In this document: positions 1 to 43,449 of the stretch, one piece after another | Numbering within the stretch: position 1 is the stretch's first letter | How the letters are laid out: each line of letters opens with the position of its first letter | IMG/VR virus record: IMGVR_UViG_3300037714_000077 | Coordinates: 1 to 43,449 of that record | DNA length: 43,449 nucleotides | Reading direction: 5' to 3' (one strand) | Source of the DNA: a virus | Taxonomy: Duplodnaviria; Caudoviricetes | Program-made: the position numbers and the translations under genes | Notes under the pieces: model-generated | The model's input: the letters and a program-made list of their open reading frames with translations, nothing else | The model's database searches: none | What the model was told of the DNA's origin: nothing

Positions 1-37
1 GGGGGGGGGACACACACCAAAGCGAGGAGCCACGAAA

Positions 38-304
38 ATGCAATCGACCGATCTGATCGACCGTCTGCGTGCATGGGCCAGGCGTTACGACCCGCGCTCA
101 CCCGAGCGCACCCTGTTCCTTGCATCAGCTGCCCGGATCGAGGATCTGGAGGGCAGCATCGATGCCGAAGTCACGCGCCGCATGTCGGTTGGGCTGACAG
201 CGGGCGCCATCGAGGAGGCGTTGGGCGGCGATCTCCTGCCGTGGCAGCGGAAGCGGTTGCAGGAGAAAGCCGAAGACACCCCCCCCTCATCTCCTGCGGC
301 ATAG
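38..304 (+). CDS. Hypothetical protein with a C-terminal LGGDLLPWQ motif resembling a terminase adenine-binding (Q) motif
   Basis: GAGGAG RBS upstream; first gene of a tightly packed operon. Confidence 0.6.
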   Translation: MQSTDLIDRLRAWARRYDPRSPERTLFLASAARIEDLEGSIDAEVTRRMSVGLTAGAIEEALGGDLLPWQRKRLQEKAEDTPPSSPAA

Positions 305-305
305 C

Positions 306-545
306 ATGGGACTCCGGCAATTTTTGGCGCGGAGCCTCCTAGCGGCACAAGTGGAGGCGTTGGACCTCAAAGACACTAATCTTCTAATCGTCCGCGGCAT
401 CCCCGTCGACGAAGAGGACGACGTGGGCAAGGTGCTCGTCGTCGCCGTGCCCCATCACGTTCGCATCCTGTTCGCACCGCTCGATTTCCGCGCCGAACAA
501 CTCGACGACGAAACAATGGGCCTGCTCGGTTGGGTCAGGAAATGA
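306..545 (+). CDS. Hypothetical protein
   Basis: Starts 1 nt after the previous stop; ATGA overlap with the next gene. Confidence 0.6.
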   Translation: MGLRQFLARSLLAAQVEALDLKDTNLLIVRGIPVDEEDDVGKVLVVAVPHHVRILFAPLDFRAEQLDDETMGLLGWVRK

Positions 546-1252
546 CGCCGCGCGTGCTCTGCGGCGGCCCGACGCGGGAGGTCAAGTCGCTCGTGTACCA
601 GCTCCACCGGGAGGGGCTGGAGGCGCAGGCGGACGGCTTCGAGGTGGAGGTTCGGCACGAGATCGTGACAGATCCCGGCGGCCACAGGTGGCAGCACGGG
701 AAGATCGAGCGGGTAGCGAAGGTGCGGCAGGCGTTCATGAACGCTGTGTGGCAGCGGTGGGACTACGACATTAACGCCCTGCTCATGGTGGACTCTGACG
801 TGATCCTTGGCCCTGGCGTCCTGAAGCGCATGTGGGAAGTCGAGGCGGACGTTGTCTACGGCGTATATTGGACCCGGTGCGACTGGGGCGGCGAGATGGG
901 CGACTACCCACAAGTTTGGGACATCACGCCGTATGGCTGGACGCAGGACTGCGCCGATGCACTGAAGGCCCCGGGCATCAATGAGGTCGAGGTACTGGGC
1001 GGCGGCGCCTGCACGCTGATCCGCGGGCGAGGATTCGAATCCCGGTACTGGCCGCTGCTCCAGAGCCTCGTCCCCCACAATTCCATGATGGCCGGGGAAG
1101 ATAGGTCGTACTGTCTGGGGCTCGAGTGCCGGGGGATCAGGCAGGTAGCCTTGACGGGACTCAAGATCAGGCATTGCTATACGCTGGCTGACCAGACGAA
1201 GCCGGCGTTGGAGAGGATACGACAGGAGGTGGGCTTGTGCCACCAAGAATGA
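542..1252 (+). CDS. Glycosyltransferase, GT-A fold (GT2-like)
   Basis: LLMVDSDV (DxD) motif, GGGACTLI, and GEDRSYC (ED motif). Confidence 0.75.
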   Translation: MTPRVLCGGPTREVKSLVYQLHREGLEAQADGFEVEVRHEIVTDPGGHRWQHGKIERVAKVRQAFMNAVWQRWDYDINALLMVDSDVILGPGVLKRMWEVEADVVYGVYWTRCDWGGEMGDYPQVWDITPYGWTQDCADALKAPGINEVEVLGGGACTLIRGRGFESRYWPLLQSLVPHNSMMAGEDRSYCLGLECRGIRQVALTGLKIRHCYTLADQTKPALERIRQEVGLCHQE

Positions 1253-1704
1253 GGCCAGCCATCGAGCGGTTCCGGGCCAAGATTCGCCCAGACCCCGACA
1301 CAGGCTGCTGGTTGTGGACCGGGGGTACGCACGAGTTTGGCTACGGCGTTATGGGCGTCGGCAGGCGCGGTCAGGGAACAACCAAAGCACACCGCTGGGC
1401 CTTCGAGCATTTTGTAGGCCCCATCCCTGACGGAATGTTCGTCTGCCATCGCTGCGACGTGCCCGCGTGCGTCAACCCCGACCATCTCTTTCTCGGGACG
1501 CACCTTGACAACGTGCGGGATGCGATCAGCAAGGATCGCCATGCGCGCGGCGAGGTGAATGGCCACGCCAAGCTGACGGCGGATGATGTCCGGGCGATCC
1601 GAGCCGATCGGCGCATTCAACGGGTCGTCGCTGCGGAGTACGGGGTCGCGCGCACCGTGGTGTCGCGGATTCGGTCCGGTACGCGGTGGGGGCACCTGTC
1701 ATGA
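1237..1704 (+). CDS. HNH endonuclease with C-terminal HTH (homing-endonuclease type)
   Basis: CWLWTG...YG...AHR...VCHRCDVPACVNPDHLFLGTHLDN; AKLT followed by an HTH. Confidence 0.92.
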   Translation: MPPRMRPAIERFRAKIRPDPDTGCWLWTGGTHEFGYGVMGVGRRGQGTTKAHRWAFEHFVGPIPDGMFVCHRCDVPACVNPDHLFLGTHLDNVRDAISKDRHARGEVNGHAKLTADDVRAIRADRRIQRVVAAEYGVARTVVSRIRSGTRWGHLS

Positions 1705-2090
1705 GCAGAAAAATAGCCATCGCCGGTTGGCCCCGCACGGGCAAGACTACCCGCGGCAAGTCCATCGCACTTGGTGTGGGTGAGCTCCGTTCCACGGACG
1801 CCCTCAAGGAAGTGGGCGACTGGTCCAAGGAGTCCGAGATCGCCGCGCAGATGTTCAACGAGCCTGCATCGTTCGTGATCGAAGGCATGGTGGTTCCCCG
1901 TGCCCTGCGGAAGTGGCTTGCATCGAATCCGGAGGGCCGGCCGGTCGATGAGGTAATCTGGATGGGCTCGCCGAAGATCGAGACATCGAAGGGTCAGGAT
2001 GCAATGGGCAAGGGTGCGGAGACGGTGATGAGGGAGATCCTGCCAGAGCTACGGAAACGGGGCGTCAACGTGGAGGGATTCGATGGGTGA
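1701..2090 (+). CDS. Small P-loop kinase (adenylate/nucleoside kinase-like)
   Basis: IAIAGWPRTGKTT Walker A, STD, VIEG. Confidence 0.7.
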   Translation: MSRKIAIAGWPRTGKTTRGKSIALGVGELRSTDALKEVGDWSKESEIAAQMFNEPASFVIEGMVVPRALRKWLASNPEGRPVDEVIWMGSPKIETSKGQDAMGKGAETVMREILPELRKRGVNVEGFDG

Positions 2091-2688
2091 CCAGCAGCCG
2101 CGCTGGACAGGAAGGGCCGCGAGGTACGCAGAGGCGCTGGGGTTCGATCCCGACACGGGCGAAAAGACTGAGGCCCGCCTTCCCGTTTGGGACCAGGAAG
2201 CGTCCGCACCCGAGCAGGTCGAGCTCCTGTGCGCCCTGATTCGCTGCCAGAGGCCCGAGATACTGGTCGAGGCGGGCACGTATCGGGGCCATGCGGCCTA
2301 CCATATCGGCAAAGTGCTGCAATCGCTCGACTTTGGGCACCTCCACACCGCTGACCCGGTGCCAAACGGTCAGATGGCCACACTTTCAGGGTTCAAGCGG
2401 GTCACATTCTACCCGCGGGACTTCCTGAAGGTGCTGGAAGGCATCCCGGCGGTCGATTTCGCCTATATCGACGCCTCGGATCACAGCAAACCGGGCGGCG
2501 CGGGGCTCCGGTGGCTCCATTTCGAGGCCGTGCGGGCGAAATTGAGGCCGGGAGGCATCATCTGCGTCGATGACACGGCGGCCGATGACTGGAACGACGG
2601 CGAGGGAGGGCTTTCCGTGCATAGAATCCGCGACCTGTGCCTGAATTTCACGTTCCTGCGCGGCCTTTCGGTGTTCACATGCACCTGA
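2083..2688 (+). CDS. Class I SAM-dependent methyltransferase (Methyltransf_24-like)
   Basis: LVEAGTYRG, DFAYIDASDH, LRPGGIICVDD. Confidence 0.85.
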   Translation: MGDQQPRWTGRAARYAEALGFDPDTGEKTEARLPVWDQEASAPEQVELLCALIRCQRPEILVEAGTYRGHAAYHIGKVLQSLDFGHLHTADPVPNGQMATLSGFKRVTFYPRDFLKVLEGIPAVDFAYIDASDHSKPGGAGLRWLHFEAVRAKLRPGGIICVDDTAADDWNDGEGGLSVHRIRDLCLNFTFLRGLSVFTCT

Positions 2689-3380
2689 CCATCGCCACCA
2701 TCGTGAGAAACGAGGCCGACCGCTTCCTCCCCTCTGCACTGGAGGCGTGGAAGTCGTTTGCCGACCGCATCGTGGTCGTTGACGATGGGTCTGACGATGG
2801 CACGGCGGACCTGTGCATGGAGGCGGGCTGCGAAGTTTACCGCCATCGTGCGATTATGTTCGGTGAGGAATGGCTAGCTCGTCGCAAACTCTGGCGACTC
2901 GCGACGTTCAACGCCGACTGGGTGTTCTGGCTCGACGGCGATCAGGTGCCTTCGAGCGACCCGCGCCCTCACCTGAAAGCGCCCGTATCCCTGTTCCGCC
3001 TCTACGACCTCTGGAGCGAGAGCGAGTACCGTGAGGATGCATGGTGGACGGGACATCTGCGCTGCTGGTGGCCCGCAGTCCATGTCCCGTCATTGCCCGA
3101 GGGCTTCCGCGATGAATGGCCGGAGCGCGGCTGGCATTCAGGGCATGTGCCGATGAACGTGCCGGGGCCAAAGCATCCGGTGAACGGCTGCGCGATTCTG
3201 CACTATGCGTACTCGAGCCCCGAACTGCGCGAGCAGAAAGCCCGCATGTACGAGGAACTGGCGCCGCACCTGACCGGAGCGGAGCGGTTCCATGCGCGGA
3301 CCATTCTGACGCCGAATCCTGTAGTGAAACCTCTCCCAATGGAGCCAAAATGGAGACTTCAGGTAGGAGCAAAAACATGA
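2679..3380 (+). CDS. Glycosyltransferase family 2
   Basis: IVRNEADRFL, VVVDDGSDDGT, WVFWLDGDQ, ILHYAY. Confidence 0.88.
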   Translation: MHLTIATIVRNEADRFLPSALEAWKSFADRIVVVDDGSDDGTADLCMEAGCEVYRHRAIMFGEEWLARRKLWRLATFNADWVFWLDGDQVPSSDPRPHLKAPVSLFRLYDLWSESEYREDAWWTGHLRCWWPAVHVPSLPEGFRDEWPERGWHSGHVPMNVPGPKHPVNGCAILHYAYSSPELREQKARMYEELAPHLTGAERFHARTILTPNPVVKPLPMEPKWRLQVGAKT

Positions 3381-3736
3381 TCGACAAAGATCGAAGAATA
3401 GGCAGAACTCAACAGATGTTGGAGAAAGCGGTCGCTGATGACGGCGCTTGCGTGTTCGTGGTGGCCCACTCGCAGGCCTACGCCGCCGATCTCGGACGCC
3501 GGCTTCTGGATATGATACCCGAGGGAAAGCTCCGGCCCGGCGTGTTGCTGCGGCCAGACGGCCGTCGCGTTGTGCTACTGACGGCCACGGACTCGCCCGA
3601 GCGAATTGCGGGGCTTCGCGGCCGGCATTACGTGGACCACGCCGTCTGGGAGTTGGTGGGGCCGCGAGACGACCTGTTCCGCGAACTAAGACTCGCGGAA
3701 TCTGTAGCCGATCGCGATGCCCGAAGTCATCCCTGA
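3377..3736 (+). CDS. Miniature degenerate terminase-ATPase-like protein
   Basis: RRIGRT / VFVVAHS / TATDSPERIAGL / VDHA are collinear with TerL RRVGKT / VLVTAPS / TARADSPESLQGI / VDEA. Confidence 0.65.
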   Translation: MIDKDRRIGRTQQMLEKAVADDGACVFVVAHSQAYAADLGRRLLDMIPEGKLRPGVLLRPDGRRVVLLTATDSPERIAGLRGRHYVDHAVWELVGPRDDLFRELRLAESVADRDARSHP

Positions 3737-5132
3737 CCTGACCGAGGCCATCGCCACCTTCCGGCACGATCCGGCGGTATTCCTGCGGGTCATGCTGGGC
3801 GTGGAGCGGCCGGAGGATCACCAACTCGAGGTCATGCGCGGCGTTGCTGCTGGCGAGAGACGTGTGTCCATGCGATCCGGGCGGCGAGTCGGGAAAACCG
3901 CGCTGCTGGACTGGCTCTCGATCTGGTATCCCATGACGCGGCCGGATGCCAGAGTACTAGTAACCGCTCCGTCATCGGCCCAGCTCGAGGACGCCTACAT
4001 CCCCGGCTTCCGGCAGTGGGCGCAGAATCTTCCGCCCGAGATCTACCAAATGTGGAGCATCACCGCCGATCGCTTCGTGTTCCGCATGGTTGAGCAGCAG
4101 GGATTCGAGAACTTCGTCACAGTCAGAACCGCCAGAGCAGATTCCCCCGAATCCCTGCAAGGCATCAACGCCGAAAACGTCTTGGTGCTGGTCGATGAGG
4201 CCGCGGGCGTTGCGGACATTAACTTCGAGGCGATCTCCGGCTCGCTGGCGGCCGAAAAGGCGTGTCTGGTCCTGACCGGCAACCCAAACCGGCCCACGGG
4301 CTACTTCTACGAGACGCACACCCGTCTCGCCGACCACTGGCACACGGTCCACGTCAATTCCGAGGAATCGCGGCTCGTTTCCCCCGAATGGATCGAGGAG
4401 TGCCAGATCAAGTGGGGGCGGGACTCCAACGCCTACCGGATTCACGTTCTCGGCGAGTTCCCGACCGATGAGGAGGATACGGTCATCCCCGTGCATCTGG
4501 TCGAGGCGGCACGCGGACGGGATGTTCACCCCTTCGGCACGGTTGTCTGGGGCGTCGACGTGGCGCGGTTCGGAAGTGACAAGACGGCGCTCTGCAAGCG
4601 CCAGCGGAACGCCGTCATCGAGCCGGTCAGGGTGTGGGACAAGAAGGACACAATGGAGGTCGTCGGCATCATCCAGAACGAGTGGAACGTGACTCCCACG
4701 CAGATGCGGCCGACCGACATCTTCGTGGACTCGATCGGCGTCGGCGGCGGTGTGGCGGATAGGCTCCGGGAACTGGGCCTGCCGGCCGTCGACGTGAACG
4801 TCTCCGAACTGCCCGCCAACCCCGGAAGCCTCGGGGACCGCCTCCGGGACGACCTGTGGCTCCAGGTACGCGCATGGCTGGAGGGCCGGGACGTGTCCCT
4901 GCCGGCGAATGACGAGAGACTCCGGGCCGAACTGATTATGCCCCGCATCGGCTACACGTCGACCGGCAAGATTAAGGTCGAATCCAAGGATAAGATGCGG
5001 TCCCGTGGGAAAGCCTCGCCAAACGCGGGCGACGCGCTCTGCCTCACGTTCAGCGGCGCAATGGCGACCACGATGGGCAAGAGGTTCGACCGCAAAGTGG
5101 CCATTAAACGCAACATAAGGGGGATTGTATGA
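3717..5132 (+). CDS. terL: Terminase large subunit
   Basis: Walker A SGRRVGKT, Walker B VLVDEA, TGNP, nuclease GVDVARFGSD, VDSIGVGGGV, SPNAGDAL. Confidence 0.96.
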   Translation: MPEVIPDLTEAIATFRHDPAVFLRVMLGVERPEDHQLEVMRGVAAGERRVSMRSGRRVGKTALLDWLSIWYPMTRPDARVLVTAPSSAQLEDAYIPGFRQWAQNLPPEIYQMWSITADRFVFRMVEQQGFENFVTVRTARADSPESLQGINAENVLVLVDEAAGVADINFEAISGSLAAEKACLVLTGNPNRPTGYFYETHTRLADHWHTVHVNSEESRLVSPEWIEECQIKWGRDSNAYRIHVLGEFPTDEEDTVIPVHLVEAARGRDVHPFGTVVWGVDVARFGSDKTALCKRQRNAVIEPVRVWDKKDTMEVVGIIQNEWNVTPTQMRPTDIFVDSIGVGGGVADRLRELGLPAVDVNVSELPANPGSLGDRLRDDLWLQVRAWLEGRDVSLPANDERLRAELIMPRIGYTSTGKIKVESKDKMRSRGKASPNAGDALCLTFSGAMATTMGKRFDRKVAIKRNIRGIV

Positions 5133-5497
5133 GTGCGCTCGGTCTGCTTGTACTGGCAGTGTTCTGCATGGGACTTATCGGCGGGTTCGGCTGGCAGCAC
5201 GTTGCAACGGACTTGAAGCGCCTGCTGATGTGGTTGGCTCGGCGGGGCGTGCCGGTTCGTGCGGCGTGGTGCTACGACTGCGGGCGTCAGTACGGGGACC
5301 AGTTCGGCTTCCCTGACCTCGTGGTGCCACATCGCGTGTGGTTGAAGATCAGCCCAAACGGTCACGAGGGCGACCGGCTCTGTCCGTCCTGCATGTGCAA
5401 GCGAGCGTACATGGCAGGTATCGACAGCGAGGCGCGGTTCATGAGCGGCCCGTTCAACGCCGATGGTCCGTGGGATCTCATTGGCAACCGACTCTAA
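5129..5497 (+). CDS. Hypothetical protein with N-terminal TM and Zn-finger
   Basis: Hydrophobic N-terminus, CYDC...CPSC; ATGA overlap with terL. Confidence 0.65.
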   Translation: MSALGLLVLAVFCMGLIGGFGWQHVATDLKRLLMWLARRGVPVRAAWCYDCGRQYGDQFGFPDLVVPHRVWLKISPNGHEGDRLCPSCMCKRAYMAGIDSEARFMSGPFNADGPWDLIGNRL

Positions 5498-5506
5498 GGA
5501 GGAGAG

Positions 5507-5776
5507 ATGAGCGAAACAATACGGGACGCGTGGGTCGTGGACGTATCGCAGGAGAACGGACGGGTTGTCGATATTGTGAAGGGCGTGGTGGAGCGGTGGG
5601 CCAACTCTGAGAGCCCTCCCGCTGTCGTGATGGTGGATACTGCGGGGATTGGTGCGGCCGTGGCGGATAGGTTGATGGAACTAGGGGTGCCTTGTCAGCC
5701 GTTTCGCCACGCTGCCGACCTCGACGACACTAACTATCTTGTGCGCGTGCTGACGAAGGCGCTGCGGGCCGTATGA
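5507..5776 (+). CDS. Miniature terminase-nuclease-like protein
   Basis: AAGGAGG RBS; VMVDTAGIGAAVADRLMELGVP matches TerL IFVDSIGVGGGVADRLRELGLP. Confidence 0.7.
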   Translation: MSETIRDAWVVDVSQENGRVVDIVKGVVERWANSESPPAVVMVDTAGIGAAVADRLMELGVPCQPFRHAADLDDTNYLVRVLTKALRAV

Positions 5777-5815
5777 CCTAAGTAGCCATATTAAGCGGAA
5801 TATCAGGGGGATCGT

Positions 5816-5998
5816 ATGAATGAGCTGTCAGTTCATGAGCGCCTGATGCGGGGCGAGGTAGTGCGGGCCGGCAGTCGGTTGTACGCGCGTTGCGCGACGT
5901 GCCTGAACATCGTCCGCATCAACAAGCCGATCGTCGGGGATTGGCACTTCTGCCTGACAGATGAGGAAATCGCCGCTCAGAGGTCGAAATCTGCCTAG
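5816..5998 (+). CDS. Small hypothetical protein, possible Zn-binding
   Basis: CATC...HFC; AGGGGG RBS. Confidence 0.55.
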   Translation: MNELSVHERLMRGEVVRAGSRLYARCATCLNIVRINKPIVGDWHFCLTDEEIAAQRSKSA

Positions 5999-6001
5999 TT
6001 T

Positions 6002-6020
6002 CCGGACACTCTGTCCGGAT
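6002..6020. promoter_or_regulatory. Perfect inverted repeat upstream of the portal gene
   Basis: TCCGGACA-CTC-TGTCCGGA in intergenic DNA. Confidence 0.45.
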
Positions 6021-6073
6021 TCCGTACAACTTTCCCTTGCATCGGCCATATAAGGCCCCCTACCTATGGGGGT

Positions 6074-8152
6074 ATGGTGGCATCACAGGCGCCCCAAGCC
6101 ATAGACGCTACGGCCCTCAAGGGCATATTGCGCTCGGAAGTCGAGGCCGCGATCGACTTCATCGAGAGCGACATCGGCCCCGATCGCGCCGAATCCACGA
6201 AATACTACCGTGGCGACCCGCTCGGCAATGAGGAGGAGGGTCGGAGCCAGATCGTGACCCGGGACGTGCGGGATGCGGTCCGGCAAACCCTGCCATCGCT
6301 GGTCGAGGTGTTTCTGGGCAGTGAGCGGGCGAATGAGTTCGTGCCGCACGGCCCGGAGGACGTGGCGCAGGCCGAACAGGCTACGGATTACATCCTCTAC
6401 ATTATCAACAACGACAACCCCGGTGTTTCCGTCTTTTACTCCGCACTGAAGGACTCCCTCTACAATAAGGCCGGCATCGTCAAGTGGTGGCGGGATGACA
6501 GTTACAAGGTCACGCACCACAGCTTTTCCGGCCTGAACGATGTTGCTTTGGGGCTCTTGCTGGAGGGCGAGCCGGGCGTCGAGCTGGTGGAGTTGGTGAG
6601 CGAAGTAGACGAAGCGCTGGGCGAGGAGATGATCGCCCTCGCTCTCATGCAGGGGATGGAACTGCCGCAAGTCCACTCCGGGCGCGTCAAGCGGGTCGTG
6701 AAGGGCCAGCGGTTCCGCATCGCGGCAGTCCCGCCCGAGGAGTTCCTGATTGATCGGAACGCTCGAGACATCGATACCGCGACCTACGTCGGCCACCGCT
6801 GCCTGACGTCCTACACGGATCTGGTCGCGATGGGCTACGAGCCGGATCTGGTGGAAAGCGCACTGGACCCCGCCGCAACGCTTACGACCGCGATGGAGGT
6901 GACGGAGCGCTACAACAACCGTGGCGGCTTCCGTCCCTTCGACACGAAGAACAAGGGCGAGCGGAAAGCCCTGTACGTCGAGAGCTACATCCGCGTTGAC
7001 GTCGATGGGGACGGGATCTCCGAACTGCGGAAGTTCTGCACGCTGGGCGAAGCCTACGAAATCGTGAACGGGGACGGGTTCGGTGAGCCGGTCGATGAGC
7101 GTCCGTTCGCCGCGTTCTGCCCCGACCCCGAGCCGCACATGTTCTTCGGCGACGATCTGGCCGACCAGATCAAGGACATCCAGCGCATCCGCACCAATGT
7201 CACAAGAGCCATGCTCGATTCACTGGCGCTCGCGATCCACCCCCGCATGGGGGTGGTCGAGGGTCAGGTCAACATCGAGGACGCGCTGAACACCGAGATG
7301 GGCGCGATCATCCGCATGAACCAGATCGGCATGGCGGCTCCGTTTACCGTCCCCTTCGTCGGCAAGGAAGCCCTCCAGATCATCGAGCACCTGAAGGGCG
7401 AGAGAGATTCCCGTCTGGGGCTGCACAACATGGCGATGGAGGCCGACGCGCTCCAGTCCACCACGAAAGCTGCAGTGACGGCGCAGGAACGGGCGGCGAC
7501 TCAAAACCTCAAGATGATGGCCCGCCTCTATGCCGAGACGGGCTTCAAGCGCCTCATGAAGGGCCTCTTGCGGCTGGTCGTCGCCCATCAGGATCAGCCC
7601 CGCATGGTCCGGCTCCGAAATACATGGGTCGAGGTGGACCCCAGATCATGGAACGCCGACATGGACGTATCCGTGAACGTCGGGCTGGGCTATGGCATGA
7701 CCGAGGACCGGATCGCTTCCCTGCGCGAGATACTGGCCTTCCAGCGGGAAGTCCTGACCACAATGGGGCCGAACAACCCGATCGTCTCACTGGGCCAGTT
7801 GACGAACACCGTGACCAAGTTCGCCGAGATGAGCGGCTGGAAGGATTCGAGCCTGTTTATCAACCGCCTGCCGGCCGACTTCCAAGCTCCAGAGCCGCCG
7901 CCCAAGCCGTCGCCCGAGGAACTGTTGGCGCAGGTCGAGATGCAGAAGATCAACGCCGACATGGGCGTCGATGCGGCACGTCTCGACCTCGACCGCGACA
8001 AGTTGTTCGCCGACATCCTGCTACGGGCGGCGGACATCGAGGCCAGGTACTCGACGGCGGTCGATGTGGCGTCGATCAAGGCCAGCATCGAGACCGACCG
8101 GCTCCAGCGAGCGGAAAAGGCGGCGCCAGCGGCAGGGACCAATGGACGTTGA
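6074..8152 (+). CDS. Portal protein (P22-like)
   Basis: 692 aa; YYRGDPLGNEEEGRSQIV, VPPEEFLID, C-terminal coiled-coil barrel; follows terL. Confidence 0.92.
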   Translation: MVASQAPQAIDATALKGILRSEVEAAIDFIESDIGPDRAESTKYYRGDPLGNEEEGRSQIVTRDVRDAVRQTLPSLVEVFLGSERANEFVPHGPEDVAQAEQATDYILYIINNDNPGVSVFYSALKDSLYNKAGIVKWWRDDSYKVTHHSFSGLNDVALGLLLEGEPGVELVELVSEVDEALGEEMIALALMQGMELPQVHSGRVKRVVKGQRFRIAAVPPEEFLIDRNARDIDTATYVGHRCLTSYTDLVAMGYEPDLVESALDPAATLTTAMEVTERYNNRGGFRPFDTKNKGERKALYVESYIRVDVDGDGISELRKFCTLGEAYEIVNGDGFGEPVDERPFAAFCPDPEPHMFFGDDLADQIKDIQRIRTNVTRAMLDSLALAIHPRMGVVEGQVNIEDALNTEMGAIIRMNQIGMAAPFTVPFVGKEALQIIEHLKGERDSRLGLHNMAMEADALQSTTKAAVTAQERAATQNLKMMARLYAETGFKRLMKGLLRLVVAHQDQPRMVRLRNTWVEVDPRSWNADMDVSVNVGLGYGMTEDRIASLREILAFQREVLTTMGPNNPIVSLGQLTNTVTKFAEMSGWKDSSLFINRLPADFQAPEPPPKPSPEELLAQVEMQKINADMGVDAARLDLDRDKLFADILLRAADIEARYSTAVDVASIKASIETDRLQRAEKAAPAAGTNGR

Positions 8153-8387
8153 AACGAAGGCCGACCGCGCCGCGCAAGTCCTCTCGAACGAGGTCTATCA
8201 GGAAGCGGTCGCAGGTGCGAAGCAGAGACTCAAGGACTCGTGGGCCGCAGCAGACGACCCCGTACAGCGGGACGCGCTGTGGCACGAACTGAAGGCGATA
8301 GAAGCAGTCACCCGAGAGCTGACGATCATCCGTGACAACGGCATCGTAGCTCGCCATCGAAGCGAAAAGGAGGCCACACGTGCCTGA
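8142..8387 (+). CDS. Small conserved head-module protein
   Basis: Helical 81-aa ORF overlapping the portal and scaffold genes. Confidence 0.7.
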   Translation: MDVETKADRAAQVLSNEVYQEAVAGAKQRLKDSWAAADDPVQRDALWHELKAIEAVTRELTIIRDNGIVARHRSEKEATRA

Positions 8388-9387
8388 GCAGACGACCACC
8401 CCTCCACAGAGGGAGTCACAGCCGCGCACGGACTGGGACATCGGCAAGCGCATGAACAGTCTTTTCTCGCAGGGAGAAGACCCCGCCGATGAGCAGGACC
8501 TCGAGACCGACGACGCCCCCGATGAGGGCACGGCGCCAGAGGACGAGGAGCAGGACGAGGAAGCGTCTGGTGGTGAGGACGCGGACCCGGAGGACGAGGA
8601 AACTTCCACTGCGGCGTTCAAGCTCCCGCTGAAGGTGAGCGGGAAGGAGATCGTCATCGAATCGCAGGAGGAAGCAATCGAACTCGCCCAGAAGGGGATG
8701 CACTACACCCAGGAGATGCAGAGGCTGCGTGATGAGCAGCAGAAGTGGACGGAAACGCGAGAGCAGGAGCGAGGCGGTCTGCGTCAGCAGGTGGACCAGT
8801 ACAAGTCGGCCCTTCAGTCGCTGCACGATACCTACGGATTCGTGCTCGGCAAGGAAGCGCCGGACTGGGCATCGACTGACATGCAGAAGCTCAGGACGGA
8901 GAAGCCCAATGATTATCTGGCTCTCCGTGAGCAGTGGGACCAGATGGGCGCCATCCGCACCGAACTTTCGCGCATCGAGCAGGAGAACCAGAAGGAATCC
9001 GAGAAGCAGTTCAAATCATGGGTCACGAAGGAACAGGCGGCACTCGCTGAGAAGCGGCCCGAATGGACCGACGCGACCCGAAGGCAACAGGACTGGGGCC
9101 TGATCCAGAGCTATGCCGCAGAGCAGGGCATATCGGATCAGGAAATCAGCAACCTGTACGACCACCGCTTCTGGATGATCCTGCACGACGCCGCCCGCTA
9201 CAGGCAGGCCGAGGCCGCCGGCAAGAAGAAGGTCGCAGCCACTACGAGGACGGTGGAGCCCGGTTCCGGAAAGAACGTGAACCAGGGCGAGCGGCGTTTC
9301 CGTCAGGAGCGCTCCCGTCTGAAAGAGTCGGGCGACGTTCGGGCAGCCGGCAACATTCTCCAGGAACTCATGACCAGAAAGAAATAG
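8380..9387 (+). CDS. Capsid scaffolding protein
   Basis: Acidic disordered N-terminus, coiled coil, LxDAARY near the C-terminus; directly precedes the capsid gene. Confidence 0.85.
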   Translation: MPEQTTTPPQRESQPRTDWDIGKRMNSLFSQGEDPADEQDLETDDAPDEGTAPEDEEQDEEASGGEDADPEDEETSTAAFKLPLKVSGKEIVIESQEEAIELAQKGMHYTQEMQRLRDEQQKWTETREQERGGLRQQVDQYKSALQSLHDTYGFVLGKEAPDWASTDMQKLRTEKPNDYLALREQWDQMGAIRTELSRIEQENQKESEKQFKSWVTKEQAALAEKRPEWTDATRRQQDWGLIQSYAAEQGISDQEISNLYDHRFWMILHDAARYRQAEAAGKKKVAATTRTVEPGSGKNVNQGERRFRQERSRLKESGDVRAAGNILQELMTRKK

Positions 9388-9390
9388 ATC

Positions 9391-10359
9391 ATGGCACAGC
9401 TCGCAACCACGTTCTCCACCTACGATGCCAAGGGCATCCGGGAGGACCTGTCGGACCTGATTTCGGACATCAGCCCGACCGAGACGCCGTTCCAGTCCAA
9501 CATCGGATCGGAGAGCACGGGGAATACGTTCTTCGAGTTCCAGACCGACACTCTCGCAGCCGCCGTCGCGACGAACGCTCAGATCGAAGGTGACGATCTC
9601 GGCAACACGTACACGGCGCTGACCGCAACAACGAGGATCGGCAACTACGCGCAGATCCTCCGCAAGGACTTTCTGATCGCCCGCACAGAGCAGGTGGTCC
9701 GGAAGGCGGGGCGAAGCGATGAGCGCGGCTATCAGGCGGCGAAGGCGGCGAAGGAACTCAAGCGCGACTGGGAGACGTCCCTGCTCGCGAACAACGCAGC
9801 CGTGGCCGGCGACGACACGACCGCCCGCGAGACGGGCGGACTGGTCGCGTGGATCAAGACGAACGTCTCCAGTTCGGCCACGAACTCCGTCGACCCGGTG
9901 TGGAGCACGGCCCCGACCGGAGCAAGGTCGGACGGCACCACGCGGGCGTTCACGGAGACGATCCTGAAGGCCGTCGTCAAGAAGGTGTGGGACAACGGCG
10001 GCGACCCGTCGATTCTCATGGTCGGGTCGTTCAACAAGCAGGCGGTGTCGTCCTTCGCCGGCATCGCGGCGCAGCGCTTCATGGCGCCGGGGTCGGGTCA
10101 GTCCACCATCATCGGTGCGGCCGACCTCTACATCGGCGACTTCGGCGAGCTGTCGATCGTGCCGAACCGCTTCCAGCGGGACCGCGACGGTCTCATCATC
10201 GACCCGTCGCGTGCAAGGGTGCGCGTGCTGGACGGCTACACGCTGCACGAGATGGCGAAGACCGGCGACGGTGACAAGTTCATGCTCACCTACGAAGCCG
10301 GGCTTCAGGTCGACAACGAGAAGGCGTTCGGTCTCGCGGCCGACCTCACGACATCGTAA
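9391..10359 (+). CDS. Major capsid protein (SU10/DUF5309-like)
   Basis: REDLSDLISDISPTETPF, EGDD, NYAQI, KELKRDWE, DFGELSIVPNRF. Confidence 0.93.
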   Translation: MAQLATTFSTYDAKGIREDLSDLISDISPTETPFQSNIGSESTGNTFFEFQTDTLAAAVATNAQIEGDDLGNTYTALTATTRIGNYAQILRKDFLIARTEQVVRKAGRSDERGYQAAKAAKELKRDWETSLLANNAAVAGDDTTARETGGLVAWIKTNVSSSATNSVDPVWSTAPTGARSDGTTRAFTETILKAVVKKVWDNGGDPSILMVGSFNKQAVSSFAGIAAQRFMAPGSGQSTIIGAADLYIGDFGELSIVPNRFQRDRDGLIIDPSRARVRVLDGYTLHEMAKTGDGDKFMLTYEAGLQVDNEKAFGLAADLTTS

Positions 10360-10365
10360 TCCCGT

Positions 10366-10399
10366 GGCCGGGGCGCTGCCTGTACGGGGCGCCCCGGTC
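10366..10399 (+). terminator. GC-rich hairpin after the capsid gene (terminator-like or mRNA stabiliser)
   Basis: GGCCGGGGCGC...GCGCCCCGGTC stem; no U-tract. Confidence 0.45.
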
Positions 10400-10419
10400 C
10401 GAACCGGAGGAATCTAGTC

Positions 10420-10608
10420 ATGGAAACCGCTTCTTTGGCTGAACCGGCATCGCTCGCAACACTCCAGTTCAGAAACCGCGACTCGCTGGATGCATCGGAG
10501 CGCGCTCGCATCGCTGCGTGGCTGAGACAGCAGGCAGACGACGTTGAGTCGTCGGAGCCGTCGGACTACGACGCGCGGTTTCGTGCGCGGATCTTCCCGG
10601 TGACATGA
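10420..10608 (+). CDS. Hypothetical protein
   Basis: GGAGG RBS; ATGA overlap with the next gene. Confidence 0.6.
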   Translation: METASLAEPASLATLQFRNRDSLDASERARIAAWLRQQADDVESSEPSDYDARFRARIFPVT

Positions 10609-10931
10609 GCTGGCACAAGCGGCTGCTGTCTGCCGATCCGGGCGTATACCGGGAATGGTACTGGTCGAACCCGGACACGGGAGATGTCGCGCTCGAAACG
10701 GAATGGTTGGTCGACCCGATCGCGGAAGCGTGCCGGGCGCGGTTCAACCAGTTCGATGAGCGCGCCAACTGGAAGGGCGAAGTGCATCACGTCGGCGTCA
10801 TCCCCCGTTGGGTGATCGAGTACGAGTGGCGGGTGAATCGGCGCAACATGCTGACGGACAAGGAATATGTGCGGCGCTGGGCGAACGACTCGGCGAACAG
10901 CGGCTTCCGCACACGACCGGGGCGCATTTAG
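10605..10931 (+). CDS. Hypothetical phage protein of the post-capsid region
   Basis: VGVIP...RRWANDSANSGFRTRPGRI C-terminus, a pattern recalled from genes after SU10-type capsids. Confidence 0.7.
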   Translation: MSWHKRLLSADPGVYREWYWSNPDTGDVALETEWLVDPIAEACRARFNQFDERANWKGEVHHVGVIPRWVIEYEWRVNRRNMLTDKEYVRRWANDSANSGFRTRPGRI

Positions 10932-10940
10932 GAGGCAACG

Positions 10941-11252
10941 ATGCAATGGATTCGGCGCACGATCTGGTTCGATGGCGAGAACTACAAGGCCGCGTCGGGT
11001 GCGGACATCAGTCAGGTCATCAATGACGCCCTCGTGCTGACGGCGAATCTGGGCGAGACGATCACCGTGGAAGTAGGCGGTGACGATCTCGAAGTGGCAC
11101 CGGGCGCTGACCCGACCAAGCTCCGCGCGCTCGTGGAGAAGGGCGCAGACGCAAAGAAGGCGGCAGAGGCGCGGCGCGAGGCAAAGAAGCTCAAGAAGCA
11201 GCAGGACGCAGAGGACGAGGAAATCGAACGCGAACTGGGCATCCGCGAGTGA
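10941..11252 (+). CDS. Hypothetical protein
   Basis: AGGAGG RBS; charged C-terminal helix. Confidence 0.7.
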   Translation: MQWIRRTIWFDGENYKAASGADISQVINDALVLTANLGETITVEVGGDDLEVAPGADPTKLRALVEKGADAKKAAEARREAKKLKKQQDAEDEEIERELGIRE

Positions 11253-11971
11253 GTCGCCATATCGGTATCGCGATTCCCTGTCAGGATCAGGTCGACGCGT
11301 GGTTTACGCACGACCTGTGTCGCGCAATGGCGACTCACGCCTTTGCGTTCCCGGACGACAACCTGACGCTCTCCATGCACCAGTCCGCATTCCTTGCGGA
11401 AGCGCGGAACGTGCTGGTCAAGGAACTGATCGAGGCCGGTGTCGACTTCGTTGTGTTCCTCGACAGCGACATGCGGTTCCCGCCGACACTGCTGAACGAC
11501 CTGTGCGCGCATGACCTGCCTGTGGTGGCCGCGAACTGTGCGAAGCGGCGGCGACCGATCAGCGCCACGGCACGGAAGGAGAATCCGGACGATCCGACCA
11601 AGCTGGATGCGGTGTGGCCGGACCCGGAGAAGCGGGAAGGCATCGAGAGGATTGCGGTTGTGGGAACTGCCGTCATGGCGATCAAGATGGAGGTGTTCTT
11701 TCAGGTCGAGTATCCGTGGTATATGACTCCGTGGCATCCGGAGGACCAGCGGTTTGTCGGTGAAGATCTCTACTGGTGTGCGCAACTGAAAAAGGCCGGC
11801 GTGCCACTCTACATCGACCATGCCGTTTCGTGGCAGGTCGGACACATCGGCCAGTACGAGTACCGCATGCAGGATGTGCTGGGCGAGCGCGAGTTGGCCC
11901 GGCAGGGGCGCTGGGATCATTTGCGCCCTGAAATCGAGAATGGTCGCCCACTGATCGAGGTGGCGAAGTGA
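11249..11971 (+). CDS. Glycosyltransferase, GT-A fold (GT2-like)
   Basis: ARNVLV, VVFLDSDMRFP, GEDLYWC, GHIG. Confidence 0.8.
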   Translation: MSRHIGIAIPCQDQVDAWFTHDLCRAMATHAFAFPDDNLTLSMHQSAFLAEARNVLVKELIEAGVDFVVFLDSDMRFPPTLLNDLCAHDLPVVAANCAKRRRPISATARKENPDDPTKLDAVWPDPEKREGIERIAVVGTAVMAIKMEVFFQVEYPWYMTPWHPEDQRFVGEDLYWCAQLKKAGVPLYIDHAVSWQVGHIGQYEYRMQDVLGERELARQGRWDHLRPEIENGRPLIEVAK

Positions 11972-12582
11972 GCATCGCGACGAATGCCGAACTGGAAACC
12001 GCGATCGCGAATTGGCTCGACCGCGACGATCTGACGGCACGCGTCCCCGAGTTCGTGGTCCTTGCGGAAGCACGCTTCAACCGCGTTATCCGCGCGCCCG
12101 ACATGCTGACCCGCGACGATGCGTTCGCGGTGGCCAGCCAATACGAGACGCTCCCCGCGGGCTTCCTCGAGGCGAGCCGTTTCGTGCTGCTGACCTCGCC
12201 CGTGGTGGAGTTGACGTTCCTGACGCCGCAGGAGATGTCCGACGTGCGGCACCGTCGCACGTCAGCCGGCAAGCCGGCCTATTTCTCCGTCGTCGGCGAC
12301 AGCTTCGAGTTCCTGCCGACTGCGGGCGATTCGTACACGGCATCGCTCCTGTACTACGCGCGCCTGACTCCGGTCGCAACATCGTTCAACTGGCTCGCCA
12401 CCGCACACCCGGACATCTACCTGTTCGGCGCACTGTGCGAGGCAGAGCCGTACATCAAGAACGATGAGCGGGTCATCCTCTGGCAGTCGCGGCTCGATCG
12501 CGCGCTCGCGGAACTCAACATCCTGAACGACCGAAAGCGCGTGCCGGGCGCCGCGCGTCCCCGAACGAGAGGGTTTGAATGA
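11968..12582 (+). CDS. Head-tail adaptor protein
   Basis: WLDRDDLTARVPEFVVLAEARFNR, NWL...PDIYLFGAL.EA.PY. Confidence 0.8.
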   Translation: MSIATNAELETAIANWLDRDDLTARVPEFVVLAEARFNRVIRAPDMLTRDDAFAVASQYETLPAGFLEASRFVLLTSPVVELTFLTPQEMSDVRHRRTSAGKPAYFSVVGDSFEFLPTAGDSYTASLLYYARLTPVATSFNWLATAHPDIYLFGALCEAEPYIKNDERVILWQSRLDRALAELNILNDRKRVPGAARPRTRGFE

Positions 12583-12908
12583 TGAGGCCACCCGTTACAG
12601 GCGTAATCGACGCAACTGGGCAGACGCTACTCGCGATCCCGGTGTCCGACCGCGTGTGCTCGTACCTGATCCAGTTCGAGAGCGCATCGTTCAGCGGTTC
12701 GGTGACACTGAAGGGCGCTCTGAGCGGGTCGGGATACACGCAGACCGCGCTCGCGTACAAGAACATGGCGACGGGCGCAAGTGCGACGGACGCCATCACG
12801 GGGAGCGGGTTGGTGCTGGTGGATGCGTCCGGGTGCGATGTCGTGCTCGACTGCACATCTGCCGCCTCCGGAGAACTCGCGTTCACCGCGATTCCGCTGG
12901 TCGGGTAG
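12579..12908 (+). CDS. Putative virion structural protein (beta-rich)
   Basis: Position in the tail module; beta-strand-rich composition. Confidence 0.6.
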   Translation: MMRPPVTGVIDATGQTLLAIPVSDRVCSYLIQFESASFSGSVTLKGALSGSGYTQTALAYKNMATGASATDAITGSGLVLVDASGCDVVLDCTSAASGELAFTAIPLVG

Positions 12909-12911
12909 CGC

Positions 12912-13772
12912 ATGATCGCCGGCCGCATACCGCTTCTGGCGCGGTCGTTCGGTGGCGCTGGCCGCCCTGCTGGCGGCGGCGGCGGTGGCTCGCCACGCAC
13001 GGACCTCATCTTCAAGTCGGACTGGACCGGATCGCTTGGTTCGTCATCGACCGTGCTGCTTAACGGTGTGTGGAGCATCACAAGCACCAACTTTGATGAC
13101 GGACGTATGGAGGTCATCGAATCGACGGGGCTCGACTTCCCGAGCCCGAACGTGCTTCGCGTCGATGCGGTTGAGGACCGGGATGCCTTCGCTGAGATGC
13201 GTGCCACGGGACTCGGAGTGCCCGCCGAGGGGACGTACAGGACGTGGCGGTGGTATTTCCGGTGCGTGCAACCCAACGGCCTATCGGACATCAACACACA
13301 CCCGATCGAGGATGCGAACGGTCTCACGTCGCACGCACAACAGTGGGACTTCAGCCCTATCAACGGCACCGACGAATACACACCGCGTTACGATACGGTT
13401 GCGGGCGGCGGCGGGCAATACGCACCACCCGCCGTGCCGAAGGGTGTCACGCACCGCTGCGAGATCCAACTACTGCGCGTCAATGCGACGCAGTTTCGTC
13501 TGTACGGTTCCATTTTCGATACCGATGACAATCTCCTGTACGACAGTGCTGACTTCGTGAATGAGATCACGCCGTTCGACAATCTTGGTGATGGCCTGTT
13601 CACGTTTGCTGACATCGACGCGCTGGACGGCCTAACCTGCGGGCTGAATGGCATCACGCCGCCCGCTCCCTTCCCGTTCACTTATGCGTACGAGGGCTGC
13701 TTTGCGGTTCGCGACTCGTCGACCGATGAGTTGATCGGCCCGTATCACCCGGACGAGAGCGTGGCGGCATAA
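12912..13772 (+). CDS. Putative virion protein, possible lectin/ConA-like domain
   Basis: Gly linker followed by an aromatic, acidic beta-rich domain. Confidence 0.55.
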   Translation: MIAGRIPLLARSFGGAGRPAGGGGGGSPRTDLIFKSDWTGSLGSSSTVLLNGVWSITSTNFDDGRMEVIESTGLDFPSPNVLRVDAVEDRDAFAEMRATGLGVPAEGTYRTWRWYFRCVQPNGLSDINTHPIEDANGLTSHAQQWDFSPINGTDEYTPRYDTVAGGGGQYAPPAVPKGVTHRCEIQLLRVNATQFRLYGSIFDTDDNLLYDSADFVNEITPFDNLGDGLFTFADIDALDGLTCGLNGITPPAPFPFTYAYEGCFAVRDSSTDELIGPYHPDESVAA

Positions 13773-14893
13773 TGGCACACGTCGTAACGACACCATTCAA
13801 TCGGCAGTTTAACGCCGCAGGCGATGCTGTAACAGCGACCATTGACGCCGGTTCGAGTGCGGATCGCGTAATGCTGGTGCTAGTGCAGTGGCCAAACTCC
13901 GCTGCGCACGCAATGCCTGACGCAGGGGTGACGTATAACGGCGTGGGTATGACAGCCCTCGGCGCGACTGTAGCAGCGAATGGGCTATCTACCCGCCTGT
14001 ACCGTCTCGTCGCTCCAGCGTCAGGCTCCAATGACGTATCTGTCAATCCCGATGCCGGGGTGGGCGATGTCGAGGTCATCATTACCGTTGCGGTTTACGA
14101 CGACGTTGACCAGACGACGCCGGAGGATGGCTACACCACTGCCACCGGCACGGACACTACCGCCGACCTGACCGTTACGAGCGCGACGGGCGACACGCCT
14201 GTGTTCTTCGCTGCCGTCCGTGCCCTCGGGCCGGGCAGTATGGCGGAGACCAATTACACGGAGCGCGTTGATGCGGTCAACACGGTCTCCGGTTCGTCCA
14301 GCCAGCACCAACAGATCGGTGGCGGTGAAGGTACAGGCGCGGCGTCTGTCGCGTTTACCGGCACCATCACGGCGACCGCTGTTAACGGGTGGAACGCGCT
14401 TGGGCTTAACCTTAACGCTGCCCCCGCCGGTCCAACTGCGGCATTATCTGGTACCGTCGAGCCGTCCGCTACCGAGTCCGAGATCGTGGCCGGCGGCGAG
14501 ACGGTCATCCTGACGCTGACCGACGATACGTGGGTGGCGAACGGTGCGACGTTCAACGCGCAGCGTCAGAACATCATCAATGGCATCGTCTCGGCGCAAA
14601 GCGAGACGAACGGTTGGAATGCAGAGCGTAGTAACATCGGCGTCACTGCTGTAGCGCGGACCAGTTCTACGGTGGTCACGATCACGCTGCCCGCGCTCGC
14701 AAACTACGCCATCACTGCGACCGAAACGCTGACGGTCACGATCCCGGCAACCGCGCTCGTGGGCGGTGAGGCCATTGTCGCATCGCCGACGTTCCAGATC
14801 ACGGCAACCGCCGCGCCCGGCACGGTCGTAGGCTCACTGCTCAAGAGCAAGCATCTAGGCAATCCGTTCATTGGCAGCCCGTTCGTTCGATAA
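13772..14893 (+). CDS. Putative virion protein with Thr/Ala-rich Ig-like beta-sandwiches
   Basis: T/A/V-rich; TAATG overlap with the upstream gene. Confidence 0.65.
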   Translation: MAHVVTTPFNRQFNAAGDAVTATIDAGSSADRVMLVLVQWPNSAAHAMPDAGVTYNGVGMTALGATVAANGLSTRLYRLVAPASGSNDVSVNPDAGVGDVEVIITVAVYDDVDQTTPEDGYTTATGTDTTADLTVTSATGDTPVFFAAVRALGPGSMAETNYTERVDAVNTVSGSSSQHQQIGGGEGTGAASVAFTGTITATAVNGWNALGLNLNAAPAGPTAALSGTVEPSATESEIVAGGETVILTLTDDTWVANGATFNAQRQNIINGIVSAQSETNGWNAERSNIGVTAVARTSSTVVTITLPALANYAITATETLTVTIPATALVGGEAIVASPTFQITATAAPGTVVGSLLKSKHLGNPFIGSPFVR

Positions 14894-14908
14894 CCCATGA
14901 GGGGAACC

Positions 14909-15460
14909 ATGAGGCACGGCACACTGATAGACGGCACGGGCTCCAATTTCTTCTTCTTCAACACCGTCGACACGGACGGAGCCCCGATCACGCTGGCCGG
15001 CTCGCCCAGTCTCGCGTGCAATATCAACGGCGGCACTGCGGCCACGGCAGGGCTCACGCTGTCGGTCGACCACGGCACCGTGACCGGAAAGCACCGGGTC
15101 GCGATCGACGTGGACAACGCCACGCTTGCGCTCGTGGATGGCGATGTGGTGGAGGTTTACATCGCTGCTGGTACCGTGGACGCTGTGTCCGTGGTCGGTG
15201 CGGTGGTGGGCGTGTTCACGATCAGCGACGGCTCGCTACTGGCGCAGACGCTGACGGACATCGATGAGCAGGTCGACACCGCGATCAGCAACGCGGCGCT
15301 GGCAACGGCGGCTGCTGCCACCGCGATCGAGGCGGACACGCAGGACATTCAATCTCGACTGCCGGCTGCGCTGAACAACGGCGCCATGCCGGCTGACGTG
15401 CAGCGGGTCAACGATGTCGCGCTCGTTGGTGACGGTTCCGCTACTCCGTTCAATGTATGA
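14909..15460 (+). CDS. Putative virion structural protein
   Basis: GAGGGG RBS; beta-rich N-terminus and helical C-terminus. Confidence 0.65.
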   Translation: MRHGTLIDGTGSNFFFFNTVDTDGAPITLAGSPSLACNINGGTAATAGLTLSVDHGTVTGKHRVAIDVDNATLALVDGDVVEVYIAAGTVDAVSVVGAVVGVFTISDGSLLAQTLTDIDEQVDTAISNAALATAAAATAIEADTQDIQSRLPAALNNGAMPADVQRVNDVALVGDGSATPFNV

Positions 15461-15645
15461 ACGATACGATCTGGGCTGACGGCGTGTGGGCAGAAGGTGT
15501 CTGGGCAGAAGGTGTCTGGGCTGCGCGCGGCACGGCAACGCCCAGTGACGGCCTGCACTTCCGCTCGAACAGCTTCAACCGCCGACGTTTCGGTGGACTG
15601 TTCGCAATGGTGATCCTGACGCTGACAGGAGTCGGTCATGGCTGA
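15457..15645 (+). CDS. Small protein with W-A-[DE]-G-V pentapeptide repeats
   Basis: IWADGVWAEGVWAEGVWA; overlaps both neighbours. Confidence 0.55.
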   Translation: MNDTIWADGVWAEGVWAEGVWAARGTATPSDGLHFRSNSFNRRRFGGLFAMVILTLTGVGHG

Positions 15646-16693
15646 CGGGGCGACAACGAACCTGGCATTGGTCCTCCCCGAGGTCGGCGCATCTGCCGAC
15701 ACATGGGGCGCGAAGCTCAACAGCAACTTCATCGATCTGGATGCGCTGTTCGATGCGACCGGCGCGAATCTGGGGCTCGACCATCTCCCGTTCGGCACCG
15801 CGCGTCAGCTTCTCCAGACGAACGCGGGCGCTACGGCGGCAGAGTACACGAGCAACGTCGACGTTCCGGGCACGCTGGATGTTACCGGCGCCGCGACACT
15901 GGACAGCACACTGGGGGTGACGGGAGCCGCCACGCTTGCATCGACGCTGGGGGTGACGGGCGCCGCTACGCTGTCGTCGACGCTGGGGGTCACGGGCGCG
16001 GCCACGCTGTCGGCCACGCTAGCCGTCACCGGAGCCGCTACGCTGTCGAGCACGCTCAGTGTCGCGGGGGCCGTGACGCTTACCGCGGCCTCCGGGTTGA
16101 TCGCGAGCAACACGGCGGACGGCTCAGACTCCAAGTCGGTCGCGCTGACAGGTGGCGGGGCACTCAGTACCGCTCGCGGCGCCTTTGTTTTCGCTTGCGG
16201 GAACGAGCACGCGACTCTCCCCGGCCTTATTCAGGTCGGAGCTGGGAATGTCTCGGGCGCGGCCCTCCAGCTTATGACAGCCGGTACGGAACGACTCGGC
16301 ATCTCGCACGCGGGCGCCGTCACAATCACCGGCACGTTGGGCGTTACAGGTGCCGTGACGCTCACGGACACGCTCGCATGGGGCGGCGGCGCTGCAATCG
16401 CGTCGAGCGACGACCTGACCGACAACGAGATCCTGACGGGCACGACGACATGGCAGCCCGGGGCGGGCACGGTGAACGCGAACGAGGGCGTTCAGACTAC
16501 CGTAGCGGTCGTAGGCGCAGCGGTCGGCGACCTCGTGGTTGTGGCGCAGGTGTTTCAGGCGGACGTCAGTTCCCTCATCAGCGCAGCATGGGTCACGTCG
16601 GCCGATCTGGTCGGGATCTCTGTCAGGAACGTGAGCGGTACGAATGCGACGACCACGAGCCGCGCGCAGCGCGTCTTTGTCATTAAGCCCTGA
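15638..16693 (+). CDS. Tail fibre protein
   Basis: TTNLALVLPEVGASADTWGAKLNSNF head-binding-like start; 12-aa TLGVTGAATLxS repeats. Confidence 0.8.
   Translation: MADGATTNLALVLPEVGASADTWGAKLNSNFIDLDALFDATGANLGLDHLPFGTARQLLQTNAGATAAEYTSNVDVPGTLDVTGAATLDSTLGVTGAATLASTLGVTGAATLSSTLGVTGAATLSATLAVTGAATLSSTLSVAGAVTLTAASGLIASNTADGSDSKSVALTGGGALSTARGAFVFACGNEHATLPGLIQVGAGNVSGAALQLMTAGTERLGISHAGAVTITGTLGVTGAVTLTDTLAWGGGAAIASSDDLTDNEILTGTTTWQPGAGTVNANEGVQTTVAVVGAAVGDLVVVAQVFQADVSSLISAAWVTSADLVGISVRNVSGTNATTTSRAQRVFVIKP
15871..16085 (+). repeat. About 6 tandem 36-bp coding repeats in the tail fibre
   Basis: Repeated TL(D/G/A/S)V(T/A)GA(A/V)TL units. Confidence 0.8.
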
Positions 16694-17223
16694 TGGATGA
16701 CCTGCCGCCTTGGGTCATTATGCAGACCCAGAACGCGGTTGTGCGGTCGGTACTCGAGGAAATGTTCGGCAATGGGCGATTTCGGGCTGATCTGGATGCG
16801 GTGTTCAGGCAGGGCGACAAGCGGCCTCCGTTCAAGGCGTACATCGGCGATGCGGAATCGCTGGCCGGAATCAACGCCGCACGGACCGATAAGGTGCTGA
16901 TGAACGCGAACGAGGGGGCGGCGGCCATGTACGACTCGCCGAACGTCGGCGGCATCTTCGTGGACGTGGACCGGCTGCACGAAGCGGTCGGTCAGGACTC
17001 GGCGCAGGCTCGCGAGTTGGTCCGCGATGCGTTCCTGCACGAGTTCGCGCACCTGTACCCGGTCGCACAGTCGAGGGACATGAGCGCGCGGACGGGTGAT
17101 CCGAAAGTCGGGTCACGGAATCAGGCGAAGCATCCGGTCATGCAGGGTGAGAACCGATTGCGGGCATTGTTCGATCTGCCGGCAAAGAGCGTATATGGAC
17201 TCATGGGGATGATGGGGCGATGA
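16693..17223 (+). CDS. Zinc metallopeptidase (HExxH, M91/NleD-like motif pattern)
   Basis: FLHEFAH ... GENRLRALFDLPAKSVY. Confidence 0.65.
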   Translation: MDDLPPWVIMQTQNAVVRSVLEEMFGNGRFRADLDAVFRQGDKRPPFKAYIGDAESLAGINAARTDKVLMNANEGAAAMYDSPNVGGIFVDVDRLHEAVGQDSAQARELVRDAFLHEFAHLYPVAQSRDMSARTGDPKVGSRNQAKHPVMQGENRLRALFDLPAKSVYGLMGMMGR

Positions 17224-17411
17224 GCAAAGAGAACGGAACGAAGCGCCACGTCCTGACTGCATCGCAGGCGCAGGTACTCGCGGAGATCGAAATGCGGAAG
17301 CGTGCTGTCAAAAAGGAATGGGACGTCGCCGTCACGCTCGTGGGGCTCGACCCTGCGAAAGTCGTCGGTGGTGAGCTCATCAAGGAACCTCATCTGCTCG
17401 TGGCCGAATGA
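17220..17411 (+). CDS. Hypothetical protein
   Basis: ATGA overlaps on both sides. Confidence 0.6.
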   Translation: MSKENGTKRHVLTASQAQVLAEIEMRKRAVKKEWDVAVTLVGLDPAKVVGGELIKEPHLLVAE

Positions 17412-18892
17412 TATTCCCTCTGAAGCTACCGGCTGGATGCTACAGGGTCGGGACGGAATCCGACGCCCGAGGCCGGTACTACGATGTCAATCTCGTGCGT
17501 TGGCTCGGGGGATCGCTCCGTCCGATCGGCGGATGGCTGCAATGGGGCACGGGCACGTTTACCGGCATCGCTCGCGGCATGTACGCATGGACGGACAATG
17601 CGGGCGTGCGGTGGATCGCGTTCGGCACGGCGGCGAATCTGTACGTCGCCAGTCAGTCGGCCGCGATCAGCGACATCACGCCCGCGTCCGGCTTCACGGC
17701 GGGCAATGAGGACGCTACATCTCAACTCGGGTTTGGGTTCGGCCTCTACGGTTCGGGGGCTTATGGCAGTCTGCGTGAAGATGTCGGGGCGGTGACGCTG
17801 CCGGGTTCATGGGCGCTCGACGGCTGGGGTCAGTACCTGGTCGGCTGCATGGATGGCGATGGCGACATATGGGAATGGCGGCTGGTGACTGCTACGCCGG
17901 CCGCGCAGGTCGCCAACGCTCCGACCGGCTGCACTGGGCTTGTCGTCACGCAGGAGGGGTTCCTGTTCGCGCTCGGGGCCGGCGGCGATCCGCGCAAGGT
18001 GCAGTGGTGCCATCAGCGCGACAATACGGTCTGGACGCCAGCGGCCACGAATCAGGCCGGGTCGTTCGGTCTGGAGACCGATGGGGAGATCCGCTGCGGC
18101 ATCAAGCAGTCGAATGAGACGCTGATCCTGACCAGCACCGACCTATGGGCCGCGCGCTACATCGGCGCCCCGCTCGTCTACGGCTTCCGGCGCGTGGACT
18201 CCGGATGTGGCGCTCCGGGCAACCGTACCGCCATCCGTATCGGCAACCGCGCCGTGTGGCTCGGCTACGGCGGGTTCTTCGTGTACGACGGCAATGTGCG
18301 GAAGCTCGATTGCGAGGTGTGGGACCTGTTCCTCCAGAGGGCATCGAAGACGCAGATCAGCAAGACGTTCGGCTGGCACAATATCGAATACCAGGAGGCT
18401 ACGTGGCTGATTCCGAGCGAGACCGGGAGTGAGTGCGATTTCTATATCACATGGAACTATGCGGAGAACTGGTGGAGCTTTTCCGAGGCGGGGGCGTTCG
18501 ACCGCAGTTGCGGCGTCGGTCGGGGCGTGTTTCAGGAGCCGATCCTGTGCGGCACGGATGGCAATCTGTATCGCCACGAGACGGGCACGGATCATGGCTC
18601 GGAGACGCCGTATGCAGAGACGGGGCCGATAGAACTCGGCAGTGGTGAGCGGTGGATGCACGCGCGCATGCTGATTCCCGATGAGAATACACTGGCCCAG
18701 ACGACGCTCACGTTCAAGACGCGCCACTATCCGACCGCGGCTGAAACGGAGCACGGACCCTACACGATGGCGAATCCCACGTCAGTACGCTTCAGCGGCC
18801 GACAGGCGCGCATGCGAGTGGCTGCTGTTGGTGATACCGACTGGAGACTGGGCACCCCGCGTCTGGATCTGGTGAGTGGGGGCAAGCGATGA
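17408..18892 (+). CDS. Tail stabilisation / tubular protein B (P22 gp10-like beta-propeller)
   Basis: 494 aa, Trp/Gly-rich; LKLPAG, WTPAATNQAG, VRFSGRQARMR, WRLGTPRLD. Confidence 0.8.
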   Translation: MIFPLKLPAGCYRVGTESDARGRYYDVNLVRWLGGSLRPIGGWLQWGTGTFTGIARGMYAWTDNAGVRWIAFGTAANLYVASQSAAISDITPASGFTAGNEDATSQLGFGFGLYGSGAYGSLREDVGAVTLPGSWALDGWGQYLVGCMDGDGDIWEWRLVTATPAAQVANAPTGCTGLVVTQEGFLFALGAGGDPRKVQWCHQRDNTVWTPAATNQAGSFGLETDGEIRCGIKQSNETLILTSTDLWAARYIGAPLVYGFRRVDSGCGAPGNRTAIRIGNRAVWLGYGGFFVYDGNVRKLDCEVWDLFLQRASKTQISKTFGWHNIEYQEATWLIPSETGSECDFYITWNYAENWWSFSEAGAFDRSCGVGRGVFQEPILCGTDGNLYRHETGTDHGSETPYAETGPIELGSGERWMHARMLIPDENTLAQTTLTFKTRHYPTAAETEHGPYTMANPTSVRFSGRQARMRVAAVGDTDWRLGTPRLDLVSGGKR

Positions 18893-20796
18893 CGCTGATC
18901 CTGCCGCGCACGAATGGCCGCGGTCTCGACATCGAGCGGGACTGGAAGCGCCCTCTGGAGGAAGCGGACGAGTTCAACATCAAGAGCAACCGCGACGGCC
19001 AGATCAACGGCAAGCTGACGGCCGAACTTCTGGACAAGGGCGGCGCGGCCTACAACGCGGCGGTGTTCGATTCCCTGTCCACAGCGATCACGGCTCTGGG
19101 CGCCGATGATGCGGTGCTGATCCTGCCTGCCGGCCTGACCCGCACGCTCACCGCGAACCTGACCATCCCGGCGAACGTGACACTCGATGCACGCATGGGC
19201 ATCATCGAGACGGGCGCGTTCACGCTCACGGTCAACGGCCCGTTCAGCGCCGGCAATTATCAGGTGTTCGACACGTCCGGCGGCGGCGCTGTCGTGTTCG
19301 CTGTAGGCGTCATTGAGAACCACATCAACGCGCGGTGGCTGGGCGCCATTGCCGATGACGCGACCGACAATACCGACGTGTTCGATCAGCTACTGGCAAT
19401 CTCTGCCTCCACCCGTATTCCCGTGCTGGTACCTGCCGGTACCTATCGGCTACGGGGGTTGGACTTCGTCGGGCGCGGTCAGGCGAAGCTCATGGGCGCC
19501 CCGCAACGCGAGTTCGGCCGCACGGAGCTAAAGACGATCGGCTCGGCCAACATCACGGTGGACACCCTGACCGTGTTCGTGCGCGTGAACGATCAGGCCA
19601 GCGGCGGTACCGCTGTACGTGCCGTGAGCCTGTCGAATCTCACGATACTGGAGGACTCCGGCAGTACGCGGGATCGTGGCGTACTCGCGACGAACGTGCC
19701 GCAATTCGAGATGGACAACGTGATGATTCAGGGCTTCGAGCGGTCGCTCCGTGTGGCGTACCTGTGGAACGCGCGAATCGACAACGTGCATCTGTACGAC
19801 TTCCGCACGTCGGGGTTCAGCCTGTCGGAGGGGAACGCCAATTACACGAATGTGAACGGGCTGGAAATCGTCTCCATGCACGTATCGAGCGACGAGACGC
19901 CGGACGTCAATCTCGACCTGCGTGGTGCCAACAGCGTAACGTTCCTGAACCTGACATCCGAGGGCACATGCGTTAGCCACTTCCTCGTCAGTTCGCAGTG
20001 CAGGAGCATCAACATCCACGGGATTCACACCGAGGGCGGCACCAACATCATCGAGGTGGCGGGCGAGGGCTCACCGACTCAGCCGTTCTGTGACTTCTCG
20101 ATCTTCGGCGGCGGGATATTCCTCGGCGCGTCCCTTGGTGCTGCTGCCCGCTTCGTGCTGTACTCGGGCACGGCGTCCAACGTCGGGCTTGCGAGCCTCA
20201 ACATGCACGGGCTCGCGATCCAGAAGTCGGCATCGTTCCCCGTCACGTACCTGTCGCTCGCAAAGGTCGCGAACCTGAACACGACCGCGACCTTCGAGCC
20301 GCACGCCGATGCCGCCGTGGACGTGATGACGTGGCGAGAGGTCGGTGTGTCCATCACGAGGGCATATCCGCGCTCGCAGATCGGGCACACCGGCCTGATT
20401 TCGAGCGGCAGCAAGAACCGCGACGGCTACTACACGGGCGAACTGGGCGCGCGCTGCGTGACTCTGCACAACTCCACCGCTGCGCAGATGAATGCAGGCC
20501 GGGCCATCGCGGTGATTGAGTCGCATATGCTGACCAAGGAGCATCTGCTGGAGGTGGATGTCGAGGCCAAGGTCAACACGGCGGGCCTGACCGATCAAAA
20601 CTTCTTCGCGCGCTGGATCATGCACATATCGTCCGATGGTACGCTGATCGTGCCATCGCCGATCTACACCAACGACCTGTACGCGCTGGACACCACGTTC
20701 GCGTATGCCAGCGGGACCGGAGTACTGACGGCGACGAATACTTCGGGGGTCGGTACGGCATGGACGGTGCGCGTCAGGATTACGCCGTTTGTATGA
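18889..20796 (+). CDS. Tailspike / depolymerase with pectate-lyase-like beta-helix
   Basis: NARWLGAIADDATDNT...VLVPAGTY followed by Asn-rich beta-helix rungs. Confidence 0.8.
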   Translation: MTLILPRTNGRGLDIERDWKRPLEEADEFNIKSNRDGQINGKLTAELLDKGGAAYNAAVFDSLSTAITALGADDAVLILPAGLTRTLTANLTIPANVTLDARMGIIETGAFTLTVNGPFSAGNYQVFDTSGGGAVVFAVGVIENHINARWLGAIADDATDNTDVFDQLLAISASTRIPVLVPAGTYRLRGLDFVGRGQAKLMGAPQREFGRTELKTIGSANITVDTLTVFVRVNDQASGGTAVRAVSLSNLTILEDSGSTRDRGVLATNVPQFEMDNVMIQGFERSLRVAYLWNARIDNVHLYDFRTSGFSLSEGNANYTNVNGLEIVSMHVSSDETPDVNLDLRGANSVTFLNLTSEGTCVSHFLVSSQCRSINIHGIHTEGGTNIIEVAGEGSPTQPFCDFSIFGGGIFLGASLGAAARFVLYSGTASNVGLASLNMHGLAIQKSASFPVTYLSLAKVANLNTTATFEPHADAAVDVMTWREVGVSITRAYPRSQIGHTGLISSGSKNRDGYYTGELGARCVTLHNSTAAQMNAGRAIAVIESHMLTKEHLLEVDVEAKVNTAGLTDQNFFARWIMHISSDGTLIVPSPIYTNDLYALDTTFAYASGTGVLTATNTSGVGTAWTVRVRITPFV

Positions 20797-21143
20797 CATT
20801 CGATGCCGAATGGGAACGCTGCAAGCCATACCTCATTCCGGCATGTGATGATGGCTGGACGATCGAGGACGTGGAGCGGGAGATACGGGCAAGGCGGGCG
20901 ACGTTCTGGCCGCTCGAACACAGTGCAGGGGTCACGCAGGTGCAGACCCGTCCCAGTGGTAGGGTGCTCCTGATCTGGATGGCGGGCGGCAATCTGGATG
21001 AGTTGCTGAAGAACCTGCCGGCGATGGAAAACTTCGCACGCGTGCATGACTGCACGTCGATCGAGGTGAATGGCAGGCCGGGCTGGGAGCGAGTGATGAG
21101 CGGATACCGGAAGCATGCGGTCGTACTGGTGAGGGAGATATGA
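20793..21143 (+). CDS. GNAT-fold-like protein preceding the ejection genes
   Basis: LLIWMAGG, FARVHDCTSIEVNGRPGWERV. Confidence 0.7.
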   Translation: MTFDAEWERCKPYLIPACDDGWTIEDVEREIRARRATFWPLEHSAGVTQVQTRPSGRVLLIWMAGGNLDELLKNLPAMENFARVHDCTSIEVNGRPGWERVMSGYRKHAVVLVREI

Positions 21144-22171
21144 GCAGAGGCAATCAGGTATCGACGACCACGAATGCGGTCGACCCGTGGACACAGGCCC
21201 GCACGCAGCAACTCTGGGAGCAGGGCATGGACGCGAACGTGCCCTACGAAGCCTACCCGGGCGGCTCACGGGTCGCACCGATGCAGCCATTGCAGGAGCA
21301 GGCGCACCAGTTCCTGGCGGGCGCGTTCGGACCGGATGGTACCGGGACCGGCATCGCGCAGGCGCAGCAGGCGGCCGGTGTAGCCGGCCAGATCGCCGGG
21401 GGTGGCCAGACCCCTATGGTGAACCCGCAGCAGGTGCAGGCGGGCAACCTGATGCAGGGGATCGGCATGTATCAGGACCCCTACGAGGATCAGGTCGTGA
21501 ACACGGCATTGTCCGACATCGACCGCTCTCGTCAGATGGCGGTGCAGGGTGTCAACTCCGCATCCACGATGGCGGGTGCGTTCGGGGGCGATCGGTCTGC
21601 ACTCGTGGAGGCGGAGACGAATCGAGCCTATGGCGATCAGGCGGCGCGCACTGCGGCTCAACTGCGCTCGCAGGGGTTCGGACAGGCTGCACAGCTCGCG
21701 CAGTCGGACGCCGCGCGTGCCATGCAGGCGGGCGGAATGAATCAGGCGGCGGGGCTGTCGGCCGATATGGCGAACCAGGGCGCGTACTTCACTGGCAGGA
21801 ACCAGCAGTTGCAGGGCGCCGGTCTCCTGAATCAGTTCGGCGGCGACATCGCCGGCCGAACACTCGGCGCGGGTCAGGTGCTCTCGGGCGTCGGGGCGGA
21901 TCAGCAGGGACAGGCGCAGGCAGAGATGAGCGACGACGTGTCCCGCTGGCTCGAGGAACGCGGCTACAACTGGGAGCAGATCCAGCGCATGCAGGCATTG
22001 CTCGGCGGCATGCCCTACGGTCAGACGCAGACAACGACGCAGCCGGGCGGCAGTCGTGCGGCCGGTGCGCTCGGCGGTGCCGCATCAGGTGCGGGTGCCG
22101 GCTTCATGGTCGGCGGGCCGCTGGGCGCGGGTATCGGCGCGGGCGTCGGTGGACTCATGGGGCTGTTCTAA
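21140..22171 (+). CDS. Internal virion / DNA ejection (pilot) protein
   Basis: Q/G/A-rich, YQDPYEDQVV, AGAFGGDR, C-terminal glycine zipper. Confidence 0.75.
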   Translation: MSRGNQVSTTTNAVDPWTQARTQQLWEQGMDANVPYEAYPGGSRVAPMQPLQEQAHQFLAGAFGPDGTGTGIAQAQQAAGVAGQIAGGGQTPMVNPQQVQAGNLMQGIGMYQDPYEDQVVNTALSDIDRSRQMAVQGVNSASTMAGAFGGDRSALVEAETNRAYGDQAARTAAQLRSQGFGQAAQLAQSDAARAMQAGGMNQAAGLSADMANQGAYFTGRNQQLQGAGLLNQFGGDIAGRTLGAGQVLSGVGADQQGQAQAEMSDDVSRWLEERGYNWEQIQRMQALLGGMPYGQTQTTTQPGGSRAAGALGGAASGAGAGFMVGGPLGAGIGAGVGGLMGLF

Positions 22172-22180
22172 GGAGACATC

Positions 22181-23401
22181 ATGGCATACGGACGACCGGC
22201 ACCCCTGCCGCGGCTCGCACCGATACCCGGGCTCAACACGCAGCCCGTGGGACGCGGTACTGCGGCCATCAACCCGCGGACGCCCATGCAGCCCGCCGCC
22301 CCCGGTGGCATCTCGGGACTGCTGGCAAAGCCGGGCATCACGCAGGCGCTGCTCGCGTTTGGATCCTCCATGCTTGCGGAGTCCGACAGGCCGGGCGGCT
22401 CGCTCGGGGGTGCACTGGGCCGCTCCCTTCCGTCGGGCATGCAGGCATACGGGCAGGGACAGCAGGAAGCGGAGATCGACAAACTGATGGCGAATGCACC
22501 GCCGGAGATGCAGCAGTTGCTCCGCGCATTGCCCGCCCAGCAGCGGGTGCCGGCGCTGATGCAGTTGATGCAGGCACCGACGCCAGTTGCAGTGGGGGCG
22601 AACGAGCGGCTGGTCAATCCGGAGACCGGCGAGGCGGTCGTGGATGTCGTGCCGGAGGTTGTGGACCCGGTCGAAGGCTTCCCGCCGGAGGCGCAGTTGG
22701 TCCTCTGGGGCATGGGGGTCGATCCGGCCGCCGCAACGCCGGAGCAGCGTCAGGCCGCGATGGCGCGGTATGAGGAGATGCAGGCTTCCGGCAGGGGTCC
22801 GCTCGTCAACGTGAATACCGGCGGGCAGGCGAAGCAACTGGACACGTACTATGCGGGCGTCTATGGCAACGTGAACGACGCAGGACGCGCTGCACCCGGC
22901 AAGATCGAAAAGCTCAACCGGCTGGGGGAATTGCTGGACGCGCCGGGTGTCTATCAGGGCACGGCAGGCGCGCAGGTTACGGCGCTCAAACGGTTAGGTG
23001 TGAGCCTCGGCATGGACATCGAGGGTGTTGCGGAAGCGGAGGCCGCGCAGTCCATCGGCCGCGAGATGGCGCTGGAGCTCCGCAACCCTGCCGGCGGCGC
23101 TGGTATGCCGGGCGCGATGTCCGACAAGGATCGCGAGTTCCTTGAGTCTATGGTCCCGAATCTTAGCAAGACGCCGGAAGGCAACCGGATGATCGTCGAG
23201 GCCAGCCGCCGGGTCGCGCAACGGGACATGGAGGTCGCCGAGATCGTGCGCGAGTACGCGGCAACGCACGGCGGTGTGGATGCGGGCGTGGAGGCCGCCA
23301 TCCAGCAGGCGTTCCAGGGCTCGGACATGTTCGCTGATCTCAGGGGCGGTACGTCTGCCGTCTACGAGCGGTACCCGAACATCCGACCCCGGGGGCGGTG
23401 A
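22181..23401 (+). CDS. Internal virion / DNA ejection protein
   Basis: AAGGAG RBS; helical; GAMSDKDREFL..MVP.L..TPEGN motif. Confidence 0.7.
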   Translation: MAYGRPAPLPRLAPIPGLNTQPVGRGTAAINPRTPMQPAAPGGISGLLAKPGITQALLAFGSSMLAESDRPGGSLGGALGRSLPSGMQAYGQGQQEAEIDKLMANAPPEMQQLLRALPAQQRVPALMQLMQAPTPVAVGANERLVNPETGEAVVDVVPEVVDPVEGFPPEAQLVLWGMGVDPAAATPEQRQAAMARYEEMQASGRGPLVNVNTGGQAKQLDTYYAGVYGNVNDAGRAAPGKIEKLNRLGELLDAPGVYQGTAGAQVTALKRLGVSLGMDIEGVAEAEAAQSIGREMALELRNPAGGAGMPGAMSDKDREFLESMVPNLSKTPEGNRMIVEASRRVAQRDMEVAEIVREYAATHGGVDAGVEAAIQQAFQGSDMFADLRGGTSAVYERYPNIRPRGR

Positions 23402-24027
23402 TGGACCCGGAACTGGAGCGGATACTGGCGAACGTGCAGTATATGATCTCCGAGGACGCCCCGGAGTCAGACCTGAAGTCGTACCTCAAGGACGAGGGCT
23501 ACACGCTCGAATCGCTGGACAAGGCTGTCGGCAAGGCGTTGGAGACGGACGCGGCGCTGGAGCGGGTCGGCGCCAGTGGCGGCCCCATTCGCGACTTCCT
23601 GCATCAGGCAGCGGAGGGCGCCACGTTCGGGCAGGCTGACAAGATCGCAGGCGCCGGCGCCGCGGCGGCCAACGCTCTATTCCCTGCTGCATTCCCGGGC
23701 AGCTTCAGTGAATCGCAGCAGAAGTTCCAGCAGCGTACCGACGACCTCCAGACTGTCGCGCCGGGAGCATCGGCGGCGGGCATGGCGGCGGGTGTAGTGG
23801 CCGCGGCGCCGCTCACAGGCCGGCTTGCACGCGCGGGGTTGGGTCCGGCGGTGTCAGCGATCCGCACAGTGGCCGGGCCAGTCGCGGGAGCCGCAGGAGC
23901 CGCGGCCCGGTTCGGTGGGCGAGTGGGGGTCGGACTGTACAACAGCAAGCTTGCCCGGCTCGGCGGAGCGGGGGCCGCGTTGAGGCTGTTGGTGGACGCT
24001 GCACGCGGCGGCGGGTCGGACAAATGA
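23398..24027 (+). CDS. Internal virion protein (short)
   Basis: GATFGQAD motif and Ala/Gly-rich helices typical of the N-terminus of large ejection proteins. Confidence 0.6.
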   Translation: MMDPELERILANVQYMISEDAPESDLKSYLKDEGYTLESLDKAVGKALETDAALERVGASGGPIRDFLHQAAEGATFGQADKIAGAGAAAANALFPAAFPGSFSESQQKFQQRTDDLQTVAPGASAAGMAAGVVAAAPLTGRLARAGLGPAVSAIRTVAGPVAGAAGAAARFGGRVGVGLYNSKLARLGGAGAALRLLVDAARGGGSDK

Positions 24028-24053
24028 GCTACGCACACCGTTAGGAGGCACAC

Positions 24054-24215
24054 ATGGAAGTCATCATCTCGGTCCTGATTGCGTTCCTGATCTTCGCGCT
24101 CGTCTGCTGGATCATCAGCGTGATCCCGCTCCCGGAGTCGCCCTTCCCCATCAAGGTGGTCCTGTACGTTCTGGCCGCGGTCGCGATGATTATCTTCCTG
24201 CTGCGGTTCATCTGA
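24054..24215 (+). CDS. Small two-TM membrane protein (53 aa, not in the ORF track)
   Basis: AGGAGG RBS; MEVIISVLIAFLIFALVCWIISVIPLPESPFPIKVVLYVLAAVAMIIFLLRFI. Confidence 0.75.
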   Translation: MEVIISVLIAFLIFALVCWIISVIPLPESPFPIKVVLYVLAAVAMIIFLLRFI

Positions 24216-24240
24216 AACACCTACCCCACGGAGGCACACC

Positions 24241-24456
24241 ATGCCACGCCCGCACTACTGGTGGAACATCACGGACCTGAAAAGCGCCGGATTCGTCGAC
24301 GCACTGGAAGCGGCCGGCCCCAACGCGACCCTGCGCTTCCATGAGGATACGCAGTTGTTCACGATCAAGGACCCCGATGCGGTCACGACGCAGTCACACG
24401 AGGGCGATGAAGGCTACAACTTCGTTCACCGTTGCCCGCCGGAGCCGTGCCCGTGA
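24241..24456 (+). CDS. Small protein ending NFVHRCPPEPCP (peptide-precursor-like)
   Basis: GGAGG RBS; 71 aa; GTGA overlap with the next gene. Confidence 0.7.
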   Translation: MPRPHYWWNITDLKSAGFVDALEAAGPNATLRFHEDTQLFTIKDPDAVTTQSHEGDEGYNFVHRCPPEPCP

Positions 24457-25028
24457 GCCCTCCGCGCTGGATGATGGAGCCGCTGCACCTGTCGTCACTG
24501 GTGCCCGCCGTGTTCCTGCTGTCGTGGGGACGTGGCGTACCGCGCGCGTGGTGGCTGGTCGGCATCGCGTTCGGCGTGTCGTACGTCGCTGATTCGGTGA
24601 TTGGCGCGACCATCCACTCGTGGAGCGGGGACTACTGGTGGCTACCGATTCAATTCGCGCTCGTGCTCATGGCCGTGAAGCCGGACCTGCTGCTGCTCTG
24701 GGCGCTCATGCTCACAGCGATGGCGTCGTGGCTCATGAGCGCGCCCGGGCCGGACTGGCTGCTGACGCTGGTCGGTAGCCTGCTCGTGCTGTTCTACGCT
24801 CGAGGACGAATTGCGGTGCCGCTCTGGCTCTACTTCGGCGCGGGCAGCATTGCGTATTCGGGCATGCTCGCGACGATGAGCGACGTACTGCCCGCGTGGT
24901 ATCTGTATCAGGGGTGCCGCCTGACTGCATTCGGCGCCTTCGTGTTCATGCTTCACCGTGAGGCCGGTAATGGGCGAGGCAGCGACAGAGATCTTGCCGG
25001 GGCTGCTCGTACTGCTGGCCTTGGGTAA
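24453..25028 (+). CDS. Multi-pass (~6-7 TM) membrane protein
   Basis: Successive hydrophobic segments; LWLYFGAGSIAY. Confidence 0.75.
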   Translation: MSPPRWMMEPLHLSSLVPAVFLLSWGRGVPRAWWLVGIAFGVSYVADSVIGATIHSWSGDYWWLPIQFALVLMAVKPDLLLLWALMLTAMASWLMSAPGPDWLLTLVGSLLVLFYARGRIAVPLWLYFGAGSIAYSGMLATMSDVLPAWYLYQGCRLTAFGAFVFMLHREAGNGRGSDRDLAGAARTAGLG

Positions 25029-25059
25029 AGCTGCGGCTGTAGAGCTGCGGGAGGGCGGC

Positions 25060-25470
25060 ATGGTGCTCGAAATAATCGCCCTCGCCGCCCTCATCGGCAT
25101 ACCGAGCGCGGGCGTCATCTTCTGGCGCGCGGGGCTGAACAAGCTGGACGAGCGGTTCATGGACCGGGAGGCATTCCAGAAGCTGCGGGCGGATGTCGAC
25201 GGAGAGATGGCAGAAGTGCGCGGGCTTGTCCAGACGATGATGGGCAAGTGGGAAACGCTGGACCAGAAGGTGGCGACCCTCATCATCGATGAGCGCCACC
25301 GGGATGCAAAGATGGGGCGCATCGAGGCGCAGTTGACCGCCGTCACGGAGAAGCTGCACAAGCTGGAGCTGGACCAGCGCGACGGCTTCAGCACGCTGAA
25401 GGACTACCTGAACAGCAGTATGAAGCAGCAGTTGGAGGAGATCCGCGACATGGTCGACCGGAAAATCTGA
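25060..25470 (+). CDS. Single-TM coiled-coil protein (lysis-associated)
   Basis: GGGAGG RBS; N-terminal TM followed by heptad coiled coil. Confidence 0.65.
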   Translation: MVLEIIALAALIGIPSAGVIFWRAGLNKLDERFMDREAFQKLRADVDGEMAEVRGLVQTMMGKWETLDQKVATLIIDERHRDAKMGRIEAQLTAVTEKLHKLELDQRDGFSTLKDYLNSSMKQQLEEIRDMVDRKI

Positions 25471-25480
25471 GGAGGCCGAC

Positions 25481-25723
25481 ATGCAGGTACTCGTGAAGGC
25501 GAAATCGTTGTGGTCGAGCAAGACGTTCTGGTTCAACGTCCTGTCCGGCGCATTGGAGGTCGCGCAGATCCTGCTCGATTTCCGCGTCATCGAGGCCGAC
25601 AAGATCCTGATGGGGATGGCAGTCGGCAACGTCATCCTGCGCTACGTCACGAAGCAGCCCGTGACCGTGACGCCCGGCGTGCAGGCGATGGCGGTCGACG
25701 CACCGGAGCCGCGGACGCTATGA
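25481..25723 (+). CDS. Holin
   Basis: KSLWSSKTFWFN, two TMs, NVILRYVTKQPV; overlaps the endolysin start. Confidence 0.75.
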   Translation: MQVLVKAKSLWSSKTFWFNVLSGALEVAQILLDFRVIEADKILMGMAVGNVILRYVTKQPVTVTPGVQAMAVDAPEPRTL

Positions 25724-26256
25724 TTGTCATCGATGCAGGTCATGGAGGCTCTGACCCGGGCGCGTCCGTGGGCAGCGTCGTTGAGAAGCACCTTGCGCTG
25801 ATCTACGCGATGTCGCTCGGCGGTGAGCTCTGCCGGCTGAACGTGCCGGTCATCTACACGCGCACGAGTGACACGTACCCGACGCTGGGCGATCGCACGG
25901 CGCTCGCGAACGAGAAGAACGCCGCCGGCTTCGTGTCGGTCCACTTCAACGCGAGCGCAAATCGGGATGCGGCCGGCATCTGGCTGCTGCATGCGGCCGG
26001 TGCTCCGGGAGGTCAGGGGCTCGCGGAAGCGATACAGAAGAAGCTCGGCGGCAAGGTCTATCCTGACGGCGCCGGCTGGACGAATGGACGAGGGCTCGCG
26101 GTGTTGCGCAGGACGCGCATGCCGGCGGTGCTGCTGGAGTACGGGTTCCTGACGAACGCCATCGACCGGGAGAACGTTCAGAGCGCCGCGTACATGCGAC
26201 TGCTGGTAGCGAAGACCGCCGCGGGGATCGTGGCGTGGATGAAGGCACTCGGATGA
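25720..26256 (+). CDS. Endolysin, N-acetylmuramoyl-L-alanine amidase (Amidase_3)
   Basis: IDAGHGGSDPGA, EK, FVSVHFNA, PAVLLEYGFLTN. Confidence 0.95.
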   Translation: MIVIDAGHGGSDPGASVGSVVEKHLALIYAMSLGGELCRLNVPVIYTRTSDTYPTLGDRTALANEKNAAGFVSVHFNASANRDAAGIWLLHAAGAPGGQGLAEAIQKKLGGKVYPDGAGWTNGRGLAVLRRTRMPAVLLEYGFLTNAIDRENVQSAAYMRLLVAKTAAGIVAWMKALG

Positions 26257-26366
26257 AATACCTGGCGCTCGCCCTCGCACTCATAGCCATTGCGGCGCTG
26301 CAATTCCAACGCGCGCAGGCGTCGGCGCTGCGAGATGTGAGCGAACACGACTGGAGCAGGAACTGA
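26253..26366 (+). CDS. 37-aa secreted or membrane micro-protein (not in the ORF track)
   Basis: MKYLALALALIAIAALQFQRAQASALRDVSEHDWSRN; ATGA and TGATG overlaps fill the gap exactly. Confidence 0.65.
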   Translation: MKYLALALALIAIAALQFQRAQASALRDVSEHDWSRN

Positions 26367-26800
26367 TGGGACGCAAGATCCAACGGGCACGGCTGGCGCA
26401 ACTGGATGCTCTCGGCGAGGAGAAGGTGTTCCGCTGCTACCTCGAGGAAGGCTCCGTTGTCGCCATGTGTGCGGAGCTGTTCGAGCCCACGACGGAAGAT
26501 GCGAAGCGCTGGGGCACCGATGAGCTATACCGCTGGCTCCATGCCGGCGATGGCCGGTGGGAGCGGTGGCAGAAGGTGCGCGAACTGCGGGGCCACATCG
26601 AGGCCGACATGGTACTCGATGAAGCCATGAAGACGACGCCCGCCGATGCAAGTGCCCAGCGCGTGAAGGTGGACGCCCTCAAGTGGCGGGCGGGCGTGCT
26701 GAACCGACAGGACTACGGCCCGCCCTCGCAGACGACGCAGGTCAACGTCGGCGTGCAGGTCGGTATGGCGTGGCTCCAGGCTATGAAGGTGGCAGAGTAG
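26366..26800 (+). CDS. terS: Terminase small subunit (Sf6 gp1-like)
   Basis: HTH-like region (LYRWL), helical hairpin, RVKVDALKWRAGVLNRQDYG, C-terminal beta strand. Confidence 0.75.
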   Translation: MGRKIQRARLAQLDALGEEKVFRCYLEEGSVVAMCAELFEPTTEDAKRWGTDELYRWLHAGDGRWERWQKVRELRGHIEADMVLDEAMKTTPADASAQRVKVDALKWRAGVLNRQDYGPPSQTTQVNVGVQVGMAWLQAMKVAE

Positions 26801-27086
26801 CCCCATGTCTTTCTCGTTCGCGGCAAAGACGGATCTCGTCTAATGCGGTGCGGACAAAGGCGCGGCATAGCCACATGGCGAGCGAGTACGCCACTGCGCC
26901 GATCAGGACGATCTTGAGCACTGGCCACAGCAGGGCCGCCGCAATGAGCGCCCAATCGCCGAGCCGGTCGCCGTAATCCGGCCATGTGAAGGCGTCGGGG
27001 TCTGAACTGGACCAGAGGAACGAGATCAGGATAAGCAGCGCGCCAACGGCGGCGATCCAAATTTCCGGCCTTCTCTGCGTTCGCAT
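26781..27086 (-). CDS. Membrane protein (moron / superinfection-exclusion candidate)
   Basis: AAGGAGGG RBS on the minus strand; 2-3 hydrophobic segments; same strand as the repressor. Confidence 0.65.
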   Translation of the reverse strand: MRTQRRPEIWIAAVGALLILISFLWSSSDPDAFTWPDYGDRLGDWALIAAALLWPVLKIVLIGAVAYSLAMWLCRAFVRTALDEIRLCRERERHGATLPPS

Positions 27087-27209
27087 GGACCCTCCTTCTA
27101 GCCGTTGTCGCTGGGCAGCATTATGATAGCGTACCGCGGTCCCGGCCTGCCCCCGATACCACTGTAGTCCTACCTTTGCATCCCGGCTGGATGCCGGGGG
27201 GAGGCCCGT

Positions 27210-27407
27210 TTGCATCCCGCCACTCGCCGCCTTCAGCGCGGCGTCTACACCGTGCCGTACCTGTCCCGATCGGGACACAAGATCTACGTCGCAATCGACC
27301 ACAGGGGACGTTTCCTGACTCACGCGCTGGTGTTCGACCGCGAGAGCGCCCCGGCGGTGGCGGACATGCTGCGCGGGGTACTCGAAAGGCTTGACCCACC
27401 GGATTAG
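27210..27407 (+). CDS. Hypothetical protein
   Basis: GGGAGG RBS and TTG start; convergent with the repressor. Confidence 0.45.
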   Translation: MHPATRRLQRGVYTVPYLSRSGHKIYVAIDHRGRFLTHALVFDRESAPAVADMLRGVLERLDPPD

Positions 27408-27754
27408 ACGGGCTCGTACCCGCCGGCCGGGGGCGGCTCGTCTCCGCCCTCGACAGCCTTCACCATGTTGACCACGGCATCCCACGCCGCGGCCTTGCGG
27501 GAGAGATCGGCCACGTTCGACGTTTCACGTGCAACGTCGTCCCCTTTCGTGCTTTCCCTCAATTTTCCCACGTACTCAACCAGCCGCTCGTAATTCTCTT
27601 TTGGCGGCTTGCGCGTCGGCACATAACCGGGCCTTAGCCAAGGCTTTAGCGTCTCGGCGTCAATCCTTGATTCGTCTGCTATCGTCGCGTGTGCCTTCCC
27701 TGCGGTGAGACGACGCAGGTCGGTGTACAGAGACGAAAGGTTGGTATCGGTCAC
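27404..27754 (-). CDS. Putative CI-like repressor (XRE-like HTH)
   Basis: HATIADESRIDAETLKPWL...P..ENYERL; divergent from the early operon; lower GC. Confidence 0.6.
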   Translation of the reverse strand: MTDTNLSSLYTDLRRLTAGKAHATIADESRIDAETLKPWLRPGYVPTRKPPKENYERLVEYVGKLRESTKGDDVARETSNVADLSRKAAAWDAVVNMVKAVEGGDEPPPAGGYEPV

Positions 27755-27845
27755 GTGCCTATTGCGTTCTGGGTCACGAAGGGTTATGGTAGGTGACGAA
27801 GGTGATAACATGGCTCTCCGCCTAACATAACCAGAACAGGACAAC
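27755..27845. promoter_or_regulatory. Divergent promoter/operator region (lysis-lysogeny switch)
   Basis: Inverted repeat GGTTATGGTAGG (27782-93) / CCTAACATAACC (27821-32); AGGTGA direct repeats between the arms. Confidence 0.6.
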
Positions 27846-28049
27846 ATGCCTCACGATGCCATTGAGCCGCAAGATGAGCCGCGCACGGCCCAGGTAAATG
27901 TGCGGCTGACCCCTTCCGAGAAGCTGGACGTGCAACTCGTCGCCGCGTTCGATCGCATCCCGGAATCCGAGGTGCTGCGGACGCACACGATCGAGGCCGT
28001 GAAGGACCGGGCGGCGAACATCCGCGCACGTCAGGGAGCAGTCGCGTGA
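27846..28049 (+). CDS. Ribbon-helix-helix DNA-binding protein in the Cro position
   Basis: RTAQVNVRLTPSEK...ESEVLR. Confidence 0.7.
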   Translation: MPHDAIEPQDEPRTAQVNVRLTPSEKLDVQLVAAFDRIPESEVLRTHTIEAVKDRAANIRARQGAVA

Positions 28050-28387
28050 CTGCCCGCGCCTCGCAACTTGACCTCATGACCGGCCATGCCTCGCACCCGT
28101 ACGGACGCGGTGAGCAGGCTGGCGCGTCCCGACTGAGCGACACCTCGCAGGCCGCCGCCGCCAGCATTCAATCCGATCTGGCCGCACGTCAGGTGCGCGT
28201 ACTGAACGTCATCCGCGACCGTGCAGGCGCGACGTGCTTCGAGGTCGCGAGCGACATCGGCACGGCGCTTCACAGAGTTTCGGGCCGGATACGTGAATTG
28301 GTGCTGCGTGGGCTCGTGTACGACAGCGGAGAGCGGCGCAGAGCGCCGAGTGGCCGATCGGTAGTGATCTGGAAGGTGAAGTCATGA
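28046..28387 (+). CDS. Winged-helix DNA-binding protein
   Basis: GATCFEVA...VSGRIRELV..GLVYDSGERR...SGRSVVIW. Confidence 0.8.
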   Translation: MTARASQLDLMTGHASHPYGRGEQAGASRLSDTSQAAAASIQSDLAARQVRVLNVIRDRAGATCFEVASDIGTALHRVSGRIRELVLRGLVYDSGERRRAPSGRSVVIWKVKS

Positions 28388-28644
28388 CGAACCTCTGCCT
28401 GCACACCACGCGCACGCGGATGATGGAGATCGAGCAGGGCTCGCCGCGGACCGTCACCCTTTGGGCCGAGCGATGCCACGGGTGCGGCGTGATGATGCTG
28501 TACCAGCGCGACCGAGTAGTGGAGAAGTACCCGGACGGCCGGGAGGTCGTGGTCATGTACGACCCGATAACGGGGGATCTGCATGGTGGGTCGCGCGCTG
28601 ATGTCGACAAGGTAAACGCCCTCCTGAACGGGTCGAATCACTAA
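28384..28644 (+). CDS. Hypothetical protein
   Basis: ATGA coupling; CHGC. Confidence 0.6.
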   Translation: MTNLCLHTTRTRMMEIEQGSPRTVTLWAERCHGCGVMMLYQRDRVVEKYPDGREVVVMYDPITGDLHGGSRADVDKVNALLNGSNH

Positions 28645-29147
28645 TGCCAGTTAGAACGCTACCCGACGATGCCGGCAATGTCACGCGCAATCCGACCGGA
28701 AAGTGCGCGCATTGGTCCAGTGACGCCGCCATTCACCACTCGGCCTATGCCTACCAGCGGGCCGCAGGTACAGGCAAGGCCGTCGCTGCCGCGAACGGTG
28801 GCCTGCATGTGTCACGTGGAACGGCAGCACGCAGGGGGGACCCGTACTCGCTGCTGGCCCGTGCGTTTCGCCCGCTCGCTGAATCCGAACACACGACTGC
28901 ATGGTCTGCCATCTCAGAGGCGAGGATACTCGTCATGCGCGGGGAACTGTCGGACAGGACGCCAGCGGAGTTGCGCGGCCGACTGCTGCAAATCGGCTAC
29001 GAACACATCCGGCTGTCGAGCGAGTTGATGCGGCTGATCTACGAGGAAGGTGTGACGGCGGCGCGGCGGGCGGTGCATGCGGAACTGGCGGACCTGAACG
29101 AGGAGGCGGCGGCGGTCTGCGACGAAATAGCGGAGCGAGCGAAATAG
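28644..29147 (+). CDS. Hypothetical protein
   Basis: TAATG coupling. Confidence 0.6.
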   Translation: MPVRTLPDDAGNVTRNPTGKCAHWSSDAAIHHSAYAYQRAAGTGKAVAAANGGLHVSRGTAARRGDPYSLLARAFRPLAESEHTTAWSAISEARILVMRGELSDRTPAELRGRLLQIGYEHIRLSSELMRLIYEEGVTAARRAVHAELADLNEEAAAVCDEIAERAK

Positions 29148-29156
29148 CGGAGCGAA
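29123..29156 (+). repeat. Tandem 17-bp duplication spanning a stop codon
   Basis: CGAAATAGCGGAGCGA(G/A) x2. Confidence 0.8.
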
Positions 29157-29159
29157 TCG

Positions 29160-29228
29160 ACGGGCGGGGCCTGCCGAGGCTAAGTGGGTCGTAGCGCGTT
29201 GCGGCGCTGGTCCAACCCGCCCGTTTTC
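29160..29228 (+). terminator. Branched hairpin with T-tract (terminator/attenuator candidate)
   Basis: ACGGGCGGG (29160-68) pairs with CCCGCCCGT (29216-24) followed by TTT; two internal hairpins. Confidence 0.5.
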
Positions 29229-29248
29229 ACACATGGAAGGGAGCAGTC

Positions 29249-29503
29249 ATGCTACCGGGATGGAAGCAAATCGAGTCTGGCGCGCTGGTGTTCGACGCGG
29301 AGGCCGCGCTGATGGAAATCAATGGGCAGGCCGCGATGCTGGACCTGCTGGCCCGCGTGTTCACGGAACTGGTGGACGATCTCGCAGACGGTGCGGAGGA
29401 CTCATCTGTGCCCGCCAAGTCCGCCGCCCGTCTGTGGGGTCCGCTCCACGACATGCTCCTGAAGCACGGTCACCCTGCTGTCGCGAAGGCCGGTGCGTCA
29501 TGA
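29249..29503 (+). CDS. Hypothetical protein
   Basis: AGGGAG RBS; ATGA coupling. Confidence 0.6.
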   Translation: MLPGWKQIESGALVFDAEAALMEINGQAAMLDLLARVFTELVDDLADGAEDSSVPAKSAARLWGPLHDMLLKHGHPAVAKAGAS

Positions 29504-29784
29504 GGCCGTCCATGTTCCTGACCCATCGCGAATGCGTCCCCGACACGATAGCCGCCAAGATTGCCAACGCATCCGAGGACGAGCTGCACCGTCCCACCTT
29601 CGAGCAATTCGCCAGCATGGGATACCTCGACCAGTCCGCTGAGTGGGACCAGTCGGAGCATGGGGAATCGGCCGCACGCGGCTACGCCTTCGGGACGAGG
29701 CTTCGCGCAGCCGAGGAGCGGGCGGACGCGCTGCGCGATGAACTGACGGACCTGGCACAGCGGATGATGAGGGCGGCGGTATGA
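29500..29784 (+). CDS. Hypothetical protein
   Basis: ATGA coupling on both sides. Confidence 0.6.
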   Translation: MRPSMFLTHRECVPDTIAAKIANASEDELHRPTFEQFASMGYLDQSAEWDQSEHGESAARGYAFGTRLRAAEERADALRDELTDLAQRMMRAAV

Positions 29785-29990
29785 GCGACGACTGCGCCCG
29801 CTGCTCGAGGCCACTGCCCGAGGAGGACAGCGTCGACAACCCCATCGGCATCGGCGTCCTGCACAACGATTGCCGGACGGACATGCTGCGGGGTGCGAGC
29901 CGCTGCGTCATATGCGCCGATCCGGTGCCCTACGGCGTGCCCGCGTGTGGTGGATGCACGCGGGAATATCGGGAGGACATGCAGTCATGA
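29781..29990 (+). CDS. Small Cys-rich Zn-finger protein
   Basis: CARC, HNDC, CVIC, CGGC. Confidence 0.65.
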   Translation: MSDDCARCSRPLPEEDSVDNPIGIGVLHNDCRTDMLRGASRCVICADPVPYGVPACGGCTREYREDMQS

Positions 29991-30214
29991 GAACCGCCGC
30001 AGAGGACATGCAGGCCGATGATGACCGGGCGTATCGGGAGATGCTGCACGATAACCGCATCTCGCAGGAAGGGGAGAAGCGTGCCGACGACGCGCTGTAC
30101 GAGACGGGCGTCGTGGAGCTGAACGAGGATCAGGCGCGCGCAGTGAAGCGGTTCTGGGCCGACTGGGATGAGGATGAGGACGCGCGCAGGCTGGACGAGG
30201 CGAGGGGATACTAA
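29987..30214 (+). CDS. Acidic hypothetical protein
   Basis: Coupled; D/E-rich; precedes the recombinase. Confidence 0.6.
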   Translation: MRTAAEDMQADDDRAYREMLHDNRISQEGEKRADDALYETGVVELNEDQARAVKRFWADWDEDEDARRLDEARGY

Positions 30215-30891
30215 TGGAGCACTCAGAGTCTATAGGGGCGCTCGCGTCGGCGCTGGCGAAGGCGCAGGGCGAGATAGAGAACGCGCACAAGACATCGGAC
30301 AACCCGTTCTTCCGCAGCAAGTACGCCGACCTTGCCGAGATCATCAACACGGCGCGGCCGGTGCTGGCGAAGCACGGACTGTCGGTGGTGCAGATTCCCG
30401 GCATGGACGGCGGGTCGGTATCCGTCGAGACGGTCCTGCTGCACGAGTCAGGGGAATGGCTGTCCGGTGTCAGCGCGGCACCGATGTCGAAGCAGTACAA
30501 GAAGGATGGCGGGGAGTTGCCGCCGAGTCCGCAGGCGGTCGGTTCGTCCATCACCTACCTGCGTCGGTATTCCCTCGCCGCACTGTGCGCCATCGCGCAG
30601 GAAGATGACGACGGTAATGCCGCCAGCCGCCCGCGTCGTGAGGAAGCGGCCGAGCCCGAACCCGATGCAGAGACGGGGCGTCTCGCCGTGCCCGCAACAT
30701 CGGGGCAGGTGGACCTGCTGACTCGCCTGATGCAGTCGCACGTCTTTACCAAAAAGGAGCGGGCGGATATAAACGACATGCTGTCGCGCGGAATCTCGAA
30801 GGGCAAGGCAATGGAAGCCATCGACCACGCGCAGAAGACGCTTGCAGACCGCAAGGCCATCGAGAAGTCGGACCAGCGGGAATCGGCATGA
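30214..30891 (+). CDS. erf: ERF-family single-strand annealing recombinase
   Basis: NPFFRSKYADL, HESGEW, GSSITYLRRYSLAAL...EDDDGN. Confidence 0.93.
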   Translation: MEHSESIGALASALAKAQGEIENAHKTSDNPFFRSKYADLAEIINTARPVLAKHGLSVVQIPGMDGGSVSVETVLLHESGEWLSGVSAAPMSKQYKKDGGELPPSPQAVGSSITYLRRYSLAALCAIAQEDDDGNAASRPRREEAAEPEPDAETGRLAVPATSGQVDLLTRLMQSHVFTKKERADINDMLSRGISKGKAMEAIDHAQKTLADRKAIEKSDQRESA

Positions 30892-31142
30892 GCGACGAAG
30901 CCATCACCGAACAGGCCGCCCGCGCGATGATTGCGTTCGAGGAATTTATCGTGAGTCCCGCTGCCCTGCTCGGCAGGTTCCACGGCCCTACGGCTGACGA
31001 CATTCTGCAAGCCGCTGCCGGTGACGACCTGCTGCGATGGGGCAGGCTTGCACATGAGACCATAGACATTGCAGCCGGACGCCGGGGGATGAGTCCCACG
31101 CAGTTTCGGTTGCAGGGGCAGAGGGCAAGGAGGGCATCGTGA
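30888..31142 (+). CDS. Hypothetical protein
   Basis: Coupled ORF. Confidence 0.55.
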   Translation: MSDEAITEQAARAMIAFEEFIVSPAALLGRFHGPTADDILQAAAGDDLLRWGRLAHETIDIAAGRRGMSPTQFRLQGQRARRAS

Positions 31143-31360
31143 GCGGAGTACGAGCGGAGTTTGCGCTGAAGAATCCTGATGCGCTGGAGGCGACGCTGAC
31201 TCTCACGATGACGATGGGTGAGTGGCGTCGGCTCCTGTCGCAGATTGTAGAGGCCGGCGTCGACGTCAGGTATCCCGCGTGGAAGGTGCTGGATGCGATG
31301 CGCGCCGTAATCAGTGCTGGCGACCAGCACTTCGCCGCCGAGCACGAGATACCGTCATGA
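31139..31360 (+). CDS. Hypothetical protein
   Basis: AGGAGG RBS; coupled ORF. Confidence 0.6.
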   Translation: MSGVRAEFALKNPDALEATLTLTMTMGEWRRLLSQIVEAGVDVRYPAWKVLDAMRAVISAGDQHFAAEHEIPS

Positions 31361-31413
31361 CCATCGACCTCGACGCCGTCCTGTCAGCCTCCGGACTTGG
31401 AGGTGAGAGGTGA
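31357..31413 (+). pseudogene. 18-codon shell of gene 31993-32244
   Basis: MTIDLDAVLSAS+GLGGER are exactly the first 12 and last 6 residues of the 83-aa paralog. Confidence 0.75.
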
Positions 31414-31799
31414 GCGAGCGAGTGGACAAGCCCACATCCGCATGCCCGTGGTGCAAGTCTGCCGAACACTTAAACGTCCAGCGCAACGATGGGGACGATA
31501 GGTCCGTGGTGTGCTGGAAGTGTTGCGCGAGCGGCCCGATGGTTTCTGGGCGTCATAGCCGAAAGGCCGCCATTGCTGCATGGAACCAGTCCGCGCAGCC
31601 CGCAGCAGGATCATTGGCAGCGCTGCGCGCGCTGGAGGAGTATGTCAGCAGGTTCGGCGGCATCGACAACGGGTACTGCAAAGAGTGCGGAGTTGATCGC
31701 TCGTTCGACACACACGGCAATCGCCAGCCATGTGCCAACGACGACTGTCTGAGCAATAAGGCAGCGTCCGCGCTGGCGCGGTATCGGGACGTGCGATGA
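31410..31799 (+). CDS. Lar-family restriction alleviation-like protein fused to a second module
   Basis: CPWC...VVCWKCCASGP...AAIAAWN, then QPAAGS linker. Confidence 0.7.
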   Translation: MSERVDKPTSACPWCKSAEHLNVQRNDGDDRSVVCWKCCASGPMVSGRHSRKAAIAAWNQSAQPAAGSLAALRALEEYVSRFGGIDNGYCKECGVDRSFDTHGNRQPCANDDCLSNKAASALARYRDVR

Positions 31800-31996
31800 C
31801 ACCGTACTACGAGGACGGGGCGGTGACGATCTATCACGGGGAAGCGCTGTCCGTGCTGGCGTCGCTGCCTAGCGAGTCGGTCGGGGCATTACTGACTGAC
31901 CCGGGCCGCAAGGCCATCGGCATCGAGATCGAGGAACGCTACTGCGAAATCGCAGCGCGTCGGCTGTCGCAGGAAGTGCTGGAGTTGGGAGCATGA
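31796..31996 (+). pseudogene. Internally deleted beta-class DNA methyltransferase
   Basis: YYEDGAVTIYHGEAL...LLTDP fused directly to GRKAIGIEIEERYCEIAARRLSQ; PPY and FxGxG core missing. Confidence 0.8.
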
Positions 31997-32244
31997 CCAT
32001 CGACCTTGACGCCGTCCTGTCCGCCTCCCGCTGGCTTGCTGTAATGGCTCTGGGCTTCGCTCTAGGCTTCATAGCCTGCACGCTGCTGTCAGGTAACGCA
32101 GCAGAGCATGCGCGCGTGGCAGAGCGCCAGCGGGATAGCGCCATCGCCGTTCGGGACGTGTGCACCGCGGCGCTCGGTTTGGCCGTGCTGGAGGCTGAGA
32201 TGGCAGCGGACATCGTGTTCGAGGGACTTGGAGGTGAGAGGTGA
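31993..32244 (+). CDS. Small membrane protein
   Basis: One TM segment; coupled. Confidence 0.65.
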   Translation: MTIDLDAVLSASRWLAVMALGFALGFIACTLLSGNAAEHARVAERQRDSAIAVRDVCTAALGLAVLEAEMAADIVFEGLGGER

Positions 32245-32393
32245 GCATGCTTCGCCTGTGGCGTCGCATTGCGCGGCGGATGATGGGCTTCGGTACGTGC
32301 CCGCTCTGTCAGTCGGTCGCGAGGTGGCGCGGTGCGTGGATGGTTTGCGGGACGTGCGGATGGGGCGCGTACCAGAACAGGAGGGCATCATGA
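32241..32393 (+). CDS. Small Zn-ribbon protein (50 aa, not in the ORF track)
   Basis: GGAGG RBS, GTG start; CPLC...CGTC; coupled on both sides. Confidence 0.6.
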   Translation: MSMLRLWRRIARRMMGFGTCPLCQSVARWRGAWMVCGTCGWGAYQNRRAS

Positions 32394-32548
32394 AAGACCG
32401 CCCCTACACCGCCTCCCCCGAAGTAGAGGCAGCCATCCGTATGCCGACCAAGCCGCTGCGGAGTGAGCGAATCATCGTACGCCAGCGCCATCCACTGCAC
32501 GCATGGGCGCTTCGTGTGTGGTACCGCCTGACGGGGAGAGCGCAATGA
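32390..32548 (+). CDS. Hypothetical protein
   Basis: AGGAGG RBS; YTASPEVEAAIR. Confidence 0.55.
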   Translation: MKDRPYTASPEVEAAIRMPTKPLRSERIIVRQRHPLHAWALRVWYRLTGRAQ

Positions 32549-32754
32549 AGGACGACATGGCTGAACGTCGATGGACGCGAGCGGACGTTTTGACGGTGAT
32601 GGAGTTCGTCGGGCTCCCACGCTGGCAACGCGACAAGGTGGAGGATTGCATGGTAGGGCTGGAGCGTGTGTTGAAATCCCCGGAGAGTCAACCGCAGCAT
32701 CGTCGCCCACTGACAGCGCCGTTGGTGAAGCGGCGGAAGGCACCGTCACCATGA
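32545..32754 (+). CDS. Hypothetical protein
   Basis: GGGGAG RBS; coupled. Confidence 0.55.
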   Translation: MKDDMAERRWTRADVLTVMEFVGLPRWQRDKVEDCMVGLERVLKSPESQPQHRRPLTAPLVKRRKAPSP

Positions 32755-32993
32755 ACGACGACGCATACACTGCCATCCCCGAGGTAGAAGCCTGCATCCG
32801 TCAGGATGAGAGGGACGCACGCAATGGCAGGGAATGGTACGCACAGGCGGCGTTGCTGTGGCGGATAATGGAACTGCGCGATCAGGTGGAAGTCGTGCGG
32901 AAGGAAACCGACGCCGCTCGGATGGAAGTCATCATGTGGCGGCTCACCGCTGCGGCAGGCTGGGCGGTCATCATCGTGAAGTTGCTGACATGA
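32751..32993 (+). CDS. Hypothetical protein with C-terminal TM
   Basis: YTAIPEVEACIR N-terminus; hydrophobic C-terminus. Confidence 0.6.
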   Translation: MNDDAYTAIPEVEACIRQDERDARNGREWYAQAALLWRIMELRDQVEVVRKETDAARMEVIMWRLTAAAGWAVIIVKLLT

Positions 32994-33211
32994 CCGAATC
33001 AGAGCGTCAGGTCGCCCGCTACCAGTGGCTGACATCGGGCGATGTCGCGGAGCAGTGTGGCGGCGTCAGTCTGGCGCAGGTCTACGGCTGGTTCGAGGAC
33101 GGTGAACTGGAAGCCATTGATGTGCGCAGCAAGGGCGCGAAGCAACCCGACTGGCGGACTCGGCAGGAGTGGGTCGACGCTTTCTTGGCGAGGCGCAGCA
33201 ATGCCGCGTAG
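32990..33211 (+). CDS. xis: Excisionase-like HTH protein
   Basis: WLTSGDVAEQCGGVSLAQVYGWFEDGELEA...WR....VDAFL; directly upstream of the recombinase. Confidence 0.8.
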   Translation: MTESERQVARYQWLTSGDVAEQCGGVSLAQVYGWFEDGELEAIDVRSKGAKQPDWRTRQEWVDAFLARRSNAA

Positions 33212-34439
33212 CCGAAGGCGCAAGCCGGTCGCGGGTGTTCGCTGGCGCAGTGGCGTCGCCTACTTCGAGAAGGAGCACAAGCGCCTCGCAGGTGGCCGCA
33301 TCTATCGCACGCTCGGCACGTCGGACGAGACGCTGGCAGCGGAGTACGCGGGAGCTCTTGCGACCCTGATGCAGCGCGGGGACTGGCACGTCATCGAGGC
33401 GTGGCGGGATGGCTCACTGCACATCACCGACATCGCCCGCATCGTGCGTGAGGGTGATTATGCCAAGCTCCGGAAGTTGTCGACGACAGGCACCAGGCTG
33501 GGCGAGGCGGTTGAGCGGTTCCTGCGTCGGAGCGAGGCCACGCTGACGGAGAAGTCGGCCGGCACGTACCGCTACGGCATGGACCTGCTGCTCGAGCACT
33601 TCGGAGCCGGGCTTCCTATGGCGACGCTCACGACGGAGCAGGCAGAGGCGTTCCTGCACGGCCCCAAGGCGAGCAATCAGGACGAGGTGTGGAGCGCGAA
33701 TACGCAGGCATCGGCCCGCACGATGTACAAGGCGCTCTGGCAGATGGTCATCGATGAGGAAGCGGAGGCCGCGCACATCGCGGACGCGAGTCCTACCGTC
33801 GTCCTGAACCCTTGGAGGCCTGCCCGGGTGCCGAAGCGCCGACAGACCCGCCATGCCTTCCTGTCGGCCGAACAGTGGCGCACGCTGATCGATCACCCCG
33901 AGGTGGTCGGCACGCGGGAGGCGGCGTTCCTTGGCTGCGCCTGTCTGGCAGGTCTCCGGCAAATGGAGATCGTGCATCTGCGCCCCGGCATGGACGTGGA
34001 CAGCTCCGTCATCCGCGTGCAGGACCGGAAGGGCGAGGAAGCATGGAGCACAAAGACAGAGAACGGGCAGCGTGAGGTGATGGTCGTGGCCGAGCTCGGA
34101 CGGCTAATCGATCGGCACGTCCAGTTGGGGTTCAGCGGCGAGCGGTACCTGTTCCGTGCCTACGGCGAGGATCGGCCCATATCGCACACGGCGGCCATCA
34201 AGTGGACGCGGCGAGCGTTCGAGGCGGCGGGTATCCGGTACGGCCGGAAGGGTGACGCCCTGACCCTGCATTCCCTGAGGCACACGTTCGGTACCTGGAT
34301 GGCGCAGGACGGCGTGCCCTTCCATGTGATCGCGGAGTTGATGGGCAATACCGCGGAAGTCGTGATGTGGACCTACGCACACCACGCACCCCATGACCTC
34401 GACAAGGCGATGGACAGCATCCGGCAGAGGACGGTATGA
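33201..34439 (+). CDS. int: Tyrosine recombinase / integrase
   Basis: GLRQME (R), TKT (K), HSLRH (HxxR), LMGN (N at the usual H/W site), TYAH (Y). Confidence 0.93.
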   Translation: MPRSRRRKPVAGVRWRSGVAYFEKEHKRLAGGRIYRTLGTSDETLAAEYAGALATLMQRGDWHVIEAWRDGSLHITDIARIVREGDYAKLRKLSTTGTRLGEAVERFLRRSEATLTEKSAGTYRYGMDLLLEHFGAGLPMATLTTEQAEAFLHGPKASNQDEVWSANTQASARTMYKALWQMVIDEEAEAAHIADASPTVVLNPWRPARVPKRRQTRHAFLSAEQWRTLIDHPEVVGTREAAFLGCACLAGLRQMEIVHLRPGMDVDSSVIRVQDRKGEEAWSTKTENGQREVMVVAELGRLIDRHVQLGFSGERYLFRAYGEDRPISHTAAIKWTRRAFEAAGIRYGRKGDALTLHSLRHTFGTWMAQDGVPFHVIAELMGNTAEVVMWTYAHHAPHDLDKAMDSIRQRTV

Positions 34440-35245
34440 GCGAGCGACAGGCGGGCCGCGAACTGGATGCGGAGGTGGCCGAGAAGGTGATGGGGTTGGA
34501 TGTGCGCGGGAAGGCTTGCGCAATCTTCGTGGAGGGAGAATGGAGCATCCACGCCGATAGCGAGCCGGACGGGTGGGCGTGCTACGCTGGCATTGAGCCC
34601 GTCTACCGGATCGACCGCGAATATGTGACCCCGCCGCCTGAGCGCCGCACGGACTGCATCGGGCGTAGGCCGCGCGTCACTGCGCAGATGGTCGAGGTAT
34701 GGTATCAGAAGGAACTGGCCGCATACGAACGCGACATTGAGCGATTCGGTTGCCACTCCCACGACCTCGACGTGGTACCGCTCTACTCCACCAACATCGC
34801 CGAAGCGATGCAGATCGTGGATCGCTGGACAGCGCGGGGGTACCGCGTCTCGCTGGGCACGACGTTCAGCCTTGACGATGGTAACGCAAATGGCTGGCAT
34901 GTGGACATTGGCGGCATAGATGCGCGCGTGTACGATCTGGCCCAACTCCCGCTCGCCATCAGTCTCGCTGCACTGTCCGCGGCGGACAAAGAGACGGAGG
35001 CCAGCATGAGGTACCGAAACGGATACACTTCCCCATACACAACCGGCGTTATGCCCGTGGTTTCCACATCTCCACCTTGTCCACACTACCACGCAGTATG
35101 TCGCATAACTGACGGTAAGTCTCACAAATCCTACAAGCGTGGATTGCGGTCCGATGGGCTGAAAGTGCCGTTTGGTACCCGAAGCGGATACAGTTGCCCC
35201 GACAGCATACCCCTGCCGGCCGGTCCTGCATGTGGGGCCACATGA
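34436..35245 (+). CDS. Phage ABA-sandwich-like protein with an atypical C-terminal extension
   Basis: AGRELDAEVAEKVMG...PLYSTNIAEAMQIV...PLAISLAAL; sequence after ~35006 is lower-GC and ends in GPACGAT. Confidence 0.7.
   Translation: MSERQAGRELDAEVAEKVMGLDVRGKACAIFVEGEWSIHADSEPDGWACYAGIEPVYRIDREYVTPPPERRTDCIGRRPRVTAQMVEVWYQKELAAYERDIERFGCHSHDLDVVPLYSTNIAEAMQIVDRWTARGYRVSLGTTFSLDDGNANGWHVDIGGIDARVYDLAQLPLAISLAALSAADKETEASMRYRNGYTSPYTTGVMPVVSTSPPCPHYHAVCRITDGKSHKSYKRGLRSDGLKVPFGTRSGYSCPDSIPLPAGPACGAT
35010..35200. other. Candidate att-like recombination region
   Basis: Imperfect direct repeats GGTACCGAAACGGATACACTTCCCC (35010-34) and GGTACCCGAAGCGGATACAGTTGCCCC (35174-200) around a lower-GC core. 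Confidence 0.4.
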
Positions 35246-36315
35246 GCTTCACGATTCACGCGGGCGACTGCCTCGATGCCATGCGGGCGATGCATACGGA
35301 TTCGGTGGCCGCCATCGTAACTGATCCACCCTACGGCCTCTCGTTCATGTCGTACGCGTGGGACCGGGGCGTGCCGCCGGTTGCGGTCTGGCAGGAGGCG
35401 TACCGTGTGCTGCGTCCCGGCGGGCGGCTGCTGTGCTTCGCCGGCACGCGGACCATGCACCGCATGTGGTGCAACATCGAGGATGCCGGGTTCACCATCG
35501 AGGATACGGTTGCGTGGATGTACGGGTCCGGCTTCCCGAAACATCGCAGCAAACTAAAGCCCGCATACGAGCCGATCTGCGTAGCGCGGAAGGGGCCGTC
35601 GACGCCGTTGAACATCGATGCGTGCCGCATAGAGACGGGCGACGAACTGGTGCGCCCATCCGTCGAACGCCATGACAACACCGTCTTCGGGAACGGGTTG
35701 GGGGCGGGGACGCAATCCACACTTGTCGGTCGCTGGCCCGCAAACGTGATGCTGGATGAGGAAGCGGCGCGGCTGCTGGATGAGCAGAGCGGGGAAAGCG
35801 TGAGCACAGGAGGCACCAAGACGCGGGGTGCACTAGGTGATCGCGTGTACGGTCAGTTTGTGGATCGCGGGGAGCCTATCGCCAATCACGGCGGCCTTGG
35901 TGACGCCGGCGGCGCATCCCGATTCTTCTACGTCGCGAAGGCGAGCCGGGCCGAGCGCAACGCAGGGCTGGAGGGACAGCCAATGCGGGCGCCATCGCAG
36001 GAGTATGGCATGGGCGCCGTTGAGGGCGATTCGCGCAAGCCCACCAAGTGCACCGCTAGCCGCCCCGTCGAGAACAATCACCCGACCGTAAAGCCCGTCG
36101 ACCTGATGCGCCATCTCGTCCGCCTCGTCACCCCCACCGATGGCGTCGTTCTCGATCCCTTCATGGGAAGCGGCACAACCGGCGTTGCGTGCGTGCTGGA
36201 GGCCCGCCGCTTTATCGGGTGCGAGCTGGACCCGGAGTATGCGGAGATCGCGCGCAGACGCATTGCAAACACGCCGCCTAGCCTATTCGGCGGTCCTGCA
36301 TGTGGGGCCACATGA
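35242..36315 (+). CDS. DNA methyltransferase, beta class (N6A/N4C), copy 1
   Basis: TDPPY, HPTVKP, DPFMGSGTTG. Confidence 0.93.
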   Translation: MSFTIHAGDCLDAMRAMHTDSVAAIVTDPPYGLSFMSYAWDRGVPPVAVWQEAYRVLRPGGRLLCFAGTRTMHRMWCNIEDAGFTIEDTVAWMYGSGFPKHRSKLKPAYEPICVARKGPSTPLNIDACRIETGDELVRPSVERHDNTVFGNGLGAGTQSTLVGRWPANVMLDEEAARLLDEQSGESVSTGGTKTRGALGDRVYGQFVDRGEPIANHGGLGDAGGASRFFYVAKASRAERNAGLEGQPMRAPSQEYGMGAVEGDSRKPTKCTASRPVENNHPTVKPVDLMRHLVRLVTPTDGVVLDPFMGSGTTGVACVLEARRFIGCELDPEYAEIARRRIANTPPSLFGGPACGAT

Positions 36316-36926
36316 GCACGTGGCAGCCGATTGCAACAGCGCCGAAGGACGGGACGAAGGTTGTGTTGCTCGGCTACGTCGGCGGTGACGCTCACGGTCG
36401 CCCGCTCCGCGCTTGCATCGGCCAGTGGCATGACCCCGAGACCGAACCACCCAACCTCATGTGTGCCGGTTGGCTGTGGACATCGCCGGGCTACACCGAC
36501 CGCATGGAGCCGACGCACTGGATGCCGCTGCCAATCGTTGACCGCGGTCCTGCATATGGGGGAGAGGTGAGCGAGCCAATTAAATCCCGCTGCTGTTGTC
36601 CGCGATACGTCACGCGGAAGGAATGCATCCGCATCCGTTACGAGGGTAGGGGCAGAGTGGACCCCTACGACGAGTGCGTGTGCTGCTGCCACGATGAGCA
36701 GGAAGATGACGAATACGATGCGTTGACAGAAAGCGAAAGGGTGGACGAACGAGCGGTGGGCGCGCAAACGGCTCGCCACCCGCCTATGACCGACATGGTC
36801 ACGGTCCCGCGCTCATACCTGCAAACCCTTCTGTATGGCGTTCGGCAGACTGAGCGCAACGCCATCCGTACCCGTGAACGACTGGAGCGTGCGTTGATCG
36901 GCGGTCCTGCATGTGGGGCCACATGA
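36312..36926 (+). CDS. DUF551-like protein fused in frame to a Cys-rich module
   Basis: WQPIATAPKDGT...PTHWMPLP, then read-through of the variant repeat; possible internal GTG start at 36567. Confidence 0.75.
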   Translation: MSTWQPIATAPKDGTKVVLLGYVGGDAHGRPLRACIGQWHDPETEPPNLMCAGWLWTSPGYTDRMEPTHWMPLPIVDRGPAYGGEVSEPIKSRCCCPRYVTRKECIRIRYEGRGRVDPYDECVCCCHDEQEDDEYDALTESERVDERAVGAQTARHPPMTDMVTVPRSYLQTLLYGVRQTERNAIRTRERLERALIGGPACGAT

Positions 36927-38107
36927 GCTACACGATTGTCGCGGGCGACTGCCTCGACGCGATGCGAGCGATGCTGCCGGACTCCGTGGACGCGATCGTA
37001 ACCGATCCGCCCTACGGCCTCTCGTTCATGAGCAAGGAATGGGATCGGGGCGTGCCGCCGGTTGCGGTCTGGCAGGAGGCGTTGCGCGTGCTCAAGCCCG
37101 GAGGGCGGCTGCTGTGCTTCGCCGGCACGCGGACGATGCACCGCATGTGGTGCAACATCGAGGATGCCGGGTTCACCATCGAGGACACTATTGCGTGGAT
37201 GTACGGCTCCGGCTTCCCGAAACACAGGAGCAAGTTGAAGCCCGCATACGAGCCCATCTGCGTAGCGCGGAAGGGGCCGGTGTCGGAGTTGAACATCGAT
37301 GAGTGCCGGATCGCGGGCGACGAGGACGGGTCGCGCAATCGCCCACCGTCCCGACTTGGCAGCGGGCGCACATACGCGCAGGACGAGTGGACGCACAATG
37401 TGGTAGTCGAGCGACAGGACACAACCGGCAAAGGCCGCTGGCCCGCAAACGTAATGCTGACGCACCATGCAGATTGCCAACTGGTCGGAACACGGTGGGT
37501 GCGCAAGGATCACGGAGACGGCGATGCGGACGGGATGGAGACAATCCCCGCGTGGCTCTGTCACCTCGACTGCCCTGTGCGACTACTGGATGAGCAGAGC
37601 GGGCGACGCGGGGACCTCGTAGGCGGCGTCGGTGTCGGTGGACACATCGGCTACCGCGGCGGTGCGGCTGGCATAGTGCGGACAGGATTCAACGACACGG
37701 GCGGCGCCAGCAGATTCTTCTATGTGGCGAAGGCCAGCCGTGCCGAGCGCAACGCAGGGCTAGGAGACCTGCCGCTACGGCCATCCGGCACGATGGAGGA
37801 TGACGGATACGACTGGTCGCGTGAAGTCGAGCGCGGACGCAAGCCGCGCGACACTCGCAATCAGAACCACCATCCCACCGTGAAGCCTGTAGACCTGATG
37901 CGCCATCTCGTCCGCCTCATCACCCCCACCGATGGCGTCGTTCTCGATCCCTTCATGGGAAGCGGCACCACCGGCGTTGCGTGCGTGCTGGAGGCCCGCC
38001 GCTTTATCGGGTGCGAGCTGGACCCGGAGTATGCGGAGATCGCCCGCAGACGGATTGCAAACACGCCTCCTAGCCTATTCGGTGCTGCATGTGGGGAGGC
38101 AACGTGA
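36923..38107 (+). CDS. DNA methyltransferase, beta class (N6A/N4C), copy 2
   Basis: TDPPY, HPTVKP, DPFMGSGTTG; ends nearly identical to copy 1. Confidence 0.93.
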   Translation: MSYTIVAGDCLDAMRAMLPDSVDAIVTDPPYGLSFMSKEWDRGVPPVAVWQEALRVLKPGGRLLCFAGTRTMHRMWCNIEDAGFTIEDTIAWMYGSGFPKHRSKLKPAYEPICVARKGPVSELNIDECRIAGDEDGSRNRPPSRLGSGRTYAQDEWTHNVVVERQDTTGKGRWPANVMLTHHADCQLVGTRWVRKDHGDGDADGMETIPAWLCHLDCPVRLLDEQSGRRGDLVGGVGVGGHIGYRGGAAGIVRTGFNDTGGASRFFYVAKASRAERNAGLGDLPLRPSGTMEDDGYDWSREVERGRKPRDTRNQNHHPTVKPVDLMRHLVRLITPTDGVVLDPFMGSGTTGVACVLEARRFIGCELDPEYAEIARRRIANTPPSLFGAACGEAT

Positions 38108-38562
38108 GCCGATTCTCGGGCGAGTACATAGCCGACCGCAAGACGCTGCACAACCGCGTCCGCAAAGAGGCCGGCAACCGCTGCATCCGGTGCGGGCATC
38201 CGGCAGGCGACACGTTCTCGGAGCACGCGCCCGAGCGGTGCGACGACCGCTGCACGCATCCGCGCGATGGCAAGCTGCGCATCCTGACCGTCCATCACCT
38301 GACCGGTGCAAAGGGCGATAACCGCTGGTGGAACCTGCTCGCCTTATGCCAGTCGTGTCACCTGACGATTCAGGGCCGCGTCATCCCCGAGCGCCCGTGG
38401 CTATTCCAGCATTCCGAATGGTTCGTGCCCTACGTCTGCGGCTTCTATGCCTCGTACTACGGCGACATCGACATCACGCGCGCTGAGGCTGAGGCCGACC
38501 CGCAACGGTGGCTCGCGCTCGGACAGCCGTGGCTCGGCGGTCCTGCACGTGGGGCCACATGA
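38104..38562 (+). CDS. HNH endonuclease
   Basis: CIRC...LTVHHL...DN...NLLALCQSCH. Confidence 0.85.
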   Translation: MSRFSGEYIADRKTLHNRVRKEAGNRCIRCGHPAGDTFSEHAPERCDDRCTHPRDGKLRILTVHHLTGAKGDNRWWNLLALCQSCHLTIQGRVIPERPWLFQHSEWFVPYVCGFYASYYGDIDITRAEAEADPQRWLALGQPWLGGPARGAT

Positions 38563-38972
38563 GCGGGCCAACGGTGACAACCCCCATCCCGAAACCCGGC
38601 CCCCGGATGAAGTGCAAGCGTTGCGGCGGCTGCGGCACTGAGCCCGACTGGCGCGAGTTGGGTGATGCCGTGCGGACTGCACGGACGCAGCGCGGCATGG
38701 GCCTTCGTGAACTGGCGCGCGCCGTGGACTGCTCGCCGGCATACGTATCGGACGTGGAGGCCGGCCGACGCGGTGGCGGTCTCGGCGGCCCCAAGACACG
38801 CGCAATCCTGACGTATCTGGGAATCACGCCACACACAGGAGGCGGACGAATGGGCTACGTCCACGAACTCAACGGCGAGTGGTTCGCAATGCCGTCAGGC
38901 AATGGCAGTGCGGTCGGGCCGTACTCGACGCGGGAGCAGGCGCAGCGTTGGCTGGATGGTGACGGACAGTGA
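38559..38972 (+). CDS. XRE-family HTH protein with N-terminal CxxCxGxG motif
   Basis: RTQRGMGLRELARAVDCSPAYVSDVEAGRR. Confidence 0.85.
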   Translation: MSGPTVTTPIPKPGPRMKCKRCGGCGTEPDWRELGDAVRTARTQRGMGLRELARAVDCSPAYVSDVEAGRRGGGLGGPKTRAILTYLGITPHTGGGRMGYVHELNGEWFAMPSGNGSAVGPYSTREQAQRWLDGDGQ

Positions 38973-39379
38973 CCCTGCCCATCCTGAAGCCCGTCCCCCG
39001 CGAGCCCCGTCCCCGTAAGCCCCTGAAGTCCAGCGGCTTCCTTCCGAGGACGGAATCGTTGCCGCCATGTAATCGCAAGCGGAAGGCGAAGGCATTCGCC
39101 CGCAACTTCCACAGCGCCGCCTTCGTGGAGTTCACCCGTCGGCAGCCCTGCGCCATATGTGGAGAGGCCCCGCGTCGACACTGGCAGCGTGAGGACCGAT
39201 GGGGGAACGAGTGTGCGCATGTCAGAAGCCGGGGAGCGGGCGGCGACTTCACGCTGATAATCGCTTGCTGCCCATCGTGCCATGACGCCGGCAAACCTAC
39301 GGGCAAGTTCGCGCTGGCTCGAGAACACATGCGCAGATGGCAAGCCGAGCAATCGTTGGCAACCCTGGCCCTGCGGTAG
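38969..39379 (+). CDS. HNH-like Zn nuclease (DUF968/NinG-like)
   Basis: PCAICG...CAHVRSRGAGG...CPSCH. Confidence 0.7.
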   Translation: MTLPILKPVPREPRPRKPLKSSGFLPRTESLPPCNRKRKAKAFARNFHSAAFVEFTRRQPCAICGEAPRRHWQREDRWGNECAHVRSRGAGGDFTLIIACCPSCHDAGKPTGKFALAREHMRRWQAEQSLATLALR

Positions 39380-39391
39380 AGGACGGCGGGA

Positions 39392-40351
39392 ATGGCGCGC
39401 ATACGGACGTTGAAACCCGAGTTCTGGCAGGATGAGAAACTGTCACCGCTGCCGGCGATCGACCGGCTCGTATTCCTGGGGCTGGTATCGCAGGCTGATG
39501 ACGCTGGACGGATCGTGGACACACCGCGCCTGCTCGACGGGCTGCTGTTCCCGCACACAAACGATACCTGCGCGTCGTCTCTGGGGACGCTCGCGACAGT
39601 CGGTGTGATAGCTCGAGGACGGACGGCGAGCGGACAGCGTGTCATCCAGATCGTTGGATGGGCGAAGCACCAGAAAGTCGACCACCCGAATATGAAAGGT
39701 GCTCTGCCACCTATCGTTCCGCCTGATTCCCGAGAGTGTCGCGAGAGTGTCGCGAATGACTCGCGCACCATACCTACGACCTACGACCAGCGACCAGCGA
39801 CCAGCGATAGCGACCAACGACCTTTGGGCACGCCGTCGGCGGCCCTCGCTCCAAAAAAGAGGAAGCCAACAAAGTGGACCGTCGTACCGGACGACTGGCA
39901 GCCGTCCGAACAGCACAAGAAGCTCGCAACGGAGCTCGGCGTCAGCCTCAATGTGGAGGCCGCGAAGTTCCGCGACCATGAGTTCGCACGACCAAAAACC
40001 GACCCGGACCGTTGCTTCAACCGCTGGCTGCGTCAGGCGAAAGAGTTCGCCGGCAACCGCGCGCCTGTCGGCAGTGAGGCCGCAGGCTGGACCAACGACC
40101 GGGAACAGAATCACTACCGCGGGCACAGCGAGGACGCCTCCCTGCGGGCGGGTGCGGCGCAACTGGACGAAGGCGAGCGGGTCAAGGCGTGGATGAGGGA
40201 CCACCGCGACGAAGCGCGGGAGATGTACGACGCCATCATCGCCGCCCTGCCGGAAGCAACCAAGGCTCTACCCGAGGATGAGGTCGAGCACCTGGTCCTG
40301 GACAGTCTGCGGAAGCGGATCGTGAACGAGAAACTGAGAGGCGTTGCATGA
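39392..40351 (+). CDS. Phage replication initiator with DnaT-like domain
   Basis: MARIRTLKPEFWQDE, ADDAGR, W.KHQK; VPDDWQPS...KFRDH...FNRWL. Confidence 0.85.
   Translation: MARIRTLKPEFWQDEKLSPLPAIDRLVFLGLVSQADDAGRIVDTPRLLDGLLFPHTNDTCASSLGTLATVGVIARGRTASGQRVIQIVGWAKHQKVDHPNMKGALPPIVPPDSRECRESVANDSRTIPTTYDQRPATSDSDQRPLGTPSAALAPKKRKPTKWTVVPDDWQPSEQHKKLATELGVSLNVEAAKFRDHEFARPKTDPDRCFNRWLRQAKEFAGNRAPVGSEAAGWTNDREQNHYRGHSEDASLRAGAAQLDEGERVKAWMRDHRDEAREMYDAIIAALPEATKALPEDEVEHLVLDSLRKRIVNEKLRGVA
39731..39822 (+). repeat. Iteron-like repeats inside the initiator gene (probable origin)
   Basis: CGAGAGTGTCG x2 plus a degenerate copy; about 7 heptamers of C(T/A)(A/G)CGAC type; followed by an A-rich stretch. 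Confidence 0.6.
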
Positions 40352-40629
40352 GTGAGCCATTCCACGTCCCCGGCTACAGGGTGAATGACGGAGGGGATGC
40401 GTACATGGACCGAAAGGGCCGGGTCTGGCACGCAAGCGGTGCTCGAGCCCACGACCTGCCGCGCGACCCGGACTCCTACGAGAAGATACCGCCCGCCTTC
40501 TGGCACCCGGACTCCCGACGGGAATACGAGCGGTCCGTCCATGAGCAGCAGAAGGCGATGAAGGATGAGCTGCGCATCGCAGAGGAAAGGCCGCGGCCGG
40601 TGGCGAAGCCCCTCGAGCTGCTCCCGTGA
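40348..40629 (+). CDS. Hypothetical protein
   Basis: ATGA coupling to the initiator gene. Confidence 0.6.
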   Translation: MSEPFHVPGYRVNDGGDAYMDRKGRVWHASGARAHDLPRDPDSYEKIPPAFWHPDSRREYERSVHEQQKAMKDELRIAEERPRPVAKPLELLP

Positions 40630-40635
40630 CCGGCG

Positions 40636-40968
40636 ATGTCAGCACTTCGCTCGAGGACTGGTTCGAGGTCCGAGAAGGCCATCGAGGCCGACATCATTCG
40701 CAATCTCCGCATGCTGGGCGCGTTCGTGGTGAAGATGAGCCAGCCCCGCCGAACGATGGTGACGGAAGGGACGCCCGACCTGTTGATCCTCTGGGGGCGC
40801 TATCAGGTGACGCTCTGGGTCGAGGTGAAGCGGCCGGGCGGGAAGCTCCGCGCAATGCAGGCCATCTGGCACAGGGAAGCAAAGGCGGCGGGCCAGCATG
40901 TCGTGATAGCGAACTCGACCAGTGACGTGATAGCGGCGCTCCGTGAACTCGGCGTGCCGATAACCTGA
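40636..40968 (+). CDS. VRR-NUC domain nuclease / resolvase
   Basis: EKAIE, GTPDL, WVEVKRPGGKLRAMQ. Confidence 0.88.
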   Translation: MSALRSRTGSRSEKAIEADIIRNLRMLGAFVVKMSQPRRTMVTEGTPDLLILWGRYQVTLWVEVKRPGGKLRAMQAIWHREAKAAGQHVVIANSTSDVIAALRELGVPIT

Positions 40969-40978
40969 CAGGAGGATC

Positions 40979-41332
40979 ATGTCTGACACATTGAAGGCGA
41001 GACTGGAGGCAGCGTGGCGTGAAGGATTCGGCGCCGGACGGGACTTCGCGTTCAACGTCGCGTACAACACGCCCACGCATGGCGAGGAAGCGCGGTGGAC
41101 TGATTCGGATACCCGTGCCGCATCCGCTCTCCCCGATGAGCCGAGCGCAGCAGGTGTGCCGTGCCAATGGGCGCAGGATGGTGCGGGCGAATCCACATGG
41201 GCGTCGTCGTGTGGCCAATACTTCGTGATGAACGACGACGCCGATTCACCCGACGACTTTATGAACTTCTGCTGCTTCTGTGGCAAGTCGCTGGCAGCGG
41301 TGCCCTACGTGGAGGATTCCGACGATGAGTGA
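40979..41332 (+). CDS. Mosaic hypothetical protein with Zn ribbon
   Basis: AGGAGG RBS; ASALPDEPSAA linker; FCCFCG. Confidence 0.7.
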   Translation: MSDTLKARLEAAWREGFGAGRDFAFNVAYNTPTHGEEARWTDSDTRAASALPDEPSAAGVPCQWAQDGAGESTWASSCGQYFVMNDDADSPDDFMNFCCFCGKSLAAVPYVEDSDDE

Positions 41333-41717
41333 GCCGAGCGCAGATGTATGGGCAGAGTACGTGAAGCGTCGGGATGCCTTGGAGCGGTGGACATGGCGGT
41401 TTGCTACGCTAGACGCCCCTGCGGAGATCGCCGAAGCCACAGATCATCGCGAAGCCGCTCGCACCGCACTCGACACCTTCTTCCGTCGCTGCATCGGCGT
41501 CAGGAGAGAGCCGGACTATTGGGTAATCGAGGAATTGAACGCCGACGGTAGCGTGAATGGGCGCGACTGGTACGAGACTGCCGACGACGCGCTGAATACG
41601 TGGCAATGGGCGCTGGAGCGTCAGGGCGACCCCGCTGCAAAGAAGGCGCGCGGCCCGCTGCCCGTCTACATCGACCGCGCTCCCGTCACCTCCGATGAGG
41701 ATGGGAGGGCGTCGTGA
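41325..41717 (+). CDS. Hypothetical protein
   Basis: GGAGG RBS; MSEPSADVW. Confidence 0.65.
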   Translation: MSEPSADVWAEYVKRRDALERWTWRFATLDAPAEIAEATDHREAARTALDTFFRRCIGVRREPDYWVIEELNADGSVNGRDWYETADDALNTWQWALERQGDPAAKKARGPLPVYIDRAPVTSDEDGRAS

Positions 41718-42028
41718 GGTGGCCTTGGTCGAGACACGAGTCGCCGCCGTTCTCCGATGCCGAATACTGGGAGCGGCGCGCGAAGTTGGCAGAGCAGCGG
41801 AAGCACGGCGTTGAGTACTACCGGAACGAGGCAGAAGAAGCAAAGCGGCAAAAGATTGCGCTGGGTCGCGTGATCGTGGAGATGAGGGAGGGTCGCACCA
41901 TCGCGCACCTCGAACGCCTGCTCCACAAGCGCAACCGGCAACTCCGCTCGTTGCGTGACGAGAACCAACGGCTTCGCGAAGCCATCGACGCAGCCATGAC
42001 AGCAACCGCAGTCTCTACGTCGAGATGA
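41714..42028 (+). CDS. Coiled-coil hypothetical protein
   Basis: GGGAGG RBS; coupled. Confidence 0.65.
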   Translation: MRWPWSRHESPPFSDAEYWERRAKLAEQRKHGVEYYRNEAEEAKRQKIALGRVIVEMREGRTIAHLERLLHKRNRQLRSLRDENQRLREAIDAAMTATAVSTSR

Positions 42029-42222
42029 AGCGCATGAAGCCGCGAGTAACGAAGAAGGGTGTGAGGTTCGACCGGACGCCAACGACCGCCGATCAGGATG
42101 AATGGATTGCAGCACTGCGGGAGGCCGGCAACCGAGTGGAGGTCTGCTACACGGCAGGGGAAGCATGGCAAGTAATTGAGGATTATCTGACGGCCCACAT
42201 ACAGGAGGACCGGAATGGTTAG
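42025..42222 (+). CDS. Small protein resembling the C-terminal half of a VRR-NUC domain
   Basis: TADQDEWIAALREAGNRVEVCYTAGEAWQVIEDYL; lacks the PD..ExK core. Confidence 0.6.
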   Translation: MKRMKPRVTKKGVRFDRTPTTADQDEWIAALREAGNRVEVCYTAGEAWQVIEDYLTAHIQEDRNG

Positions 42223-42655
42223 GGTACATTCGCCGGAACAAGAAAAGCTGTGGGGTATCCTTGTGGAGGTGGCGGGCGGAAACTCGGGTCTCGTGTTGGA
42301 AGCCCTGAGACATGGCGGTCGGTGGCGCCCATGGGGTCGTGCGGTGCCGACGATTCAAGACCTGCTATTCTACATCGTGGACCACCCGCGAGCGGGCGTT
42401 CACCCGCAGCCTCGGGGGCCGATAATGGCTGACGTTCATGAGCCTGTGCGTGAGTGGTTTACCGCCGCAGACAGCGAGCTAAAGGTCTGCCCGTTCTGCT
42501 ACACGTCCGCGCTGGAAGGCGAGACGCAATGCACGCGTTGTCACGCCGAGCCCGCCGAGCCGGGAAGCCGGGGCCTATACTCGCAACGTGCCGCCGCATC
42601 CGCTCTCCCCGATGAGCCGAGCGCAGCCGTGCATAAGGCCGCGACTGTCCCATGA
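42215..42655 (+). CDS. Mosaic hypothetical protein with Zn ribbon
   Basis: AGGAGG RBS; CPFC...CTRC; ASALPDEPSAA linker. Confidence 0.6.
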   Translation: MVRVHSPEQEKLWGILVEVAGGNSGLVLEALRHGGRWRPWGRAVPTIQDLLFYIVDHPRAGVHPQPRGPIMADVHEPVREWFTAADSELKVCPFCYTSALEGETQCTRCHAEPAEPGSRGLYSQRAAASALPDEPSAAVHKAATVP

Positions 42656-43212
42656 CTGAGCCCGCATCCGCCCCCGAGCCGCAGCCGTCAGCGGACGTGT
42701 ACGAGGAGTTCAACGAGTGCGACATCGTGAGCACTCCCGCGAGGCACGCGCCGACGTGTCGCAGTTACGACCCAACGGTGGATGAACGCCCCCTGCGCCT
42801 TCTGGCGATTCTGGACGACACAGACGAGGCCGCTGCGCTGGAGAAGTGGACGCGTCGCATGACGATGGCGCAACGCGACCTGTACCGCCGTGTCGCCAGC
42901 AATGCCGAAGTCGTCAACGGAACCGCGCTTTCAAAGTCCGAGCCGCAGCCGTCAGTAGCCGAGCCGCTGCCTTGCCCGCAGTGCGGAAGCCTCGTCACGC
43001 CGACTGATTGGAGCGTGCAGCCCGCAGCAGGATCAGACAGCGAATTACAGGCAGTAGCGCGCACCGCTGAACGTTGGGGGTACGTAGTCGTCCATCGGTC
43101 TGAGTGGACCCGCATCCTGCACCAGCGGCCACCCGAAGGCAACATCGCGCAGCCCGCAGCAGGATCGGGGGGGCACACACAAGTCCCGACAATAGCGCGG
43201 ACGCGGGAATGA
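42652..43212 (+). CDS. Mosaic hypothetical protein
   Basis: EPQPS x2 and QPAAGS x2 linkers; CPQCG. Confidence 0.6.
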   Translation: MTEPASAPEPQPSADVYEEFNECDIVSTPARHAPTCRSYDPTVDERPLRLLAILDDTDEAAALEKWTRRMTMAQRDLYRRVASNAEVVNGTALSKSEPQPSVAEPLPCPQCGSLVTPTDWSVQPAAGSDSELQAVARTAERWGYVVVHRSEWTRILHQRPPEGNIAQPAAGSGGHTQVPTIARTRE

Positions 43213-43229
43213 AGAACCGTGCCACGAGG

Positions 43230-43312
43230 GTGGGGTTAGAACCCATGCGCTACTAGGGGGAAGTGGGACGCTATCCCATGAGGCCGCGTGGAGAGTGGGA
43301 TCGAAACCCACG
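43230..43312. promoter_or_regulatory. Three phased inverted repeats GTGGG-N7-CCCAYG
   Basis: 43230-47, 43263-80, 43295-312; spacing 33 and 32 bp. Confidence 0.65.
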
Positions 43313-43373
43313 GGGCAGGAATGATCGTTTGACCCCCCCTTCATCGGAAAGGGGTGCAGTCCCGGGGGGGGGG

Positions 43374-43449
43374 CAACGAGCCTGCATCGTTCGTGATCGA
43401 AGGCATGGTGGTTCCCCGTGCCCTGCGGAAGTGGCTTGCATCGAATCCG
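43374..43449 (+). other. 76-nt exact copy of 1856-1931 after a G10 run (probable assembly artefact)
   Basis: Identical to an internal part of the kinase gene; joined at a homopolymer. Confidence 0.75.

Follow-up and report, generated by a model that had tools for sequence, protein, structure and literature searches.

The window analysed here is a whole virus record of 43.4 kb. At the locus under study it encodes a small protein with a cysteine- and proline-containing tail, referred to below as the tag protein, and a multi-pass membrane protein whose start overlaps the tag stop codon (Table 1). The original prediction had described three open reading frames (ORFs), the GTGA overlap and the C-terminus of the tag protein, YNFVHRCPPEPCP, all of which proved real, and the 53-residue protein ahead of the pair does have two hydrophobic segments. 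All three ORFs gave positive codon scores against the phage's own usage, and the GC content at codon position 3 of the pair (0.81 and 0.79) matches that of the phage. A public database starts the membrane protein at the ATG at 24471, which yields 185 residues (P0005).

Table 1. Features of the tag/membrane protein locus and of the adjoining lysis region (window coordinates).
Feature	Position	Strand	Remarks
Ribosome-binding site GGAGG + spacer, copy 1	24044..24053	+	
53-aa two-helix membrane protein	24054..24215	+	Thivi_2564-like, below cut-off
Ribosome-binding site GGAGG + spacer, copy 2	24230..24239	+	
Small tag protein, 71 aa	24241..24456	+	alpha/beta body, flexible linker, conserved tail; putative ligand or ligand precursor
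Tag tail region, residues 54-71	24400..24453	+	variable residues 54-59, 61, 62, 64 around fixed N60, H63, C65, P66, P67, C70
Seven-helix membrane protein (7TM), 191 aa, GTG start	24453..25028	+	putative receptor, predicted N-out/C-in
7TM first outer loop and flanking helix ends, residues 48-65	24594..24647	+	putative specificity site
Downstream overlapping gene	24970..25470	+	166 aa from 24970 or 136 aa from 25060
Holin-like membrane protein, 80 aa	25481..25723	+	by position and hydropathy only; no family match
Endolysin, N-acetylmuramoyl-L-alanine amidase	25720..26256	+	PF01520 (Amidase_3), E 2e-36; phrog_435

The leader that had been noticed in front of both small ORFs is identical in the two places: GGAGGCACAC occurs exactly twice in the window, both strands counted, at 24044 and 24230. 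It consists of a Shine-Dalgarno GGAGG and a spacer, and near-variants precede other genes (8369 and 35809). We therefore rejected it as a regulatory element and regard it as an ordinary ribosome-binding site. Downstream of the pair, the last ~19 residues of the 191-residue frame overlap the next gene if its possible start at 24970 is used. Both plausible starts of that gene, 24970 and 25060, have a ribosome-binding site, and they give a two-helix and a one-helix form, respectively. Holins are known for dual starts, and the arrangement is reminiscent of them. The product has one or two hydrophobic segments followed by a helical cytoplasmic part, and it matched no family above cut-off in Pfam and NCBIfam scans.

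Pfam and PHROG scans of the record identified an SU10-type portal and capsid, a terminase, a putative ejection protein, an amidase, an integrase and Erf. This combination of SU10-type head genes with terminase, integrase, Erf and amidase fits a temperate podovirus. HATPase_c had no match anywhere in the record, and Pfam found no kinase or receiver family among the 80 ORFs of the window, in line with the earlier statement that neither a kinase nor a response regulator is present here. Window Pfam scans found no TPR family, no protease or transporter was recognised next to the tag gene, and a scan for promoter-like sites upstream of the pair on its strand, weak for this host, returned none. The phage DNA is present in sediment metagenomes, with run X1 as the possible source, and no RNA dataset is listed among the datasets carrying its sequence.

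Several features elsewhere in the record were recorded in passing. At 43364-43449, a run of ten G is followed by the final 76 bases of the window, which are an exact copy of 1856-1931, and the record begins with nine G (1-9); it may be a complete circle that closes via this run of G and has a chimeric end, although its completeness is put at 59% by CheckV. Two N6_N4 DNA methyltransferase genes (35194-36315 and 36911-38107) are 88-90% identical in parts and are surrounded by four copies of a ~26-base repeat (35211, 36281, 36892 and 38528). Interspersed with the packaging and head genes (2083-3377 and 11327-11968) are a gene for Methyltransf_24 and two that resemble glycosyltransferases (GT2, Anp1), and a 36-base coding repeat at 15872-16087, inside a 351-residue ORF at 15638, is probably a fibre repeat.

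The tag protein matched nothing in Pfam, PHROG or NCBIfam. Its type of ending is rare, as a CP[PG]x0-4C terminus was found in only 1 of the 649 stop-to-stop segments of at least 40 residues in the window. Across the family, the tail follows the consensus [ND]-x-x-H-x-C-P-P-x(1-3)-C, and C65, P67 and C70 are invariant in 27 aligned small proteins, in an alignment that spans their length. The tails hold two cysteines and mostly end 0-3 residues past the second one, with no conserved follower. The structure model is weak (pLDDT 62); it has a compact alpha/beta body with residues 46-60 disordered, and the fold search with this weak model returned nothing above Z 2.1. No export signal was found, the best 12-residue hydropathy in the first 40 residues being 0.8 (by a hydropathy proxy, not a signal-peptide predictor). 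The same holds for 25 of the 27 phage-type small proteins, and in the other two the hydrophobic segment is internal. Passage of an 8-kDa protein across an outer membrane would be difficult.

The membrane protein had been credited with about six to seven transmembrane segments. Its multi-pass nature was upheld and the predicted helix count is now seven, according to an AlphaFold2 model of residues 1-172 (pLDDT 87.4, pTM 0.83). Pfam, PHROG and NCBIfam gave no match. A 12-sequence profile retrieved 243 clusters at 50% identity, of which the best 150 were 61-239 residues long. Fused forms of 420-2000 residues were not found, which is weak evidence, lengths up to 239 residues being those among the matches listed. 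In 130 sequences, loops 1, 3 and 5 and the C-terminus carry 1.5-2.4 Lys plus Arg per sequence, and the N-terminus and loops 2, 4 and 6 carry 0.2-0.5. This clean alternation of loop charge predicts that the N-terminus is outside and the C-terminus inside. With this topology, most of the near-invariant polar residues would, by their position in the sequence, fall in the outer half of their helix. The near-invariant set comprises P18, S43, D47, Q67, Y127, W149, Y152, Q153 and R156 (S43, Q67 and R156 97% conserved, D47 93%); H12 is conserved at 78%. They include the motifs S43xxxD47 in helix 2 and WxxYQxxR in helix 7.

The model resembles known seven-helix proteins in its overall shape. The best fold-search hit was a designed GPCR-like fold (VIA; Z 12.9, rmsd 3.5, 172 aligned), with Smoothened, class C GPCRs and halorhodopsin following at Z ~10, and identities were 6-18%; Foldseek hits had E 0.03 or weaker, among them bacteriorhodopsin with a TM score of ~0.55 (E 0.07 or weaker). 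For helical bundles, Z values below about 13 may reflect a shared arrangement only. In the 130 sequences, no helix-7 column before residue 168 has more than 5% Lys, the residue that would bind retinal. CREST membrane hydrolases (PAQR, ceramidase, HlyIII) hold zinc with three histidines, which belong to the motifs SxxxH and HxxWH. In the phage family, conserved His is missing from helix 7, and conserved Cys from the whole protein (best column 37%). Since helix 7 has neither a conserved Lys nor a conserved His and conserved cysteines are absent, we ruled out a retinal protein (microbial rhodopsin) as well as the His triad of the CREST hydrolases. Weak look-alikes were an Atlas cluster named lysoplasmalogenase (score 0.90), YhhN in 1 of the 130 members, and ceramidase in 1 of 27 cellular members. 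Pfam matched no AgrB or peptidase family in the 130 members, and no AgrB-type peptidase among the 80 ORFs of the window.

In order to find the pair elsewhere, motif scans were run and gave 7 + 13 viral, 35 genome and 66 metagenome stretches, among which a profile confirmed 27 7TM homologues (6 viral, 1 genome, 20 metagenome). Five loci with only the C-terminal part were excluded from the count, leaving 22 full-length 7TM loci. A small gene with a Cys-Pro..Cys tail was found directly upstream in all 22, often with overlapping stop and start. Twenty of these loci were recovered through the 7TM pattern alone, and several are near-duplicates. The original prediction had named lack of co-occurrence in other genomes and an unconserved tail as the outcome that would speak against it; the two genes were together throughout, and the tail is conserved. 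In the viral scan with the tail pattern, 11 of 13 matches had no 7TM homologue. Contigs matching in size (1109, 15747 and 7433) point indirectly to three more tag/7TM pairs in the set of closest proteins. Searches by back-translation, either of the window proteins or of narrow alignments, found no locus in viral and metagenome contigs, whereas the degenerate motif scans did, and annotated phages and plasmids had no match to the pair.

For 16 non-redundant pairs, including that of the window, the distances between tag proteins and those between 7TM proteins are correlated (Mantel r 0.62, p 0.0002) at mean identities of 25% and 31%. This shows shared inheritance, not binding. By inspection, the surroundings of the pair are phage-like in 21 of the 22 loci, with lysins, small membrane genes and genes of the tail or ejection type; many of the contigs are short. 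Eight of 10 candidate lysis enzymes beside the pairs score above Pfam cut-offs, three each with Amidase_2 and DUF5675 and two with Peptidase_M15_4, which makes four lysin families when the Amidase_3 of the window is counted. A preprint groups DUF5675 by structure with C82-like peptidase lysins and states its function to be unknown (bioRxiv 10.64898/2026.04.11.717860). The small membrane genes adjoining the pairs do not belong to a single conserved family.

Lysis genes are not required neighbours, as indicated by locus L108. Here cellular DNA carries the pair by itself, flanked by a Uma2 gene and an opposite-strand Ser/Thr kinase gene, with neither a lysis gene nor a one-helix neighbour. The kinase shares 66% identity with one encoded on a plasmid of Gemmatirosa kalamazoonensis, a sequence match that offers a lead to Gemmatimonadota as possible hosts of the family. 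None of 44 loci from distant podoviruses that share a virion protein yielded the pair, 10 of these loci extending far enough downstream, which makes the pair accessory. A gene like that for the 53-residue protein occurs in just 2 of the 22 pair loci (L087/L111), where it is a true family member and follows the endolysin; the other 20 had no match. The window protein itself reached 21.4 bits (E 2e-4) against NF041949, below the cut-off of 33. The original prediction had noted this gene ahead of the pair, and on these grounds we dropped it as a third component of the module: the 53-residue gene and the leader are ordinary lysis-region features.

Some loci deserve a separate mention. The partial locus L105 also looks cellular, and in L081 (1-456) and L107 (1-386) the C-terminal half of a 7TM gene follows unrelated cellular genes, in either chimeric assemblies or decayed copies. 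In a 94-kb phage record, a lone receiver-like protein (L006:2316-2642; PF00072, 27 bits, under cut-off) is encoded two genes upstream of the tag. A recurrent gene of 73-84 residues, with one helix and the motif G-[AV]-Y-[TV], occupies the position immediately ahead of the tag gene in L095 (645-872), L070 (62-280), L098 (825-1052) and L087 (3882-4133); the three that were scanned had no Pfam match, and the gene is possibly a third component in that sub-lineage. Finally, a 42.9-kb contig in a Planctomycetota bin (L028, G001:C56) carries the pair among phage-like genes. None of 200 other Planctomycetota genomes matched, which makes this host assignment doubtful.

The original prediction had pointed to bacterial proteins with a CPPxC tail that are encoded beside multi-pass membrane proteins and two-component systems. 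Such loci are real, and the connection to the phage pair is one of homology. Searching 201 Acidobacteriota genomes with the phage 7TM profile yielded a match in one of them (E 4e-5), and this remote link led, unprompted, to a gene with the expected neighbour: a 213-residue membrane protein preceded by a 103-residue gene with a PCPPFC motif near its end. Relatives of this membrane protein were present in 25 of 151 Bacteroidota genomes, at 32 places, of which 30 were fetched. A gene with a CPx1-3C motif lies upstream in 21 of the 30 and a kinase gene downstream in 26, giving in Bacteroidota and Acidobacteriota (loci L140-L176) a cassette with the order CPPxC protein, 7TM, histidine kinase, NarL-type regulator. 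Nine of the 30 loci lack the Cys tail; in L150, L157, L159-L161 and L164, the Bacteroidota upstream genes have no tail Cys pair, and some end in Pro-rich motifs. L166 and L170 (G089:C1) are a single cassette with two tandem 7TM genes between tag gene and kinase. A search of the 151 Bacteroidota genomes with the tail-plus-stop pattern gave 17 matches and, on inspection, no tag-7TM pair.

Two kinases and one regulator of the cassette were scanned and resemble UhpB/LiaS/NarQ and NarL, respectively, below the cut-offs of the named families. By inspection, the short kinases show a single hydrophobic stretch but lack a sensor domain, so that sensing is left to the 7TM. A hydrophobic N-terminal segment is present in 11 of 21 cellular small proteins, suggesting that the tail works outside in these cases; it is absent in the other 10.

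Profile comparison with hhalign linked the phage and cellular small proteins with probability 95 and E 3e-8. Without the tails, E was 1.3e-3, compared with 0.17 for the best of 20 shuffles. The 7TM profiles aligned over 168 columns with a score of 36.5 (E 6.6e-5, probability 64, 14% identity), and controls reached at most 13.5 in 15 column shuffles, at most 28.1 in 15 block shuffles, and 11.9 with the reversed profile. Judged by these alignments, both phage proteins are remote homologues of the bacterial cassette proteins, and for the 7TM the link is a remote one. The phage pair has two of the three defining parts of the cassette; the histidine kinase and response regulator are missing. From its position, the product of 24970..25470 is a candidate one-helix partner, as it occupies the kinase's place in the bacterial cassette.

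The sequence differences between close relatives are unevenly distributed. In nine close relatives of the 7TM, residues 48-65 are the most variable segment, with a mean identity to the window of 48%, compared with 79-91% from residue 66 on and 71-81% before residue 48. The values for helix 1 and loop 1 lie in between (71-74%), owing to two relatives with a different N-terminal third. In nine close small proteins, tag residues 54-59 and 61, 62 and 64 show 41-42% pairwise identity, against 79-94% for the body. Contigs covering the tail-receptor junction in other runs also differ from the window, at 37 of 214 bases in run X2 and 36 of 243 in run X5; codon 64 encodes Lys in X2 and Val in X5. The X2 pieces flanking the junction differ at 0 of 169 and 5 of 447 bases, with all run pieces being unlinked and shallow, and joints with 21-base sides were treated as noise. 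The amidase region is divergent too (25 of 168 bases in X3, 28 of 191 in X4), so that divergence is not confined to the pair.

We consider it probable that the tag protein and the 7TM are a ligand and its receptor, with the binding as the putative element. This reading, which draws on sequence comparison, rests on the fixed linkage of the two genes, the outward polar face of the 7TM, the variation at both putative contact sites, and the bacterial relatives, which are often exported and kinase-coupled. The original prediction had offered a processing or a receptor partner; of the two, the receptor fits better. An AgrB-like processing enzyme or exporter that cuts or cyclises the tail is improbable, even though the conserved polar residues H12, S43, D47, Q67 and R156 could be catalytic and the lysoplasmalogenase, YhhN and ceramidase look-alikes point the same way. 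The 130 members yielded neither an AgrB nor a peptidase match and have neither a conserved Cys nor a conserved helix-7 His, the tail offers no conserved follower to cleave, ending as it does at or a few residues past the second Cys, and the cassette kinases leave sensing to the 7TM.

As for the output of such a pair, a kin signal that tunes lysis timing is our tentative preference, held at somewhat less than even confidence. It is favoured by the lack of a kinase in the record, the overlapping genes that lead to the holin-like gene and amidase, and the one-helix protein at the kinase's place. The pair would be translated late, together with the lysis genes, and the tag tail would be closed by a disulfide. 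Since the tag has no export signal, it would leave the cell at lysis or travel with the virion. Its Cys-Pro-Pro-x-Cys tail would then bind, in a strain-specific manner, to the outward-facing pocket of the 7TM on other infected cells, and receptor engagement would shift the time of lysis, with the adjacent one-helix or holin-type protein providing the output instead of a kinase. Against lysis tuning stand the L108 pair without lysis neighbours, the neighbouring membrane genes that are not one family, the common gathering of accessory genes in lysis regions, the 0 of 44 podovirus loci, the outer-membrane passage of an 8-kDa tag with no recognised protease or transporter next to its gene, the 10 of 21 cellular small proteins without a hydrophobic N-terminus, the remoteness of the 7TM homology, the 9 of 30 cellular loci without a Cys tail, and the divergence of the amidase region in X3 and X4.

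The output may instead lie in the host. The phage 7TM could dock on a host kinase or another signalling protein, or soak up or jam the host's own tag, so that host behaviour changes and not lysis; we regard this as unlikely. In bacteria, 26 of 30 loci have a kinase gene after the homologous 7TM and this record has none, only one of five other phage records has a receiver domain (below cut-off), the L108 pair of phage type sits by itself in cellular DNA next to the Gemmatirosa-like kinase, and there is a precedent in phage phiCDHM1, which carries agrD/B/C with no regulator (PMC3901668). However, the phage type is a separate and shorter 7TM family (~175 versus ~213 residues, 14% identity), and the pair is embedded among late lysis genes by overlapping starts and stops, with no promoter-like site upstream in the scan that is weak for this host. 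Quite unlikely, in our estimate, is a superinfection or self/non-self gate. The tag would bind its own 7TM within one cell or be brought in by the virion, and on a mismatch the 7TM would bar or allow entry or depolarise the cell. The missing export signal in 25 of 27 small proteins and the position of the pair after putative ejection-protein genes in the window (phrog_4287) agree with a gate, and allelic diversity at both partners fits any kin discrimination. But the predicted outward orientation of the conserved polar residues and of the variable loop turns both away from a partner in the cytoplasm, and the homology suggests a sensor coupled to a kinase. The pair might also be passive cargo at an insertion hot spot with no role in the phage cycle; its absence from related podoviruses (0 of 44 loci) and the half 7TM genes beside unrelated genes in L081 and L107 are compatible with this. 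We give cargo little credence, however, as the two genes have kept open frames side by side in 22 of 22 full-length loci despite identities of 25-31%, the codon position 3 GC matches the phage, and the 7TM family comprises 243 clusters at 50% identity.

With lysis tuning by kin as the preferred reading, the pair can be compared with systems already described. From the bacterial cassette, whose proteins are homologous, adjacent and in the same order, the phage type differs by a shorter 7TM (~175 residues), a shorter tag that lacks an export signal, no kinase or regulator beside it, and placement among lysis genes; in most phage-type tails, a His or Arg also stands two positions ahead of the first Cys. 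The agrBDCA system, including agr3 of phage phiCDHM1, likewise places a precursor gene with a Cys-containing C-terminal core beside a membrane sensor and concentrates variation in the peptide and in the receptor's 5' portion (PMC3673130), and the phiCDHM1 version is also phage-borne without a regulator (PMC3901668). The phage pair differs in that AgrB is missing, the receptor carries no kinase domain, and the tail has two Cys but is not followed by a cleavable peptide; the predicted folded tag body takes the place of the amphipathic leader of agr, and there is no sequence match. The agr thiolactone pattern, a Cys plus four residues and a cleaved follower, was not found in the phage tails.

Arbitrium (AimP-AimR-AimX) is phage-encoded and phage-specific, has its own receptor, and reports kin density, as is proposed for the pair; AimP is secreted by means of a signal, re-enters through Opp and acts on a TPR-HTH protein of the cytoplasm, by which lysogeny is controlled (PMC12472986). 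Unlike arbitrium, the phage pair has no signal peptide, uses a 7TM receptor in the membrane, and is encoded with lysis genes. In T4 lysis inhibition (RI/RIII antiholins, holin T), an outside kin cue is relayed over the inner membrane to delay lysis, which is the output proposed here; RI is a periplasmic antiholin whose signal is given as unidentified (PMC6832632). A dedicated tailed protein and a 7TM set the phage pair apart, and no homology was found. With microbial rhodopsins and GPCRs, the 7TM shares seven helices in the same arrangement and the predicted N-out/C-in topology; it differs from them in its ~172 residues, its 6-18% identity and the lack of a helix-7 Lys. The pair would work like agr, arbitrium or T4 lysis inhibition; it falls outside agr and arbitrium by the differences listed, and it is not a rhodopsin. 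The literature that was covered, with few subscription papers, contained no description of either the phage pair or the bacterial cassette, and the pair is built from undescribed families.

Taken as a whole, the scheme would amount to a new and widespread phage communication channel: a tag is released at lysis or injected, and in neighbouring infected cells a minimal receptor of GPCR shape recognises its disulfide-closed tail and sets lysis time with neither kinase nor transcription factor. The channel would derive from an undescribed bacterial cassette and diversify into private dialects. In this complete form, we consider it doubtful. The phage peptide signalling systems used for comparison belong to Gram-positive hosts and employ cytoplasmic receptors or captured agr genes. 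From the lysis region of environmental phages, the pair supplies a defined ligand candidate together with a receptor candidate, at a time when the signal of T4 lysis inhibition is still unidentified, and its natural allele series is suited to comparing cognate with non-cognate combinations. The phage 7TM is a candidate for a seven-helix receptor of 172 residues and, as the phage version is the bacterial cassette reduced to two genes, it offers the simplest handle on the function of the CPPxC-7TM unit.

Follow-up and report, generated by a model that had tools for sequence, protein, structure and literature searches.

A 27-bp stop/start coupling joint repeated behind a candidate attP in a tailed-phage genome, and its probable reuse as a homology linker between accessory genes

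The window, i.e. the whole 43,449-nt stretch analysed, from an uncultured temperate phage, carried an Xis-like gene and a tyrosine integrase, followed by a candidate attP and a row of accessory genes (two DNA methylases, a fusion ORF, an HNH endonuclease and an HTH gene). Six copies of a 27-bp repeat lay at the joints of this row, all on the plus strand, behind unrelated genes and within 3.4 kb (Table 1). Profile searches upheld the gene labels of an earlier sequence-only reading (Xis-like, phage integrase, two methylases, HNH and ABA sandwich), the DUF551 label being reached through homologues only: 10 of the 13 tested matched PF04448, with no match for the window protein itself. The DUF551-like module and module C, joined here in one ORF, each had separate stand-alone homologues. 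The two methylases had near-identical ends and different middles, and homologues of array cargo genes were found without the repeat-encoded tail.

Table 1. Features of the array and of its surroundings, with positions in the window.
Feature	Position	Strand	Evidence and remarks
ERF single-strand annealing recombinase	30214..30891	+	PF04404 E 1.9e-26; phrog_155 E 1.3e-40
Unrelated joint-repeat families upstream of int	31356..31419	+	Partners 31992, 32224, 36562
Xis-like HTH gene, overlaps int start	32990..33211	+	PF12728 E 6.9e-5, under curated cut-off; HTH_17
Prophage-type tyrosine integrase (R253, H357, R360, Y392)	33201..34439	+	PF00589; invariant residues present
ABA-sandwich-like gene, fused in frame to attP-crossing frame	34436..35005	+	PF18066 at residues 101-180
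Candidate attP	35006..35220	.	Lower GC; direct repeat 35010-35027 / 35174-35192; central dyad near 35094-35111
Joint repeat copy 1	35221..35247	+	Exact; other genes behind it in X2 and X3 contigs
DNA methylase 1, N6/N4 family	35242..36315	+	PF01555 E 4.8e-38; DPPY and DPFMGSG motifs intact
Joint repeat copy 2	36291..36317	+	Exact; 31 nt identical with copy 4
Fusion ORF: DUF551-like module (residues 1-80) and Cys-rich module C (from 36567)	36312..36926	+	
Joint repeat copy 3	36545..36572	+	Variant: left half of the 27-bp family, no stop
Joint repeat copy 4	36902..36928	+	Exact
DNA methylase 2, N6_N4	36923..38107	+	62% protein identity to methylase 1
Joint repeat copy 5	38080..38109	+	Variant: one codon more, has GGAGG, no dyad, frame kept
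HNH endonuclease	38104..38562	+	Homologues of 76% identity elsewhere lack the repeat at their ends
Joint repeat copy 6	38538..38564	+	One mismatch, breaking a dyad pair
HTH (XRE-like) gene behind last copy	38559..38972	+	PF13560 E 2.8e-9
Unrelated 35-nt exact module repeat downstream	41117..41151	+	Partner 42593-42627

The repeat recurred at six gene or module joints, in agreement with the sequence-only reading: three copies were exact, one had a single mismatch, and two were variants retaining 16 of 17 left-half bases. Its 18-nt core had four matches at ≤3 mismatches compared to a mean of 0.06 in shuffled sequence, none of 100 shuffles reaching four, and identities between copies were 27-31 bp long. 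Copy 3 was a hybrid of two joint families, its right 15 nt being common to an unrelated joint at 31405. The repeat was wholly coding and encoded a common peptide tail on unrelated genes, and the tails read from the sequence were borne out (GPACGAT in three ORFs, GAACGEAT and GPARGAT). In the ABA-like ORF the GPACGAT tail was present, but it was reached only through 79 extra codons of attP-like sequence, the ABA domain itself stopping at residue 180.

The spacing from the G-run to the start codon was 4 nt in four copies, 7 nt in copy 5 and 5 nt in copy 3, and a 7-nt spacing was also implied in a relative (X2, see below). Spacings of 4 and 7 nt preserved the frame. The proposal that a single unit supplies stop, start and ATGA coupling did not hold at copy 3, where the spacing was 1 nt longer and no stop was supplied, so that the two modules were fused in frame. 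A -4 stop/start overlap occurred in 26 of 35 neighbouring gene pairs of the hand-called early operon and is therefore not peculiar to the repeat. On the plus strand, no promoter or terminator match was found at any copy; searches also gave no tRNA and no credible Rfam match. The palindrome that had been described was intact in three of the six copies and broken in the other three, including by a single substitution in copy 6, and none of six pairs had a compensatory change.

This phage genome contains several families of joint repeats, of which the 27-bp repeat is one. Others, non-palindromic and unrelated to the 27-mer, lay on both sides of int, some of them far away, and were accompanied by two collapsed genes; those upstream of int enclosed an 18-codon collapsed copy of the gene at 31993-32244.

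Copy 1 begins 782 nt after the int stop, in line with the ~0.8 kb first reported. The integrase had intact catalytic residues and an adjacent Xis-like gene, and its likely target is a separate attP immediately ahead of this copy. Judging from position and anatomy, the stretch listed in Table 1 is the putative attP of this phage; the same att position and anatomy were found at prophage ends and in locus L034, where a homologue of the Xis-like gene also precedes int. The array begins ≤30 nt from the inferred att arm, and the repeat and the att arms had no sequence in common. The candidate attP is traversed by an open frame of 79 codons that has a GGAGG of its own and ends in copy 1; the bridge peptide it encodes was not conserved and had no family match. 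No sigma-70-type promoter match was found in the stretch before the array, and host promoters may differ from the sigma-70 type. Coupled open frames across attP were observed here and in homologous loci; a locus with a partial Int match (L036) had no long frame after int, and another (L024) had only 36 codons.

A single-protein search for Int in viral contigs gave no match, and an alignment-based search recovered two full-length relatives among 64 loci. Five of the seven traced Int homologues, which were only 43-44% identical, ended Gemmatimonadota prophages of 41.0-47.5 kb, with att sites directly downstream; the left ends of two of the seven prophages (L028 and L030) were unplaceable. An arm word recurred in both ends of five of five prophages, and a duplicated 7-10 nt word was found at both borders in three of five. 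The first gene behind the att arm varied among the five, and in two of them it was a methylase start, joined by a G-run and ATGAGC, with no dyad. Mosaic ends of these prophages lay near coupled joints in 58 of 159 cases, compared to 24 expected, which suits the linker reading given below. An attB search across 401 genomes gave weak matches of 22-42 nt in five, about the level of chance.

Cassette content varied among relatives behind copy 1. The X2 record (475 nt, depth 3.5) contained attP and copy 1 followed directly by module C, and the X3 record (657 nt, depth 4.8) contained copy 1 followed by a different methylase. At the ABA-like gene these relatives differed in sequence from the window, both contigs beginning to match only at 35002-35004. 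The exchange evidence consists of these two single low-depth contigs, matched to the window at 80% likeness, from runs covering small shares of the window (0.09 and 0.06, respectively). With their different content behind copy 1, they support the earlier proposal that genes are swapped at the repeat while coupling is kept, and the fixed gene order among relatives that had been named beforehand as refuting it was not found. Methylase middles were also replaced in relatives, away from every repeat copy.

The repeat probably couples stop and start codons at gene joints and has been reused as a homology linker of 27-31 bp, with ERF as the probable agent. Its tail codons, G-run and overlapping stop and start would likely pass ribosomes from gene to gene, and it would likely also offer a short homology patch at which ERF swaps, adds or drops accessory genes. 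The joint may have arisen where the attP-crossing frame ends and the first gene behind it starts, and incoming genes would have gained it as a tail by crossing over, close to their 3' ends, at a few common bases. Once at least two copies were present, whole genes could be exchanged when the copies of co-infecting phages or of prophages anneal, and an exchanged gene would be expressed at once since every product keeps the stop/start overlap. Selection would act on frame and coupling, not on the dyad. ERF-type short-homology recombination, which had already been suggested as a driver, fits the evidence; the encoded ERF is a candidate, and likely the one driving short-homology exchange at the repeat. 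The available text of PMC3945230 gives a minimal pairing segment of 23-27 bp for the related Red-beta and describes D3 Erf as efficient, the figure not being one for this ERF. Three exact dyad-bearing copies directly behind attP exceed what this linker reading needs.

It is unlikely that the copies are instead leftovers of a few one-off duplications or illegitimate joins that kept coupling, with no recurring exchange site. In favour of such an origin, the repeat appeared private to its lineage. Its 22-mer had no match in viral contigs, and its 16-mer matched 22 viral loci, none reaching into the right half, while a 20-mer matched a single metagenome sequence inside a transporter-like gene, which was rejected as chance and was the only match within 5 mismatches of the repeat among the 164 loci compared. 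Two sets of genomes lacked the repeat (0/5 and 0/401), as did relatives of the HNH gene (27 loci) and of the replication protein (12 loci), and no second assembled genome carrying it was found among viral contigs, metagenomes and the 401 genomes. As a protein motif, the repeat tail gave three loose matches among 118 foreign methylases and one among 149 module homologues, which were not retained, and a methylase and a 16-mer match lying 1.3 kb apart in locus L006 were also taken as chance. Mosaic ends of related prophages mostly fell near ordinary coupled joints and not at one motif (58 vs 12 of 159). X1, the run containing the window, had no listed joint between two repeat copies, though contigs lose rare variants. 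Against a leftover origin stand the six copies behind unrelated genes, three of them exact, in so short a stretch, the divergence of two relatives from the window at copy 1, and the existence of a hybrid copy.

It is quite improbable that the Int of this phage, alone or together with Xis, recognises the repeat as its site and thereby captures and shuffles promoterless genes behind attP in an integron-like manner. The proximity of the array to an att arm, the dyad in three exact copies and the variable content would suit such a site, and real phage attC arrays with methylases are described in the available text of PMC9892861. Relaxed Int sites are also conceivable, since the host sites used by homologous integrases are numerous (five in one genome) and have little sequence in common. 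The integron-like, Int-driven array originally proposed was nevertheless not borne out, with no IntI, no attC anatomy, a prophage-type Int, and joint repeats also far from int. The IntI-specific insertion lies between the catalytic R and HxxR, and it was absent from Int, where R253 and H357 were 104 residues apart; this distance was 104-116 in 33 of 33 aligned rows, ~96 in XerD, and ~130 in the IntI profile as estimated from matched stretches. Against the IntI model TIGR02249, Int scored 18.9 bits and three homologues 13.4-32.1 bits, compared to a cut-off of 265, and structure ranking placed XerD and XerA above IntI4. By its sequence, Int is of prophage type and not an IntI. Box pairs of the form RYYYAAC ... 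GTTRRRY, as defined in the available text of PMC9892861, were found at none of the six copies within -150/+180 nt, which contained only two isolated words, and ten DNA folds of the repeat showed no excess stability over shuffles (z -0.71 to +1.25). The repeat is an unlikely integron site also because an attachment site apart from it, whose arms it does not resemble, is the likely target of the integrase, and the uncompensated breaks in the dyad, the spacing that varies by whole codons and the dyad-free analogous repeats upstream of int point the same way. Of similarly low probability is a phage-private cassette system without IntI or attC, in which the 27-bp dyad would also serve the prophage integrase, from a family with relaxed targets, as a secondary site; methylase and nuclease genes captured in this way would be stacked behind attP, each dropped into the ribosome relay that runs through it.

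It is very improbable that the dyad is primarily an operator or an mRNA hairpin co-regulating the methylase and HNH genes, e.g. by hiding the ribosome site, with swapping as a secondary matter. The dyad does overlap the start codon, the G-run is base-paired in the RNA fold predicted for the exact copies, an HTH gene lies behind the last copy, and the available text of PMC6728339 raises local RNA structure as a means to enforce coupling; against this, RNA folds of the repeat were no better than shuffles (z -1.40 to +0.47), the dyad was lost in half of the copies, and the equivalent joint in related prophages had none. It is barely credible that the assembly fused alternative alleles at the repeat and so made a chimeric tandem array: copies 2 and 4, sharing 31 bases, break the contig graph, no piece spans the array, and the methylase ends are near-identical, but the depths of unique array modules in X1 (13.0, 13.7 and 16.0) equalled those of the flanks (13.2 and 14.6) and were not half of them, and X1 pieces spanned copies 1, 3, 5 and 6 without differences.

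Read as a coupling joint reused as a linker, the locus would illustrate the linker model of phage mosaicism cleanly and compactly; its cargo consists of methylases and an HNH endonuclease, and the phage family is one of a poorly sampled phylum. Since the 27-bp patch, ERF and Int occur in one genome, the driver is directly testable. The locus is also a caution against calling an integron merely because a row of repeat-bounded genes lies next to a tyrosine recombinase. The frame that crosses attP, open and coupled, is perhaps the less familiar aspect; if it is selected, integration would cut the translation relay to the methylase and replication genes. The literature covered, with few subscription papers among it, described neither this phage family nor a non-coding-like bridge frame across attP.

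Comparison with known systems was based on the available portions of the cited works. In the linker model (Botstein 1980, as summarised in PMC2839356) and in the boundary sequences of PMC3029335, including the 29-bp repeat of mycobacteriophage LRRHood, short conserved border sequences permit exchange into a working context, and the present joint resembles them in length (27-31 vs 29 bp) and in its position at gene ends; it differs in that one linker occurs six times in one operon, is coding throughout, provides a common tail and stands behind attP. The PeSLs of T4-type phages (Arbiol et al. 2010, PMC2839356), which their authors compare with integrons and for which mini-circles were demonstrated, are likewise repeats between accessory genes with copy-to-copy exchange and, in the text available, no dedicated recombinase identified. 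They are described as intergenic promoter and terminator units, whereas the repeat here is coding, has no such match and would act on translation. The Rad52-like mosaicism of De Paepe et al. (2014, PMC3945230) is similar in that an Erf-family recombinase is encoded and the patch length fits the Red-beta segment; the demonstration was made in lambda, where Red, RecT and D3 Erf worked on diverged sequences longer than a single 27-bp patch. Integrons and phage attC arrays (Qi et al. 2023, PMC9892861) also place a tyrosine recombinase near same-strand, apparently promoterless genes of variable content, including methylases, but the present array has no IntI, GTTRRRY boxes or stable hairpin, its site is 27 bp long and coding, and its int, which is part of the same operon, has an Xis partner and probably an att of its own. 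The coupling itself resembles the -4 overlaps described by Huber et al. (2019, PMC6728339), with an ATGA overlap and an intragenic ribosome-site-like run in the upstream tail, the difference being that unrelated genes here share one joint in verbatim copies. Finally, as in CyranoPS integration-dependent immunity (bioRxiv 10.64898/2026.10.29.762952), integration would cut a translated frame at attP; in CyranoPS this frame is described as a repressor gene, whereas here it is a non-conserved bridge peptide.

All six copies of the 27-bp repeat, on the + strand of the window, lie at a gene or module joint, which bears out the placement proposed by the sequence-only reading. The 27-mer is identical at 35221, 36291 and 36902 and carries a single mismatch at 38538, while its 18-nt core has four matches in the window compared to a mean of 0.06 in shuffles; the variants at 36545 (copy 3) and 38080 (copy 5) retain 16 of 17 left-half bases, and both end in TGAGC. 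The joint at 36545 lies within a 204-residue ORF whose residues 1-80 and 90-141 match separate small proteins, DUF551 being matched by 10 of the 13 homologues of the first part. As two modules are fused there without a stop, the claim that every copy supplies stop and start fails at 36545. The ABA-like protein, also said to end at the repeat, extends to copy 1 only because 79 additional codons are read through, and the -4 overlap is present but not peculiar to the repeat, since 26 of 35 operon pairs overlap (counted on hand-made gene calls in the early operon). The genes of HNH relatives (76%) end where the repeat begins and methylase relatives terminate at a common SLF motif; as these cargo homologues lack it, the repeat tail is a DNA joint, and a protein signal was ruled out. 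The repeat is probably a joint for coupling that also came to serve as a homology linker, and ERF, encoded 5 kb upstream, would drive exchange between copies. Identity between copies spans 27-31 bp; the available text of PMC3945230 gives a minimal segment of 23-27 bp for Red-beta, with D3 Erf equally efficient.

None of the other assembled records searched contained the exact repeat. That the copies are leftovers of one-off events is unlikely. Cassette content, compared in relatives as a check on the proposed shuffling, differed behind copy 1 in runs X2 and X3, as judged from single low-depth contigs matched at 80% likeness and read from alignment tables. One X2 contig, 475 nt long and at a depth of 3.5, shows 21 differences from the window and 2 gaps across 35002-35242. 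It runs from att through copy 1 and 18 letters into module C of the fused ORF at 36583 and lacks methylase 1 along with the DUF551-like module. Its module C begins with a start of its own, before which the spacing is implied to be longer by 3 nt. The X3 contig, of 657 nt and depth 4.8, has 11 differences over 35209-35308 and further on matches the methylase C-terminus, so a different methylase follows copy 1; this run also holds pieces almost identical to methylase 1. In X2 and X3, contigs match the window only from 35002-35004 onwards, and the gene lying between int and att therefore differs as well. Another X2 contig, from a methylase, has two middle segments replaced, with no repeat copy nearby. 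The two methylases of the window (35242-36315 and 36923-38107) are intact paralogues whose ends are near-identical and whose middles have been swapped; further middles occur in relatives, and methylase specificity regions may be exchanged.

Fifteen exact repeats of at least 20 nt were found in the early region (nine between methylase paralogues, three of the joint repeat, and three of other families), compared to at most one in 30 simulations and one in the late region. The other families, which lack dyads, lie both before int and far past it (see table). The final 15 nt of copy 3 are common to the joint at 31405, making this copy a hybrid, and two collapsed genes kept only their start and end, namely an 18-codon copy of gene 31993 (31357-31413) and a 66-codon methylase remnant (31796-31996). 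In related prophages, eight stretches upstream of int gave 159 block ends; 58 of them fell no more than 25 nt from a coupled joint, where 24 were expected, and 12 on an unrelated gene-end motif that is not palindromic, where 2.7 were expected, the motif having been picked after being seen and the block ends not being independent. In related loci (L025-L035, 1-8700), small early genes are strongly mosaic and have their own gene-end repeat family. A 546-nt module is tandemly repeated in L031, and long tandem arrays occur in related phage loci (L025 800-2179, L027 9399-9652, L113 7055-7600; 108-nt, 12-nt and 9-nt units).

The record (G000) is one contig of 43,449 bases encoding a terminase, SU10-type portal and capsid, and an amidase, as well as a long + strand early operon from ~28,000 with ERF, Xis, Int, two methylases, HNH, a replication protein and VRR-NUC. 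The phage is temperate, and a Gemmatimonadota host is likely because full-length Int homologues (43-44%) sit in Longimicrobiales genomes (10 of the 24 loci returned). The last 76 bases of the record (43374-43449) duplicate 1856-1931 after a G run, and a G run also opens the record, probably an assembly end effect, and 36-nt tandem repeats occupy 15872-16087 in a structural or tail gene.

At the Longimicrobiales loci, DNA common to the elements ends ~78 nt past the int match and the flanking DNA is unrelated, with five such elements in one genome. Upstream DNA was retrieved for seven elements and the other end placed in five, which measure 41.0-47.5 kb; all five have a 9-nt arm-like word in both ends, and three show border duplication of a 7-10 nt word. 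These elements are prophages with att directly 3' of int. The family (L024-L032 and L035, in genomes G001-G004) comprises prophages of 41-48 kb that are inserted at unrelated sites, as many as five in a single genome, and duplicate no more than 7-10 nt, which points to an integrase with relaxed target choice. In L032, ~1.1 kb of other DNA (11147-12287) splits int near its 3' end. In the window, 35006-35220 has a GC of 0.54 compared to about 0.64. A direct repeat, which in this orientation occurs at no other place, lies there at 35010 and 35174 with a dyad midway between; in L034 the layout is the same and 186 nt separate the arms. This segment is likely the attP on which Int acts, and no attB for it was found among 401 genomes.

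The repeat array starts within 30 nt of the second arm of this candidate attP, and an Int-driven site would be one reading of the repeat, which we consider quite improbable: the stop stays in frame where the spacing is 4 or 7 nt, and a spacing of 5 nt gives a fusion, a pattern that fits selection on frame and coupling and not a recombinase site. The first gene behind the att arm differs among the five prophages, and in two of them a methylase start is joined there by a G-run and ATGAGC, the dyad being absent; copy 1 therefore looks like the family's usual joint between att and first gene.

An open frame that has a GGAGG of its own also crosses the att region of the window, where each of the two remaining frames contains three stops. 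Comparable frames occur in relatives (see table), of which L033, L034 and L048 appear unintegrated, and no long frame was seen in L036 or L024. The frames overlap a stop or start at their ends, their peptides appear unrelated, and the chance of 70 codons without a stop is about 0.05-0.13 per locus. They may be ribosome bridges cut by integration. No description of such a bridge across attP was found in the literature searched, the nearest case, in the available part of the CyranoPS preprint (bioRxiv 10.64898/2026.10.29.762952), being an attP within a repressor gene.

Positions of open frames crossing att and of other repeat families in the early region
Feature	Locus	Position	Length
Att-crossing frame	window	35006-35245	79 codons
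Att-crossing frame	L034	4578	82 codons
Att-crossing frame	L048	11191	169 codons
Att-crossing frame	L033	1441	at least 60 codons, to contig end
Att-crossing frame	prophage left arms L140, L144, L146, L148, L150		81-123 codons (5 of 5; close kin, counted once)
Repeat family without dyad	window	31356/31992	
Repeat family without dyad	window	31393/32224	
Repeat family without dyad	window	31592/43014/43146	
Repeat family without dyad	window	41117/42593	
Repeat family without dyad	window	42674/42938	

An integron-like array had been proposed. Int scored 18.9 bits against TIGR02249 (cut-off 265). The IntI insertion lies in the gap between R and HxxR, which spans 104 residues in Int (104-116 across all 33 aligned rows), close to the about 96 of XerD and shorter than the ~130 of the IntI profile, an estimate from matched stretches; this distance speaks against an IntI-specific insertion in Int. 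The attC box pair, as defined in the accessible part of PMC9892861, is absent from all six copies. The palindromic dyad is whole in three copies and broken in the other three, with no compensatory change in any of the six pairs, and predicted folds were no more stable than those of shuffled sequence in DNA (ten folds, z -0.71 to +1.25) or RNA (six folds, z -1.40 to +0.47). As all these features argue against it, the array is not an integron member. A regulatory role for the dyad is very improbable.

Parts of the window were found in three runs, with a share of 0.96 in X1, which may be the run of origin. There, the unique modules have depths of 13.0, 13.7 and 16.0 compared to 13.2 and 14.6 in the flanks, and this equality argues against an assembly chimera, which is scarcely credible. 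No repeat-to-repeat joint was listed in the X1 contigs, which drop rare variants. One X1 piece of 177 nt (36899-37075) has a depth of 25.3, ~2x the flanks, which may reflect another carrier or an effect of contig building.

As a probable coupling joint reused for homology, the repeat acts like the linker and boundary sequences of phage modular exchange, as far as described in the available text of PMC2839356, and the 29-bp boundary sequence in the accessible part of PMC3029335 is an example of the same kind. Its copies sit at -4 overlaps like those that PMC6728339 examines, going by the text available. In action it is also like PeSL shuffling, but it sits inside coding sequence and, unlike PeSL, matched no promoter or terminator.
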